A DNA stretch of 64,000 nt from Waddliaceae bacterium. GTDB taxonomy: Bacteria; Chlamydiota; Chlamydiia; Chlamydiales; SLFE01. The stretch spans positions 37,593-101,592 of the forward strand of contig CAWAPJ010000029.1 of the NCBI GenBank assembly GCA_963783885.1. Reading direction: 5' to 3'. Made by a program: the position numbers and the translations under genes. This document shows positions 1 through 64,000 of the stretch, piece by piece. Positions within the stretch are counted from its first letter, which is position 1, and each line of letters starts with the position of its first letter. The notes beneath the pieces were generated by a model, which had not been told where the DNA came from, did no database searches, and saw only the letters and a list, made by a program, of their open reading frames with translations.

Positions 1-556
1 CATTGGCTACTTGCTCCTTCCCCTCGCCCAAAAGGGCCGCTGCAACAGCTGTTGTGGCGACTTTAACCAAGATGACATGGTCGAAGCCGATCCTGTTGAA
101 GCTGTTGGAAAGGGCAAGGACCCCTTGAATTTCATAAGCTTTGACGATTCCTTGAAGAAGGTCTCCCACTGTCAGCGATGTGCGGCCTTCCTTTAAGGCC
201 CGCTGGCTTAAAAAGTCGCCAAGCGCCAGCAAGCCGCCGATATTGTCGGAGGGGTGGCCCCACTCTTTGGCAAGAAAGGTGTCGTTGTAATCGAGCCACC
301 GGATCAGAGTGCCGATATTGAAGGCGCCCCTTATGGGGTCGAGTATAAAATCTGTTCCGGGAACGCGGCTTCCTCCGGGGACGGTTGTGCCCTGGACCAC
401 GGGTCCGAGCAATTTGGTGCATTCGGGAAAATTGAGAGCCAAAATGGCGCATCCGAGGCTGTCGAGAAGGCATAGTCTCGCGTTATCCAGAGCCTCCTGA
501 CTTTCGATAGTTTTTTCCGCTGCATATGCGGAAATTTTTTCGAGGACTTCATCCAT
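1..556 (-). CDS. prpD: 2-methylcitrate dehydratase, N-terminal part (gene continues past left edge)
   Basis: My own minus-strand translation from the ATG at 556 gives [108 protein letters not shown]...[17 protein letters not shown]. These are MmgE/PrpD hallmark blocks. It is absent from the ORF track because no stop falls in the window. It starts 3 nt after the prpC stop. Confidence 0.85.
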
Positions 557-559
557 AAT

Positions 560-1669
560 TCACGCTTTCCAAGTTTTGTGCTCTCGGCCGATGTAGCGGC
601 TTAAAGGGCGTATTAATTTATTGTTTTCCCTCTGCTCAAGCAGGTGGGCCGACCATCCGGCGATCCTGGACATGACAAAAATCGGGGTGAACATCGGAGT
701 CGGGATGCCGCAGAAATGGTAGGCGGCGGCGCTGTAAAAGTCGAGGTTGGGAAACAGCTTTTTCTCTCTCCACATCACCTTTTCGATTCTTTCCGAAACA
801 GGAAATATGTGTTTGTCTCCGGCCATCTCGGAGAGCTTCTTCGCCCACTGTTTGATGATGGGCGAGCGGGGATCTTTAGTTGTGTAGACACGGTGGCCGA
901 AGCCCATGATTTTCGTCTTCTTTTTGAGCATCTCGAGAATCTCTTCCTCTGCGGCGTCTGGGCTGTCGAATGATTCAATGAGTTCCATGGCAGCTTCGTT
1001 GGCACCGCCATGAAGAGGGCCTCTTAGCGCGCCTATGCCGCCGCAAATGCAGGAATAAAAATCGGACAAAGTGCTGGCGATGGTGCGTACAGTAAAAGTT
1101 GAGGCGTTGAACTCATGCTCGGCGTAAAGAATCAGCGAGACATCCAGGCACCGGCGGTGGGTTTCATCGGGCTCTTTCTCCAGAAGGAGTCTTAGAAAAT
1201 GTCCGGCAGTAGAGTCGTCGCCCGTTTCCACATCGATCCTCTTGCCTTCGGTGTGGAATTTGTACCAGTAGAGGAGCATTGACGGAAAGCTGGCAATCAG
1301 GCGGTCAGAGGCGGCAAACTTTGGAGTTTCCTGGTCTTCGGGTTCCAGATTGCCCAGAACTGAACAGCCTGTGCGGAGCACATCCATCATCTGGGTGCCG
1401 CTGGGAATCTCTTCAAGAATTTTTTTCAGAGGGGCGGGGAGATAGCGGAGGCTTTTGAGCTCTTGCCTGTAGCTTTTCAGTTCTGCCTGCGTTGGCAGAC
1501 TGCCGCGAAGAAGCAGCCAGGCCGCTTCCTCGAAGGTGCTATGCTCTGCCAGGTCTTCAATAGCATATCCTCGGTAAAGAAGGCTTTCTTCTTCGGCTCC
1601 GCAGAGGCAGATTGCCGAATCGCCGGCAATGACTCCCGCGAGTCCTCCAGATTTAACTTTTTGACTCAT
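560..1669 (-). CDS. prpC: 2-methylcitrate synthase / citrate synthase family
   Basis: The 369-aa ORF has citrate-synthase motifs (GPLHGGANE, MGFGHRVY, NLDFYS). It sits between prpB and prpD with 4-nt and 3-nt junctions. Confidence 0.85.
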   Translation of the reverse strand: MSQKVKSGGLAGVIAGDSAICLCGAEEESLLYRGYAIEDLAEHSTFEEAAWLLLRGSLPTQAELKSYRQELKSLRYLPAPLKKILEEIPSGTQMMDVLRTGCSVLGNLEPEDQETPKFAASDRLIASFPSMLLYWYKFHTEGKRIDVETGDDSTAGHFLRLLLEKEPDETHRRCLDVSLILYAEHEFNASTFTVRTIASTLSDFYSCICGGIGALRGPLHGGANEAAMELIESFDSPDAAEEEILEMLKKKTKIMGFGHRVYTTKDPRSPIIKQWAKKLSEMAGDKHIFPVSERIEKVMWREKKLFPNLDFYSAAAYHFCGIPTPMFTPIFVMSRIAGWSAHLLEQRENNKLIRPLSRYIGREHKTWKA

Positions 1670-2472
1670 AACGTCTCCTCATAATTTAAAAAATCATAAA
1701 GTTCTCGGCGCGTTTGCATGCGGTCTGTCATATCTTTTTGTGTTCCTTTGCTCCGAAGTTCGTTTAAGGCCAGGTAAGCGGCTCGGTTCATCACGCGCGA
1801 TACGGTTAAAGGATAAAGGGCCATGTCGACGCCGGCTGTGCGTAGCTGCTCCAAGTCAAAAAGAGGCGTTTTGCCGAATTCGGTAATGTTTGCCAGTACG
1901 GGAACACCCAGCTTTTTGAATTCTTGATACTTGCCAAGAGTTTCGACAGCTTCGGGAAACAGCATATCGGCTCCGGCTTTGACATAAGCCTCTGCTCTTT
2001 TAAGGGCTTCGGATCCTTTGGCGTCGGTTCTGGCCATGATCACAAAGTCGGGGCTGCCTCTGGCAGCAAGAGCTTCGCCGATCCTCTCGCACATCTCTTT
2101 AACTGACACTAGCAACTTTCCTTCAAGGTGTCCACATTTCTTGTTAACATCTTGATCCTCAATATGTACTGCTGAGACGCCCGCCTGCTCCATTGATCGA
2201 ACGGTTTTCCCGATGTCGCCTAAGCCGGTGTCGATGTCGACAAGAAGGGGCAGGTCCACTCTGCGGGCGATTCTACGGGCGTCCTCTAAGACATTGTCCA
2301 GGGTGGTCAGGCCCGTGTCGGGCAGGCCGAAAGAGACATTGGAGACGCCCGCCCCCGAAAGGTATATCGCCTTATATCCAACCTGCTTTGCCATGAGGGC
2401 GATATAGGGATTGAGAACCCCGACGATTTGGAGGGGCTGCTCGGACCTTAGAGCCTGCCGTAAAGAATTCAT
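1666..2472 (-). CDS. prpB: methylisocitrate lyase (PEP mutase/isocitrate lyase superfamily)
   Basis: The 268-aa ORF contains LSGAGVS, VDIDTGLG, IEDQ and KKCGH motifs typical of PrpB. It overlaps the prpC start by 4 nt. Confidence 0.8.
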   Translation of the reverse strand: MNSLRQALRSEQPLQIVGVLNPYIALMAKQVGYKAIYLSGAGVSNVSFGLPDTGLTTLDNVLEDARRIARRVDLPLLVDIDTGLGDIGKTVRSMEQAGVSAVHIEDQDVNKKCGHLEGKLLVSVKEMCERIGEALAARGSPDFVIMARTDAKGSEALKRAEAYVKAGADMLFPEAVETLGKYQEFKKLGVPVLANITEFGKTPLFDLEQLRTAGVDMALYPLTVSRVMNRAAYLALNELRSKGTQKDMTDRMQTRRELYDFLNYEETL

Positions 2473-2532
2473 ACGCGCAGGTTAATAACATTCATTTGAA
2501 ATGTCAATGCGGATGGATTAGACTGCGGACGG

Positions 2533-3258
2533 ATGAAGACATTAACCTATAGCAAGCAAGACACTATCGGAATTTTATCTTTGAATAGGCCTGAGGCTCT
2601 CAATGCCGTCAATCGCGAGATGCTCGAAGAGATGACCGAGTTTTTGGGAAATGTGACTAATATCAACATCTTGATTCTGACAGGGGCCGGCGGTAAAGCT
2701 TTCGCGGCAGGGGCCGATGTCAGGGAAATGAGCGGCCTGGGACCTGAAAAAATAGCTGAATTTTCCCGATTGGGGCAGGATGTCATTAAAACGCTTGAAG
2801 AGGTGTCATTTATCACAATTGCTGCTGTGAGAGGCTTTGCTTTGGGTGGGGGGTTGGAAATCGCGATGGGCTGCGACTTGATATATGCTTCGGAAAAAGC
2901 CAAATTCGGCCTTCCCGAAATTAAGCTGGGGCTCATTCCGGGATGGGGAGGCACCTATCGCCTTGCTAGGGCGATCGGGAAGAGGCGGGCAAAAGAGGTG
3001 ATGTTGACCGGGCGGATGTTTTCAGCGGATGAGGCTTATGATCTCGGTCTTGTCAATCGGGTATTTCCCGAAGACAATTTGATGGACGAGTGCCTCAAGC
3101 TGTCAAAAGGGATGCTTAAGTATTCGCCTTTTGCTTTAAGGCAGATCAAACAGGCATTAAATCAAGACGACTTTGACGAAGAGCGATTTGTCGAATGTTT
3201 TGCCACTGAGGAAGCTCAAAGGGATATTGAACAATTTTTACAGAAGCAAAAAATATGA
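2533..3258 (+). CDS. enoyl-CoA hydratase (crotonase family)
   Basis: The 241-aa ORF has crotonase motifs (LNRPEALNA, GAGGKAFAAGADV, GFALGGGLEIAMGCD, PEIKLGLIPGWGGT). Confidence 0.85.
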   Translation: MKTLTYSKQDTIGILSLNRPEALNAVNREMLEEMTEFLGNVTNINILILTGAGGKAFAAGADVREMSGLGPEKIAEFSRLGQDVIKTLEEVSFITIAAVRGFALGGGLEIAMGCDLIYASEKAKFGLPEIKLGLIPGWGGTYRLARAIGKRRAKEVMLTGRMFSADEAYDLGLVNRVFPEDNLMDECLKLSKGMLKYSPFALRQIKQALNQDDFDEERFVECFATEEAQRDIEQFLQKQKI

Positions 3259-4571
3259 ATCGATGGAAAAAGGTCGCTGTCATAGGGGCGGCGGGAAAAA
3301 TGGGCAGGGGAATCTCGCTCATCCTTTTGCAGGAAATGGCTTGTCTGGACGTCGAGGAAAACGGAAGCGTCGGGCAAAACGATTTCAGTTTATATTTGAT
3401 TGATACCGACGAAGAGGCCGTTTTCGGGCTGAGACATTATTTCCGTCCCCACCTCACCCGCTATGCGGAAAAGGCGATCAATCGGATACGGTCGTACTTT
3501 TACACACGCGCCGACCTCATCGAAAACAGGCAGATGATTCAAGAATTTGTCGAAGGGGCTCTTGATTTGATTCGTCCATCCACTGAATTGAAAACAGCCA
3601 AAAACTCCCTGATGGTTTTCGAGGCTGTCGTGGAAGACTTCGATCTGAAAAAAAACATTCTCGGCAAATTAAAATCCCTTTGCTCAGACGAAACGGTCTT
3701 TTTTACCAATACATCATCGATCCCCATCGGGGAGCTGGGGCAAAGCTCAGGGTTGGATGGCAGGCTGGTCGGCACTCACTTCTACAACCCTCCCCCTGTG
3801 CAAAAACTGTTGGAAGTGATTTTTCCAGGTGATGCCGATAGCGCAGTCAAGGAGCTGGCTTTGGAAGTGGGCAAGGACTTGGGGAAGACTGCCGTCGCGA
3901 GCCGCGATGTTGCGGGGTTCATCGGAAACGGCCATTTTATCAGGGAAATCGCATTTGCGTGCGATCTGTACGAGAGGCTTAGGGAAAATTATTCCCATGT
4001 CGAAGCTGTTGTCGTAGTGGATGCCATCACGAGGGATTTTTTGATTCGTCCGATGGGCATTTTTCAGCTACTCGACTATGTGGGACTGGACGTTTGGAAA
4101 AAAATCGCCGCTATCATGACAGAGAAAATTCCTCTTGAAGGGATCTCTCCAACTCTATTAAACGATATGGTCGAGAGGGGAAAGGTCGGTGGGCAAAATA
4201 TGGACGGCTCGCAAAAGGAGGGATTTTTCCGTTATCAAAAAAACCAGATCGCTGATGTATTTGATTTGGAAAAAGACACTTATATCCCTTTGGACGAAGA
4301 AAAAAAGAAGCATATTGAAGCGCTTCTCGGCCCTGTTCCTGAAGGTCATATGCCTTGGAAAAAAGCGCGGAATCTGGAAGATCGGGAAGAGAGGTTGAAG
4401 ATCTACGAAAACAACCTGAGAGAGACAAATACTTTGGCCGCTCATCTGGCCGTGGAATTTTTAGACTATTCGCGAAAGGCGTCCGAAGAGCTTGTGAGAA
4501 GCAAAGTGGCCGGCAGTCTGGAAGATGTTCATACGGTTTTAAAATACGGGTTTTATCATGTCCTCGTTTAG
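3255..4571 (+). CDS. 3-hydroxyacyl-CoA dehydrogenase
   Basis: The 438-aa ORF has an N-terminal Rossmann motif (VAVIGAAGKMGRGI) and HFYNPPPVQKLLEVI, which resembles the 3HCDH signature. It overlaps the hydratase stop by 4 nt. Confidence 0.75.
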   Translation: MNRWKKVAVIGAAGKMGRGISLILLQEMACLDVEENGSVGQNDFSLYLIDTDEEAVFGLRHYFRPHLTRYAEKAINRIRSYFYTRADLIENRQMIQEFVEGALDLIRPSTELKTAKNSLMVFEAVVEDFDLKKNILGKLKSLCSDETVFFTNTSSIPIGELGQSSGLDGRLVGTHFYNPPPVQKLLEVIFPGDADSAVKELALEVGKDLGKTAVASRDVAGFIGNGHFIREIAFACDLYERLRENYSHVEAVVVVDAITRDFLIRPMGIFQLLDYVGLDVWKKIAAIMTEKIPLEGISPTLLNDMVERGKVGGQNMDGSQKEGFFRYQKNQIADVFDLEKDTYIPLDEEKKKHIEALLGPVPEGHMPWKKARNLEDREERLKIYENNLRETNTLAAHLAVEFLDYSRKASEELVRSKVAGSLEDVHTVLKYGFYHVLV

Positions 4572-5799
4572 AAAAAAAATCTACATCGCCGCTGGGTACA
4601 ATACCATTTATTTCGGTCCGGGACGGCCAGAGTTCGATCCCAAAAAGCCGATGCCGGATCTGGAGTCTTACCTGACCGAAACAGCCGAAGGAACGACCAA
4701 GCAGGTTCCTGAGTTGCAGGTAGAAGAAGGAGTTATCGGCAGCTTTATGTCGGCAAGATTTTTGAAACAGGCCAATATCCCCGGATTTCTTCCCTTCATG
4801 GTTCCTTCCTTGAAAGGGAAACCTTGCACCGGAATCGAAGGAGCCTGCGGTACAGGTGGCCGGACAATCGGCGTGGCTGTCCGTTCTGTCCTGTCGGACA
4901 TGGCAGACGTCGTGTTTGCGGCTGCTTTTGAAATCCAAAATACGATGAAAGCCGTCTATGGTGCCGATGTTCTTGCAGGGGCGGCTTATTTCGGCAAAGA
5001 GAGGAAGCAAGGCGCTGCTTACTACTTTCCCGGAATTTTTGCCGAGCGGGCGGGCGCTTACTTTCGCGAATATGGGGAGAAGTATGCGCGGATGGGATTT
5101 GCCAAGTGGTATGAGCAGGCAATCGAAAAAGCGAGGAAAAATCCCAAAGCGCAGGAGCACTTCAATAAGACCGCCAACCTATTCGATAAAGCGATGACCC
5201 CTCCCGACCCCAAACGTTTTTTGCCCTACCTCAATCAATATGACTGTTCGAAAGTTTCCGACGGCGCGTCGTCGCTTTTGGTGCTCTCCGAAGAGGGACT
5301 GAAGAAATGCGGCCTCAAAAAAAGCGAGGCAGTCGAACTCATTGCCCTTGGCGAGTCGGAGAGCGACATCACAAAACCTCCCCCCGATCCTACTGTTTTC
5401 GACAACACCGAAAACGCGGTGAAAAAAGCTCTGAACGCATCAGGACTTGCTTTGGAAGATATCGGAGTTTTGGAAGTGCATGACTGCTTTTCCATCAGCG
5501 GTATTCTCTCACTGGAGGCGGCAGGATTTGTTCAAAAGGGAAAAGCTCCTGAGTTTGTTATGGAGGAGAGGATCAGTGAATCCGGGACGATTCCCATCAA
5601 TCTTTCGGGCGGACTTACCGGGTTCGGCCATCCGACAGGGGCCAGCGGAGTCCGGCAGATGGTCGATCTTCTCCATCAGCTGACGAAAAAAGCGGAAAAT
5701 CCGGCTCAAAACGAACCTGAAACCGGCATGATGATCAGCATGGGAGGCAATGACAAGACTGTCACTTGCGCAATTGTTAGGACTTGTCTTCATACATGA
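4558..5799 (+). CDS. thiolase-like protein (SCP-x / acetyl-CoA acyltransferase type)
   Basis: The 413-aa ORF has IEGACGTGG near the expected active-site Cys, a VHDCFS motif and a C-terminal GFGHPTGASGVRQ block. It is the third gene of the beta-oxidation operon. Confidence 0.7.
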   Translation: MSSFRKKIYIAAGYNTIYFGPGRPEFDPKKPMPDLESYLTETAEGTTKQVPELQVEEGVIGSFMSARFLKQANIPGFLPFMVPSLKGKPCTGIEGACGTGGRTIGVAVRSVLSDMADVVFAAAFEIQNTMKAVYGADVLAGAAYFGKERKQGAAYYFPGIFAERAGAYFREYGEKYARMGFAKWYEQAIEKARKNPKAQEHFNKTANLFDKAMTPPDPKRFLPYLNQYDCSKVSDGASSLLVLSEEGLKKCGLKKSEAVELIALGESESDITKPPPDPTVFDNTENAVKKALNASGLALEDIGVLEVHDCFSISGILSLEAAGFVQKGKAPEFVMEERISESGTIPINLSGGLTGFGHPTGASGVRQMVDLLHQLTKKAENPAQNEPETGMMISMGGNDKTVTCAIVRTCLHT

Positions 5800-8700
5800 A
5801 TGAAGTGACATACATCAGAGCACAAAAGATGATAGTGCAGAAAAGAGTTTTGGTCAGAATAATGATCAGATTGATCAGCATTTTCATAATAGCCGGTTGA
5901 CTGTGATACCAGTAGATGTTTCTTAATTCAAACGACTTATTGGGCAAATGATTAAGCAGCTGTTTTGAATTGTCCAAAAGCGTTTTATCATAGACCGATT
6001 TAAAACGTTCATCGGGAAATTCAATGAGTTCGTATGACATTGTTTTCATCCAAAGAACCGACCCAAGGATATCCAAAGCGGGAGCCAGCTTTTTTTTGTG
6101 ATTTCTGATATCCCAAATTCCCATAACAAGACTGGAGACGATTTGGCATCTAAGTTCAGCGAGATATTTTTCATCTTCTTTTGCGAGTTCGTCCGGTATG
6201 ATGGCCCATCTGTAGGCAATTTTGCAAAGGTCGGCATTTGAATAATCAGAGCGTTTTATATTGCAGATATCCCGGCAGATAAGATTCAAAAACAGTCTTT
6301 TATTGCGAAGAGATAAGCTCTCGTCAAGAGCAAGCGAAAAAAGCCGGTTCCATCGCTCGGCTTCCTTAATTTGAATTTTCAGAGGCTGGTCTTTGTTTAA
6401 TCTTAAAGAGCTCTGTTTGGTCAATAGATTCCAGGATTCGCTGAGTTTTTCTTTTCGAATCAGAATGTCAAAAATCTTTTTCCATATGGAATTTTTTTCA
6501 GAAATCGACGGAGAATACTTCTTCCATAAGTGCAGAGCCATCATATGGCTTTCTGTTCCCTGTACAAGATCATAAGAGTGGAATCTTCGAATCCAGAGAG
6601 AAACTTCCTTTTCGATGTCGGTTGGAGTGGGTAAGGAAGCTAAAAAGGTATCGATTCTATTTTTAAGGTTAGAGTGAGATTGGCGGCTTATGAGCGTTTC
6701 AATTTCTTTTTTTTGCAGTTGTCTAAGTTCCGGGGAAGCAGGGCTTTCAAGTTTTTCCAGCCATTCAATGACAGATCTCAAAACAGAAAGGTCTTTGTCT
6801 TCGGAATGAAGTCCGATTTGCTTGAGCCGCGGGATGATATCTTCGCCAAGCACTTTTTGACCGGCATTGATTAATCCGAGCGCAGTCTTGACATTAACAT
6901 CAATCGCAAACAACCAAAGGTCAGAGTCAAGGGGATGAATGTTAAGTTTACTCAGCCTCATAAGATTTTGTCCGATTTGATTTGGGGAGAGTTTTTTCAT
7001 GGGAACGCTAAGATCGGGAAGAAGCTGGTCGATAAGCTTCAGATTCAGCGAGGCGGAGTTTTTTTGAGATTTGGTAATCAGTTGATTGAAACAATTTTTG
7101 ATCGTTCCTTTGCTGCTTAAGGGAAGAAAAAGGGCTGCGGCTTCCCAGGCTTTGTTGATGTCATGGGATAATAGGTCAGAAAAAATGATGCTTAGTTCTT
7201 TTGCGGCTTCTTTGCTTTCAGTGCCGACTTTTAGTAAAATATCGGCAGCTATGATTAAATTGTTTGATTCAAGACAGTGCTTTGCGACCATTAGCTGATA
7301 ATCCGCAGACAAATGGTTAGTGAGAATCAAAGGATCAACCTTATCCTTTTCTAAAGGATAAAATAACCGTTTTTTGCCGAGGGATTGGGCTTGAGTTTTC
7401 TTCAAGAGCAGGCTAAGAAGATAGCACTTGACCTCTTCATCGAATTCTTTCGAATCGGCTGCTTCTTTCCATTGCTGATAAGCCTTTTCAACTGAGGTCT
7501 CACAATAGTGGAGAATCAGAATTTGTTGAATCGAGGTGAAAGATAGCCCTCCATTGTCATCTAAAACCTTAAGGAATTTTTTGACGAGTTTTTGAGGGGG
7601 TAGATGATTGAGAAGCAGCCTTTGCTTGTCTTCTGTTTCGAGGAAAATAAGAGAAGAAGTCAGCGATTCAATGGATTCGAACGGGGAGCCATTGATAATT
7701 TTCAAAAAGAGGCTGATAAAATGTAATATGGGTTTATCGTCTGGTGTTAAGGAGTTGAAAACTTCGATTGGAAAGGATATGTCATGTTTTGTCGCCTTTT
7801 TGCCTTTCGACAAGACATACAGAATAAATTTTAAAAGTATTCCGGACAGAAGGGCGAGTCTAGGTTTGATGTCATCGGCGTCATACTCAGGCCGGAAGAT
7901 ATGAATAAATTTCTCGACCGTCGCGGCAGGTTCGTATTTTAACTGGACAACCGCATTTTGACTTTGATCTAAAGAAAGAGCTAAAAAATTTTCACCGTTC
8001 TGACAGCTTGGAAAAACGGGGAGGGCGTCTTTGAGGTTAAAGGCCCTGTTTCCCTCAAGCATCAAAAGAGAGCACATTTTTATTGTTGTGACGAGGTACC
8101 CGCATCCATAGGAATACTTTTTGATATATTCGGTAACTTCGATAAGAAGTTGGTTTTTGAACTTATTGCTAATAAACTTTGGAGATGTCTGCCAATAGTT
8201 AAACTTGTCTCCCTCTTCAAAATAGTCGTCGATCATGCCGATAATGTTGAGGCAAAAAGCCAGCTTTGATTTTGAAGAATGAAGGTGGGCCTGCCTCTCT
8301 GTAAAGCAGGAAACAAATTGTTTGACTGAGGGTTTCTTTGTTAGAAAGATTTTTACTGTCTTTTTAACAATGCCCGCTTGCGGAGTTGCCCAGCCGCAGG
8401 ACTGAAATTGAACGAGTCTTTTTAATGCTCCATGATTGATGGGCTGGTCGATATAAAAGATTTTGGTGAGTCTGTGGAGAAACCATTCAGGAAATGAGGC
8501 CCTCTTTGCAAGTTTTGGGATTGCGTTTTTCGTTTTGATCCAATCTTTTAATGAAATATAGAGGCTGTCGGTTGTCGTCAGATGAGAAGGCTCGGCACCT
8601 TGATACGTAATAATGTCGAGATCATACGGAGTTCCCTCAAAAGTGTAAACATGGGTTAAAACATTGATCTCATAGGGAGTTTTATTAGGAACCCTTTCAT

Positions 8701-9157
8701 TGGCCAAATCGCAGAGGATTTTGTGAAATACTTGAGATTCAGCAGAAGAAATGATAATCCTAAGATCGATATCGGAAAAATGCAAGGCGATATTATCCAC
8801 GCAGTTTTCTAAAAAGAGCTTGCACTTTTCTGGAACAGCCTTTTGAGAGATAATTTTTTTAAACCAGTCTATATCCGCGGGAAGCGAGCTTCCGGCTAGA
8901 TGGATATCGTGCTCGGGATATGTTTCCAGATATTTTGTGACAAAATCAATGATGCGCGCTTCGCCGGTTTCTGAAAGCTTAATGGTTGAATTCAGCAGGC
9001 ATTCAATCTTTCTGTTGTCAAAAGGGAGGGGCGCAAGGTCTTTGAATGAGGAATCAGGATTGCTCCTTCCAGAGGGGAGGAGGCTGTCGGTTGCTAAAAG
9101 TCTTTGCCGCAGCTTAACAAGAGGGAAGTTAACTAGATTATTCGATAAACCGTCCAT
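5777..9157 (-). CDS. large (1126 aa) lineage-specific protein with a C-terminal transmembrane tail; putative secreted effector
   Basis: It is one uninterrupted ORF. The DNA is visibly more AT-rich than its neighbours. The C-terminus MLINLIIILTKTLFCTIIFCALMYVTSF is hydrophobic. Near the N-terminus there is a GS...DxD...DxD pattern (HLAGSS, FSDIDLRII, PYDLDII). I recognise no other family. Confidence 0.6.
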   Translation of the reverse strand: MDGLSNNLVNFPLVKLRQRLLATDSLLPSGRSNPDSSFKDLAPLPFDNRKIECLLNSTIKLSETGEARIIDFVTKYLETYPEHDIHLAGSSLPADIDWFKKIISQKAVPEKCKLFLENCVDNIALHFSDIDLRIIISSAESQVFHKILCDLANERVPNKTPYEINVLTHVYTFEGTPYDLDIITYQGAEPSHLTTTDSLYISLKDWIKTKNAIPKLAKRASFPEWFLHRLTKIFYIDQPINHGALKRLVQFQSCGWATPQAGIVKKTVKIFLTKKPSVKQFVSCFTERQAHLHSSKSKLAFCLNIIGMIDDYFEEGDKFNYWQTSPKFISNKFKNQLLIEVTEYIKKYSYGCGYLVTTIKMCSLLMLEGNRAFNLKDALPVFPSCQNGENFLALSLDQSQNAVVQLKYEPAATVEKFIHIFRPEYDADDIKPRLALLSGILLKFILYVLSKGKKATKHDISFPIEVFNSLTPDDKPILHFISLFLKIINGSPFESIESLTSSLIFLETEDKQRLLLNHLPPQKLVKKFLKVLDDNGGLSFTSIQQILILHYCETSVEKAYQQWKEAADSKEFDEEVKCYLLSLLLKKTQAQSLGKKRLFYPLEKDKVDPLILTNHLSADYQLMVAKHCLESNNLIIAADILLKVGTESKEAAKELSIIFSDLLSHDINKAWEAAALFLPLSSKGTIKNCFNQLITKSQKNSASLNLKLIDQLLPDLSVPMKKLSPNQIGQNLMRLSKLNIHPLDSDLWLFAIDVNVKTALGLINAGQKVLGEDIIPRLKQIGLHSEDKDLSVLRSVIEWLEKLESPASPELRQLQKKEIETLISRQSHSNLKNRIDTFLASLPTPTDIEKEVSLWIRRFHSYDLVQGTESHMMALHLWKKYSPSISEKNSIWKKIFDILIRKEKLSESWNLLTKQSSLRLNKDQPLKIQIKEAERWNRLFSLALDESLSLRNKRLFLNLICRDICNIKRSDYSNADLCKIAYRWAIIPDELAKEDEKYLAELRCQIVSSLVMGIWDIRNHKKKLAPALDILGSVLWMKTMSYELIEFPDERFKSVYDKTLLDNSKQLLNHLPNKSFELRNIYWYHSQPAIMKMLINLIIILTKTLFCTIIFCALMYVTSFMYEDKS

Positions 9158-9193
9158 ATAGACGATTAATTATCAACTACTTGGATATAAAAA

Positions 9194-9939
9194 TCAATAA
9201 TGGTTGCGCATTTCGCGCATCTTGGCGAAGACCTCAAGGTCAGAAGAATCCCTCATATTCAATGCGTTGCGGAGATCGGGGTCATCGGCTCTCAAAAAAG
9301 GGTTTGTCAGTTTTTCTTCTGCTAGAGTGCTGGGAATTGTGGGAATATTTTTTTCCCTAAGCGAGCGGGCCTGAGCGAGTCTTTCTTGAATTTTTGGATT
9401 TTTCGGCTCGATTGAGGCGGCGAACTCGAGATTTTTAACGGTATATTCATGACCGCAGAGGATTTTTGTGTCGTCCGGCAGTTTGCAGATTTTCAAAAGG
9501 GAGTGATGCATTTGTTCGGGGGTTCCCTCGAAGAGCCTCCCGCAGCCGCCTCCGAACAGGGTATCGCCGGAAAGAAGCCATTTTTGCTCCGGCTCATAAT
9601 AGATGACGTGGCTGGACGTGTGTCCGGGGACTTCGATTACGGTAAAATTCAGGGGGCCGAAGGAGATGACCTCTCCCTCTTCGGCGGCCTGAGTGAGCTT
9701 GGGAACGCGGCTGTCCTCGGGGCCGATGACCGGGCAGCCTGTGGCATCGACCAGCTTTTCCACTCCGGCTGTGTGGTCCCAATGATGATGGGTGACAAGA
9801 ATCGCTTGAAGTTTCAGGTTTTGTTGTTTTAAGGCGTCAAGAACCGGTTCCGATTCCCGGGATCGACCGCTACGGCCATATTCCCAAAGATCAGCAGATA
9901 TATGTAATTATCGCTTAAAGCCGATAGGATCTTGAGCAT
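9194..9939 (-). pseudogene. gloB: hydroxyacylglutathione hydrolase (glyoxalase II), interrupted by a 1-nt frameshift
   Basis: The N-terminal piece MLKILSALSDNYIYLLIFGNMAVAVDPG (from the ATG at 9939) is in one frame. The rest, ...SEPVLDALKQQNLKLQAILVTHHHWDHTAGVEKLVDATG...GHTSSH...CGHEYT, is in the -1 frame. The switch lies in the GGGAA stretch at about 9850-9862. Adding one nt restores a 248-aa protein. Confidence 0.8.
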
Positions 9940-9988
9940 CTGCGTGTATGTTAGCAAATAACGGCCTTTTGAGAAAAGGCCGTTGTTT

Positions 9989-10171
9989 TTACATAAAGTC
10001 TCTGTCCATGACTGTTTTACGTTTATTTTGCTCTGCGTTGAGAATGGCTTTGTCAATTTCTCTCTCGACAATTCTTGTGAGAGCATCGAACACAGACGAC
10101 GATGTGTTCATTCCCGACTTATCTTTGATATAAGTTTTCACCTTGCTGGCGACGACTTTAGAATCACTCAT
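9989..10171 (-). CDS. 60-aa singlet histone-fold-like protein (bacterial histone / DUF1931-related)
   Basis: The sequence is MSDSKVVASKVKTYIKDKSGMNTSSSVFDALTRIVEREIDKAILNAEQNKRKTVMDRDFM. It shows a helix-loop-long helix-loop-helix pattern ending in RKTV..RDF, as in archaeal histones and the Bdellovibrio-type bacterial histone. This is recalled from memory, not searched. Confidence 0.5.
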   Translation of the reverse strand: MSDSKVVASKVKTYIKDKSGMNTSSSVFDALTRIVEREIDKAILNAEQNKRKTVMDRDFM

Positions 10172-10290
10172 GATCGCACCCTTTTGTTAAGTAGACTTTT
10201 GTCTAATCCTTTCCCTCGATATAATTAAATCTGCAAAAAGGTGCAACAATCAACGGTAAAAATTTACAAAATATTGGTTGTTAGATATAT

Positions 10291-12281
10291 ATGGAGTTTC
10301 CTCTACTTCGCGACATCGTCGTAATCTTCGCCCTTTCCATTGCGGTGCTGCTCGTCTGCCACCGCTTGAGGATATCTTCTGTCGTGGGATTTATCCTGAC
10401 CGGAATTTTAGCAGGCCCCCACGGGTTCGGGCTGATTTCAGCTATCGGGCAGGTGGATATCCTGGCTAAGATCGGGGTGATCCTTCTTCTTTTTACCATC
10501 GGGATGGAATTTTCACCGAGGCGCATTTTGGCAATGCGGAAGGGATTTTTTATCGGCGGCGCCCTGCAGGTAGGCTTCACTATTTTGGGAGGGTTTGCCG
10601 TAGCCAAGCTCGTGGGCAGGCCTGCTTCCGAATCCTTGTTTCTCGGCTTCCTTCTTTCTTTAAGCAGCACAGCTATTGTTTTGAAGCTGCTCAGCGACAG
10701 GGGCGAGGGCAAAACGCCTCATGGCAATCTCATTTTGGCGATCCTAATTTTTCAGGACGTGATCATCGTGATGATGATGCTTATGATCCCGCTGCTGGCG
10801 GGGGAAGGTGCGCTCCCTTTAAGGGATGCTCCCATTGTCTTAGGGAAAGGGGCGCTGATTATTGGCATTAGCTTTTTTTCGCGATTAAGGTTGTTCCTTC
10901 TCTTCTCGACCATGTCGCGAGGACGCGCAGCCGCGAACTCTTTTTGCTTACGGTCCTTGCGATTTGCTTTTCGGTGACCTGGAGTACCTCGCTTGCGGGA
11001 CTGTCAATTTCTCTTGGTGCCTTCTTGTCGGGAATGATTCTTTCCGAATCGGAATATCGCCATCAGGCTTTGGGAAACATTCTTCCCTTTCAAGACATTT
11101 TCACCAGCTTTTTCTTTATTTCCATCGGGATGCTTTTGCAGCTTGAGTTTGTCTATCAGAACCTAGTGTTGATCCTGGCGGTTTGTTTCGGTGTTTTGCT
11201 TCTTAAGGGATTTGTTGCCGGCAACACGTCTTTGATTTTAGGCGCTCCATTAAGGACGTCGATCCTTGTGGGGTTTGCTCTGAGCCAGGTTGGAGAATTC
11301 GCTTTTGTTCTGGCCCAGGCGGGAATGAGAACAGGCATGGGAGAGGTCTGGTTTTATCAACTGTTTTTGTCTGTATCTCTGCTGACAATGCTGGCGACTC
11401 CCTTTTTAATCAAGTCGGCTCCGTTTGCAGCAAACTTTGTCTGCCGTCTCCCCTTGCCGGGGAAGCTGCTCTCCGGAAGGAATATGCGGGAGCTGGAAGA
11501 AGAAAAGGGACTCGCAAATCATGTGGTGATCACCGGATTTGGAACAGTGGGAAAAAACCTTGCCGAGTCCTGCAGAATGGCAAATGTGAATTTCTGTGTT
11601 TTAGAGACCAACCTCGATTTAATTAGGCAGCAAAGAAAAGAGGGAGTGCCGATCTACTTTGGGGATGCCGGTCATGTTTCAGTTTTGCAGCACGTCAACA
11701 TAGACAAAGCTTCGACACTCGCCGTGCTGGTGAACAGTCCCTCGGATGAAAGACGGATCGTTCAAGAGGCAAGAAGGGAAAACAGCGAACTTTATATCGT
11801 GGTTAGGACCCATTATAGCGAAGAGTGCGAGGTTTTGTTTCAATTAGGGGCCGACGAGGTCGTCATCGATGAGTTCGAGTCATCGGTTCAAGTGGTCAAC
11901 CGCATCATGAGCCGCTACGGAGTGTCCTATTCCGAACGGGACCGCATCATCAACAGGCTTCCCGGAGGCCTAGACGATATGCTTCGGGAACCCCGCAACC
12001 CTTTTCTGAAATTTACCCAGCTTGAACTTGATTTGCCTCATGTGCTTTTGGAGGCCTGGGATGTCAGCCCCGGGGCCCCTCTTTGCGACAAGGCAGTACA
12101 GGAGTCGAATCTTAGGCCCGAATACGGAATTTCCATTTTAATCATCATCCGGGGCGGGAAAAATATTACAGACATTTCCGGTAAAACCCGCATTTTGGAA
12201 GGGGATAAGCTTGTCGTCTTTGGAGATAAGGGAAAATTAAGGGAAGCGGAAGTTCTTTTTAAGGCGAAAGCCGCTCAATGA
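10291..12281 (+). pseudogene. Kef-type K+/H+ antiporter (CPA2) with RCK/TrkA-N and TrkA-C domains, split by a 1-nt frameshift
   Basis: ORF 10291..10977 carries the N-terminal TMs. ORF 10944..12281 continues upstream in its own frame as AIKVVPSLLDHVARTRSRELFLLTVLAICF. The frames meet at the T7 run 10873..10879, and a T8 would give one 663-aa protein. The C-terminal part has the Rossmann motif VVITGFGTVGKN. Confidence 0.8.
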
Positions 12282-12882
12282 TCCACGATCCGTTTTTAAG
12301 CAGATACCGAAACCTGTCATGAAGGCGGTGGGGCCGCCCCTGCCAAAATTCCACATAATCCGGCAAAAGGCGGTAGCCTCCCCAAAACTCTGGAAGAGGG
12401 ATCTCTTTGCCTTCAAAACGGTTTTTTGTTTCTTCCCATTTTTTGTCGAGTTCTCCGCGGGAGGCGATCACTTCATCTTGTTTCGAGGCATAAGCGCTGA
12501 TTCGGCTTTCCCTAGGACGAGTTGCGAAATAGTCTTCGGATTCACTGCGGCTGACTTTTTCGACTCTCCCTTCTACGACGATCTGCCTTGCCAGGGCAGT
12601 CCATAGAAACGTTGCCGATGCGCGGGGGTTTTCCTCAATTTCCAAAGCTTTGCGGCTTTCGTAGTTGGTAAAAAAAACAAGGCCCCCCTTAGTGATTCCT
12701 TTTAAAAGGACTGTCCGGCTCGACGGTCTTCCATCTTTTGAGGCGGTGCAAAGAATCATCGCATTGGGTTCGATTATTTCAGCATTTGCAGTATCGTCGA
12801 TCCAGATTTTTAATTGATCGAGGGGATTTTCTTTGAGAAGCGATCTTCTGAGCTGCTGCAAAGGGTTTTTCCTAATATCCAT
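12259..12882 (-). CDS. pdxH: pyridoxamine 5'-phosphate oxidase
   Basis: The 207-aa ORF has PdxH blocks (RTVLLKG, FFTNYESRK, VEFWQGRPHRLHDR). Confidence 0.9.
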   Translation of the reverse strand: MDIRKNPLQQLRRSLLKENPLDQLKIWIDDTANAEIIEPNAMILCTASKDGRPSSRTVLLKGITKGGLVFFTNYESRKALEIEENPRASATFLWTALARQIVVEGRVEKVSRSESEDYFATRPRESRISAYASKQDEVIASRGELDKKWEETKNRFEGKEIPLPEFWGGYRLLPDYVEFWQGRPHRLHDRFRYLLKNGSWIIERLSP

Positions 12883-12930
12883 TGACTGGGCCTCCTTAAC
12901 TCATTTATAAGCGAAAGCAATGAGGTGTCA

Positions 12931-14133
12931 ATGGAAAAGCTGTTAATCGATGAACTCGATATGAAGGGGAAAAAAGTTCTGATGCGCGTCGATTTCAACG
13001 TCCCTCTGAATGACAGAGGCGGCATTTCCGACGACACGAGGATAAAGGAAGCGCTTCCCTCGATCCAATATGTCCTCGATCATGGCAAAAGCCTCATATT
13101 GATGAGTCATTTGGGAAGGCCGAAAGGAAAAGAAGAGAGATTTACTTTAAAGCCTTGCGCCAAAAGACTCTCCGAGCTTCTCGGAAAAGAGGTCAAAATG
13201 GCTCCTGACTGCGTGGGAGGCGAAGTGGTCAAAATGGCGCAAAACTTAAAACAGGGCGACGTGCTGCTTTTGGAAAATCTCCGTTTTCATCAAGCCGAAA
13301 CAAAACCTGAGTCCGATCCCGATTTTGCAAAAAATCTCTCTTGTCTTGCCGATATTTATGTGAATGATGCTTTTGGAACGGCCCATCGGAAGCACTCCTC
13401 GACATATGAAGTGGCAAAATATTTTCAAGGTTCGGCAGCGGCCGGCTATCTTATGAAAAAAGAAATTGACAATTTGGGAAAAGTTCTGAACAATCCCGCC
13501 CATCCCTTCTATGCGATCATCGGCGGAGTTAAGATATCGACAAAAATTGGGGTGATCTCTTCTCTTCTGGAAAAAGTAGACGGCCTGTTGATCTGCGGGG
13601 CCATGGCCCACACTTTTTTAAAGGGGAAGGGAATTGCAATTGGGGATTCCCTTTACGAAGAGGAATATCTCGATACGGCCTTTCAAATCATGGAAGAGTG
13701 CCGCGAAAAAAAAATCAAACTTATTCTTCCCGTGGATGTTCTTGCCGTCAGGGAAATTAAAGAAAAGCAGCAGCCTGTCGCTTTCGATTTGACAGAAGGG
13801 GGCGTTGCGAGCGGATATCAGGCCGTTGATATCGGTCCGAAAACCATCAAACTTTATAAGGACTCCCTTTCAGATGCCAAAACCGTTTTGTGGAACGGAC
13901 CTGCCGGGATATTCGAAATTCCCGAATTTTCCGAAGGAACGCGCGCTGTGGCCGAAATTTTGGGGTCGCTTAGGGCGGAAACCCTCGTTGGAGGAGGGGA
14001 TTCGGTTTCTGCTGTCTCCTCACTGGGACTTGCGGGCAAAATGACCCACATCTCCACCGGAGGGGGCGCTGCCCTCGAATTTATTCAAAATGGCACCCTC
14101 CCCGGCATTGAAGTCTTAACTGATAAGGTTTAA
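12931..14133 (+). CDS. pgk: phosphoglycerate kinase
   Basis: Motifs include MRVDFNVP, MSHLGRPKG, NDAFGTAHR and STGGGA. I prefer the ATG at 12931 (a GAGG lies 5 nt upstream) over the GTG at 12925 used by the ORF track. Confidence 0.9.
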   Translation: MEKLLIDELDMKGKKVLMRVDFNVPLNDRGGISDDTRIKEALPSIQYVLDHGKSLILMSHLGRPKGKEERFTLKPCAKRLSELLGKEVKMAPDCVGGEVVKMAQNLKQGDVLLLENLRFHQAETKPESDPDFAKNLSCLADIYVNDAFGTAHRKHSSTYEVAKYFQGSAAAGYLMKKEIDNLGKVLNNPAHPFYAIIGGVKISTKIGVISSLLEKVDGLLICGAMAHTFLKGKGIAIGDSLYEEEYLDTAFQIMEECREKKIKLILPVDVLAVREIKEKQQPVAFDLTEGGVASGYQAVDIGPKTIKLYKDSLSDAKTVLWNGPAGIFEIPEFSEGTRAVAEILGSLRAETLVGGGDSVSAVSSLGLAGKMTHISTGGGAALEFIQNGTLPGIEVLTDKV

Positions 14134-14258
14134 ACCATTGATTATTAAATATTTTGGTAATATCCATTGCTTTAAAATCTCCCTCTTGAGATAATCGAAA
14201 TCTCAGCAATGTTTAAGTTGAGAATAATTCTCAAAACTTTGACCCCTGAAGGGAGTGA

Positions 14259-15812
14259 ATGTCGGGTTCGACAGAAGCAGAGTTTTCCGGATGGCGATCG
14301 TTTTTTTGGCCCATCCACAGTCATGAGCTTCGCAAGCTCCTCCCCATGCTGTTGATCTTATTTCTCATCACCTTCAATTACAACGTTCTTAGGACGATGA
14401 AAGACACTCTCGTCGTCGCTACCGGCAAGCATTCCGGTGCCGAAGTCATTCCGTTTATCAAACTCTGGATTATGTTTCCCTGCTCCATTTTGCTTACATA
14501 TCTGTTTACCAAGCTCACCAACAAATTGTCTCGAGAGTTTGTTTTCTATTCCATGATGTCGGTCTTTTTGATCTTCTTTGCTTTTTTTATCTTTGTGCTC
14601 TATCCCTGCAGAGAATTCATTCATCCGCACGAGTTTGCCGACAAGCTCCAAATGTTTCTGCCCGTGGGAATGAAGGGTTTTGTTGCGATGATCCGCAACT
14701 GGTCATTTTCAAGCTTTTATGTCATGTCCGAGCTTTGGGGGAATATTGTCCTCTTTTTACTTTTCTGGGGATTTGCCAATCAGATCACTCATCTTGGCGA
14801 GGCGAAACGCTTCTACGCGATTTTGGGAATCGGAACAAACGTCTCGGGAATCATTGCGGGTCAATTCGCCGTGCAGATATCAAAAACCGAAATGATTTCG
14901 TTTATTCCCTACGGCAGCCGCCCATGGGACCAGCAAATGCTGGTTCTAGTCTCAATCGTTTTGATTTGCGGCATAGCCGCGATGGCCGTTTTCCGATGGA
15001 TGCACACACATGTTCTCGATACTGAAACCGGTGAGGCAATTGAGACGTCGAATGGAGAGGTCAAAGGGCGGATGTCGATGCGAGAAAACTTTTCTTATCT
15101 GTTTAAGTCGCGCTATCTGATGTATATTGCCGTCATCACAATAGCCTATAACATCATTATCAATCTCGTAGAAGTTCTGTGGAAACACCAGGTTCATGAA
15201 CTCTATTCTAATCCAAGCGAGTACAATCTTTACATGAACCAGGTCATGGTGATTATCGGCATTCTGGCAACCATCACATCCTTTTTGGGCACCGGCAACC
15301 TAATACGAAGGTGCGGCTGGACCAAAACAGCTATGCTCACGCCGATTATCCTGCTGCTGACAAGCGTTTTCTTTTTTGGGCTGTTTTTTGCAAAAGAGTA
15401 CTTTCTCGATGGGGCTCAGGTTCTCTTTGGAACAGCGCCCATCGCCCTTGTCGTTTTTTTCGGCACCCTTCAAAATGTTTTGAGCCGGGGTGCCAAGTAC
15501 ACAATTTATGATGCCACGAAAGAAGTGGCTTTTATCCCTCTAAGCTCAGAATCGAAAATTAAAGGCAAAGCCGCAATCGATGGAGTTTGCAATCGACTCG
15601 GCAAATCCGGGGGATCGGCGATTCATCAGGTCTTGCTGATTTCCTTCTCTACACTCTCTTTAAGCGCCCCTTACGTTGCCGGTTTTCTCCTCGCGATCAT
15701 AGGGATTTGGATGGGAGCCGTATCCTCTCTTGGGAAACAATTCAACTTCCTGACCACCGATGAGGTCAAAACCCCTGCCGATTCAGACGCCGAACCTGTC
15801 TTACAAGGATAA
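14259..15812 (+). CDS. ntt: ATP/ADP (nucleotide) translocase, Ntt/Npt family
   Basis: The 517-aa polytopic protein has conserved Ntt blocks (FWPIHSHELRKLLPM, NYNVLRTMKD, KGKAAIDGVCNRLGKSGG). Confidence 0.9.
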   Translation: MSGSTEAEFSGWRSFFWPIHSHELRKLLPMLLILFLITFNYNVLRTMKDTLVVATGKHSGAEVIPFIKLWIMFPCSILLTYLFTKLTNKLSREFVFYSMMSVFLIFFAFFIFVLYPCREFIHPHEFADKLQMFLPVGMKGFVAMIRNWSFSSFYVMSELWGNIVLFLLFWGFANQITHLGEAKRFYAILGIGTNVSGIIAGQFAVQISKTEMISFIPYGSRPWDQQMLVLVSIVLICGIAAMAVFRWMHTHVLDTETGEAIETSNGEVKGRMSMRENFSYLFKSRYLMYIAVITIAYNIIINLVEVLWKHQVHELYSNPSEYNLYMNQVMVIIGILATITSFLGTGNLIRRCGWTKTAMLTPIILLLTSVFFFGLFFAKEYFLDGAQVLFGTAPIALVVFFGTLQNVLSRGAKYTIYDATKEVAFIPLSSESKIKGKAAIDGVCNRLGKSGGSAIHQVLLISFSTLSLSAPYVAGFLLAIIGIWMGAVSSLGKQFNFLTTDEVKTPADSDAEPVLQG

Positions 15813-15918
15813 CTAACTCTTAACAAAATTAATTTAATTTTAGCGTTTTATAAGTTTATTTTTTAAGTTGATTTTAATTATTAAATGTGGTAATTTTTAT
15901 TTTTAAGGACTTGTTATA

Positions 15919-17499
15919 ATGAAAACAACAAAACAAGCGGAGTTTGGGCCTTTCAGGTCAATATTTTGGCCCTTTTACCGGCGTGAGCTAAAATTGGTCA
16001 TTCCCATGATGCTTATGCTCTTTCTTACCTGCTTTAATTATAGCATCCTTCGCAATCTGAAAGACGTTCTTGTGGTTACCGCGAAATCGTCGGGGGGAGC
16101 CGTAATTCCCTTCATCAAGGTCTGGGCTATGCTTCCCATGGCTGTACTTTCCGCCTATATTTTTACTAAGCTCTCCAACCGATACAGCCAGGAAAAAGTA
16201 TACTACATCATGGTTTGGGGATTTCTCATCGCCTATGTGACATTCGGCTTTATCCTCTATCCGATGCGCGAGAGCCTGGAACTTGTCGGGGTTGCCAGGT
16301 TTTTGGAATCGATCCTTCCGACCGGGGCGCATGGCTTCATATCCATGATCAGGCATTGGTCCTTTACAATGTTTTACGTGATGTGCGAGCTTTGGTCCAG
16401 TATTGTTCTAACGGTTCTTTTTTGGGGTTTTGCCAATGAAATCACCAAAGTAAAAGATGCCCGCCGCCATTATAGCATTTTGGGCGTTGTCTCCAGTATT
16501 TCCGCCGTTATCGCCGGCTTATTGGGCCGCTATTTTTCGAGTCTTGAATACAACCCCAGCCTCCCTTTTGGCAGCGACGCCTTTGAACAGACCATTATGG
16601 AAGTTGTTTTGGCTGTCTTTGTTGTCGGCCTTTTCATTATGGGGTCGTTTTGGTGGCTCAATAAATATGCCCTTAATTCACCCGAGTATATTGACCTTCA
16701 CCGATCAAACCGCGCCTTCAGAATGAGGAAGAAGCAATCTTTAAGAGACAGCTTTACCTTCCTTGCCAAATCCAAATATCTCATCTGTATCGCCGTTATC
16801 GTTGTAGCGTATAATTTGTCGATCAACCTTGTCGAGGTTGTCTGGAAAGATCAATTAAAGAATCTTTATCCCAACCGGGATGACTACTTCATTTATTTGA
16901 GCAATGTCACAATTCTTTTGGGAATCATTTCTTCTGCCGCTTCTTTTTTCATCGGGAAAATCATCGGACGGATCGGGTGGACAAAAACCGCCTTGATCAC
17001 TCCCCTGGTCCTTTTGGCGACCAGCCTGGGATTCTTTGGATTCCTATTTTACCGTCAGTTCATGGTGGATACGACGATTTATTTTATGGGAATGACGCCG
17101 CTGGCTTTAGCCGTCATGTTCGGCGGGGCTCAAAACTGCCTTAGCAAGTCGGCCAAATATTCAATTTTCGATTCGACAAAAGAAATGGTCTTTATTCCAC
17201 TGGACCACGAGACCAAGCTCAAAGGGAAAGCCGCCATAGACGGAGTAGGTTCACGCCTGGGCAAGTCCGGAGGTGCAGTCGTCCATCAGGCGCTGCTTCT
17301 GATCTTTTCGTCGCTCACACAAAGCGCCCCTTATGTTGCCACTATCTTGATGGGAGTTATTTTTGTCTGGTTTGGGGCGGTCAAAGTACTCGGCCTGGAA
17401 TTTGCCAAAATGGCTCTTGAGAGAAATGACACTTCTGAAGGGATCACTGACCAGATTAAATCCAAACCTCAGCTTGCAAAGTTAAGTCCTGAAAGCTAA
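15919..17499 (+). CDS. ntt: second nucleotide translocase, Ntt/Npt family (tandem paralog)
   Basis: The 526-aa protein is colinear with the upstream copy (FWPFYRRELKLVIPM, NYSILRNLKD, KGKAAIDGVGSRLGKSGG). Confidence 0.9.
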   Translation: MKTTKQAEFGPFRSIFWPFYRRELKLVIPMMLMLFLTCFNYSILRNLKDVLVVTAKSSGGAVIPFIKVWAMLPMAVLSAYIFTKLSNRYSQEKVYYIMVWGFLIAYVTFGFILYPMRESLELVGVARFLESILPTGAHGFISMIRHWSFTMFYVMCELWSSIVLTVLFWGFANEITKVKDARRHYSILGVVSSISAVIAGLLGRYFSSLEYNPSLPFGSDAFEQTIMEVVLAVFVVGLFIMGSFWWLNKYALNSPEYIDLHRSNRAFRMRKKQSLRDSFTFLAKSKYLICIAVIVVAYNLSINLVEVVWKDQLKNLYPNRDDYFIYLSNVTILLGIISSAASFFIGKIIGRIGWTKTALITPLVLLATSLGFFGFLFYRQFMVDTTIYFMGMTPLALAVMFGGAQNCLSKSAKYSIFDSTKEMVFIPLDHETKLKGKAAIDGVGSRLGKSGGAVVHQALLLIFSSLTQSAPYVATILMGVIFVWFGAVKVLGLEFAKMALERNDTSEGITDQIKSKPQLAKLSPES

Positions 17500-17638
17500 G
17501 ACATATAGAACTAATTTTTTATTTTATCCCCCCTTTATGTTATCTCTAAGTTAGATTTACTCTATTTTTATCAAGCCTCAAGACATCATCTTTTTCAGAA
17601 GAGAAAAACAAATTAACAAATCCTTTAAGGAGTTTTAT

Positions 17639-18052
17639 ATGAAAAAGCGAAATTTGAAAAAAATCGCCTTGGCAGGGCTTGCCAGCGGAATTTGCATGAT
17701 TAATTCGGCAAACGCCGGATATATTAATGCCGATGTGAATAACAATTCTATGAACCATCAGGCTCCTATGACATCGCAGCAGCTAAGATCGCAGCTGAAT
17801 CCGGCAACTCAAAAACTTTACGATACTATGAGTTCAGAAGGAAAAGCTTTAGCCCTTAAACTTGCGAATCAAAGCTGCAAGGGCCAAAACAGTTGTAAAG
17901 GACTCAATTCCTGTAAAACCGATCATAACTCCTGCGCAGGCCAGGGCGGCTGCAAAGGAACGTCCAAAGGACCTTTCCAAGATAAGAATATGGCTGTAAA
18001 AACTGCTGCTAAGCATATGGCCGAAAAAAGAAACGGAGCCGTGGAACAGTAA
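17639..18052 (+). CDS. secreted Cys-rich peptide, orphan paralog of the bufferin-like precursor at 28778..29218
   Basis: It has a signal peptide (MKKRNLKKIALAGLASGICMINSANA) and the core QSCKGQNSCKGLNSCKTDHNSCAGQGGCKG. The flanking segments LYDTMSSEGKALALKLA and DKNMAVKTAAKHMAEKR match the clustered precursor. A GGAG lies upstream. Confidence 0.7.
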   Translation: MKKRNLKKIALAGLASGICMINSANAGYINADVNNNSMNHQAPMTSQQLRSQLNPATQKLYDTMSSEGKALALKLANQSCKGQNSCKGLNSCKTDHNSCAGQGGCKGTSKGPFQDKNMAVKTAAKHMAEKRNGAVEQ

Positions 18053-18058
18053 TTACTC

Positions 18059-18088
18059 GATTTGGGGGGGGGATTCTCCCCCCAAATC
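18059..18088. terminator. GC hairpin between convergent genes (probable bidirectional terminator)
   Basis: GATTTGGGGGG(GGG ATTCT)CCCCCCAAATC lies between the stop at 18052 (+) and the stop at 18094 (-). Confidence 0.5.
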
Positions 18089-18093
18089 AATTT

Positions 18094-19458
18094 TCATGCT
18101 CGAAGAGAGACGCACTTTTCTACAAGGTACTCGTCAATGCCTTCTGGACCCCCTTCCCGTCCAAGGCCCGAATTTTTGATTCCCCCAAAGGAGAGTGACG
18201 GTGAGCTGGGGAGCCCATCGTTTATGCCAATAATGCCAAATTGCAAAGTATCCATGGCCCTGTAGGCTCTTTCGAGGCTTTGGGTGAAAAGATAGGATGC
18301 AAGGCCGTAAGGAGTGTCATTGGCCATTCGATAGGCGTCGTCATCACTGGAAAATCGGATAAGAGGGGCGACAGGCCCGAATGTTTCTTCGCGGCAAACC
18401 AGCATTTGGCTGTCGACATCAGTGAGAACGGCCGGGTCGTAAGGGTTTTTTCCTTTTAAAAGGGCTTTGGCTCCGTTTTTAAGCGCATCTTCGATTTGTT
18501 TCGGAACTTTATCGAGGACGCTCGGGTGCAAGACATTTGTCAGGTCGGTTTCAGGGTCATGCGGGTCGCCGACTTGCAGTTTTTTGACAGCATCGACAAA
18601 TTTTTTGGCAAAAACATCATATATGGCCTCGTGGACAAAGATTCTGTTTGCGGCAACGCAGGACTGACCATTGTTGCGGAATTTTGCAATCACCGTTTGC
18701 GCGGCTGCAAGGTCAATATCGGCGTCGTCAAAGATAATGACAGGAGCGTGGCCACCCAGTTCAAGCGACAGTTTTTTGAGCGTAGGAGCCGAGTGTTCAT
18801 AGAGATACTTGCCGACAGCAGTGCTTCCGGTAAAGCTGATTTTTTTGATTTTAGGAGATTCAAGAAGCGCTTTGCCGATCTCTTTTTCATCTCCGAGAAC
18901 GACATTGACGACGCCGGGAGGAATGCCGGCTTCTTGACAGGCGAAAGCGGTGAAGAGGGCGCTTTTTGGACACTCCATTGCAGGTTTGAGGACAAGAGGG
19001 CAGCCGGCGGCAAGGGCTGCTGCTACTTTCCTTGCCGGCATGGCAAGGGGAAAATTCCATGGGGTGATGAGTCCCGAGACGCCTACCGGAGTTTTGAGAA
19101 AATGGAGGGTTTTCTCTCTGTCTGGAGAGGACAGCTGCCTTTGGTATATCCTTTCTGCCTCTCCAGCAAACCAATGAAAAAACCCCGCTGAGTATGCGGC
19201 CTCGGCAAGCCCGTCCTTTCTGGTCTTGCCCATTTCTGCTGTCATGATTTTTGCCAGCTCAAGGCGGTTACCAATAATCAGATCGCCGATTTTGCGGAGA
19301 ATGCGCGATTTTTCCTGCGGAGGCGTCTGCTTCCACCCCTCAAATGATCTTTCTGCGCAGTCGATAGCTTTTTCTACCGCTCCGACGGGAGAAATTTCCC
19401 CGTAGATGAAGGATCCCTGTTCTCTTAAGTTGAAAAAAGTCTGCATCTTGATCGACAT
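18094..19458 (-). CDS. NAD(P)-dependent aldehyde dehydrogenase (succinate-semialdehyde dehydrogenase-like)
   Basis: The 454-aa ORF has ALDH motifs (ITPWNFP, FTGSTAVGK, LELGGHAP, NNGQSCVAANR, EETFGPV). Confidence 0.8.
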   Translation of the reverse strand: MSIKMQTFFNLREQGSFIYGEISPVGAVEKAIDCAERSFEGWKQTPPQEKSRILRKIGDLIIGNRLELAKIMTAEMGKTRKDGLAEAAYSAGFFHWFAGEAERIYQRQLSSPDREKTLHFLKTPVGVSGLITPWNFPLAMPARKVAAALAAGCPLVLKPAMECPKSALFTAFACQEAGIPPGVVNVVLGDEKEIGKALLESPKIKKISFTGSTAVGKYLYEHSAPTLKKLSLELGGHAPVIIFDDADIDLAAAQTVIAKFRNNGQSCVAANRIFVHEAIYDVFAKKFVDAVKKLQVGDPHDPETDLTNVLHPSVLDKVPKQIEDALKNGAKALLKGKNPYDPAVLTDVDSQMLVCREETFGPVAPLIRFSSDDDAYRMANDTPYGLASYLFTQSLERAYRAMDTLQFGIIGINDGLPSSPSLSFGGIKNSGLGREGGPEGIDEYLVEKCVSLRA

Positions 19459-19607
19459 ATAGAAACCAAAAGCCTATATGTCAATGATGATTTTTGCGTT
19501 CTCTAACAGCAACTTAGAGAGGCAGACATTTGAGACATGGTCGCTAATACAAAAAAAAACATGAATTTTTATTTAAAAATCGTTATTTGTAGTTTTGAGG
19601 GCAAGTT

Positions 19608-19820
19608 GTGAATTTGATCAAGTTTATTTCACAAATCGGCAATGTCATTATCATCGGGCTTTCGATTTTTCTCGGAGGTATGATATTCTACCTCTACAGC
19701 GATAATGCGACATTCGGGGAGAAGCTGGCTTATTCGGTGATTTTCGCCGCAGCGATCTTCACTCTCTTCTATACTTTTAAGATAACAGTTATTTGGTTCA
19801 TTAAAGCCTTAAAAAAATAG
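19608..19820 (+). CDS. small two-TM membrane protein (hypothetical)
   Basis: The 70-aa ORF has a GTG start and two hydrophobic helices. No homology is recognised. Confidence 0.3.
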   Translation: MNLIKFISQIGNVIIIGLSIFLGGMIFYLYSDNATFGEKLAYSVIFAAAIFTLFYTFKITVIWFIKALKK

Positions 19821-19882
19821 ATTCAATAATCAAAATCAATTACAATATGGAATTACTAGAATAAATCAATTTTTGAGGGAAA

Positions 19883-21877
19883 ATGGCTCGCCGATTCATT
19901 TTTATATTAATTACTTTTTTTGTTCCTTTTGCGGCATATGGAAAACCTCCGGTTATCAATGCCAAGGAAGCTCATGAGAAACTCGAAGAGATTATGAGCA
20001 CCCACGTTTCGCAAAAGAAGCTGACTCCCGAGATTGTCAAAAGAGCTCTTGTCAATTTTATCGACGAGTTGGATCCCACAAAAACATATTTTATCGAATC
20101 CGACATTCAGAAGTGGATCGACCCTTCCGACAAACTGGTGGCCGAAGTAGAAGATAATGTGAATCACTCCGACTTCTCAAACTTCAACGCCATTTACGAT
20201 GTTATGATCAACGCTATTGAAAGGCGCGACAGGCTCGAAGCAATGATAGACGAGTCTTCGCTTCCTGAAAAAGTCGACGCCAATAAGTTTAAGGATATGG
20301 ATTGGGCAAAATCGGAGCAGGAGCTCTTGACTCGAATCATGGAGGTAAAAGCCCTTCAGCTTCAGGCGGCGCGGAAGTTGACCGACGAGCTTCAGGAAAA
20401 ATCGCTGCAAAGAATCAACAAGCAGAGGCAAAAATACGAGGAAGAAATCCTTAATTACAATCCGACATACCGAAGAGAGCTCATTTTATCGAAAGTTTTA
20501 AAAGCCTTTGCTTCCTCTCTTGACTCCCATACCGCCTACTTCACGCCCGAAGAAGCGCAGCAGTTTTTGATCAATGTACAGCAACGCCTTTTCGGCATAG
20601 GAGCAGCCCTTCGCGATGATATCAATGGTTTCAGGGTCATAAAAATTATCGAAGGGGGCCCGGCGGATCGAGAGGGAGAGTTGAAAGTTGATGATCTGAT
20701 CATTGCTGTAAATGGAGAACCGGTTGTGGGAATGAGCATCACCGATGCCGTCAGCCTGATCAGAGGGGAAGAAAATACACCTGTGACCCTGACAGTTCTT
20801 AGGGACAAGAAAGAAGACGACAAGGTGGTCGATCAGAAAACCCTCGACATTACCGTGATCCGAAATGAAGTGGTTTTAAAAGAGAGCCGTTATGAGGCCA
20901 CCTACGAGCCTTTTGGAAACGGTGTGATCGCCTATCTCAAATTATTTTCCTTTTACCAGGATCCCGAAAGTTCTTCCGCGGCTGATCTGACTCGCGAACT
21001 GGAGAAGATTAAAAAGGATCATAAAGTTCTGGGGGTCGTTTTAGACCTTCGCAATAACTCCGGGGGAATGCTGTCACAGGCTGTGGCGGTGACAGGGTTG
21101 TTCATTACCAAGGGAGTTGTTGTTTCCATTAAAGACGATTCGGGTAAAATCCAGCATCTTCGCGATTTAGACGGCAAAACAATCTGGAATGGTCCGCTTA
21201 TAGTGATGGTCAATCGCGCGAGCGCATCTGCTTCCGAGATCGTGGCGGGAACGCTACAGGATTATGGCCGCGCCATTATTGTTGGAGATGACCACACTTT
21301 TGGAAAAGGGTCGTTTCAAACCTTTACACTGAATGCCTCGGGCCAAGGAGAAGTGAATCCGGAAGGAGAGTACAAAGTAACAAGGGGCCGCTATTATACT
21401 GTATCCGGAAGAAGCCCTCAGCTTGTAGGTGTTAAATCGGATATCGTGGTTCCGGGAATACTTTCGGAATCGGAAGTTGGCGAGCAGTATGCCAAATACC
21501 CTCTTGCCAACGCCAGCATTGAGCCGAGCTTTGATGACGACCTCTCGGATGTTCCCTTCTTTCAAAGGGCTAAAATTACGAATCTGTATAAATTCAACCT
21601 GCAGCCGAAACTTCATGTCTATGACAAGTACATCCCTATTTTGAAGAAGAATTCCGAGGAGCGTATCGCAGGCAACAAAAACTATCAGGCTCTGCTCGAA
21701 GAGGTCAAGAAGAAGGATTTGAATTTTGACGAGGACAAAGAAGCCGGATGGGGAAAGAACGACCTTCAGCTGACCGAGGGAATGAATATCATGAAAGATT
21801 TGATCATGCTTCAAAAGCTGCAGGCAGTCGATAAAGAAGAGAATGAAGCTCAGGAGCCCGCGGCTATTGGAGCGTAG
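19883..21877 (+). CDS. tsp: tail-specific (C-terminal processing) protease, S41 family with PDZ domain
   Basis: The 664-aa ORF has a signal peptide, a PDZ-like block (GIGAALRDD...GGPADREGELKVDDLIIAVNG), and S41 catalytic blocks (DLRNNSGG, ASASASEI, FGKGSFQ). Confidence 0.85.
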   Translation: MARRFIFILITFFVPFAAYGKPPVINAKEAHEKLEEIMSTHVSQKKLTPEIVKRALVNFIDELDPTKTYFIESDIQKWIDPSDKLVAEVEDNVNHSDFSNFNAIYDVMINAIERRDRLEAMIDESSLPEKVDANKFKDMDWAKSEQELLTRIMEVKALQLQAARKLTDELQEKSLQRINKQRQKYEEEILNYNPTYRRELILSKVLKAFASSLDSHTAYFTPEEAQQFLINVQQRLFGIGAALRDDINGFRVIKIIEGGPADREGELKVDDLIIAVNGEPVVGMSITDAVSLIRGEENTPVTLTVLRDKKEDDKVVDQKTLDITVIRNEVVLKESRYEATYEPFGNGVIAYLKLFSFYQDPESSSAADLTRELEKIKKDHKVLGVVLDLRNNSGGMLSQAVAVTGLFITKGVVVSIKDDSGKIQHLRDLDGKTIWNGPLIVMVNRASASASEIVAGTLQDYGRAIIVGDDHTFGKGSFQTFTLNASGQGEVNPEGEYKVTRGRYYTVSGRSPQLVGVKSDIVVPGILSESEVGEQYAKYPLANASIEPSFDDDLSDVPFFQRAKITNLYKFNLQPKLHVYDKYIPILKKNSEERIAGNKNYQALLEEVKKKDLNFDEDKEAGWGKNDLQLTEGMNIMKDLIMLQKLQAVDKEENEAQEPAAIGA

Positions 21878-23243
21878 TTTCGAAAAAGGCGTTCAGATTT
21901 TTTAGAGGGATGGATTTCGCTTTTTCTAACAATTCCTTTTTGGCTTGAGAAGAGCCGATAGTTCCAAGGTGGGAAAAAGCCATAAGCAAAATTAACCGGT
22001 CATATTGGAAAAAATATTTTTTGACATCGTTGACAATGTCATTTAGGTTTGATGAACTGATTTGCGAAGCGTAATGTTTTTTTTGAGTGTTGACTAAGCT
22101 GAGGAAATTGTTCAGCTGGCTGAATGAGACCTCCGCTATTTCATAAAGAATTTCATGTATAAAATCGGTATCGCTCAAATTGTCGAATAATGGACATAGG
22201 AGCTCTTGGTATTTTAGAATGAAATCTTCTCCAATTTTCGCGACGCCTTCGAGAATCTTCGGAATTTGTCTCGTAGGTAGATTGTATTGGTCAGCGAAAG
22301 CCTTTGCTGATTGGTGAAATTTGTCGAATATCTCCACCAGTTCATTGCGTTCGTATTCATGTTTTAGGGCAAACAAATCGAGATAGTCATAAAAGGCATC
22401 TCGATTTTTGGCGTGCCGTAAGACGCATTGGATCACCTTTTTTTGTTGGTATTTCGGCAGACGGGCAACCATATGAAGAAAGTAATCAACCTCTTTCATA
22501 TTACGGTTGCAGAATTTAGGATAGTTTTTCATCGCTTCCGGACAAAAGAGGCCCTTATGTTCATATTGGCTGATAAACCACAGGATATCACCTCTTAGCT
22601 TCTTTTCTTGAGGCTCCAGGCTTTCATAAGTCAAAAGAATTCGTTGCACATCGGTTCCAGACATTGTGTTATCGAGAAGGTTATAAGCGCAATTGACGGC
22701 CATCTCCGGATCGGAAAGGTAATTGACGCATGCCAGAATTTCTGCGATGTCTTTTCCCTTCATGTTTATGTGGGTCAGCCAAAAGACAAGCTTAGCAGTT
22801 TCTTCTCTTTTAGAAGCCGGCAGTTTAGAGACAGCCGCGAGAATCGCTTCGACATCGGCTCCGTTTAGATGCTGCCGAATTAAATATTTGGCTGCCATCA
22901 TAGTGAGTTCTTTTTCTCCGAAACTTTGGTAAAAGAGCGCAGTTATCTTCTTGAGGATGGAATAAAAGTAAGAATCATCGGATAAATTTTTGTAGGCTTT
23001 AATGATTATGTCCAAATCTTTTTGATTCATAGAATTGGTTGTGAGGGGAGTGATACGCCTAGCCGTGAGAAGCAATTGGTTGGAAAGACGGATTTCGCCG
23101 GAAAGGAGAATTCGCAGAGCAATCCTGACAGTCTGAGGGTTCGGGTTGTCAGGCATTATGCTCGTAATCTTGCTAATAACTTCATTCTCTAACGGCTTGT
23201 CAGCAGATGGCAAGCATATATAATCTAAGGTATTCGTATTCAT
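21864..23243 (-). CDS. hypothetical repeat protein, family member 1 (paralog of 30443..32626)
   Basis: The 459-aa ORF has repeated modules (LNGADVEAILAAVSKLPASKREETAKLVFWLTH / MKGKDIAEILACVNYL / MSGTDVQRILLTYESLEPQEKK). Its C-terminal region is colinear with the 727-aa paralog. The DNA is AT-rich. Confidence 0.6.
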   Translation of the reverse strand: MNTNTLDYICLPSADKPLENEVISKITSIMPDNPNPQTVRIALRILLSGEIRLSNQLLLTARRITPLTTNSMNQKDLDIIIKAYKNLSDDSYFYSILKKITALFYQSFGEKELTMMAAKYLIRQHLNGADVEAILAAVSKLPASKREETAKLVFWLTHINMKGKDIAEILACVNYLSDPEMAVNCAYNLLDNTMSGTDVQRILLTYESLEPQEKKLRGDILWFISQYEHKGLFCPEAMKNYPKFCNRNMKEVDYFLHMVARLPKYQQKKVIQCVLRHAKNRDAFYDYLDLFALKHEYERNELVEIFDKFHQSAKAFADQYNLPTRQIPKILEGVAKIGEDFILKYQELLCPLFDNLSDTDFIHEILYEIAEVSFSQLNNFLSLVNTQKKHYASQISSSNLNDIVNDVKKYFFQYDRLILLMAFSHLGTIGSSQAKKELLEKAKSIPLKNLNAFFETTLQ

Positions 23244-23343
23244 TTTTCAAAACTATAGCAGATTAGTTTTTTTTGCGGTAATTGACATTCCTTTTTTTTA
23301 GCAGAGATGCTATACTTTTTCTAAACCAAAGGATTTTTTTATT

Positions 23344-24852
23344 ATGACAGTTCGCGTTCGTATCGCTCCCTCTCCTACGGGCGACCCGCATGTGGGAACA
23401 GCTTTTATGGCCCTTTTTAATCTGATTTTCGCGCGTCATCACGGGGGGCGGTTTATTCTTCGCATTGAAGATACCGACCGGTCGAGGAGCCGGACTGAAT
23501 ATGAAGAAAATATTTACAAATCGCTTCATTGGTGCGGGATCCATTGGGATGAGGGGCCCGATGTCGGCGGCGGCTTTGGCCCCTACAGGCAGTCCGAGAG
23601 GATGGAGATGTACAAAGAGTATGTCGACAGGCTTCTTAAAGAAGACAAAGCCTACAAATGCTACTGCACTGCCGAAGAACTGGCGGAGAGGCGCCTCGTT
23701 CAGGCGAATAGGGGAGGACGGCAGGGATATGACCGCCGCTGCCGCAATTTAAGCGATCAGGAAAGGCGGGCGTTCGAAGAGGTCGAGAGGCGCCCTTATG
23801 TTGTGCGGATGAAGACGCCGCTTACGGGCGAGTGCGTATTTGAAGATGCCATTAAAGGGCGCATCACAACCCCTTGGCCTGATATCGACGACCAGGTCCT
23901 TTTAAAATCCGACGGCTTTCCCACTTATCACCTCGCCAATGTTGTCGACGACCACCTGATGGAAATCACTCATGTGATTCGAGGAGATGAGTGGATCAGT
24001 TCCACCCCCAAGCATATCTTCTTGTATCAGGCCTTTGGATGGGAGGCGCCGGTCTTTATGCACATGCCCCTTTTGCTGGGGATGGACGGCAAAAAGCTCT
24101 CCAAGCGGAAGAATCCGACTTCGATCTTTTTCTATCGGGACTGCGGGTACCTGCCTGAAGCTTTTATGAATTTCATGACTTTGATGGGATACAGCATGCC
24201 CGGGGATCTTGAAATTTATTCCCTCGAAGATATTATTAAAGATTTTGACCCTAAGAGGATTGGGGTTTCAGGGGCGGTTTTCGATGTCAAGAAGCTTGAC
24301 TGGATCAATCAGCAATACCTCATCAAAAACATCCCGGAAGAAGAGCTTTGGGGCCGCATTCGGGATTGGGGCTTTAACGATGATTTTATGCAAAAGCTGA
24401 TGCCTTTGGTTCATTCAAGGATCAAGACATTCGGAGACTTTATCAAACTCTGCGATTTTTTCTTTATCAACGACTTAGACTATACTCCCGAACTTTTTCA
24501 GGTGAAGAATTTGACTCCTCCCCATGCGGCGATGATTCTTCAGGCTATGATCTGGCATCTTGAAGAAAATGAAAACTGGACAAGCGAGGGGATGAACCTC
24601 GCCTCGCGGGATGTCGCCGAAATTTTTAGCGTCAATCATAAAAAAGTCGTCATGCCGCTATTGTTTGCCAGTTTAATGGGCAAAAAACAAGGGCCTCCAC
24701 TCTTTGGTTCAGTTCCCTTGCTGGGAAAGGACCGTACGCGGGCACGCCTTTTAAAGTCGATAGAATTTTTGGGCGGCATCTCCAACAAAAAGCTGAGTGA
24801 ATTAAGAAAGGGATGGGACCATAAAAATTGTTCGAATTTAATTGCAGATTAA
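23344..24852 (+). CDS. gltX: glutamyl-tRNA synthetase
   Basis: Motifs: [15 protein letters not shown] (HIGH-type region), KLSKRK (KMSKS). Length is 502 aa. Confidence 0.9.
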
Positions 24853-24878
24853 TGATTTAATTTTTTATTTATTAGTTA

Positions 24879-25400
24879 ATGATAACAATCCCCAATATTT
24901 TGTCTCTGCTGAGGATTCCCTTGGCTCTGGTCTTCTTTCAACAGAATGTTGTTTTGCGGGCTGTTGTCGTTCTTCTTGCGCTCTGCAGTGATGGGCTCGA
25001 TGGTTATATTGCAAGGCATTATAGGCAGACATCCCGTTTGGGGACGGTTCTCGATCCTTTAACCGATCGTTTTTTCGTGATTGTGGCCGTTTCCGTCTTT
25101 TATACTGAAAACCGGATTCAGGCATGGCAGGTCGCGGCGATGTTTTGCCGGGATTTTTCCATTTTGCTATTCGGGTTTTATTTGTTTCTTAAAGGGTCGC
25201 TCGCAGAGTATTATTTGCGCGCCATCTGGTGCGGTAAAGTGACAACGGTCGTTCAGCTTGCCGTCCTCCTTAGCTTGGTACTGAACCTTTTTGTCCCCAA
25301 TATCGTTTATTATATCCTGATCGCCCTTGGCGCTTTGGCGCTTATCGAACTGGCAATATCCAGCCCTCGCATCAAAGAGGAGGCTTCCCGGTTAAGGTAA
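24879..25400 (+). CDS. pgsA: CDP-alcohol phosphatidyltransferase (phosphatidylglycerophosphate synthase-like)
   Basis: It carries the CDP-OH transferase motif DGLDGYIARHYRQTSRLGTVLDPLTDR within a multi-TM 173-aa protein. Confidence 0.75.
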   Translation: MITIPNILSLLRIPLALVFFQQNVVLRAVVVLLALCSDGLDGYIARHYRQTSRLGTVLDPLTDRFFVIVAVSVFYTENRIQAWQVAAMFCRDFSILLFGFYLFLKGSLAEYYLRAIWCGKVTTVVQLAVLLSLVLNLFVPNIVYYILIALGALALIELAISSPRIKEEASRLR

Positions 25401-25806
25401 AGGGGGTCATCAGGAGGTTGTCTTGGTTCTGCTCAATTTGAAAATTTTCAGGCGTTGTGATCATATTGGGCTTTGTCACATTTTCGCTCAGGTTCGAAAT
25501 TGCCCATAAAGCGGCGATTTTACTGCATTCGTTCCAGTGCTTGACCCACTCATAGGGCTTGCTGCTGATACATGACACCGCATACCCTACAGGAAACATC
25601 AGGCAGCTTGTTGCATATTCGCCAAAGCCCACTCCCGCTAAAAGCGTGAAAGCTCCTTCGCACTTGACGACAGTCCAAACTGGAGGGAATTTTTTATATT
25701 TGTCTCTTTGAGTAATCCAGTTCTCCTCCTGGCCTTGGGGATTTCTCCATATGATTAATTTAGTTTGCAACCAGGCAGATAAGGAATCTGAAAAGTAATG
25801 AATCAT
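25372..25806 (-). CDS. hypothetical protein
   Basis: The ORF track gives 25372..25920. I prefer the internal Met (MIHYFSDSL...) at 25806 because the upstream part overlaps the rsmB 3' end. No family is recognised. Confidence 0.35.
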   Translation of the reverse strand: MIHYFSDSLSAWLQTKLIIWRNPQGQEENWITQRDKYKKFPPVWTVVKCEGAFTLLAGVGFGEYATSCLMFPVGYAVSCISSKPYEWVKHWNECSKIAALWAISNLSENVTKPNMITTPENFQIEQNQDNLLMTPFTLTGKPPL

Positions 25807-25816
25807 AAATGTCTCC

Positions 25817-26998
25817 TTATTTGGATAGAACGCAGGCAAAGCCCCCATCCCAACCATCTTTGTTCGGTAATATGACCTTATGACACAAGCAATTTCCCCA
25901 CAATCTTTCTTCTTTGACAAGGTTTTGATTCTCGCAGGGCAGGATGCTGCACGTCATATAGAAAACTCTGCCATGGGGTGTTAATAAATCGAGGGCATGC
26001 CTTAAGAGCTTTTTTTGAAGCGAGCGGAGTTCTTCGACGGCACAAGAGTTGAGCCTCCAACGGGCTTCAGGCCGTTTGTTGAGCACTCCCGAATTGGTGC
26101 AGGGAGCATCGACAATGATAAGATCATAACGATCATCAGTTGAAAACGTTTCTCCACGGCTGATTGAATAGTCGGCATTGATGCCGTATTTTTCAAAATT
26201 TTCCCGTATTTTATTCATCTTGCCTTCCGAAACATCATTGACAGTGAGTTTTGCCTGGGGATAAAGATCATGGGCAAGCAGGGCCTTTCCCCCGGGAGAG
26301 GCTGCGAGGTCTAAAATGGTCTTGGGAGGTTTTGTCAAAAAATTAGCCATTTTCCCCATGAGAAGAACTGGGGTGATGTTCTGAATATAAATATCCGGAG
26401 ATTCGGAATAGTCTTGAGGGTTTTCGATGGGGAAAACTTTTAAAGGAGAATCGCTGCCCCGCCTTAGGCGGCCCATCGTTTTGCCGGGGGTATTGCCCGC
26501 TTCCAAGGTCGCAATTGTCGTTTGAAGGCCGTATTCTACGAGAAGCTGCTGAACATAAAATTTGGTATAGGAATAACGGATGCTGAGGCTTTCGGCATCA
26601 CTTCCCTGAGGCAGTCTGAACTCTGTATGGGGGATCTTCTTCAGCACGGCGTTTAAAAAGGAGGCAAACCGGACATGGCACTCTTTTTTTGCCAGCTCGA
26701 CGCTCTCGTTGACAATGGCGTGCAGAGGAACTTTGTCCATTTCAAGCGCTTGATAGAGAGCAATATAAAGTAAAGCCCTCTCTTTGCGTTTCAACTTCAG
26801 GGTGTCTGAGAGTTGTTTGGCGTAGTGGTCGAGAGTTTTTTGTTTTCTCATAGCGCCGTTGGCGATTTCTTTTGCGAAACGAAGATCTTTCGAGGAAGGG
26901 GCGTCGGATTGTTGCCAGGTCTCAAGAAATGAGGAGATAAACTGCTTTTCCCTCATAGATCCGAGAAGAGCTTTGTAGGCCGCTTCTCTTGCATTCAT
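25817..26998 (-). CDS. rsmB: 16S rRNA (cytosine-C5) methyltransferase, RsmB/Sun type
   Basis: It has a NusB-like N-terminus, a SAM-binding block (ILDLAASPGGKA), and DAPCTNSGV and TCS motifs. Confidence 0.8.
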   Translation of the reverse strand: MNAREAAYKALLGSMREKQFISSFLETWQQSDAPSSKDLRFAKEIANGAMRKQKTLDHYAKQLSDTLKLKRKERALLYIALYQALEMDKVPLHAIVNESVELAKKECHVRFASFLNAVLKKIPHTEFRLPQGSDAESLSIRYSYTKFYVQQLLVEYGLQTTIATLEAGNTPGKTMGRLRRGSDSPLKVFPIENPQDYSESPDIYIQNITPVLLMGKMANFLTKPPKTILDLAASPGGKALLAHDLYPQAKLTVNDVSEGKMNKIRENFEKYGINADYSISRGETFSTDDRYDLIIVDAPCTNSGVLNKRPEARWRLNSCAVEELRSLQKKLLRHALDLLTPHGRVFYMTCSILPCENQNLVKEERLWGNCLCHKVILPNKDGWDGGFACVLSK

Positions 26999-27882
26999 TT
27001 TTTAGTGATCCATTCTCTGACCACCCATTTTTGAAACCATTCCGACAGCTTGCCAGCCGAATCCTCGATCCATTCTTCATGCTCTTCTTCAAGAACCGCG
27101 CACGCTTCGTCGATAGTCGTACCCTGCTTGAAAAGATTGAGAAGAAATAATTCCGGTTCATCAATTTCTTCCCAGCACATGTTGTGTCTAAAGTTGCGGA
27201 AAAGGCAAAATGTATACCGTTTTTCTTTGTCAAGTTTCGGGAAGTCATGCTCTTCCCAATGTTCGGGCTTCTCTTCTAGCATCTCATCGCGGAACTGAAA
27301 GAGGTGATAATTAAGGGGGAAAAGATAAATATGGGGCTGGAGGACGAGACGTTTATTGAGAAGGGAAGAGAACTCATCCGAATTAGGGAGGTCTTTTTGA
27401 CTCAACGGTGGATTGTGGGGCATTAAAAAGCCGTCATTGTAGGCCAGGTCGATTGCTGCGGCGTCATAGACGAATGACTTGTCGTTGTTATGATAGTTGT
27501 TTTGGATCCAGTCAGGGAGCCGGCTCCCAAGCGGGTTTAGCGACCAGCTATCGGGAGGATGGTCCAGCAGGTAGGGCATTGCGATTGTTTGATTAAAATC
27601 GAAGTAGCCGAACATGCGTGTGACTAGAGGAAAAATATCGTGCAGAATCGACAGCAGGCGCCACCAATATTGCTGGTTGTAGATCTCGATTCTTCTATGG
27701 GATTCCAATGTAGGGCTGGGGGTGATAAACTGCTTGGCCTCTTCTTTCATCGGCTGGCCGGAAGGCGAGAGGGGATTCATGCGGCTGTTTTCATCGATGG
27801 GGCGCGCAATAATATTGCCAAACCACTGCTGGGTCAACTTCAGAGTGTGGGGAACTGTAGAATCAAAGATTACGTCAGACAT
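26995..27882 (-). CDS. DUF2063-family partner protein of the MNIO enzyme (BufC/MbnC-like)
   Basis: The 295-aa ORF has the N-terminal pattern ...RRIEIYNQQYWWRLLSILHDIFPLVTRMFGYFDFNQTIAMPYLLDHPPDSWSLNPLG typical of DUF2063. It overlaps the DUF692 gene by 13 nt. Confidence 0.65.
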   Translation of the reverse strand: MSDVIFDSTVPHTLKLTQQWFGNIIARPIDENSRMNPLSPSGQPMKEEAKQFITPSPTLESHRRIEIYNQQYWWRLLSILHDIFPLVTRMFGYFDFNQTIAMPYLLDHPPDSWSLNPLGSRLPDWIQNNYHNNDKSFVYDAAAIDLAYNDGFLMPHNPPLSQKDLPNSDEFSSLLNKRLVLQPHIYLFPLNYHLFQFRDEMLEEKPEHWEEHDFPKLDKEKRYTFCLFRNFRHNMCWEEIDEPELFLLNLFKQGTTIDEACAVLEEEHEEWIEDSAGKLSEWFQKWVVREWITKK

Positions 27883-28739
27883 TTTTTCAAAGGGGTTTTG
27901 CAGTTTTTTTCGATTGCTTTCTGAAATTTTTTCGCTTTCAGCGCTTCGTCCCAGGTTTCCTGAAAGCTCACAAAGTTATCGTCCCATTCAAGAAGAGTTG
28001 AGACGCCCCCTGTTCTTGGATAAACTTCAGCATAGATGTCCCAAACCTCATTGCGGACGTAATTATCATGGGTATCGAGAACATAGTCTCCGTGATCGGT
28101 GTGTCCGGCGATATGGATCTGGATAACGCGTTCCATCGGGATATTGTTATAATAATCTTTCGGGACAAATCCGTGGTTTCTGCTGGAAACGTAAATATTA
28201 TTGACATCGAGCATCATGTAAATGTCGGCTTTTTCCACGATCGCCGAATAAAATTCCCATTCGGGCATTTCATCATCTTTGAAAGCGACATATGAAGAGA
28301 GATTTTCCAGAGCAAAGGGAAGCTCCAGATAATCCTGAACAATGCGCGCTCTTTCAGCGACATAATTGATCACTTCCCGGGTATAGGGCAGGGGGAGAAG
28401 GTCGTGAAAATGTGCCCCGGCCAGCTTTCCCCAGCAAAGGTGGTCGGATATCCAAGGGGTTTTGGTTTTAAAGGACAGTTTTTTCAGTCTTTTCAGGTAG
28501 TCGAAGTCGAGGGGATCGGGGCTCCCTATGGCTAGGGCGACGCCATGTTGGACCACGGGATACATTTCGAGGATCCTTTCGAGATTTTCGATGGGTTTTC
28601 CTCCGTCGACCATGAAATTTTCGCTGATAATTTCGAACCAGTCAACATCCGGTTTATCCCGGAAGATGTCTTCGTAATGGGGAATACGAAGCCCTAGGCC
28701 GATACCTAGATTGGGAATCATTTTGTTTGTTTTAGCCAT
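27870..28739 (-). CDS. DUF692 / MNIO (multinuclear non-heme iron oxidative) enzyme, BufB/MbnB-like
   Basis: The 289-aa ORF has GIGLGLRIPHYEDI, DWFEIISENFMVDGG, YPVVQHGVALAIGS, WISDHLCW and IHIAGH blocks characteristic of DUF692 TIM-barrel enzymes. Confidence 0.85.
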   Translation of the reverse strand: MAKTNKMIPNLGIGLGLRIPHYEDIFRDKPDVDWFEIISENFMVDGGKPIENLERILEMYPVVQHGVALAIGSPDPLDFDYLKRLKKLSFKTKTPWISDHLCWGKLAGAHFHDLLPLPYTREVINYVAERARIVQDYLELPFALENLSSYVAFKDDEMPEWEFYSAIVEKADIYMMLDVNNIYVSSRNHGFVPKDYYNNIPMERVIQIHIAGHTDHGDYVLDTHDNYVRNEVWDIYAEVYPRTGGVSTLLEWDDNFVSFQETWDEALKAKKFQKAIEKNCKTPLKKCLT

Positions 28740-28777
28740 GTCAAAAGCCTATATTAAAACAGCAATAGGAAAAGAGT

Positions 28778-29218
28778 TCAATCTGTTTGAGTTTTTTCCC
28801 TTTTTTCAGCCATTTTTTTTGCGACGAGTTTGACTGCGAGATTTTTGTCTCCGATCGCGCATTTTGTTGTTCCTTTGCATTCGCCTTTGCCGGCACAATC
28901 ATTGTCTTCGGTTTTGCAGGCATTGAGTCCTTTGCACTCGTTAGCACCATTGCACCGTCTGCTGGCAACTTTCAGGGCCAGTTTTTTCCCTTCCGGCGAG
29001 AGAGACTCATAAAGCTCTCGTCCTTTTCTATTCAGATTGAGGAACAGTTCCTGTTCGCTCATTAAATAATACCCCTCGTTTTCCGAATTGGGATCCTCTT
29101 CATATTCGTCGGCTTTACCGGCCGATGTTTCTTTTTCCTGCCCTTGCAGCGTAGGAGTCATGAATAGTCCCGAGGCTATGCCGATAATGGCCAGCTTTCC
29201 AAGATCTCTTTTTTTCAT
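28778..29218 (-). CDS. Sec-exported 6-Cys RiPP precursor candidate (bufferin BufA2-like)
   Basis: I set the start at the second Met (ATG at 29218), giving the signal peptide MKKRDLGKLAIIGIASGLFMTPTLQG. The core is RRCNGANECKGLNACKTEDNDCAGKGECKGTTKC. It lies 38 nt upstream of the DUF692 gene. Confidence 0.7.
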   Translation of the reverse strand: MKKRDLGKLAIIGIASGLFMTPTLQGQEKETSAGKADEYEEDPNSENEGYYLMSEQELFLNLNRKGRELYESLSPEGKKLALKVASRRCNGANECKGLNACKTEDNDCAGKGECKGTTKCAIGDKNLAVKLVAKKMAEKREKTQTD

Positions 29219-29308
29219 AACACTTCTCCTTGCCAGATAAAATATGCGGCCTTTGAAAGACCGCATATTTTGGGTTAATAGAAAAACTAAATCCTTCCCT
29301 TATGGGGA

Positions 29309-46860: not shown

Positions 46861-48693
46861 ATGTGCGGGATAGCAGCCTTGTTCGGCCTGGGCAATGATT
46901 TAAGCGTTATCGATGAAATGACCGATATCGCAAGCCACCGGGGCCCTGATGATCGGGGAGTGCAGCTGTTCCAGGGAGCCGCTTTAGGGCATCGCCGCCT
47001 CTCCATTCTCGATTTAACCGAGCATGGCCATCAGCCAATGGCCTCTCATTGCGGCAGGTTTCATATTGTTTACAACGGCGAGATTTACAATTACAAAGAA
47101 CTCAAAAGGGAGCTTGAAGGAAAAGGAGTCTGCTTTTCTTCTCATTCGGATACAGAAGTTCTCCTAAACGCCTTTTGCGAGTGGGGGAAGGATTGCCTTC
47201 ACAAGCTGAACGGGATGTTCGCTTTTGTCATTTATGACAAAGAGCAAAGACGTTTTTTTGCCGCAAGGGACCGCTTTGGCATCAAGCCTCTTTATTACTG
47301 GATTTCCCCTGCAGGGCTGATCGCTTTCGCATCGGAAATCAAGCAATTTACCGCTCTTGAAGGATGGAGGCCCAGACTGAATCATCAGCTTGCCTATGAT
47401 TTTCTCAATTGGGGGGTTCACGACCACACATCCGGAACTCTGTTTTCCGGTGTGAACCAATTGAGAGGGGGTGAATATGCCCAAGGATCAATTGGCGAGT
47501 CTGAAATTTGCCCAAAAAAATGGTACGTTTTAAAAACCCGGGGTCTAAAGATGTCCCCCGATGAAATCGCCAAGACTTATAGAGAGCTCCTTGCCGATTC
47601 GATAAGGCTGAGGCTAAGGGCTGATGTCTCGATCGGCTCCTGTCTTTCGGGAGGGCTCGATTCCTCCTCGATCGTCTGTCTGGTCGCAAAACAGCTACAA
47701 TCACAGCAGGCAGCAGAGAAGCAGAAGACATTTTCCGCCTGTTCTCATGTTGAGCGGTTCGATGAAAAACGGTTTATCGACATCGTGATCGAAAAAACGG
47801 GGCACCGGGCGCACTTTATCTATCCGGATATCGAAGATCTTTTTCGCGAGCTTGACTCCATCATATGGCATCAGGACGAACCGTTTGGTTCAACCAGTAT
47901 TTTTGCCCAGTGGGAGGTATTCAAGCTGGCAAAAAGGGAGCAGACAAAAGTTCTTCTCGACGGACAGGGGGCCGATGAGCAGCTTGGAGGGTATACGTCC
48001 TCATACGGTTTTCATTTTTATAATCTCTATCGCTGCATGAGGTGGTTAAAACTGTGGCAGGAAATGAGGCTTTCCCGGCCGACTCTTGGTTCGACGCTTC
48101 CTTTTAAGATGCTCGGAGCAAGAGTTTTGCCTGAAGTGGTGAAGCGTCCGCTTAGCAAGCTGTATCGACGGCCGGCAAGACGTCCCGAATGGTTGAATTT
48201 AAACATTCTCTTAGCAGATGACGTCTCGCCGTTTTTGTCTTTAGAAAGAAGCGGGCTGAAAGATTATTGCCAAACGATGATCGCCTCGTCCAGCCTGCCG
48301 ATGCTTCTCCATTATGAAGACCGCGACTCTATGGCATCATCAGTCGAGGCGAGGACGCCGTTTCTCGATTACCGGCTTGTGGAATTTGTTTTGGATCTTC
48401 CTTCCGAATGGCTGCTCGATCAGGGGACAACCAAAAGAGTTTTGCGCGAAGCTATGAAAGGGATCCTTCCTTCGGAGATTCTCGCCCGGCGGGATAAGAT
48501 CGGCTTTGCCACTCCCGAAGAGGTGTGGGCTCGCCATCCCGGCTTCTGCCATCTTCTTGAACAAGGGATCGCTTGTTCACAAGGGATGGTTACCCCTTCA
48601 GTCCTTAGTGATTTTGGGAGGGTGTTTACGGCTCGGTATTGGCGTATCATTAGTTTTGGCAGGTGGATGGAGCTTTTCAAAGTGAGGCTTTAG
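46861..48693 (+). CDS. asparagine synthase (glutamine-hydrolysing) family amidotransferase (AsnB/WbpS-like)
   Basis: The N-terminal nucleophile is MCGIAALFG (ATG at 46861, not the ORF-track start at 46738). The PP-loop is SCLSGGLDSS. Confidence 0.85.
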   Translation: MCGIAALFGLGNDLSVIDEMTDIASHRGPDDRGVQLFQGAALGHRRLSILDLTEHGHQPMASHCGRFHIVYNGEIYNYKELKRELEGKGVCFSSHSDTEVLLNAFCEWGKDCLHKLNGMFAFVIYDKEQRRFFAARDRFGIKPLYYWISPAGLIAFASEIKQFTALEGWRPRLNHQLAYDFLNWGVHDHTSGTLFSGVNQLRGGEYAQGSIGESEICPKKWYVLKTRGLKMSPDEIAKTYRELLADSIRLRLRADVSIGSCLSGGLDSSSIVCLVAKQLQSQQAAEKQKTFSACSHVERFDEKRFIDIVIEKTGHRAHFIYPDIEDLFRELDSIIWHQDEPFGSTSIFAQWEVFKLAKREQTKVLLDGQGADEQLGGYTSSYGFHFYNLYRCMRWLKLWQEMRLSRPTLGSTLPFKMLGARVLPEVVKRPLSKLYRRPARRPEWLNLNILLADDVSPFLSLERSGLKDYCQTMIASSSLPMLLHYEDRDSMASSVEARTPFLDYRLVEFVLDLPSEWLLDQGTTKRVLREAMKGILPSEILARRDKIGFATPEEVWARHPGFCHLLEQGIACSQGMVTPSVLSDFGRVFTARYWRIISFGRWMELFKVRL

Positions 48694-49896
48694 AAATTCA
48701 ACAATCTGGAGGGCAGTGATGCGTTCTTCCCTTTTCAGCTTCCAGCAGCGCCACAGAAGATATTTTAGGATATCGTCCTCGGGGGGTTCTTTCATTTGTT
48801 TGAGATATGCTTCGAGGTTGCTTCGATATTGCCTATAGGCGTATTCCAGTTTGTAACGCATCTGATACTTGTAGGCTTCTTGAAATCTATCGGCATCTTT
48901 CAACCATGCGGGTTCTTTCTCTCCGAGAAGCCTATAGATGACCCAGCCAAGGCTCCAAATATCCATAGCAAATGGATTGGCTATAAATTTATTGTAAAGT
49001 TCCGGGTAAAAGAAGTGTTCAAAGAGCTCGGGAGGCCAGTAGCCAATTGTTCCTCCGATGCCGAGTGCAACTTTTACTTGAGTCAAGTGGCGCGCTTGTC
49101 CGAAGCCGTCAAGTTTGACGACTATGCGCCCTTCTATAAGAGAAATCAGAGTATTTTCAACGCTTACATTGCCGTGAAGGTCTCCTCTGGAGTGCATATG
49201 ATGGAGCAGGCCGGCAATTTGATAGACGATCGAAAGTTTATCCTGCAGAGACAAAGGTATTTCCTTGTCTTTGATGACATCGAACAAATCACGCTGCAGC
49301 AGTTCGCTGATTTCCATATGCTTTACATGAGCTTGTTTCTTGATAGTTCCGATATAGGGAAATTCATGGAAAAGTTTGGGAATCTGCGCACTTTGATATT
49401 TTTTTCGATATGTCATTTCCCTATCGATCCTGTTTAGCTCTATTGACCCGTCTCGGTTAGGAAGACAAATAGATTTGGTTTTTTTTATCAGAAGAGTTAA
49501 TTGAGGCTTGTCCGAAAAATCAAAACAGAGCATGGGTTTGAAGCTTTTTTCCGAAGGATTTTTAGGGTCTTTTTTCTTGAGTCCAATTTTAGAAAGATAT
49601 CCAAAAGCCTCGCGGAAGTTTTCGCTGATGATTGAAAGATTGCCGTTGATTCTGTCGATATCGGCTGTTTTCAGCATAATGCAGAGCTTTTTTTCTTGCG
49701 GAAGAACAATGCAGGTTCTTTTTATTTGCTTTTCAAGCCTATTGAAGACAATCGGATCTTCATTGTCTTCAATACTTACTGTTCTTTGGTAGAGATTGTA
49801 AATTCTTTTGAAGTCCGGTTGATTGAGCTGGGGTAAAAGGAGGCCTGCTAGACGATAAAATTCGTCAAAAGTTTTCGGCGGTTGATTACAGACCAT
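48598..49896 (-). CDS. eukaryotic-like protein kinase fold, probable pseudokinase
   Basis: The kinase subdomains are recognisable (MHSRGDLHGNVSVENTLI, KLDGFGQA, GTIGYWPPELF, DIWSLGWVIYRLL). However, HRD reads HGN and DFG reads DGFG. Confidence 0.6.
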   Translation of the reverse strand: MVCNQPPKTFDEFYRLAGLLLPQLNQPDFKRIYNLYQRTVSIEDNEDPIVFNRLEKQIKRTCIVLPQEKKLCIMLKTADIDRINGNLSIISENFREAFGYLSKIGLKKKDPKNPSEKSFKPMLCFDFSDKPQLTLLIKKTKSICLPNRDGSIELNRIDREMTYRKKYQSAQIPKLFHEFPYIGTIKKQAHVKHMEISELLQRDLFDVIKDKEIPLSLQDKLSIVYQIAGLLHHMHSRGDLHGNVSVENTLISLIEGRIVVKLDGFGQARHLTQVKVALGIGGTIGYWPPELFEHFFYPELYNKFIANPFAMDIWSLGWVIYRLLGEKEPAWLKDADRFQEAYKYQMRYKLEYAYRQYRSNLEAYLKQMKEPPEDDILKYLLWRCWKLKREERITALQIVEFLKPHFEKLHPPAKTNDTPIPSRKHPPKITKD

Positions 49897-49902
49897 AGGA
49901 CA

Positions 49903-51192
49903 TCACACAATGTATCGTTCCCACGCGCCATAGCGTTCTTTAATTTTGCCGCGGGGGAAGGTTAACGCAATCAAAAGCAACCCTACAATAATGTGGCTTA
50001 TCAGTCCACCCCCATGAGAAAAGAAGAGCAAAAAGAAAGCAAAAATCCCGAAAAACAGATTGATAAAACGTGCCGCTCTGACCACTTCTGCCATGGAAAT
50101 GATGGAGATGGCCACGACCAAAGCTCCGATAATGTGGTCCAGATCTCCCACTAGTTTCGGCTCGTCCAGAACATGCGGCGAAAACATCAGCCAAAGTCCC
50201 AGGATCGCTGTTAACCACAGGTTCCAGGGGAAGCTTATCCCCCAAATCATCGAGCCTGCCATTTTATACGAAGCGACAGAAGGGGTTCTGCTGTCGGTTT
50301 CTTCACCCTCGGCATGGCCGCCGCGCCAAAAGACTTTTGAGAAGTTTCCTTTCTTTTTCGCTTGGTGGAGAAAGTGGAGGACAGCGATCACTTCATCGAT
50401 GGCAAGAGCAATCATAAAGAGCATGCACACTGCGGTGAGCAGGCACCAGAAGCACCAGTGGCCAACCATAATCGGCTGAAGCATAATCAGCACAATGCTT
50501 GTAAAACCGAGAGGAACGACCAGGATCGCAAAAAGAACAACGAACCAAGGGATTGTATGCCATCTTTTCACCCCTCCATGCGCTCCCATAAGAGTTTCTA
50601 TTGTGTAGGCCATAGCGCCAAGCCCTGCGTCAGCAACAGGAAATTCTTTTGACACTGTAGACGTAATCACATCCCGGGTGCCGTTTCCAAAGACAGGGTC
50701 GTAGACGTTGTCCAGGTATCCCAGCTGATAGCAGGCCATGTAGCGGGCGAACATCCAGGCAAAGAATCCCAGGAAGATAATCGGAATTCTTTGCGGCCAG
50801 GAAGAGGGGTTGTAGGACCACCCTTCGGGAATTGAAGCGCCCCCCACAGCCTCTTCGATGGGGTCTCTAGGGATGAGTACGGCAAGAGCGATCACTAAAG
50901 CGCCTACAAGAGTATCATTCAAATAGGTAACCGCCTCAGGAGCCCAGAAAGCAAGCGGAGCGAACTGCAGCCAAACCGCGACAACCGACAGGGCCCATCT
51001 TGGCCATATTTGCCTGAAGGTGAGGTCGTAGAGGCTGATCACAATCAGCAGGATTCCGCAGACAATATCGCTCACAGCCATCGGCAGGCTGTGCTGCGTG
51101 AATGAAAAGGTGCAGGCGATCAGCCAAAGCCCCAGTCCGATAACCGCATAATGGGTCCAGAAACTTTTATTTTGATGTAAATTATTTTGCAT
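49903..51192 (-). CDS. polytopic membrane protein with an intramembrane CxxC (VKOR-like core) flanked by SPW-like repeats
   Basis: The 429-aa ORF has about 10 or more TMs, HWCFWCLLTAVC, a VKOR-like loop (VITSTVSKEFPVADAGLGAMAY), and the terminal repeats LGLWLMFSPHVL and LGLWLIACTFSF. Confidence 0.4.
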   Translation of the reverse strand: MQNNLHQNKSFWTHYAVIGLGLWLIACTFSFTQHSLPMAVSDIVCGILLIVISLYDLTFRQIWPRWALSVVAVWLQFAPLAFWAPEAVTYLNDTLVGALVIALAVLIPRDPIEEAVGGASIPEGWSYNPSSWPQRIPIIFLGFFAWMFARYMACYQLGYLDNVYDPVFGNGTRDVITSTVSKEFPVADAGLGAMAYTIETLMGAHGGVKRWHTIPWFVVLFAILVVPLGFTSIVLIMLQPIMVGHWCFWCLLTAVCMLFMIALAIDEVIAVLHFLHQAKKKGNFSKVFWRGGHAEGEETDSRTPSVASYKMAGSMIWGISFPWNLWLTAILGLWLMFSPHVLDEPKLVGDLDHIIGALVVAISIISMAEVVRAARFINLFFGIFAFFLLFFSHGGGLISHIIVGLLLIALTFPRGKIKERYGAWERYIV

Positions 51193-52273
51193 GGGCTTGA
51201 ATGTGTTTTTTTATGTGTTCTGCCATTTGTAATCCGTTTTCCTCATACCATTTTATGGGATCGTTTTTCAGCGGCTCCAGCATTACCGGAAGCGAATCCT
51301 TGATAAAATGTTTGGGAGTCCATCCAAGCACTTCTTTGGCTTTGGTAATATCAAGGGCGTAGTGGTCGTCTGCCAGATCGATCATCCAGGGCTGAACAAA
51401 ATCATCGCTGAAGAAGGGAAGGTGCTCTTCGATCCAGGCTCCTTCTTTTGCCAGCCATTTTGGAAGCCGGAGAATGTGGAAGTCTTTGTGTTCTAAAATT
51501 TCCGAGATCGTGTACTGGAGGTCTTTGTAGCTGACGGTTTTGTCCTCGCCGATAATGACGACGAAGGGGTTCGGCAGTTTATCCTTTTTCTGAATAGACA
51601 GCTCAAAGGCGTCGACTAAATCGTCTAAGTGGAGGAAGGGGTTTCCGTGAGACGTATCGCCCGGGAAAAGGTGGGCGTTCAACTGGTGTTCATAAATCCG
51701 TTGAATATTGTGGGATATGGGAATCGAGTGGCACCAGTCGTCATAGCATCCGGCGATTTGCATGATTACGGCCGGGATGTCGCCATGAAGCTCGTGAATG
51801 ACTTTTTCGGTTTTGACCTTGGACTTTGGATAATCCCACTTAGGCTCGACAGGAGAATTTTCGTTGATGGTTTCGCCGACCTCGCAAGGTTTGTAGATGA
51901 GAAGGGTGCTGGAAAATGTGAACTGGTCGACTTTGTCGAATTTTTCATTCAGCCCTTGAAGCATCCGCCTTGTCCCTTGAACTGTGATGGAGTCGTAGAG
52001 TTCGGGTTTTTGATTGGAAAACGAGTAGTAGGCTGCCAAATGGATGACGGGGCCGATTTCCGCGCCGTATTTGTTTCTTACCTGATCAAGGGCGTCGTTC
52101 ACACTTTCGTCTGAAGAAATATCCATGTTAATATGGTGCATTTTCTTTTCGTGGGGATGTTCTTTGCGGTCGAATCCCACAACTTGATAATCATCTGCAA
52201 AGCGGTGGACACAGAGCCTGCCGATCCTGCCGCTCGCGCCTGTAATCAACATGACTTTCTTATCTTTAGCCAT
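51182..52273 (-). CDS. NAD-dependent epimerase/dehydratase (extended SDR)
   Basis: It has a Rossmann motif (MLITGASGRIGR) and a YPKSK catalytic motif. It overlaps the downstream membrane-protein gene by 11 nt. Confidence 0.75.
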   Translation of the reverse strand: MAKDKKVMLITGASGRIGRLCVHRFADDYQVVGFDRKEHPHEKKMHHINMDISSDESVNDALDQVRNKYGAEIGPVIHLAAYYSFSNQKPELYDSITVQGTRRMLQGLNEKFDKVDQFTFSSTLLIYKPCEVGETINENSPVEPKWDYPKSKVKTEKVIHELHGDIPAVIMQIAGCYDDWCHSIPISHNIQRIYEHQLNAHLFPGDTSHGNPFLHLDDLVDAFELSIQKKDKLPNPFVVIIGEDKTVSYKDLQYTISEILEHKDFHILRLPKWLAKEGAWIEEHLPFFSDDFVQPWMIDLADDHYALDITKAKEVLGWTPKHFIKDSLPVMLEPLKNDPIKWYEENGLQMAEHIKKHIQAHAK

Positions 52274-52368
52274 TTCTCAACCTCAATACATTCAATGGTT
52301 TAAAATTAATTGAAATTTTTCTCTACTAATTTTTTCTATAAGTGATTTTTTGAAATGAGGCAAGGGAT

Positions 52369-52403
52369 AAAAAAAAGCCCTGAATATCCTTGATATTCAG
52401 GGC
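52369..52403 (-). terminator. rho-independent terminator downstream of tRNA-Ser
   Basis: On the minus strand it reads GCCCTGAATAT-CAAGG-ATATTCAGGGC followed by T8. Confidence 0.75.
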
Positions 52404-52407
52404 GATA

Positions 52408-52494
52408 CGGAAAGAGAGGGATTCGAACCCTCGATACCCTTACGGGTATACGTCCTTAGCAGGGACGCGCCTTCGGCCGCTCGGCCATCTTTCC
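52408..52494 (-). tRNA. tRNA-Ser (anticodon GCU), class II with long variable arm, no encoded CCA
   Basis: Manual fold of the reverse complement: GGAAAGA TG GCC GAGCGGCCGAA GGC G CGTCC CTGCTAA GGACG T ATACCC GTAA GGGTAT C GAGGG TTCGAAT CCCTC TCTTTCC G. Confidence 0.9.
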
Positions 52495-52615
52495 CTAAGC
52501 AAAGAACACCTATTCTATACGACATCTTTGATTTTGGGCAAGTAGGTCGCGATACCCTCGAGATAAAAATTTTGTTAGTTAGTTAACTTGATAGAGTCAT
52601 AGATAGTGTGAAAAA

Positions 52616-54058
52616 TCAGGCAGAAGGAATGCTTTCATTTTTACGAGGAAAGATTTTATCATATGTTTCTAGAGCATCTTCCATTTTAGGTCTTTGATCG
52701 GGATCAATTTGCGTCATATGGTCAAGCAGATTGACGAATTGATCAACCTTATCCTCTTCAATAACTTTTTGTTCTTTCAATTGTTTGGCCAAAAGTTTGA
52801 TATATCTATCTAAAACTTGCTTTTGAAATAACTTTTCATCTTGGGATAGGTTCATTAATTTGGCTCTTCTTAACAAGGTTGACCAGCCGCTTCCCGCAGT
52901 GGCTTGAAAAGCTTCGTGTTCAATGACAAATCTTTCAATTCCTCTTTTATTTCGAATACGTTCATTTTTGTATTTTCCCTCTTCCACTTTTTCCCAAGTC
53001 TTTATAAATTCGTCTTTTTGCGCTTCTTCCACTTCACCCCAAAGAGATGTGTTCCGATTCTTATCTAAAACCTGTTCTTCAAAATTTCTTATCAGCACAA
53101 GTGCAGCTCCCCAGACTTCTCCTTTTGTACTTAATTTGCCCTCAGGAGAGATAAAGCGAATATTTCCTGAATATTTTTGTGGTATTTCCTTTCTAGTTTT
53201 TTTATTAGTTTTGATTTCGCTGGTCTTTCCGAAGTCGGCGATTTTAAGGGTCTGATCTTTTCCTGTTCCGTATATCAGACAGTTTTCAGGTTTGATATCC
53301 CCATAAATAAAGCCAGCATTTTGCAATTCAGTCATCCCTTCGAGGTATTGCCTTCCAAACTCAATTCGGGTTTCGATATTAAGGTTTTCTTGAATTTTAT
53401 CTTCAAAATTTCCACCTTCGGCAAAGGGTACTTTGAGGCCGTATCGAGCTTTACCTGATTGACCTATAAGTTCAATTTCGTCGGTTTTAGTAGCCAAGTG
53501 CTGAGGTTCACTTTCTGATTTTTTATTGATTGCATCGTAAGTTTTCTTTTCCGCGCGAAGATTTTTTTCTCTGGATTTCCAAAAAGTTTTGACTGGTGCG
53601 TAAAAGGCTTCTTCCTGTTTATTTATGTCTTTTCTTGGTTGGTTTTTCTCAGGTATGTATAAGGCACTTGTGATCTCTTGAGATACAAATAGAGGGTTTG
53701 GTTTAAATTCCCTTTTGCGATAGACGATTTTCTCTTTTCCTCGGGTCAATTCTTTAATATCTTTAAAGGCAACTCGATCTGTTTTCGCTGCTGTAGATTG
53801 GAGTGTTTTTTTTGATTTGAAGAAGAATTGCTGGATTCTAGCGCTTATTTTTCTCAAACCTCTTATCAGAGAACGGCTTGCGGTTATATCTCTTCGTGCT
53901 GCCTGTTCTCTTCTCGTTTGTTGGTTTGAGAGTGATCTATTTTCAACATACTGAATTTTAGATTCTTGAGTTTTTAAAGGTTTAGCCGTCACCCAATTTT
54001 GGGTTTGCTCTACAGGGGGACTGCTGTTGCCTTTTATTTCAGGGGCTCCGTTAGCCAT
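52616..54058 (-). CDS. eukaryotic-like Ser/Thr protein kinase with a long low-complexity N-terminal region
   Basis: It has a catalytic loop (FIYGDIKPENCLI), the DFG motif in KIADFGKT, and an APE-like motif (IRFISPEG). The N-terminal ~190 aa are polar and basic. The gene is AT-rich. Confidence 0.65.
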   Translation of the reverse strand: MANGAPEIKGNSSPPVEQTQNWVTAKPLKTQESKIQYVENRSLSNQQTRREQAARRDITASRSLIRGLRKISARIQQFFFKSKKTLQSTAAKTDRVAFKDIKELTRGKEKIVYRKREFKPNPLFVSQEITSALYIPEKNQPRKDINKQEEAFYAPVKTFWKSREKNLRAEKKTYDAINKKSESEPQHLATKTDEIELIGQSGKARYGLKVPFAEGGNFEDKIQENLNIETRIEFGRQYLEGMTELQNAGFIYGDIKPENCLIYGTGKDQTLKIADFGKTSEIKTNKKTRKEIPQKYSGNIRFISPEGKLSTKGEVWGAALVLIRNFEEQVLDKNRNTSLWGEVEEAQKDEFIKTWEKVEEGKYKNERIRNKRGIERFVIEHEAFQATAGSGWSTLLRRAKLMNLSQDEKLFQKQVLDRYIKLLAKQLKEQKVIEEDKVDQFVNLLDHMTQIDPDQRPKMEDALETYDKIFPRKNESIPSA

Positions 54059-54242
54059 AATTAACCTTTTAATATTATGTTTATTAACTAGTATTATTAT
54101 AATTAATTATTAATTAAATGTAAATTTTATTATAAAATTATATTAATTAAATTATTAAAAAACAATAAACTAAAATTAGCTTTTTTCTTGCCAAATAAGC
54201 CGAAAAGAGTGTATTATACCGCAAAAAAGGAGCATTTTTTCT

Positions 54243-55151
54243 ATGAATTCTATCCGTCGAGTATCTATCTATGAATCTTCCCTAAGAGATGGCTTGCAGG
54301 CTCTTAAACAAAACATTCCTACCAAAGTTAAAATTGGCTTTGGCAAACGACTGGAAAAAGCGGGATTTAAAAATATCGAAGTCGGCAGCGTGACTAAGAT
54401 TGAGCAAATGAGAGATAGCGAAGCGGTCTTTAAAGAGCTGAATAAAAGCGGATCGGCAAAATATTGGACTTTGGTTCCCAATCCGAAAGGTTTGCATAAG
54501 GCCATCATGTGGGGGTGCAGGCATTTTGGGATTCCCGCGTCGGCATCAGACCCTTTTTCTCGCGCCAACATTCGGAGAGGAATTACCGAAGCTTATGAAG
54601 ATTGGCATCTTCCCATGCTTCAGAAAACTGCCTATGAAGGAATAAAAGTACGCTTTTATCTCTCATGCAGTTTCGGATATAAAAGCCCTGATGATGTCAC
54701 TGAAGAGGTTGTTGTCACTCTAGGGTCAATGGCCCATAGATATAACGCCAAAATTGTTCTTTCCGACACGATGGGCTGGGCAACTCCGGATAAAGTCCGA
54801 AGGTTGTTTCAAGAGTTTTGGAATGAAGGTTTTTTACCCAGCGATCTGGCGTTTCACCCGCATGGCCCCCCTAAGCGTGTTATGGAAAATACCGCAGCGG
54901 CAATCCAGGAGTTTATCAAGCGTGAACAGGTACTGGGAGAAGTCGCCGCGGGGGGCTTTGGTTTGGGGGAAATCGACGCTACAATTAGAAATTTTGGAGG
55001 ATGTCCCGCAGCGCAAAAAGCGGCAGGCCGCGATCTCAATAATGTCCCGACGCAGGATGTCATCAGTTATTGCAATGCCCAGAATATCCTCACAGGTGTT
55101 GATCTGGAGAAGGTGAACGAGGCAAGCAACTTTTTTATATCTTCGCTGTAG
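54243..55151 (+). CDS. HMG-CoA lyase-like (HMGL/DRE-TIM) enzyme
   Basis: It has SLRDGLQA at the N-terminus, VPNPKG, and LAFHPHG metal-ligand-like blocks. Length is 302 aa. Confidence 0.65.
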   Translation: MNSIRRVSIYESSLRDGLQALKQNIPTKVKIGFGKRLEKAGFKNIEVGSVTKIEQMRDSEAVFKELNKSGSAKYWTLVPNPKGLHKAIMWGCRHFGIPASASDPFSRANIRRGITEAYEDWHLPMLQKTAYEGIKVRFYLSCSFGYKSPDDVTEEVVVTLGSMAHRYNAKIVLSDTMGWATPDKVRRLFQEFWNEGFLPSDLAFHPHGPPKRVMENTAAAIQEFIKREQVLGEVAAGGFGLGEIDATIRNFGGCPAAQKAAGRDLNNVPTQDVISYCNAQNILTGVDLEKVNEASNFFISSL

Positions 55152-55962
55152 ATGGATGCTCAAGGATTTTTTCTATCGCTTTTTGAAAGAGCCATTGTCT
55201 GGAGTCGGGGTCTCGGGATAATTCGCGGTGAATTTCTTCCCAATTATGCCAGCGAAAATATCTGTTGAAGTTTTCCGAAGAGTGTTCAAAGCTCGAAAAG
55301 AACTGTTTTTCCGGCTCGATTTCGAGGTGGACCATAGAATGCACCACGATTCCTTTGCCGTGAATTGAAGTCAATACGGCCGGTTTTTTGTTCTCCTGAT
55401 AAGTCGCCAGAACCTCTCCCTTCCATGATTCATCGGGAAAATAGCACCCCCCTCCGCTTAATAGAGCTTTGATTTTCTTGTCGCCACAGCTTAAGGCGGC
55501 GACTTTGTGAATGAAGGGGAGGGGGCATTCTTTAGCTGCGGGATAAATGGGGCCGGAGGCTTTTCCCGGAAATAGGCGCATTTTCCCTTGTTTGGTGATG
55601 TTGTTAAAGGTGCGCTCTGTCGCGGCGGCGTAGGAAGCTCCGCAGATCATTACAGCGGCTCCGCCTTGATGGATAAATTTTCTAAGCTCTTCGAAGCGGC
55701 CGCTTATTTCAGCTTCAAGTACAGATGATGGTCCCCCCGGGATGACGAGGACAGTACGCCCGGGCTGCCATTTCGAGGGTTGAAAATCAAACGCTGAAAT
55801 CTTTTTGATGTCCCAATGGGCGCTGAAATGTCCCTTAGCTTTCCTGATAAGCCGCTCAAGTTTTGAAGATGTGCTGCCAAAAGTCCCTTTCCCGTCATAA
55901 ATGAGAAAAGAGTCGATTGGGCATTTGCCGCTAACTTCTGGCGCCATAGATGCGAGCCGCAA
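55135..55962 (-). CDS. stand-alone BPL_N domain protein (biotin-protein-ligase N-terminal, GATase-like fold)
   Basis: It is colinear with my recollection of the yeast Bpl1 N-terminal domain: FLIYDGKGT, VLVIPGGPS, HQGGAAVMICGASYAA, RLFPGKASGPIY, SGGGCYF, GEVLATY, PAVLTSIHGKGIVV. Confidence 0.65.
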   Translation of the reverse strand: MRLASMAPEVSGKCPIDSFLIYDGKGTFGSTSSKLERLIRKAKGHFSAHWDIKKISAFDFQPSKWQPGRTVLVIPGGPSSVLEAEISGRFEELRKFIHQGGAAVMICGASYAAATERTFNNITKQGKMRLFPGKASGPIYPAAKECPLPFIHKVAALSCGDKKIKALLSGGGCYFPDESWKGEVLATYQENKKPAVLTSIHGKGIVVHSMVHLEIEPEKQFFSSFEHSSENFNRYFRWHNWEEIHRELSRDPDSRQWLFQKAIEKILEHPSTAKI

Positions 55963-56479
55963 TCACTGCCAGACAAAGCTTATAGCAGGCTGTCGGCAGG
56001 AAGGGGACGACGCCGACAAGCAGCGCTTTTTGAATATCCATAAAAAAGAGAAGCCATGTGATGCCGAAAAAGTAGATAGTCAATTGCCCTGACAAAACCG
56101 CAAGGGTCGACATCAACCAGGTTCTTTCTTTTCGAAACTCTAAAAGGAAGCCTGTCACATAGGCGGCTATCGGGAATCCAACGAGATACCCCCCTTTGGG
56201 GCTGATGATCCAAAACGGGTCAATGCTCATCCCTGAAAGGACGGGAAAGCCTGCTGTCGCCTCCAGCAAGTAGAGGAGAAGGGAAAAGGATGCTTTTTTC
56301 CCTCCCTGAGCGATTGCAAGCAAAAAGACTCCGAGGGTCTGCAGGGTCATCGGTATTGGTTCCAGAGGCACCTTCATTTGGGAAATGACGGCCATGAATA
56401 GGCTCCCCAAGATGACATGGGCGGCATAGATGGCATAGGACTTTGTTTTTGTATTGGCAATAGTTTGTGTGTTGTCCAT
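55931..56479 (-). CDS. bioY: biotin transporter S-component
   Basis: I set the start at MDNTQTIA (56479). BioY blocks are present (PIPMTLQTLGVFLLA, GGYLVGFPIAAYVTGFL). Confidence 0.8.
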   Translation of the reverse strand: MDNTQTIANTKTKSYAIYAAHVILGSLFMAVISQMKVPLEPIPMTLQTLGVFLLAIAQGGKKASFSLLLYLLEATAGFPVLSGMSIDPFWIISPKGGYLVGFPIAAYVTGFLLEFRKERTWLMSTLAVLSGQLTIYFFGITWLLFFMDIQKALLVGVVPFLPTACYKLCLAVIAARIYGARS

Positions 56480-56573
56480 ACAAGCTCCTTCGGTTTCAAA
56501 GAGAGCTTTCAGAATGGCTGAAAGCAAAAAAAAGGTCAATCTTGATTATGAGTGCACAGCATTTGAAAATTTA

Positions 56574-56646
56574 TCAACGCGGAGTCGCGGAATATTTTAT
56601 TCTTTAATTTCTTATTGCACCCTTCGTCCCCGCGACTCCGCGTTGA
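56574..56646. repeat. perfect 17-bp inverted repeat with 39-nt spacer in the bioY upstream region
   Basis: TCAACGCGGAGTCGCGG (56574..56590) pairs with CCGCGACTCCGCGTTGA (56630..56646). There is no adjacent T-tract on either strand. Confidence 0.85.
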
Positions 56647-56674
56647 ATTTTTACAAAAATTGTGCAAAAAAGGT

Positions 56675-57124
56675 TTAGTTTTCCCAGGGAACTTGGGTGC
56701 AAGTGGCTACCCAGCCCATCCAGCTGTCTTTGACATGAGTGATTTTATATCCCTTATCTTCCAATAGCTTTTTCACTTTGACTGCAGTGTGCGGTGTTTC
56801 TGATTGCAGGCGCGACTCATTGATCCACTTGCCGGCAATCGAAAGAATTGTGCAAGAAGTATAGTACTTTTTAGAATTCTCTTCATTGCACTGCAGTCTT
56901 GAGGGAATCTGATTTTCTGTCTTAGTCCCTAGAATTGTAAGCATTCGGCCATCTGCGTCCCCAGGTAACTTGCCGAGGCTTCGGTCTGCTTCGTTGTCCT
57001 GCTTCGGCAACCCCATGAGGGGTTGTCTGCATCGGACGCCTTGCAGCCCTTTGCCCGGGCCGCGTTCTCTGGGGACGCAGATGGCCGAATGCTTACCTAG
57101 AATTGAACGGGTTTGCAGTTGCAT
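56675..57124 (-). CDS. small hypothetical ORF carrying an in-frame MITE insertion
   Basis: The 149-aa ORF has residues about 11-66 encoded by the MITE plus one TSD copy, with ILG duplicated. Excising them leaves a ~93-aa protein of unknown family. Confidence 0.4.
   Translation of the reverse strand: MQLQTRSILGKHSAICVPRERGPGKGLQGVRCRQPLMGLPKQDNEADRSLGKLPGDADGRMLTILGTKTENQIPSRLQCNEENSKKYYTSCTILSIAGKWINESRLQSETPHTAVKVKKLLEDKGYKITHVKDSWMGWVATCTQVPWEN
56928..56937. repeat. left copy of the 10-bp target-site duplication CCTAGAATTG
   Basis: It is identical to 57096..57105 and directly abuts the left TIR. Confidence 0.8.
56938..57095. mobile_element. 158-bp non-autonomous MITE-like element
   Basis: It has perfect 25-bp terminal inverted repeats: TAAGCATTCGGCCATCTGCGTCCCC (56938..56962) and GGGGACGCAGATGGCCGAATGCTTA (57071..57095). 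It has no internal transposase ORF and is flanked by 10-bp direct repeats. Confidence 0.8.
57096..57105. repeat. right copy of the 10-bp target-site duplication CCTAGAATTG
   Basis: It is identical to 56928..56937 and directly abuts the right TIR. Confidence 0.8.
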
Positions 57125-57132
57125 TTTTCTCC

Positions 57133-57798
57133 TTATTCAAAATTAAATCCGGCTTCGGCTAACTCTTTCATAAACGCAGGGGGCAATGAAGTTTCTTTAA
57201 TTTCTTTTTTAGTGCCTGCAGATAACTTGACTGAGTGTTCAGCGCCTTTTCTTATGAGTTTGCAAAAGGCTTCTTCAACATATTGGTATCCTCCTCTTGC
57301 GCCCAGCCTGATCAAATTGATTAATGTGAAGTTATAATGGATTTGTTCAAACTGATCAGTGACGTCAGATTTATCTTTGAATGTGAATTTATCCGCCACA
57401 AAGTCAAGAACGTCTTTAAAATGAGAATCGATGGTGTCTTCAGATTTTCTCATTCGGAAAACAATATCTATCGATTGTTTGGGAGTTAAAGACTCCAGCG
57501 TGAGAAACTCGTTTAAAGGCAAAAAATCTCGGTCATCCCATGAGAATGAGACGGGATTCAACAAGAAGCCGTAGGTGAATAATTTGAAGGCTATAGGTGC
57601 AGGACAGTTAGCGTCGGAAGCGATGCCTTTCAGTTTTCGAAGCAGTTGGGCGTTTGATGGATTCTCAGAGTCATTCAAGATGCTTGCGCCCAATTCATGA
57701 ATTCGGTTTTTTATCTTTTCTCTATCAGCTTGGGGAGAAAGGCTGAGCGCTTTTGTAGTGAGTTCAGAAATTGAGAGTTCTTTACTTTCGATATTCAT
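57133..57798 (-). CDS. hypothetical protein
   Basis: This is a 221-aa ORF. Its ATG overlaps the stop of the ABC permease gene (ATGA). No family is recognised. Confidence 0.5.
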   Translation of the reverse strand: MNIESKELSISELTTKALSLSPQADREKIKNRIHELGASILNDSENPSNAQLLRKLKGIASDANCPAPIAFKLFTYGFLLNPVSFSWDDRDFLPLNEFLTLESLTPKQSIDIVFRMRKSEDTIDSHFKDVLDFVADKFTFKDKSDVTDQFEQIHYNFTLINLIRLGARGGYQYVEEAFCKLIRKGAEHSVKLSAGTKKEIKETSLPPAFMKELAEAGFNFE

Positions 57799-58640
57799 AC
57801 TGATCCTCCAATTTTTTTGATCTGCAGAATCATGCTGAGAATATAGGCGGCGCCGGCAAGGAGGGCGATCGTCGCTCCTGATGGCCAGTCGAGATAGAAA
57901 GATGAGGCGATTCCGGTAAATGAGAACACAGCGCTGAAGAGAACGGCGATGGCCATCATCAATGAGAGCCGGGATGTGATCATGTTCGCAATAGCTGCGG
58001 GAATAGCAAGCAGAGTCATCACGAGTATGATCCCCACAACATAAATTAAAAGGACGATAGTGATGGCGATTAAAGAGAGAAGCAAAAGATAGATGAGGTT
58101 GACATTTGCGCCCTGGAGAAGCGCTTGCTCCTCGTCAAAGCAGATAACGAGAAATCGCTTGTGCATCAGGAAAACGGCGGCGAGGACAATGATGTCTAAA
58201 ACAAGCAAAAATAGAAGATTGGCTGGGGAGACCCAAAGAATATTTCCGATGAGGAAACTGGTCAGCTCGACATTAAAACCCGGAGTTTGGGACATAAAGA
58301 TAATTCCGATCGCCATTCCCACCGACCAAACGGCCGCAATCACGGTATCTTCCCGCTGGCGGTAATGGAGGTGGATCCATCCCATGATAAGGGCGGAAAT
58401 GATTCCTGCTGCAAGGGCTCCGTAGAGGGGAGACATCCAGGCGACATTTTTTGCCCGCTCAAGCCAGACGCAAAAACCGATGCCTCCAAGAACGGAATGG
58501 GCGATGCTTCCGCTGATGAACACAATGCGTTTGACCACGACATAGGACCCGATGATGCCGCTGCAGATAGAAGCCAGGAAACCGGCGATCACGGCATAGA
58601 ATAAGAGGGCGTTGGATTGAATGGCTTCAAAAAATTCCAT
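57795..58640 (-). CDS. metal (Zn/Mn/Fe) ABC transporter permease, ABC-3 family
   Basis: I set the start at MEFFEAIQSNALLFYAVIAG (ATG at 58640). It has about 8 TMs in the ZnuB/TroC/YtgC style. Confidence 0.8.
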   Translation of the reverse strand: MEFFEAIQSNALLFYAVIAGFLASICSGIIGSYVVVKRIVFISGSIAHSVLGGIGFCVWLERAKNVAWMSPLYGALAAGIISALIMGWIHLHYRQREDTVIAAVWSVGMAIGIIFMSQTPGFNVELTSFLIGNILWVSPANLLFLLVLDIIVLAAVFLMHKRFLVICFDEEQALLQGANVNLIYLLLLSLIAITIVLLIYVVGIILVMTLLAIPAAIANMITSRLSLMMAIAVLFSAVFSFTGIASSFYLDWPSGATIALLAGAAYILSMILQIKKIGGSV

Positions 58641-59365
58641 CAGTGATCGGCTCCTTGAATGAGGGGAGGGTGGTACACGCCGTATGCAAAATGTTGGCAA
58701 ACTTGTTCCGGGGTCATTTCAGTGACGCCTTTCTGAACAGAGAGGACTTTTTTCGTGTCGTGAATCACGGTTCGGAGATTATGCGTCACCATCACGACTG
58801 TCATTTTCGATGTCAACCCCTTGAGGATTCTTAGGATATCCTCCGAGGTTTCGGGGTCGATACTGGCTGTCGGTTCGTCGAGTATCAGGATTTCAGGATG
58901 AGCCGACAGGGCCCTTGCAATCAGAACGCGTTGAGCCTGTCCTGTCGACAGGGTGCCGAAGGGGCGGTATTGCAAATCTGAAAGCCTGACAGTTTCTAGC
59001 GCCTTTCGCGCGGCTTCTTTGTCTTTGTTGCAATAGCGTCCATACCAGTTGAGGTGCGAGAGGCGGCCCGAGAGGACTAGTTCAAAAACCGAAATGGGAA
59101 ACTCGCGGTCGACGTGCATTGCTTGAGGGACGTAGCCGATGCGGGAGCCGGCCTGCCGGGGCGGTTTTCCCAAAATCTCGATCACTCCCGAACTGGGCTG
59201 CAGCAACCCCAGCATCAGTTTAAGAAGCGTTGTTTTTCCGCTTCCGTTGGGGCCGATCACCCCGACAAAATCTCCCTGATCAATGAAAAAATTCATGTTT
59301 TCGAGGACAAACATATGGTTGTATCCAAAAGAGACATCTTTAAATTGAATCGCATGAGAAGTCAT
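58640..59365 (-). CDS. metal ABC transporter ATP-binding protein
   Basis: It has Walker A (GPNGSGKTT), the signature LSTGQAQR, and Walker B (ILILDEP). Confidence 0.85.
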   Translation of the reverse strand: MTSHAIQFKDVSFGYNHMFVLENMNFFIDQGDFVGVIGPNGSGKTTLLKLMLGLLQPSSGVIEILGKPPRQAGSRIGYVPQAMHVDREFPISVFELVLSGRLSHLNWYGRYCNKDKEAARKALETVRLSDLQYRPFGTLSTGQAQRVLIARALSAHPEILILDEPTASIDPETSEDILRILKGLTSKMTVVMVTHNLRTVIHDTKKVLSVQKGVTEMTPEQVCQHFAYGVYHPPLIQGADH

Positions 59366-59370
59366 AAAGG

Positions 59371-60273
59371 TTATTTGCCTGCGAATTTTGCGGCGATGCG
59401 CCTCATTTCGTGGATATAGTCATCAGCATAGGGGTCGAGAACTATCAGCTTGGCTCCCAGCTGCTCGGCTACAAGCCGGGCTCCTTTATTGTTGAACTGC
59501 TTTAGTATAAAGATCGTTTTCACATTGTGCTTTTGGGCTGTTTCGAGAATCGTCGTGAGCTGTTTGGGAGTCGGCTCTTTTCCTTCGAACTCGATCGCAT
59601 ACTGGGTAAGGTTGTAATCCCGCGCAAAATAGCTGTAGGCGGGATGAGAGACGAAGATGGTCCTGTCTTTTAGCGGAGACAGGACGGTGCGGATTTCGTC
59701 GTCAAGAGCTTCAAGATCTTTGATCAATCCTTGCAGATTTTGTTCGTATAATTGTGCGTGCTCCGGATATCGTTTTTCTAGCTCGCCCGCGACAGCTTTG
59801 GACTGGGCGATCATAATTTTGGGGCTTAGCCAATAATGGAGGTCGCATCCTTCGCTGCAGTGTTTGCATTCCTGATGCTTAGCCTGGCATATCAGATCGA
59901 CTCCTTTTCTTAGGTCGAGCATCGTCATTTGAGGATTGTAGCTTTGCAGGGAGGGCAGTGCCTTTTGTTCAAAAGGTTCTCCGGTTGTCAGCCAGATATC
60001 GGCTTTGCTTGCCTGCATCATCTGTTTGGGTGTGGGTTCATAGGTGTGCATATTCGATCCAGGGGGAACCAAGACGATGGCGCGGACCGTATCGCCGGCG
60101 ATTCTTTGGACGATATATTTGTAGGGATTGATGCTGACGAGGACGATATGCGACCTGGTATCTCCCGGACTCGGCGAATCGCTTGATTTCCCTTGAGCCG
60201 GCAGAATGCAGAGAGGGGTGATCAAAAGTAAAAATACAGCAAAAATTTTAAACCGCTTGAAACATGCCTTCAT
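59371..60273 (-). CDS. metal ABC transporter substrate-binding protein (ZnuA/TroA cluster 9)
   Basis: I set the start at MKACFKRFKIFAVFLLLITPLCILPAQG (signal peptide, ATG at 60273). It contains NMHTYEP, a Cys/His-rich loop (HQECKHCSEGCDLHYW), and SHPAYSYF. Confidence 0.8.
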   Translation of the reverse strand: MKACFKRFKIFAVFLLLITPLCILPAQGKSSDSPSPGDTRSHIVLVSINPYKYIVQRIAGDTVRAIVLVPPGSNMHTYEPTPKQMMQASKADIWLTTGEPFEQKALPSLQSYNPQMTMLDLRKGVDLICQAKHQECKHCSEGCDLHYWLSPKIMIAQSKAVAGELEKRYPEHAQLYEQNLQGLIKDLEALDDEIRTVLSPLKDRTIFVSHPAYSYFARDYNLTQYAIEFEGKEPTPKQLTTILETAQKHNVKTIFILKQFNNKGARLVAEQLGAKLIVLDPYADDYIHEMRRIAAKFAGK

Positions 60274-60373
60274 CGTGATAAAATTATAGGGGTCAATCCA
60301 TTTTTTTACAAATGAATTGAAATTCTCCGGATACGAGGTTATACTCCAAAGAATCTTTAAATAGGGGGTTCCC

Positions 60374-60919
60374 ATGCAGATAATCGACTCATTGCAGCTC
60401 TCCCCTCGGGGAAAAAGGGCTGTTTGCATCGGCTTAGGAGCCGGGGCGGCAGTCATAGGGGAAGTGGTCAATCACGCTTTAACCTGGTACTCTTATGACG
60501 GCACGGATTCTTCCATGTCTTCAACTCGACATGGATTGTATGTTTTGGGCAATGTTGTCATTTTAGTTTCGGCCGGAGTTTTGACTTATAAGGCCGCCGA
60601 ACAGTTAAAAGAAAGGTTTGTCCTATTCGCGAGAAAAAACGAATATTCCCAACCTGTCTCTACAGCGGAGCTTGTTAAACGGAGCGCGGTAAGAGCGCTG
60701 GTTGTTTATGCAGGGGCGTCGGTTATCTCATTTGGCCTCTCATCGCTTAGAGCTACGGGAAATTGCCAGACAATAGTTCAGAAAGCGACAAATCCTAGCT
60801 GCTGGTTGGAAGGGGATACGGGGTTTGCAAGCACAATGAACATTACCGGGAGGCTTTCATTCTACCTCAGCGCGCTTGCCCTAGTTGTCTATGAGATTTA
60901 TTTTATGATCCTGCAATGA
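60374..60919 (+). CDS. hypothetical membrane protein
   Basis: The 181-aa ORF has about 4 hydrophobic segments. Its stop overlaps the dxr start (ATGA). Confidence 0.4.
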   Translation: MQIIDSLQLSPRGKRAVCIGLGAGAAVIGEVVNHALTWYSYDGTDSSMSSTRHGLYVLGNVVILVSAGVLTYKAAEQLKERFVLFARKNEYSQPVSTAELVKRSAVRALVVYAGASVISFGLSSLRATGNCQTIVQKATNPSCWLEGDTGFASTMNITGRLSFYLSALALVVYEIYFMILQ

Positions 60920-62052
60920 AAACAATCGCGATATTAGGTTCGACAGGTTCGATAGGCACGAGTACGCTTGAAGTCGCCGCGCATTTAGGCGATGCGATTC
61001 AGGTAGCTTCTCTTGCGGCCGGGGAAAATATCGACCTGCTGGAAAAGCAGGCGCGGCAATTTAAACCGAAGCTGGTTGCGGTTTACAATAAAGAAAGAGC
61101 TTTGGAGCTTAAGAGAAGGCTCCCCCATGCCGAGGTTGTCGGCGGTGCCGAAGGGCTGGCAGCTGCCGCGGCGCATCCCGACGTCGATTTTGTCGTTTCT
61201 GCCATTTCCGGTGCTATCGGCCTGAAACCCACAATTGAGGCGATTAAAGCCGGCAAGGATATCGGACTGGCCAATAAGGAAGTGCTTGTGGCCGGCGGCG
61301 AGCTGGTTATGAGGCTGATCAAAAAACATGGGGTTCGCCTCCTTCCTATCGACAGCGAGCACAGCGCTCTATTTCAGTGTCTTGCAGGGGAGAGGTCAAA
61401 AGATGTTGGCCGCCTGATTCTGACGGCATCCGGAGGGCCGTTTCGAGGATTTTCAGCAGACCGACTGACAAAAGTGACCGTAGAAGACGCTCTCAAACAC
61501 CCCAATTGGTCGATGGGGGCGAAAATCACCGTGGACTCTTCTACAATGATGAACAAAGGGCTTGAGGTCATTGAGGCCAGGTGGCTTTTTGATATTTCTG
61601 CCGATCGGATAGACGTTGTGGTTCATCCTCAAAGCATTATCCACAGCTTGGTCGAGTTTGTGGACGGATCGATAAAAGCCCAGATGTCAGAACCCAGCAT
61701 GCTGATGCCGATACAGTATGCCCTCACTTATCCCTGCAGGGCCCCCGGACTGCTGGCTCCATTTGACTTTATAGGGAATGGAATGTTAGAATTTCACGTA
61801 CCTGATAATAGAAAATTTCCCTGTCTGAATTTAGCCTATGAGGCCTTAAAGGCAGGGGGTAGCGCGCCATGCTACTTAAATGCTGCAAATGAGGCTCTTG
61901 TCGATCGGTTTTTAAAAAAACAAATACGCTGGATTGAGATCGGTCAAAAACTCCAAACCCTGCTCGGGCGACACCGCCTTGAGCCTATCGACTCTCTGGA
62001 GGAGATAATCGCCATAGATCAGGCGGCAAGAAGAGATGCAGAAAATATTTGA
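60916..62052 (+). CDS. dxr: 1-deoxy-D-xylulose 5-phosphate reductoisomerase
   Basis: Motifs: ILGSTGSIGTSTL, LANKE, PIDSEHSA, ILTASGGPF, NKGLEVIEA. Confidence 0.9.
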   Translation: MKTIAILGSTGSIGTSTLEVAAHLGDAIQVASLAAGENIDLLEKQARQFKPKLVAVYNKERALELKRRLPHAEVVGGAEGLAAAAAHPDVDFVVSAISGAIGLKPTIEAIKAGKDIGLANKEVLVAGGELVMRLIKKHGVRLLPIDSEHSALFQCLAGERSKDVGRLILTASGGPFRGFSADRLTKVTVEDALKHPNWSMGAKITVDSSTMMNKGLEVIEARWLFDISADRIDVVVHPQSIIHSLVEFVDGSIKAQMSEPSMLMPIQYALTYPCRAPGLLAPFDFIGNGMLEFHVPDNRKFPCLNLAYEALKAGGSAPCYLNAANEALVDRFLKKQIRWIEIGQKLQTLLGRHRLEPIDSLEEIIAIDQAARRDAENI

Positions 62053-62058
62053 GGATTC

Positions 62059-64000
62059 ATGATCGAGACATATTTATATTTTTTTCTTGCTATATTAGCT
62101 TTGGGATTTCTGATTTTTATTCACGAGCTCGGCCATTATTTTATGGCCAGGCATGTCGGAATGAAAGTCGAGGCTTTCGGTATCGGATTCGGCAAAGCGA
62201 TTTATACCTGGAAAAAAGACGGTGTTGAATGGCGCTGGAATTGGCTGCCGTTTGGCGGCTATGTCAAGATCGCAGGGATGGAGCTGCAAAAAGATCAGGA
62301 TCCCTTCTCGATACCGGGCGGTTTTTTTACAAAGAAACCTTTGGATCGAATCAAAGTCGCATTTGCGGGGCCTTTTGTCAATTTATTATTTGCCCTTGTG
62401 GCTTTCTCCCTCATTTGGGCGTCCGGCGGCCGGGAAAAACACTTTTCGGAATACACTAAGGTCATTGGCTGGGTCGATCCTAACTCAGAGCTTTACCAAA
62501 AAGGCGTTAGACCGGGAGATGAAATTGCCGCCTACGATGGCAATCCTTATATCTCATCCAAGGACAACCTTTTTGCTCCCATGACCGCCGATAAGACTCT
62601 TGAGGTTCAGGGTTTCAAGGTTGATTATCGCACAGGCGAGAAGACCCCTTTCGACTACACGGTAAAGCCCTATCCGCACCCTTCTTCTCTGAGTGACGAG
62701 ATTCTCACGTCAGGCATTCTCCAACCTGCGAGCCAAGTGATCTACCGCCCCTCGAAATTGACTCCTGAACAAAAAAAATTCATGCCAGCTGCTAGCAATG
62801 TGGGAGGCATTCAGGAAGGAGACCGCATTGTCTGGGTAGACGGTGTGAGAATTTTTTCTCAAAAAGAGCTGAAATCCGTTCTGAATGACGGCATGGCCCT
62901 GCTAACAATAAAAAGGGATGGCAAAACCCTTTTGCGGAGGGTTCCCCGCGTTCCGATTCATGAGCTGAAGCTCGACTTTGAGACAAAAGAAGAACTGACA
63001 GACTGGCAGCATGAGTCCGATTTAATCGATGTGGATATTCACGATCTTTTTGATGTTCCCTACAATCTGACCCATGATGCGGTTGTGGAAAATCGGCTGT
63101 CATTCATTGACAAAGAAATGCAGGATGAAATTTTCCCCGAGCACTATTTTTCTCAGGATTCGGCTCCTTTGGAAAAGGGGGACAGGATCATTGCTGTCGA
63201 CGGAGTTCCTGTCAAACAGTCGTATCAGCTTTTTTATCAGCTGCAGCAAAGAAAAGTCAATGTCATTGTCCTTAGGGATTCAAAACTTCCGGCGACTCTT
63301 CCCGCCTCTAAAGCCGATGAGCAGTTTCAAAACGAAGTTAATGTTAAAAATCTTAGCCTAATTGCCTCGACTATCGGCACAAAGTCCTTAACGCGGAAGT
63401 CGGGAGATTTGGTTCTCCTTGAGCCGATTGTTCCCAAAAAAAGGGAGGATCTCTTTACGACCCCGGAGGAAAAAGCCGAGTATCGAGAAAAGCTTTCGGA
63501 AAAAGAAAAGCAAATTGAAAATCTTGATAACGCAGAGTTTAAAGAACGGGCAAAAGAGCAGTTGGAACATGAGAAGAACGAGTTGATACTCGGGGTTATT
63601 GGAATTCAAGACCAAACCGTCACTTATAATCCGAATCCCTTTGTCATGTTTTGGGATGTGACAACAGAGATGTGGCATACACTGACAGCTCTCTTTTCAG
63701 GTTCTTTAAGTCCGAAATGGCTTAGCGGTCCTGTTGGGATAGTGCAGGCTGTCCAGCACAGTTGGGAAATAAGCTTTTCAGAAGCTCTTTATTGGATCGG
63801 GTTGATAAGCCTGAATCTGGGCTACCTCAATTTGCTGCCGATTCCTGTTCTCGACGGTGGGTATATCTGTGTTTTCCTGGCTGAAATGGTTACTGGAAAA
63901 AGGATTAAGCCGCAAGCTCTTGAAAAGCTGATTGTGCCCTTTTTCATATTGCTGATAGCCCTGCTTCTGTTTGTGACATTTCACGACATCGGCCGTATCT
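62059..64000 (+). CDS. rseP: RIP site-2 zinc metalloprotease RseP/YaeL family, C-terminus beyond the right edge
   Basis: My own translation from the ATG at 62059 gives MIETYLYFFLAILALGFLIFIHELGHYFMARHVGMKVEAFGIGFGK... (HExxH). Near the end, in frame, comes LNLGYLNLLPIPVLDGG. It is not in the ORF track because there is no stop in the window. Confidence 0.85.
   Translation, partial: MIETYLYFFLAILALGFLIFIHELGHYFMARHVGMKVEAFGIGFGKAIYTWKKDGVEWRWNWLPFGGYVKIAGMELQKDQDPFSIPGGFFTKKPLDRIKVAFAGPFVNLLFALVAFSLIWASGGREKHFSEYTKVIGWVDPNSELYQKGVRPGDEIAAYDGNPYISSKDNLFAPMTADKTLEVQGFKVDYRTGEKTPFDYTVKPYPHPSSLSDEILTSGILQPASQVIYRPSKLTPEQKKFMPAASNVGGIQEGDRIVWVDGVRIFSQKELKSVLNDGMALLTIKRDGKTLLRRVPRVPIHELKLDFETKEELTDWQHESDLIDVDIHDLFDVPYNLTHDAVVENRLSFIDKEMQDEIFPEHYFSQDSAPLEKGDRIIAVDGVPVKQSYQLFYQLQQRKVNVIVLRDSKLPATLPASKADEQFQNEVNVKNLSLIASTIGTKSLTRKSGDLVLLEPIVPKKREDLFTTPEEKAEYREKLSEKEKQIENLDNAEFKERAKEQLEHEKNELILGVIGIQDQTVTYNPNPFVMFWDVTTEMWHTLTALFSGSLSPKWLSGPVGIVQAVQHSWEISFSEALYWIGLISLNLGYLNLLPIPVLDGGYICVFLAEMVTGKRIKPQALEKLIVPFFILLIALLLFVTFHDIGRI

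Follow-up and report, generated by a model that had tools for sequence, protein, structure and literature searches.

A 60-aa open reading frame (ORF) in the 64-kb window (the whole stretch of DNA analyzed here) probably encodes a nucleoid-associated histone of the HBb/Bd0055-type "bacterial dimer" branch in an uncultured chlamydia-like bacterium. Its sequence, profile matches, predicted structure, and conserved residues supported a genuine singlet histone-fold gene of the HBb type. A histone-fold protein in chlamydiae is already in print, and the window protein adds a member to a known family.

The ORF and its translation agreed exactly with those quoted in an earlier sequence-only reading, which had proposed a bacterial histone (Table 1). 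The product has a mass of 6.8 kDa and a pI of 9.45, with 12 lysine and arginine and 9 aspartate and glutamate residues (net charge, +3). The RKTV-x-x-RDF element named in that reading is present as RKTV-MD-RDF (R51 K52 T53 V54 ... R57 D58 F59). A tblastn search of the 64-kb window for a second histone copy returned none, leaving this ORF as the sole copy.

Table 1. Features of the histone gene and its immediate surroundings in the window
Feature	Position	Strand	Basis and remarks
Singlet histone-fold coding sequence, 60 aa	9989..10171	minus	ATG start, TAA stop; ORF call and translation
Shine-Dalgarno-like AAGGGTG	10177..10183	minus	5 nt upstream of ATG; read from sequence; putative function
Conserved upstream block	10196..10248	minus	Comparative alignment; putative promoter function
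Terminator-like hairpin, 11-bp stem, 3-nt loop	9960..9984	minus	5 nt past stop; then AUUUGCU
gloB (hydroxyacylglutathione hydrolase)	9194-9939	minus	Frameshifted at G-run 9856-9858; functionally outside the histone unit
kef-type K+/H+ antiporter (Na_H_Exchanger + TrkA_N + TrkA_C)	10291-12281	plus	Frameshifted at T-run 10873-10879; functionally outside the histone unit

Histone fold and subfamily of the window protein

In single-sequence searches against PDB sequences, the window protein matched HBb (Bd0055; 8fvx/8cmp) with an E value of 6e-9 over residues 2-59 without gaps (phmmer), followed by Leptospira HLp (9qt0; E=1.9e-7) and archaeal HTkC (9f2c; E=1.8e-3). A family profile of 52 relatives reached HBb at 1.3e-23, HLp at 3e-10, HTkC at 4e-9, and HmvA at 1.9e-5. 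The match to archaeal histones claimed in the sequence-only reading held for the profile, which reached HTkC and HmvA, but fell below the archaeal and CBF thresholds of Pfam and NCBIfam. Pfam gave no match for the single window sequence even at E<=10; the window protein did not reach the gathering threshold of PF00808 (CBFD_NFYB_HMF), with weak matches in 40 of the 52 relatives (best E=2.8e-4), and it scored 19 bits (E=0.0014) with the NCBIfam model archaea_histone (NF043032), for which the curated cut-off is 50 bits. As the curated libraries were uninformative, family membership was shown via PDB sequences, profiles, and structure. An NCBIfam match to Fis (E=0.13) was at chance level and was set aside.

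The AlphaFold2 model placed helices at residues 4-19, 25-48, and 56-59, with loops L1 and L2 between them and an α3 of four residues; as a single-chain model with a pLDDT of 79 and a pTM of 0.55, it is of moderate confidence. Foldseek comparison of this model with the PDB, which had been suggested as a check, yielded histones for all 50 matches shown, with five HBb entries at ranks 1 to 5 (TM-score, 0.75-0.77; rmsd, 1.5-2.7 Å), HLp and HTkC thereafter (TM-score, ~0.70), and then eukaryotic H2B chains. A profile comparison in hhalign revealed a 4-residue gap in α2 relative to the presumed sequence of HMfB. The α2 of the window protein is predicted to be approximately one turn shorter than that of archaeal histones and its α3 to form a single turn. 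These dimensions agree with those of α3-truncated histones, whose α3 spans 3-4 residues and whose α2 falls short of that of nucleosomal histones by 4-5 residues (Schwab 2024, PMC11390915), a shortened α2 being a published hallmark of bacterial singlets. PDB sequence, profile, and Foldseek matches were all significant, in keeping with the HBb-type singlet fold put forward from the letters of the sequence.

The alignment with HBb (8fvx, 8cmp, 9ezz, 9f0e), likewise proposed as a check, ran ungapped over residues 1-59 with 25/53 identities in the best local alignment, and the two proteins belong to one length class (60 versus 64 aa). They have in common a short α2, a one-turn α3, the RKTVM-x-RD loop L2, the RD clamp, and the absence of the archaeal tetramerization residues. 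The RxTxxxxD motif of this clamp (R51-K52-T53 ... D58) was invariant in the 52 relatives and is present in HBb. The window protein differs in carrying A8, N49, E38, and F59 where HBb has T8, D49, L38, and I59; the R51-D58 clamp is retained, and D49 of HBb provides an extra salt bridge to R51. Three of these differences count against the HBb-type reading, namely A8 for T8, N49 for D49, and E38 for the interface residue L38. Residues 61-64 of HBb are missing in the window protein, and no conclusion depends on the HBb tail. The two proteins also come from different phyla.

The bacterial dimer category was defined by sequence clustering with Bd0055/HBb (Schwab 2024), and the full-length match of the window protein to HBb, together with the profile values for HBb versus HLp, placed it in this category. 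Bacterial dimer histones carry S-K at the N-terminus of α1 and the α1 lysines K11/K13/K17 in the numbering of Schwab; the corresponding S9, K10, K12, and K16 of the window protein are fully or almost fully conserved in the family. Contacts of HBb with the DNA backbone involve N22, R57, S9, T53, T8, S24, K10, K12, K52, and K16 (Hu 2024, PMC11317129), and the window protein has kept 9 of these 10 residues, with A8 in place of T8. The residues S9, K10, K12, L31, R51, K52, T53, M55, R57, and D58 were invariant in the 52 relatives, and K16, N22, T23, and S24 were nearly so. The window protein can be assigned on these features to the α3-truncated histones of the "bacterial dimer" class, HBb type, and its dimeric state would be expected by analogy.

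It is very unlikely that the window protein is a face-to-face (FtF) α3 histone like HLp (Leptospira perolatii, 9qt0) and HTkC (Thermococcus kodakarensis, 9f2c), that is, a preassembled tetramer wrapping DNA and no bending or coating dimer, although both proteins are significant sequence matches and share with it the α3-truncated fold, A-S-K at the N-terminus of α1, and the RD clamp. FtF tetramers of HLp form via R49, S52, and N53, with R49, N53, and R55 conserved (Hu 2025, PMC12701072), and R48 and N52 are the FtF dimer-dimer residues in the logo of Schwab 2024. At HLp positions 49, 52, and 53, the window protein carries N45, Q48, and N49, so that the defining arginine of the conserved tetramerization set is missing, and R51, at the position of HLp R55, is the universal clamp residue. 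N49 coincides with HLp N53, and F59 with HLp F63, as the FtF reading would predict; however, 37 of the 52 relatives have D or E at position 49, so that N49 does not characterize the family, the position of the FtF arginine is mostly N in the family, and HLp T61 is replaced by R57. The L2 motif of HLp also differs (KRTTVRPTDF versus RKTVMDRDF), the profile matched HBb 13 orders of magnitude better than HLp, and the alignment of Hu 2025 places the proteins of Waddlia and Simkania next to HBb, outside the FtF group. At S45, A48, and I61, the positions mutated in HBb to make a tetramer (Hocher et al.), the HBb-type window protein carries N45 and Q48, and position 61 is absent as the chain ends at 60.

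The likeness to DUF1931 proteins suggested in the sequence-only reading did not hold. DUF1931 (PF09123) proteins are distant histone-fold relatives; however, they are pseudodimeric doublets and cluster apart (PMC12701072). DUF1931 membership was rejected given the singlet architecture of the 60-aa protein and the lack of a Pfam match to this family, with weak matches in only 2 of the 52 relatives. The "DUF1931" label found in the PDB is the depositor's name for HLp.

Transcription unit, neighboring genes, and conservation

The histone ORF lies in a 350-bp gap with gloB downstream and a divergent kef gene upstream. The earlier description of a gene standing alone with its own upstream region was borne out by a conserved promoter-like block, a Shine-Dalgarno-like site, and a terminator hairpin, and these features point to a transcription unit of its own, with the promoter function of the block being putative. 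For comparison, a related 2.29-Mb contig with approximately 88% DNA identity (L001) served as the reference. The sequence AAAAGGGTGCGATC-ATG is identical in L001 and in locus L003, and in most other family loci the Shine-Dalgarno position is occupied by GGAG or AGGAG. The upstream block can be parsed as TTGCAC (10246-10241) and TATATC (10223-10218) separated by a 17-nt spacer, with CGAGGGAAAGGATTAGAC after them; the shared letters are TTGCACCTTT...AATTATATCG..G.AAAGG. Its columns are invariant in the window, L001, L003, L004, and L005 despite near-saturated synonymous sites in the gene, and the block occurs once in the window. As the block is kept in L003 even though kef is absent there, it belongs to the histone gene. 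Among the chlamydial singlet genes compared, the promoter-like block was found only in the window and these four loci, and not at the histone genes of chlamydial loci outside the syntenic clade.

The block was found by comparative alignment only; a scan with the strict sigma-70 consensus detected no minus-strand promoter at the thresholds used. A chlamydial sigma-28-type late promoter was considered for the block and rejected by eye, as the -35 half did not fit the presumed consensus. A hairpin in the 5'UTR (TAGAC-AAAA-GTCTA) was also dismissed as a structured element since its conservation does not extend to L004 or L005. The terminator-like hairpin past the stop codon was considerably more stable than expected (-15.6 kcal/mol; z=-5.2; 0/200 shuffles as stable in RNA folding), with a weak U-tract after it, and hairpins of differing sequence occupy the same position in L001, L003, L004, L005, and Waddlia chondrophila. 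The chlamydial singlet genes and the window gene all appear to be monocistronic and small, each with its own terminator.

The sequence-only reading had described both flanking genes as broken. Both are indeed frameshifted in the window, each by one 1-nt deletion relative to L001, in which the orthologues are intact (GloB, 248 aa; Kef, 659 aa); the break in gloB, however, probably stems from a homopolymer error in sequencing or assembly and does not mark a pseudogene. L083 (ERR11523667), an independent assembly of the same organism, matches the window at every site of 9836-11171 but one, the G-run of gloB, where the window has GGG, L001 has GGAG, and L083 has GGGG with an intact frame, which argues for such an error. 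The split of kef into ORFs of 228 and 445 aa by a T7 tract (T8 in L001) was reproduced in L083, where the same 228-aa fragment was called, and may reflect a true pseudogene, a tract prone to slippage, or a platform error common to both assemblies.

Further observations concern the window at large. Citrate synthase is a single 369-aa ORF in the window (560-1669) and is split in L001 (10852-11963; 264 + 88 aa), indicating that single-base frameshifts occur in both assemblies. An RsmB-like methyltransferase ORF (NusB + RsmB-F; 25372-25920 / 25817-26998, minus strand) covers only profile positions 9-152 of 199 and overlaps a following 182-aa ORF that lacks a Pfam match; this region may contain another frameshift. 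Overlapping same-strand ORFs had raised the possibility of many frameshifted genes in the window, which was discarded as Pfam showed mostly distinct genes with over-extended ORFs. A 1126-aa ORF adjoining gloB (5777-9157, minus strand) had no Pfam match; both of its ends align to a 141-aa ORF of L001, and approximately 2.98 kb of this region is present in the window and absent in L001, a large lineage-specific insertion or deletion within a hypothetical protein. The tandem ORFs at 14259-15812 (517 aa) and 15919-17499 (526 aa), both on the plus strand, correspond by synteny to the two TLC ATP/ADP translocases of L001. Such translocases are a hallmark of chlamydial energy parasitism, and the pair supports a chlamydia-like origin of the window. 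A crude screen of the window for a lysine-rich Hc1-like ORF returned none.

The kef-histone-gloB order, beside pnpox, pgk, and the two TLC translocase genes, was found in L001, L002, L004, and L005 and in part in L003, and this synteny is confined to one chlamydial clade. Across the clade, the histone shares 87-92% identity with the L001 copy, as against 50-75% for PGK, PNPOx, Kef, and GloB. The family as a whole extends much further, with numbers well above chance expectation: there were 330 word-indexed homologues, the relatives formed 1197 clusters at 50% identity (E<=1e-3, with doublets and N-terminally extended forms included), and at least 551 loci were confirmed among GTDB species genomes. 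By title count, 30 of the best 80 loci bear chlamydial names (Waddliaceae, Simkaniaceae, Parachlamydiales, or Chlamydiia), and the remainder of these 80 belong mainly to Oligoflexales, Bdellovibrionota, Myxococcota, and unclassified metagenome-assembled genomes (MAGs).

The histone gene is under strong purifying selection, with dN/dS values of 0.03-0.06 wherever dS could be estimated and a pS of 0.72-0.94, which is near saturation. A chance ORF or annotation artefact in the gap between two damaged genes would fit the short length (60 aa), the lack of a Pfam match, the frameshifted neighbors, and the other-frame ORFs of 61-85 aa that overlap the histone ORF. This explanation is already refuted by the conservation pattern and retains next to no probability, given such low dN/dS values at near-saturated synonymous change, hundreds of homologues, some with solved structures, and the conserved promoter-like block and terminator.

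Two further observations concern the architecture and copy number of family members. The top-scoring representatives of the family profile (P0121-P0138 and others) were either natural doublets with two histone folds (126-150 aa) or forms extended N-terminally by 50-150 aa, indicating that the HBb-type fold exists also in tandem and fused forms. In the Waddliaceae MAG MFD05684.bin.3.421, the histone gene is found on two contigs (L019 and L022) with identical upstream sequence, reflecting a recent duplication or, alternatively, a duplicate produced by the assembly.

Proposed function and comparison with other histones

By analogy with HBb, two chains of the window protein would pair head-to-tail via α2 into a homodimer, which would most likely bind DNA without sequence specificity and bend or coat it. 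The kept residues S9, K10, K12, K16, N22, S24, K52, T53, and R57, which contact backbone phosphates in HBb-DNA crystal structures and simulations, would serve this binding, and the R51-D58 clamp would shape loop L2. At cellular abundance, the chromosome might be compacted or shielded. The mode of binding in vivo is itself disputed for HBb, for which both bending by individual dimers (Hu 2024, PMC11317129) and an end-on filament coating straight DNA at high density (Hocher 2023, PMC10627809) have been described. Wrapping of DNA into (hyper)nucleosomes is unlikely for the window protein since the four-helix-bundle residues and a long α3 are absent. In this respect it differs from HMfB, HTkA, and HmvA, with which it shares the histone fold, the RxTxxxxD motif, and the profile match to HmvA; its α2 is 4 residues shorter, its α3 comprises 4 residues versus approximately 10, and the interface that forms the four-helix bundle is absent.

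A role other than packaging, as a protein-protein scaffold or a locus-specific regulator comparable to the eukaryotic TAF/NF-Y histone folds, seems unlikely to us, even though both Hocher 2023 and Schwab 2024 cautioned that some prokaryotic histone folds may be non-chromatin proteins and the net charge of the window protein is merely +3. The residues conserved in the family are exactly those that contact the DNA backbone in HBb, and the protein has neither an extra domain nor a conserved partner gene, with synteny restricted to a single chlamydial clade. Moreover, the Waddlia orthologue has been reported as highly expressed (PMC10627809), and it tentatively reaches the raw-read value in elementary-body (EB) samples that is given below. 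Conservation and expression, on both of which the sequence-only reading had made its proposal depend, were thus found, as low dN/dS values here and as high expression reported for Waddlia orthologues, and a nucleoid-associated role remains the preferred reading.

The chlamydial singlets are among the closest described proteins. The window protein shares 43/59 identical residues with the Waddliaceae MAG protein MBB64678.1, 37/59 with W. chondrophila ADI38622.1/D6YWW1, and 34/59 with Simkania negevensis CCB88880.1/F8L7X8, and all of them have a common VVxSKVK...GMNTS...RKTVMDRDF signature. The gene neighborhoods differ, with ACAD and OMP genes in Waddlia versus kef and gloB in the window clade. 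These singlets are already documented: Suppl. Table 1 of Hocher 2023 (PMC10627809) lists ADI38622.1, CCB88880.1, CCB88888.1, the Waddliaceae MAG protein, and others, and Fig. S12 of that study is a chlamydial cladogram. Chlamydiota were named among the phyla with bacterial dimer histones (Schwab 2024, PMC11390915; Hu 2024, PMC11317129), and Fig. 1b of Hu 2025 shows the proteins of Waddlia and Simkania in one alignment with HBb (PMC12701072). The novelty in chlamydiae implied by the sequence-only reading was overstated, as members are listed in all four studies. No experimental study of a chlamydial member was found in the literature searched.

A possible role of histone-fold proteins in chlamydial development

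Chlamydiae are a textbook case of developmentally controlled nucleoid condensation, which is carried out by Hc1/Hc2. In chlamydiae, the histone-fold protein would act alongside these unrelated H1-like proteins (HctA/HctB). Both kinds are small basic chlamydial nucleoid proteins, and W. chondrophila carries hctA as well as the histone-fold gene; Hc1/Hc2, however, are lysine/alanine-rich and H1-like, non-homologous to the window protein, and without a histone fold. EB-biased transcript levels may tentatively be added to what the two have in common, according to the following lead.

Fig. 6a of Hocher 2023, citing Waddlia RNA-seq, presents the Waddlia histone-fold gene as highly expressed (PMC10627809). 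The W. chondrophila orthologue (P0273) lies at CP001928.1:1346999-1347187 (189 nt), in the gene order NQO-like, 142, 501, 625, (48), histone 62, ACAD, OMP, OMP, ECH. This order matches WCW_RS06115 to RS06155 in Table S4 of Beder & Saluz and identifies the histone gene as WCW_RS06135, a tentative mapping given that five ORFs correspond to four locus tags and the 48-aa ORF was assumed to be unannotated. By accession or name, the Beder & Saluz supplements yielded only Hc1. The raw counts of WCW_RS06135 were 108/224/124 in RBs and 2168/2551/1784 in EBs (Beder & Saluz), with a log2FC of -2.06 (padj 3e-36), that is, approximately 4-fold higher in EBs than in RBs, and hctA (Hc1) showed a log2FC of -2.01. 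In EBs, WCW_RS06135 reached approximately 11,000 raw reads/kb, and the adjacent ACAD gene approximately 5,400/kb. If the gene-order mapping holds, these data tentatively suggest an abundant chlamydial histone transcript with an EB bias like that of Hc1.

A more specific possibility, which we regard as speculative and rather doubtful, is that the histone-fold protein is a late-cycle, developmentally regulated partner of Hc1/Hc2 that helps to condense or sheathe the chromosome of the infectious EB. Such a role would have a counterpart in the compact attack-phase nucleoid of Bdellovibrio and, if true, would mean that two unrelated "histone" systems cooperate in one bacterial developmental switch.

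Bacterial histones were established as chromatin proteins only in 2023-2025, in Bdellovibrio and Leptospira. The locus described here contributes a clearly delimited family member from a chlamydial clade that is uncultured, with extreme sequence constraint, its own conserved promoter-like element, and a conserved kef-histone-gloB neighborhood. It leaves existing knowledge unchanged, and a specialist would expect such a gene in an environmental chlamydia. Collectively, our findings support the use of the cultivable Waddlia and Simkania for asking how a histone-fold protein and Hc1 share genome packaging.

Follow-up and report, generated by a model that had tools for sequence, protein, structure and literature searches.

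An unlinked five-cysteine precursor as a probable second substrate of the only MNIO/DUF2063 pair of a Waddliaceae bacterium

A short gene at positions 17639..18052 of the 64,000-nucleotide stretch of Waddliaceae DNA analysed here (the window) is likely, in our assessment, to encode a functional precursor of the bufferin-2 type (captophorins, 'Cys-Lys' group) from a chlamydial five-Cys subfamily, which the genome's one BufBC pair would modify in trans and which would be exported and engaged in copper binding. This gene, referred to below as the orphan, probably provides the only DUF692/DUF2063 pair of the genome with a second substrate, because the MNIO is the sole one present, five-Cys homologues in other genomes lie beside near-identical MNIOs, and every genome found to carry a five-Cys gene also has an MNIO.

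The bufferins (captophorins) rank with the most numerous classes of RiPPs, and the rules governing which of their cysteines are modified, as well as the contribution of the flanking disulfide, are known from few proteobacterial examples. The arrangement described here would amount to a natural experiment, recurring across chlamydial families, in which one MNIO/DUF2063 pair acts on two substrates that have a common scaffold and differ in the sixth cysteine. What is new is the subfamily with five cysteines, together with its chlamydial helical scaffold; Leprevost et al. (Microb Genom 2025, PMC12452194) describe neither. The bufferin system and, as a concept, the modification of unlinked precursors in trans are already known, and the gain is incremental.

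The orphan precursor and the MNIO operon

The initial annotation had described this locus as a second copy of the cysteine-rich secreted precursor encoded in the MNIO operon, and in its main lines this description is borne out. The ORF on the forward strand is a paralogue of the clustered precursor, with which its product aligns over the whole length in the proposed pairwise comparison (BLASTP, 65/141 identities, 46%, E 9e-40), and 50 of the 88 residues of the conserved domain are identical (57%). All the strings that had been quoted as common to the signal peptides, the helices on either side of the core and the ladders are present in both ORFs, and the two proteins are alike in signal-peptide style, in both helices, in the ladder and in being under purifying selection. 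The separation from the operon, given as about 10 kb, is likewise correct, the MNIO gene lying 9.9 kb away and the immediate neighbours of the orphan being the ntt and aldehyde dehydrogenase (ALDH) genes. The count of five cysteines against six stands for the ladder, in which Gly111 occupies the sixth position, but not for the ORF as a whole, which has a further cysteine, C19, in the predicted signal peptide. The features of the two loci are as follows.

17627..17632 (+): Shine-Dalgarno sequence AAGGAG, 6 nt 5′ of the ATG, read from the sequence
17639..18052 (+): orphan BufA2-like precursor gene, an ORF of 137 aa, five-Cys 'GPF' subtype
17639..17716 (+): predicted Sec signal peptide, residues 1-26, MKKRNLKK-IALAGLASGICMI-NSANA↓G, by sequence inspection
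17768..17869 (+): pre-core helical segment, residues 44-77, ...LYDTMSSEGKALALKLA, with AF2 helices
17876..17953 (+): five-Cys ladder C80-x5-C86-x5-C92-x6-C99-x5-C105, CKGQNSCKGLNSCKTDHNSCAGQGGC, from the alignment
17969..17974 (+): Gly111-Pro112, where the six-Cys type has Cys-Ala (Cys120-Ala in the partner), from the alignment columns
17975..18031 (+): post-core helix, residues 113-131, FQDKNMAVKTAAKHMAEKR, with AF2 helix 116-136
18059..18088 (+): G+C-rich, terminator-like hairpin between the convergent orphan and ALDH genes, 13-pair stem with 8 G-C pairs
26995..27882 (-): DUF2063 / NGO1945_C partner, BufC-like (PF09836, E 7.6e-12; PF22106, E 5e-4; weak HvfC match)
27870..28739 (-): only MNIO gene of the genome, BufB type (PF05114, 343.6 bits; NCBIfam MNIO_BufB, 319.9 bits)
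28778..29218 (-): clustered six-Cys precursor, paralogue of the orphan, 146 aa from the ATG at 29218
29309..29770 (-): ORF leading the operon, a secreted Asn/His/Asp-rich protein with Cys motifs

The N-terminus of the orphan product, judged by inspection, has a basic n-region followed by a hydrophobic core of 13 residues and by an A-x-A cleavage site (SANA↓G), and it follows the consensus MKKxxLKKLALLGLAxG that is conserved across the family. Cys19 lies within the h-region of the predicted signal peptide, and the predicted mature protein (residues 27-137; ~111 aa, 11.8 kDa, pI 9.4) has exactly five cysteines and, if unmodified, a calculated mass of 11,818.1 Da average or 11,810.61 Da monoisotopic. 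Upstream of the ladder, AF2 places helices at residues 46-51, 55-63 and 66-77 (block pLDDT 83-93), and L53, G68, L71, A72 and A76 are nearly invariant among aligned homologues. The five ladder cysteines, four of which are followed by lysine, are invariant in 58 aligned homologues; the equivalent residues of the clustered copy are C89, C95, C101, C108, C114 and C120. Before CysI, the orphan reads LANQS and the clustered copy VASRR, and the two belong to different sequence groups across chlamydial families. The column of Gly111 holds G, A, P or E followed by Pro in 92 five-Cys sequences and Cys in 60 six-Cys sequences. Downstream, the block of the AF2 helix has pLDDT values of 78-85, and conservation reaches 90% or more at F113, D115, K116, N117, A119, V120, M127 and K130; R131 is invariant.

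The MNIO passes the NCBIfam MNIO_BufB cut-off of 310 bits. Across the whole assembly (2.16 Mb, 89% complete), a six-frame motif scan combined with a protein search found one MNIO and exactly two ladder genes, and the single MNIO/DUF2063 pair, at 26995..28739, is in the same genome as the orphan. The operon contains no DoxX gene. Two DoxX-family homologues are encoded on other contigs of the same genome (G000:C5:5529-5960 and C8:118001-118381), unlinked to both precursors; they are 43-44% and 40% identical to the DoxX proteins that flank five-Cys precursors in two other genomes (G108 and G228).

Five-cysteine precursors across chlamydiae and their proposed role

In Caulobacter, BufB and BufC are necessary and sufficient for the conversion of the central cysteines into 5-thiooxazoles, CysI and CysVI of Buf2 stay unmodified and probably form a disulfide, and the bufferin products bind copper in the periplasm (PMC11626156). 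The signal peptide is dispensable for modification (PMC11626156, PMC12452194). The orphan resembles the bufferin 2 system of Caulobacter vibrioides (BufA2/BufB2/BufC2, BUF_6/12Cys) in its predicted Sec signal peptide, its Lys/Gly/Asn-rich Cys ladder and the C-x5-C-x5-C-x6-C-x5-C spacing of Cys I-V, and its genome has a BufB-type MNIO with a DUF2063 partner in an operon that, like buf2, contains no DoxX gene. It differs in that the mature protein has five cysteines and not six, which makes a CysI-CysVI disulfide impossible, in the additional conserved helices that flank the ladder, in the length of the mature protein (~111 aa against ~60 aa), and in lying 9.9 kb from bufBC.

The orphan is also distant from the available models. 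Its only NCBIfam match is Cu_RiPP_BufA2 (NF050166), at 31.1 bits (E 2e-7; residues 74-109 to profile positions 27-62 of 79), below the curated cut-off of 60 bits; for both precursors of the genome this is the sole NCBIfam match, at ~31 bits, and it covers the ladder region alone. Seven other chlamydial homologues score 27-47 bits against the same model, and BufA2 controls from Legionella and Methylosinus, proteobacterial genes recovered by a pattern scan of reference genomes, score 91-92 bits. The core of the orphan is nonetheless 20/28 (71%) identical to BufA2 of Legionella lytica (92 bits), with the same spacing of Cys I-V. The sixth cysteine lies 12 residues after CysV, on a short C-terminal helix, in the canonical Legionella protein and 5 residues after it in the chlamydial six-Cys type, and the pre-core segment has no counterpart in the canonical BufA2 of 84 aa. 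With five ladder cysteines, the orphan falls short of the six (or twelve) core cysteines that define BufA2, and it stands outside both the curated BufA2 model and the published 6/12-Cys definition. Current family models and cluster-based mining therefore miss divergent or unlinked precursors of this kind.

No Pfam model, including DUF2282 (PF10048), matched the orphan at E <= 0.01, so that by these models it is neither a Buf1 nor a chlamydial cysteine-rich envelope protein of the OmcA/OmcB type; a PDB sequence-profile search gave 0 matches, and Foldseek found none at E < 4 for the AF2 model.

Among captophorins, the closest likeness is to the 'Cys-Lys' group (ACS Chem Biol 2026, PMC13097082), with which the orphan has in common multiple Cys-Lys motifs and a genome encoding an MNIO + PME1 (DUF2063) pair. 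Asp251 of BufB2 is reported as a substrate-specificity residue of Cys-Lys MNIOs, and the survey was centred on Pseudomonadota (PMC13097082). The class is defined chemically, by 5-thiooxazole; for the orphan, a copper-binding peptide product carrying 5-thiooxazoles is predicted. A lysine after CysI was considered as the mark of a new modification site, as it occurs in 59/92 five-Cys and 18/60 six-Cys sequences, and the argument was dropped because canonical BufA2 has Cys-Lys-Gly at CysI, a cysteine that is reported to be unmodified in Caulobacter.

The initial annotation had implied that the orphan is a derived copy of the operon gene in which the last cysteine was lost. This part does not hold, as the five-Cys state is the hallmark of a conserved subfamily. 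A protein search with the orphan returned 674 representatives at 50% identity (E <= 1e-3) and 75 clusters at 90% identity, the latter unnamed and all from MAGs of Parachlamydiales/Parachlamydiaceae. Of 214 retrieved sequences that were scored for the ladder, a set biased by the five-Cys query, 135 have five cysteines, 77 have six and one has two five-Cys domains. The five-Cys form (…CKGTSxGPF…) characterizes a large subfamily among Parachlamydiales MAGs, and the missing cysteine is not a matter of local decay.

The genomic setting of these genes was followed in 301 genomes of the order, in which 97 ladder domains from 77 genomes were compared in position with the MNIO. In at least 25 genomes, a five-Cys gene is the sole precursor and lies directly beside the MNIO, giving the adjacency to the MNIO that the orphan itself does not have. 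Sole five-Cys precursors within 400 nt of the MNIO occur in families f29, f8, f11, f25, f37 and f44, and in f29 this is the case for most of the 17 five-Cys genomes. Identity to the MNIO of the window is 70-81% for the enzymes encoded alongside sole five-Cys precursors and 70-86% for those alongside six-Cys precursors; the compared identities give no sign of a separate MNIO lineage for five-Cys precursors.

The survey of precursor copy number in relatives, which had been suggested as a check, shows that the combination of both precursor types with one MNIO recurs, being present in eight genomes from four families (G000, the genome of the window, and G005, G021, G228, G128, G196, G244 and G064). 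In seven of these eight, the MNIO shares a contig with a precursor, and in all seven it is the six-Cys gene that adjoins it; in G064, the five-Cys and six-Cys genes are in tandem on a contig other than that of the MNIO. The five-Cys gene of the dual-type genomes is unlinked or else takes the place farther from the MNIO in a tandem (at 622 nt in G196 and 1190 nt in G244).

Several variants of this arrangement were also seen. In G108, a DUF2063 gene and a DoxX gene come right after a five-Cys gene, and the only MNIO is on another contig; the locus (L010, G108:C62, 165-1911) has the form of a split bufferin cluster in which the DoxX gene is divergent. In G228, two DoxX genes precede the five-Cys gene. 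A five-Cys sub-group carries an extra cysteine in the pre-core helix (…MDCEGQN…; L019, L020, L043 and L044 of families f8, f11 and f25, and P0048, P0049, P0052 and others), and several of its members (e.g. L019, L020) have a further upstream cysteine in ECVPP or KCTSP; the extra residue could provide an alternative disulfide arrangement. The five-Cys ladder domain occurs twice in tandem in two proteins, L063 (G033:C29) and P0088, which with their 10 cysteines parallel the published 12-Cys Buf2. One genome of the same family has a conserved MNIO (G001:C9:4941-5726) with no precursor found by the orphan query at E <= 1e-3, and the substrate of this MNIO may be more divergent.

These comparisons lend modification in trans good support, and from them we infer it together with the export and the copper binding of the orphan product. 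The full-length precursor would be recognized in the cytoplasm, via its conserved helical and core segments, by BufB (27870..28739) together with BufC (26995..27882), and the pair would convert the ladder cysteines to 5-thiooxazoles. The modified protein would then be exported by Sec and cleaved after Ala26, to act in the periplasm as a copper-binding protein of ~11.8 kDa alongside the six-Cys product. Since no CysI-CysVI disulfide can form, one cysteine would be left without its staple partner, either free or additionally modified. Such a system may bear on copper handling by amoeba-associated chlamydiae in the host vacuole. Precedent exists in that stand-alone and tandem Buf1 and Buf2 precursor genes are common and their products may be modified from another locus, and it has been proposed that one MNIO may serve more than one substrate (PMC12452194); the orphan resembles these stand-alone precursors in being unlinked with an MNIO elsewhere in the genome. 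Counting against this reading are the unlinked position and the absence of an upstream motif common to the orphan and the operon (the regions 29219-29308 and 29771-30025 gave only AT-rich chance matches), the score below the BufA2 cut-off and the lack of the defining sixth cysteine, and the poor confidence of the AF2 model in the Cys core (pLDDT only 52-57).

We tentatively entertain, as a possibility that we rather doubt, that the five-Cys 'GPF' proteins form a functionally distinct captophorin subclass without the disulfide staple, in which the odd cysteine would be free or become a fifth thiooxazole, and that they are kept beside the six-Cys form under one MNIO for a different job. If so, this job might concern another metal or oxidation state, or a covalent tie, through the unpaired cysteine, to the disulfide-cross-linked chlamydial envelope.

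The orphan could instead be exported unmodified, as an MNIO-independent cysteine-rich periplasmic protein that, for instance, binds metal through thiolates, buffers redox changes or is tethered to the cross-linked envelope by a disulfide of its unpaired cysteine. The gene is unlinked and has its own Shine-Dalgarno site and terminator, the mature part has an odd number of cysteines, and the literature allows that stand-alone precursors are possibly 'not modified' (PMC12452194). We nevertheless judge this unlikely. The same type of precursor adjoins the MNIO in those 25 or more genomes, and the canonical-substrate ladder spacing and the Cys-Lys-Gly motifs are invariant. Moreover, an MNIO is present in 34/34 five-Cys genomes, six of them clearly unlinked cases, against a background of 115/301 (38%) for the order, a count that ignores shared ancestry; the only four precursor matches in MNIO-less genomes are weak and partial and leave the ladder uncovered.

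Age of the two precursor types

The sequences favour, without proving, an old separation of the five-Cys and six-Cys types. In a maximum-likelihood (ML) tree, 35 six-Cys sequences form a clade (SH-aLRT 94) from which the orphan is absent; it falls instead among five-Cys sequences from other families. Its mean identity to sequences of other families is 63.5% for the five-Cys type (maximum 74%) and 53.0% for the six-Cys type, and it is 56.8% identical to the clustered copy in the same comparison. The clustered copy gives the mirror image, with means of 51.8% to five-Cys and 61.4% to six-Cys sequences of other families.

The split is only favoured because an AU test, run on 88 columns, does not reject a recent duplication, whether the four sequences of the genus (p 0.16; log-likelihood 34.5 units lower) or the six of the family (p 0.31) are held together. 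The orphan would then be a duplicate of the operon precursor made at the level of the genus or family, which lost its last cysteine and drifted, its resemblance to other five-Cys proteins being convergent. The youth of the locus would agree with this. We consider such an origin improbable, given the 34.5 units by which the best constrained tree falls short, the closer likeness of the orphan to five-Cys proteins of other families than to its own paralogue, the well-supported six-Cys clade from which it is absent, and the recurrence of both types together in eight genomes of four families.

The position of the gene appears, on comparison of the loci, to be a recent arrangement even under an old split of the types, because the same junction is empty in a congeneric genome, G004. 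There (L090, G004:C34, 1501-4354), ntt (TLC) and the ALDH gene converge with an overlap of ~50 nt and nothing between them, and in other genera of the family the ALDH gene is not beside ntt. Given the empty junction, the orphan would have been either inserted in the lineage of G000 and G005 or deleted in G004. Neither its GC nor its GC3 content carries a foreign signature.

Gene integrity and the two loci

The orphan is, as far as can be read from the DNA, a functional gene that is constrained to the same degree as the operon copy, because it has a Shine-Dalgarno sequence, a hairpin behind it, an orthologue in the sister species G005 and a dN/dS of 0.075. The G005 orthologue, 93% identical, is likewise flanked by ntt (TLC) and the ALDH gene; the two orthologues differ at 27 synonymous and 10 non-synonymous positions (dS 0.42), and the reading frame is intact in both species. 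Between the same two species, the clustered copy has a dN/dS of 0.078, equal to that of the orphan. The start, AAGGAGTTTTAT-ATG, is kept in G005, which also has a hairpin related to that at 18059..18088. A promoter scan found no sigma-70-like site in the 139-nt spacer upstream, and the gene would be transcribed as its own short unit or possibly by read-through from the upstream ntt. The notion of a decaying or non-functional remnant, or of a mis-called ORF, to which a conserved cysteine missing relative to the neighbour and a location away from the operon might lend themselves, is effectively refuted by this dN/dS at a dS of 0.42, the frame intact in two species, the Shine-Dalgarno sequence conserved in G005 and more than 130 five-Cys cluster representatives in public data.

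At the operon, two further features were noted. The leading ORF (29309-29770, -) carries the motifs GGCPQKC and GSCG, and in several relatives (L014, L015, L016, L017, L021, L022 and L031) a GCGxxxCGG-like segment follows the signal peptide and forms one protein with the ladder domain, to whose N-terminus it is joined. Because such a similar segment is fused to the ladder domain in relatives, the separate ORF may be a split-off module of these fused proteins. An inverted repeat, ATATGCGGTC-TTTCAAA-GGCCGCATAT (29242-29268, -), separates the leading ORF from the clustered precursor and could be an intra-operon terminator, an attenuator or an RNA-processing site.

Follow-up and report, generated by a model that had tools for sequence, protein, structure and literature searches.

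Organization of the locus

The window, as we refer to the whole 64-kb stretch of DNA analyzed here, contains on its minus strand a small open reading frame (ORF) that is interrupted close to its start, with the reading frame kept open, by a short element of higher GC content than its surroundings (62% in the element vs. 45.7% in the window). The element is bounded by perfect terminal inverted repeats (TIRs) and flanked on both sides by a direct repeat that represents a target-site duplication (TSD). The features of the locus are as follows:

56675..57124, minus strand: host ORF encoding 149 aa (P0001), of which 93 remain when the insert is disregarded
56929..56936: left TSD copy, CTAGAATT in the 8-bp reading; with the flanking C and G included, 10 bp (56928-56937)
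56937..57096: non-autonomous element, GTAAGC...GCTTAC, 160 bp as re-read here, with no transposase and a long hairpin fold, absent at the orthologous site of the related contig L004
56937..56964, plus strand: left TIR, 28 nt, perfect, GTAAGCATTCGGCCATCTGCGTCCCCAG, an apparent IS66-type terminus
57008..57025: central hairpin CAACCCC-ATGA-GGGGTTG (CAACCCCATGAGGGGTTG), the apex of the element-wide fold
57069..57096, minus strand: right TIR, the exact reverse complement of the left TIR
57097..57104: right TSD copy, CTAGAATT in the 8-bp reading
57129..57134, minus strand: Shine-Dalgarno motif AAGGAG, read from the sequence, 4 nt upstream of the host ATG

The AAGGAG motif shares bases with the stop codon of the 221-aa gene upstream, so that the two genes are joined in the manner of an operon. 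This upstream gene (57133-57798, minus strand) is itself an orphan, located between znuB and the small ORF, and searches of Pfam and NCBIfam returned nothing for either the host ORF or the 221-aa gene. In L004, the counterpart of the 221-aa gene is called as a 56-aa ORF only and znuB is split in two, which may reflect either long-read frameshift errors or real decay.

With respect to the nature of the host, two tandem genes at 14259-17499 of the window (plus strand) match the NTP/NDP exchange transporter model TIGR00769 above its cutoff, with 549 and 523 bits, and a tail-specific protease in the window matches the Chlamydia CT441 model, likewise above cutoff. NTP/NDP exchange transporters are a hallmark of nucleotide parasitism in Chlamydiota and Rickettsiales. 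Thus, the transporters together with the CT441-type protease, and with a genome size of ~2.3 Mb in the relative represented by L004, point to an environmental member of the Chlamydiota.

Anatomy and boundaries of the element

A 25-nt inverted repeat, TAAGCATTCGGCCATCTGCGTCCCC, is located at 56938-56962, with its reverse complement at 57071-57095; these are the only two matches to this sequence in the window with up to 3 mismatches, and none of 100 shuffles yielded a match. In its full extent of 28 nt, the perfect TIR is the sole substantial short-range inverted repeat within the 64 kb. Two copies of the direct repeat CCTAGAATTG, and no others in the window, abut the element, at 56928-56937 and 57096-57105. 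Within the element, the heptamer GCTTCGG is present at 56978-56984 and 57001-57007, along with a variant, GCTTCGT, at 56988-56994. The whole element is predicted to fold into one long hairpin, with a free energy of -110.9 kcal/mol for the plus strand and -108.2 kcal/mol for the minus strand (z of about -12); the inner 102 nt alone are weakly palindromic (z of -2.6). Six-frame translation of the 160 bp yields peptides of at most 53 aa, which are too short for a transposase. The elevated GC content, the internal hairpin, the GCTTCGG repeats and the inability to encode a transposase had all been pointed out in a preliminary description of this locus, and all of them were found.

Comparison with Rfam revealed no family covering the element, the single weak match in the scanned region lying outside it, at 57330-57382. 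Furthermore, the element and its immediate surroundings are devoid of promoter-like sites, and the element itself of terminator-like sites, so that it is not an obvious regulatory cassette.

The exact boundaries are ambiguous because the last base of each direct-repeat copy can also be read as the end of the element, which creates overlaps of 1 nt. Three readings follow, namely 158 bp with a 10-bp TSD, 160 bp with an 8-bp TSD, and an asymmetric variant with a 9-bp TSD, all of which are allowed by the sequence alone. The preliminary description adopted the first of these, with 25-nt TIRs; the repeats that it reported are indeed present, but their extents are best re-read as a 160-bp element with 28-nt TIRs and an 8-bp TSD of the IS66 type, the boundary reading that appears to fit a known transposase family. 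This reading requires two coincidences in the flanks, each with a chance of 1 in 4.

An empty site in a related genome

Two Logan assemblies that derive from different sequencing runs (L002 and L003) contain the filled site in identical form; it is therefore not an artifact of one assembly. The contig from L002 ends inside the element, which could be taken as a hint that the element is multi-copy; we rejected this hint as weak given that L003 reads straight through, and also because the 28-nt inverted repeat is shorter than the k of the assembler (assumed to be 31).

When the 149-aa product of the host ORF was used to query 5.8 billion proteins, the only matches were the query itself and a 93-aa protein, P0002, which is encoded on a 2.29-Mb contig (L004). 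This contig is syntenic with the window over ~17 kb, with a nucleotide identity of 84-92% (~88%), and the shared gene set consists of dnaK, rseP, dxr, znuABC, the small ORF, bioY, a BPL_N gene and an HMGL-like gene. The alignment of P0002 with P0001 includes both ends of the two proteins, with a clean gap of 56 residues between them. Where L004 has a single CAATTTTAGA, the window has CAATTCTAGG, the element and CAATTCTAGG again. The same relationship is seen at the DNA level, with ...TTCAATTTTAGAAACTAAA... in L004 corresponding to ...TTCAATTCTAGG, the element and CAATTCTAGGGACTAAG... in the window, and in the BLAST alignment bases 10020-10028 of L004 map to both repeat copies of the window. 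Given that L004 contains an uninterrupted gene with one copy of the repeat, the element was inserted, with duplication of the target site, after the split of the two lineages.

The target-site duplication proposed in the preliminary description, which had also pointed to sister strains as the place to look for the empty site, is thereby confirmed, L004 having one repeat copy and no element. The transposition had moreover been described as very recent. It postdates the separation from the L004 lineage, for which dS is about 0.3-0.7 (about 0.4-0.7 in the neighboring genes), and the comparison dates it no more narrowly than that. The locus thus presents a textbook case of polymorphic transposition, with the empty site preserved in a relative, in a chlamydia-like lineage.

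The host ORF and the in-frame outcome of the insertion

The element entered the host ORF after the first base of codon 10. Its footprint, i.e., the element plus one TSD copy, is 168 nt or 56 codons, and the 56 residues that it adds are KHSAICVPR...DGRMLTILG (KHSAICVPRERGPGKGLQGVRCRQPLMGLPKQDNEADRSLGKLPGDADGRMLTILG). As previously described, the ORF at 56675..57124 remains open and reads MQLQTRSILG, followed by the insert and TILGTKTEN. With a constant footprint of 168 nt, the frame downstream of the insertion is always kept, and three of the six frames of the element are free of stop codons; the prior chance of an open ORF is therefore ~50%. Three or more open frames are found in 12.5% of composition-matched shuffles. 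The in-frame outcome is unremarkable, and there is no sign that the element has adapted to coding.

These observations bear on the possibility that the element is a protein-coding palindromic element of the RPE type, that is, a selfish repeat adapted to ORFs, the encoded peptide being part of its biology. The size of ~150 bp, the palindromic structure, the in-frame position, the footprint that is a multiple of 3 and the three open frames out of six all resemble RPEs, as does the obligate-intracellular type of the host, and the precedent has been reviewed (PMC10969869). However, the number of open frames is within the range of chance, the peptides from all six frames of the element are found in no other protein among the 5.8 billion searched, and with classical TIRs and a duplication at hand, ordinary DDE transposition suffices to account for the insertion. 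We therefore consider an RPE-type origin very improbable.

Without the insert, the host ORF consists of 93 codons in both the window and L004, with conserved start and stop codons and no indels. In the comparison with P0002, its dN/dS is 0.33, as against 0.48-1.84 for the other five frames and ~0.9 for out-of-frame controls; for the neighboring genes, dN/dS is about 0.10-0.16. Given this dN/dS value, the conserved start and stop, the lack of indels and the strong Shine-Dalgarno motif, the host ORF probably represents a genuine orphan gene under weak constraint. The protein family has only two members in the protein database, and AlphaFold modeling of the chimera was uninformative (pLDDT 39). 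Most likely, the 56-residue insert has no function of its own and is tolerated, being neutral or mildly deleterious.

Similarity of the termini to IS66 elements

The IS66 family is characterized by inverted repeats of 20-30 bp that start with GTAAGCG and by direct repeats of 8 bp, and its described members come mostly from Proteobacteria (PMC11946415). For ISPsk01, the inverted repeat has been reported as GTAAGCGTCCGGCGAACTCACCTT (PMC12888890). For a direct comparison, annotated IS66 elements of plasmids were retrieved with a TnpB-like query, and four of them were examined. An IS66 element of Acuticoccus has the left inverted repeat GTAAGCGTACGGCGTGCTCGCC and is flanked on both sides by GGTGTAAT, an 8-bp duplication; likewise, ISEc22 has the left inverted repeat GTAAGCGTACAGCCTGAACCG and GTTTGTTG on both flanks, again a duplication of 8 bp. 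A third element provided the right end GTAAGCGACTCG and the fourth had no clear ends. The first 50 kb of pO157 contained no IS66 copy.

The TIR of the window element, GTAAGCATTCGGCCATCT, shares with ISPsk01 and the Acuticoccus element the pattern GTAAGC-R-T-N-C-G-G-C, from which ISEc22 departs by an A at the tenth position. The seventh base of the TIR is A, whereas G is the commonest base at this position in IS66. When either base is accepted there (GTAAGCG/A), the TIR of the window element, with its length of 28 nt and its GTAAGCA-type start, conforms to the IS66 description. The element thus resembles the IS66 elements ISEc22, ISPsk01 and IS679 in its 28-nt TIR of the GTAAGC type and in a sequence that is compatible with an 8-bp TSD; it differs from them in that it is only 160 bp long, lacks tnpA, tnpB and tnpC, and resides in a chlamydia-like host. 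Based on the GTAAGC-type ends and the compatible 8-bp TSD, we infer that the element belongs with a transposase of the IS66 type.

An alternative that corresponds to the boundaries drawn in the preliminary description is that the element is a MITE of another IS family, with a TSD of 10 bp (or 9 bp) and the termini TAAGC...GCTTA (TAAGCATTCGG). The direct repeat is perfect over 10 bp, and the probability of a chance extension from 8 to 10 bp is ~1/16. Nevertheless, we know of no family that combines TAAGC termini with 10-bp duplications. The ISAs1 family, with duplications of 8-10 bp, has CAGGG ends (PMC11946415), and the combination of GTAAGC with 8 bp agrees with what is published on IS66 and with the Acuticoccus element and ISEc22 examined above, so that an assignment to another family seems quite improbable.

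Two-part terminal-pattern scans of the JGI and IMG/VR collections detected unrelated short elements that possess the same 12-nt ends with other interiors, and for one metagenomic short element the left inverted repeat, GTAAGCATTCGGCGAACC, is intermediate between the TIR of the window element and the inverted repeat of ISPsk01. The short elements include those on the contigs L005-L008 from JGI (for example, 148 bp at 682-829 of L008) and one of 126 bp from IMG/VR (12281-12406 of L014), all with the ends GTAAGCATTCGG...CCGAATGCTTAC; their interiors differ from that of the window element, and no recognizable duplication flanks them. The recurrence of these ends suggests that an IS66 sub-lineage with the given 12-nt termini repeatedly yields miniature derivatives.

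Searches for further copies and for the parent element

The preliminary description predicted other copies and a cognate autonomous IS. None came to light in any of the collections covered. The window, as the part of the source genome that was covered, contains neither a further match to the TIR nor an inverted repeat of IS-like size; the exact 20-mer of the TIR has a single match, in Cellulomonas, among 185,579 species-representative genomes, and none in the JGI metagenomes; the 18-mer has none in IMG/VR; BLASTN of the element against the PLSDB plasmids produced chance fragments only; and the other five frames of the element have no match among the 5.8 billion proteins. The Cellulomonas 20-mer has no partner repeat and was dismissed as a chance match. 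Two insertions of ~1.4 kb in L004, considered as candidates for the parent IS, lack GTAAGC ends.

The element itself has the attributes of a MITE, with a length of 160 bp and no transposase, perfect 28-nt TIRs, and a TSD that was checked against the empty site in L004. That it represents a MITE family, and that a transposase is active somewhere in the genome, as had been proposed, we infer rather than observe. From a single copy, a mobilized MITE and an internally deleted full-length IS cannot be told apart. The latter would be a remnant formed in situ, whereby a full-length IS of the IS66 type inserted and later lost its interior, the short element never having transposed. The same TIRs and the same duplication are expected in this scenario, and the presence of only one copy in the searched collections is in line with it. 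In contrast, weak palindromy extends into the interior of the element beyond its TIRs, and the element is predicted to form one hairpin from end to end; such palindromy is more typical of MITEs than of the subterminal regions of IS elements. Moreover, a random deletion would need more coincidences to leave a length divisible by 3 together with an open frame, and the existence of other short elements with the same termini suggests that the IS lineage spawns mobilizable miniatures. On balance, we regard an in situ remnant as unlikely.

The proposed course of the insertion

The explanation that we consider probable is that a miniature element mobilized by an IS66 transposase was inserted into codon 10 of a lineage-restricted small gene after the split from the L004 lineage. 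Under this proposal, an IS66-family DDE transposase would act in trans by binding both 28-nt termini of the GTAAGC type. Staggered cuts 8 bp apart would then be made in the target CTAGAATT, and repair of the gaps would duplicate these 8 bp. The resulting 168 nt, which in this orientation and frame contain no stop codon, would leave the ORF open and introduce a Gly/Arg/Pro-rich insert of 56 residues near the N-terminus of the protein. Such an event would imply activity of an IS66-type transposase in this genome or its vicinity, perhaps following horizontal acquisition, in view of the difference in GC content (62% vs. 46%). It would also illustrate how a single event can lengthen a small orphan protein by 56 residues.

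Comparison with known palindromic elements and MITEs

In-frame fusions of short repeats with host ORFs have been documented for RPEs, ERIC, QMITE1 and the Anabaena MITEs (PMC10969869, PMC5896051). Like the RPEs, the window element is a palindrome of ~150 bp, within the ~100-150 bp considered for such elements, that is located in frame in a protein-coding gene, in a bacterium of the intracellular type, and adds a peptide to the product of this gene. Unlike the RPEs, which are multi-copy and contribute conserved peptides to many genes, it is a single-copy element with a unique peptide, and no recurrence of this peptide in unrelated proteins was found (PMC10969869). ERIC, the Coxiella QMITE1, the Anabaena MITEs and the Correia elements are likewise short, hairpin-forming elements with TIRs and no transposase (PMC10969869, PMC5896051), from which the window element differs in its unrelated sequence, its apparently very low copy number and its likely derivation from the IS66 family. 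Our literature search found no description of MITEs in the phylum Chlamydiota.

A more far-reaching possibility is that environmental Chlamydiota harbor a family of palindromic mobile elements compatible with ORFs that has so far gone undescribed and to which the element belongs, driven by an IS66-type transposase that this low-GC intracellular lineage acquired horizontally from a GC-richer donor. If this were the case, the members of the family, whose footprint would always be divisible by three and which would offer several frames without stops, would time and again insert peptide segments into proteins, as a convergent counterpart of the Rickettsia RPEs. We view this as a long shot. Mobilization of a miniature element by an IS66 transposase, the reading favored here, is a known kind of event, of which this locus would offer a clean instance, and involves no new mechanism; accounting for it is of value for the annotation of these genomes and for surveys of mobile elements in Chlamydiota and leaves the current understanding unchanged.

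Other insertions and repeats in the neighborhood

A different MITE-like element is present in L004 at ~10329-10487, which corresponds to 56629-56634 of the window, where it is absent. This element is AT-rich and ~157 bp long, has perfect 22-nt TIR cores (TTTTACCCATAACTTTTTTTTG) within inverted ends of ~38 nt, and is located between the small ORF and bioY. The window and L004 each carry their own private miniature element, ~300 bp apart, which suggests activity of small non-autonomous elements in this lineage.

The gap between the small ORF and bioY in the window also contains a perfect 16-bp inverted repeat, CAACGCGGAGTCGCGG / CCGCGACTCCGCGTTG, at 56575-56590 and 56630-56645, with a spacer of 39 nt. 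This repeat, which the terminator scan did not report, could form a hairpin that marks the end of a transcript or has a regulatory role upstream of the biotin genes. Most of the repeat is conserved in L004, in which the AT-rich element landed beside the left arm.

The two ~1.4-kb insertions of L004 mentioned above are located at 11980-13423 and 15979-17399, corresponding to ~55123-55149 and ~52541-52565 of the window, respectively. The first contains a hypothetical gene of 251 aa and the second one of 472 aa, neither of which has a match in Pfam, and the second insertion lies beside a tRNA-Ser gene.
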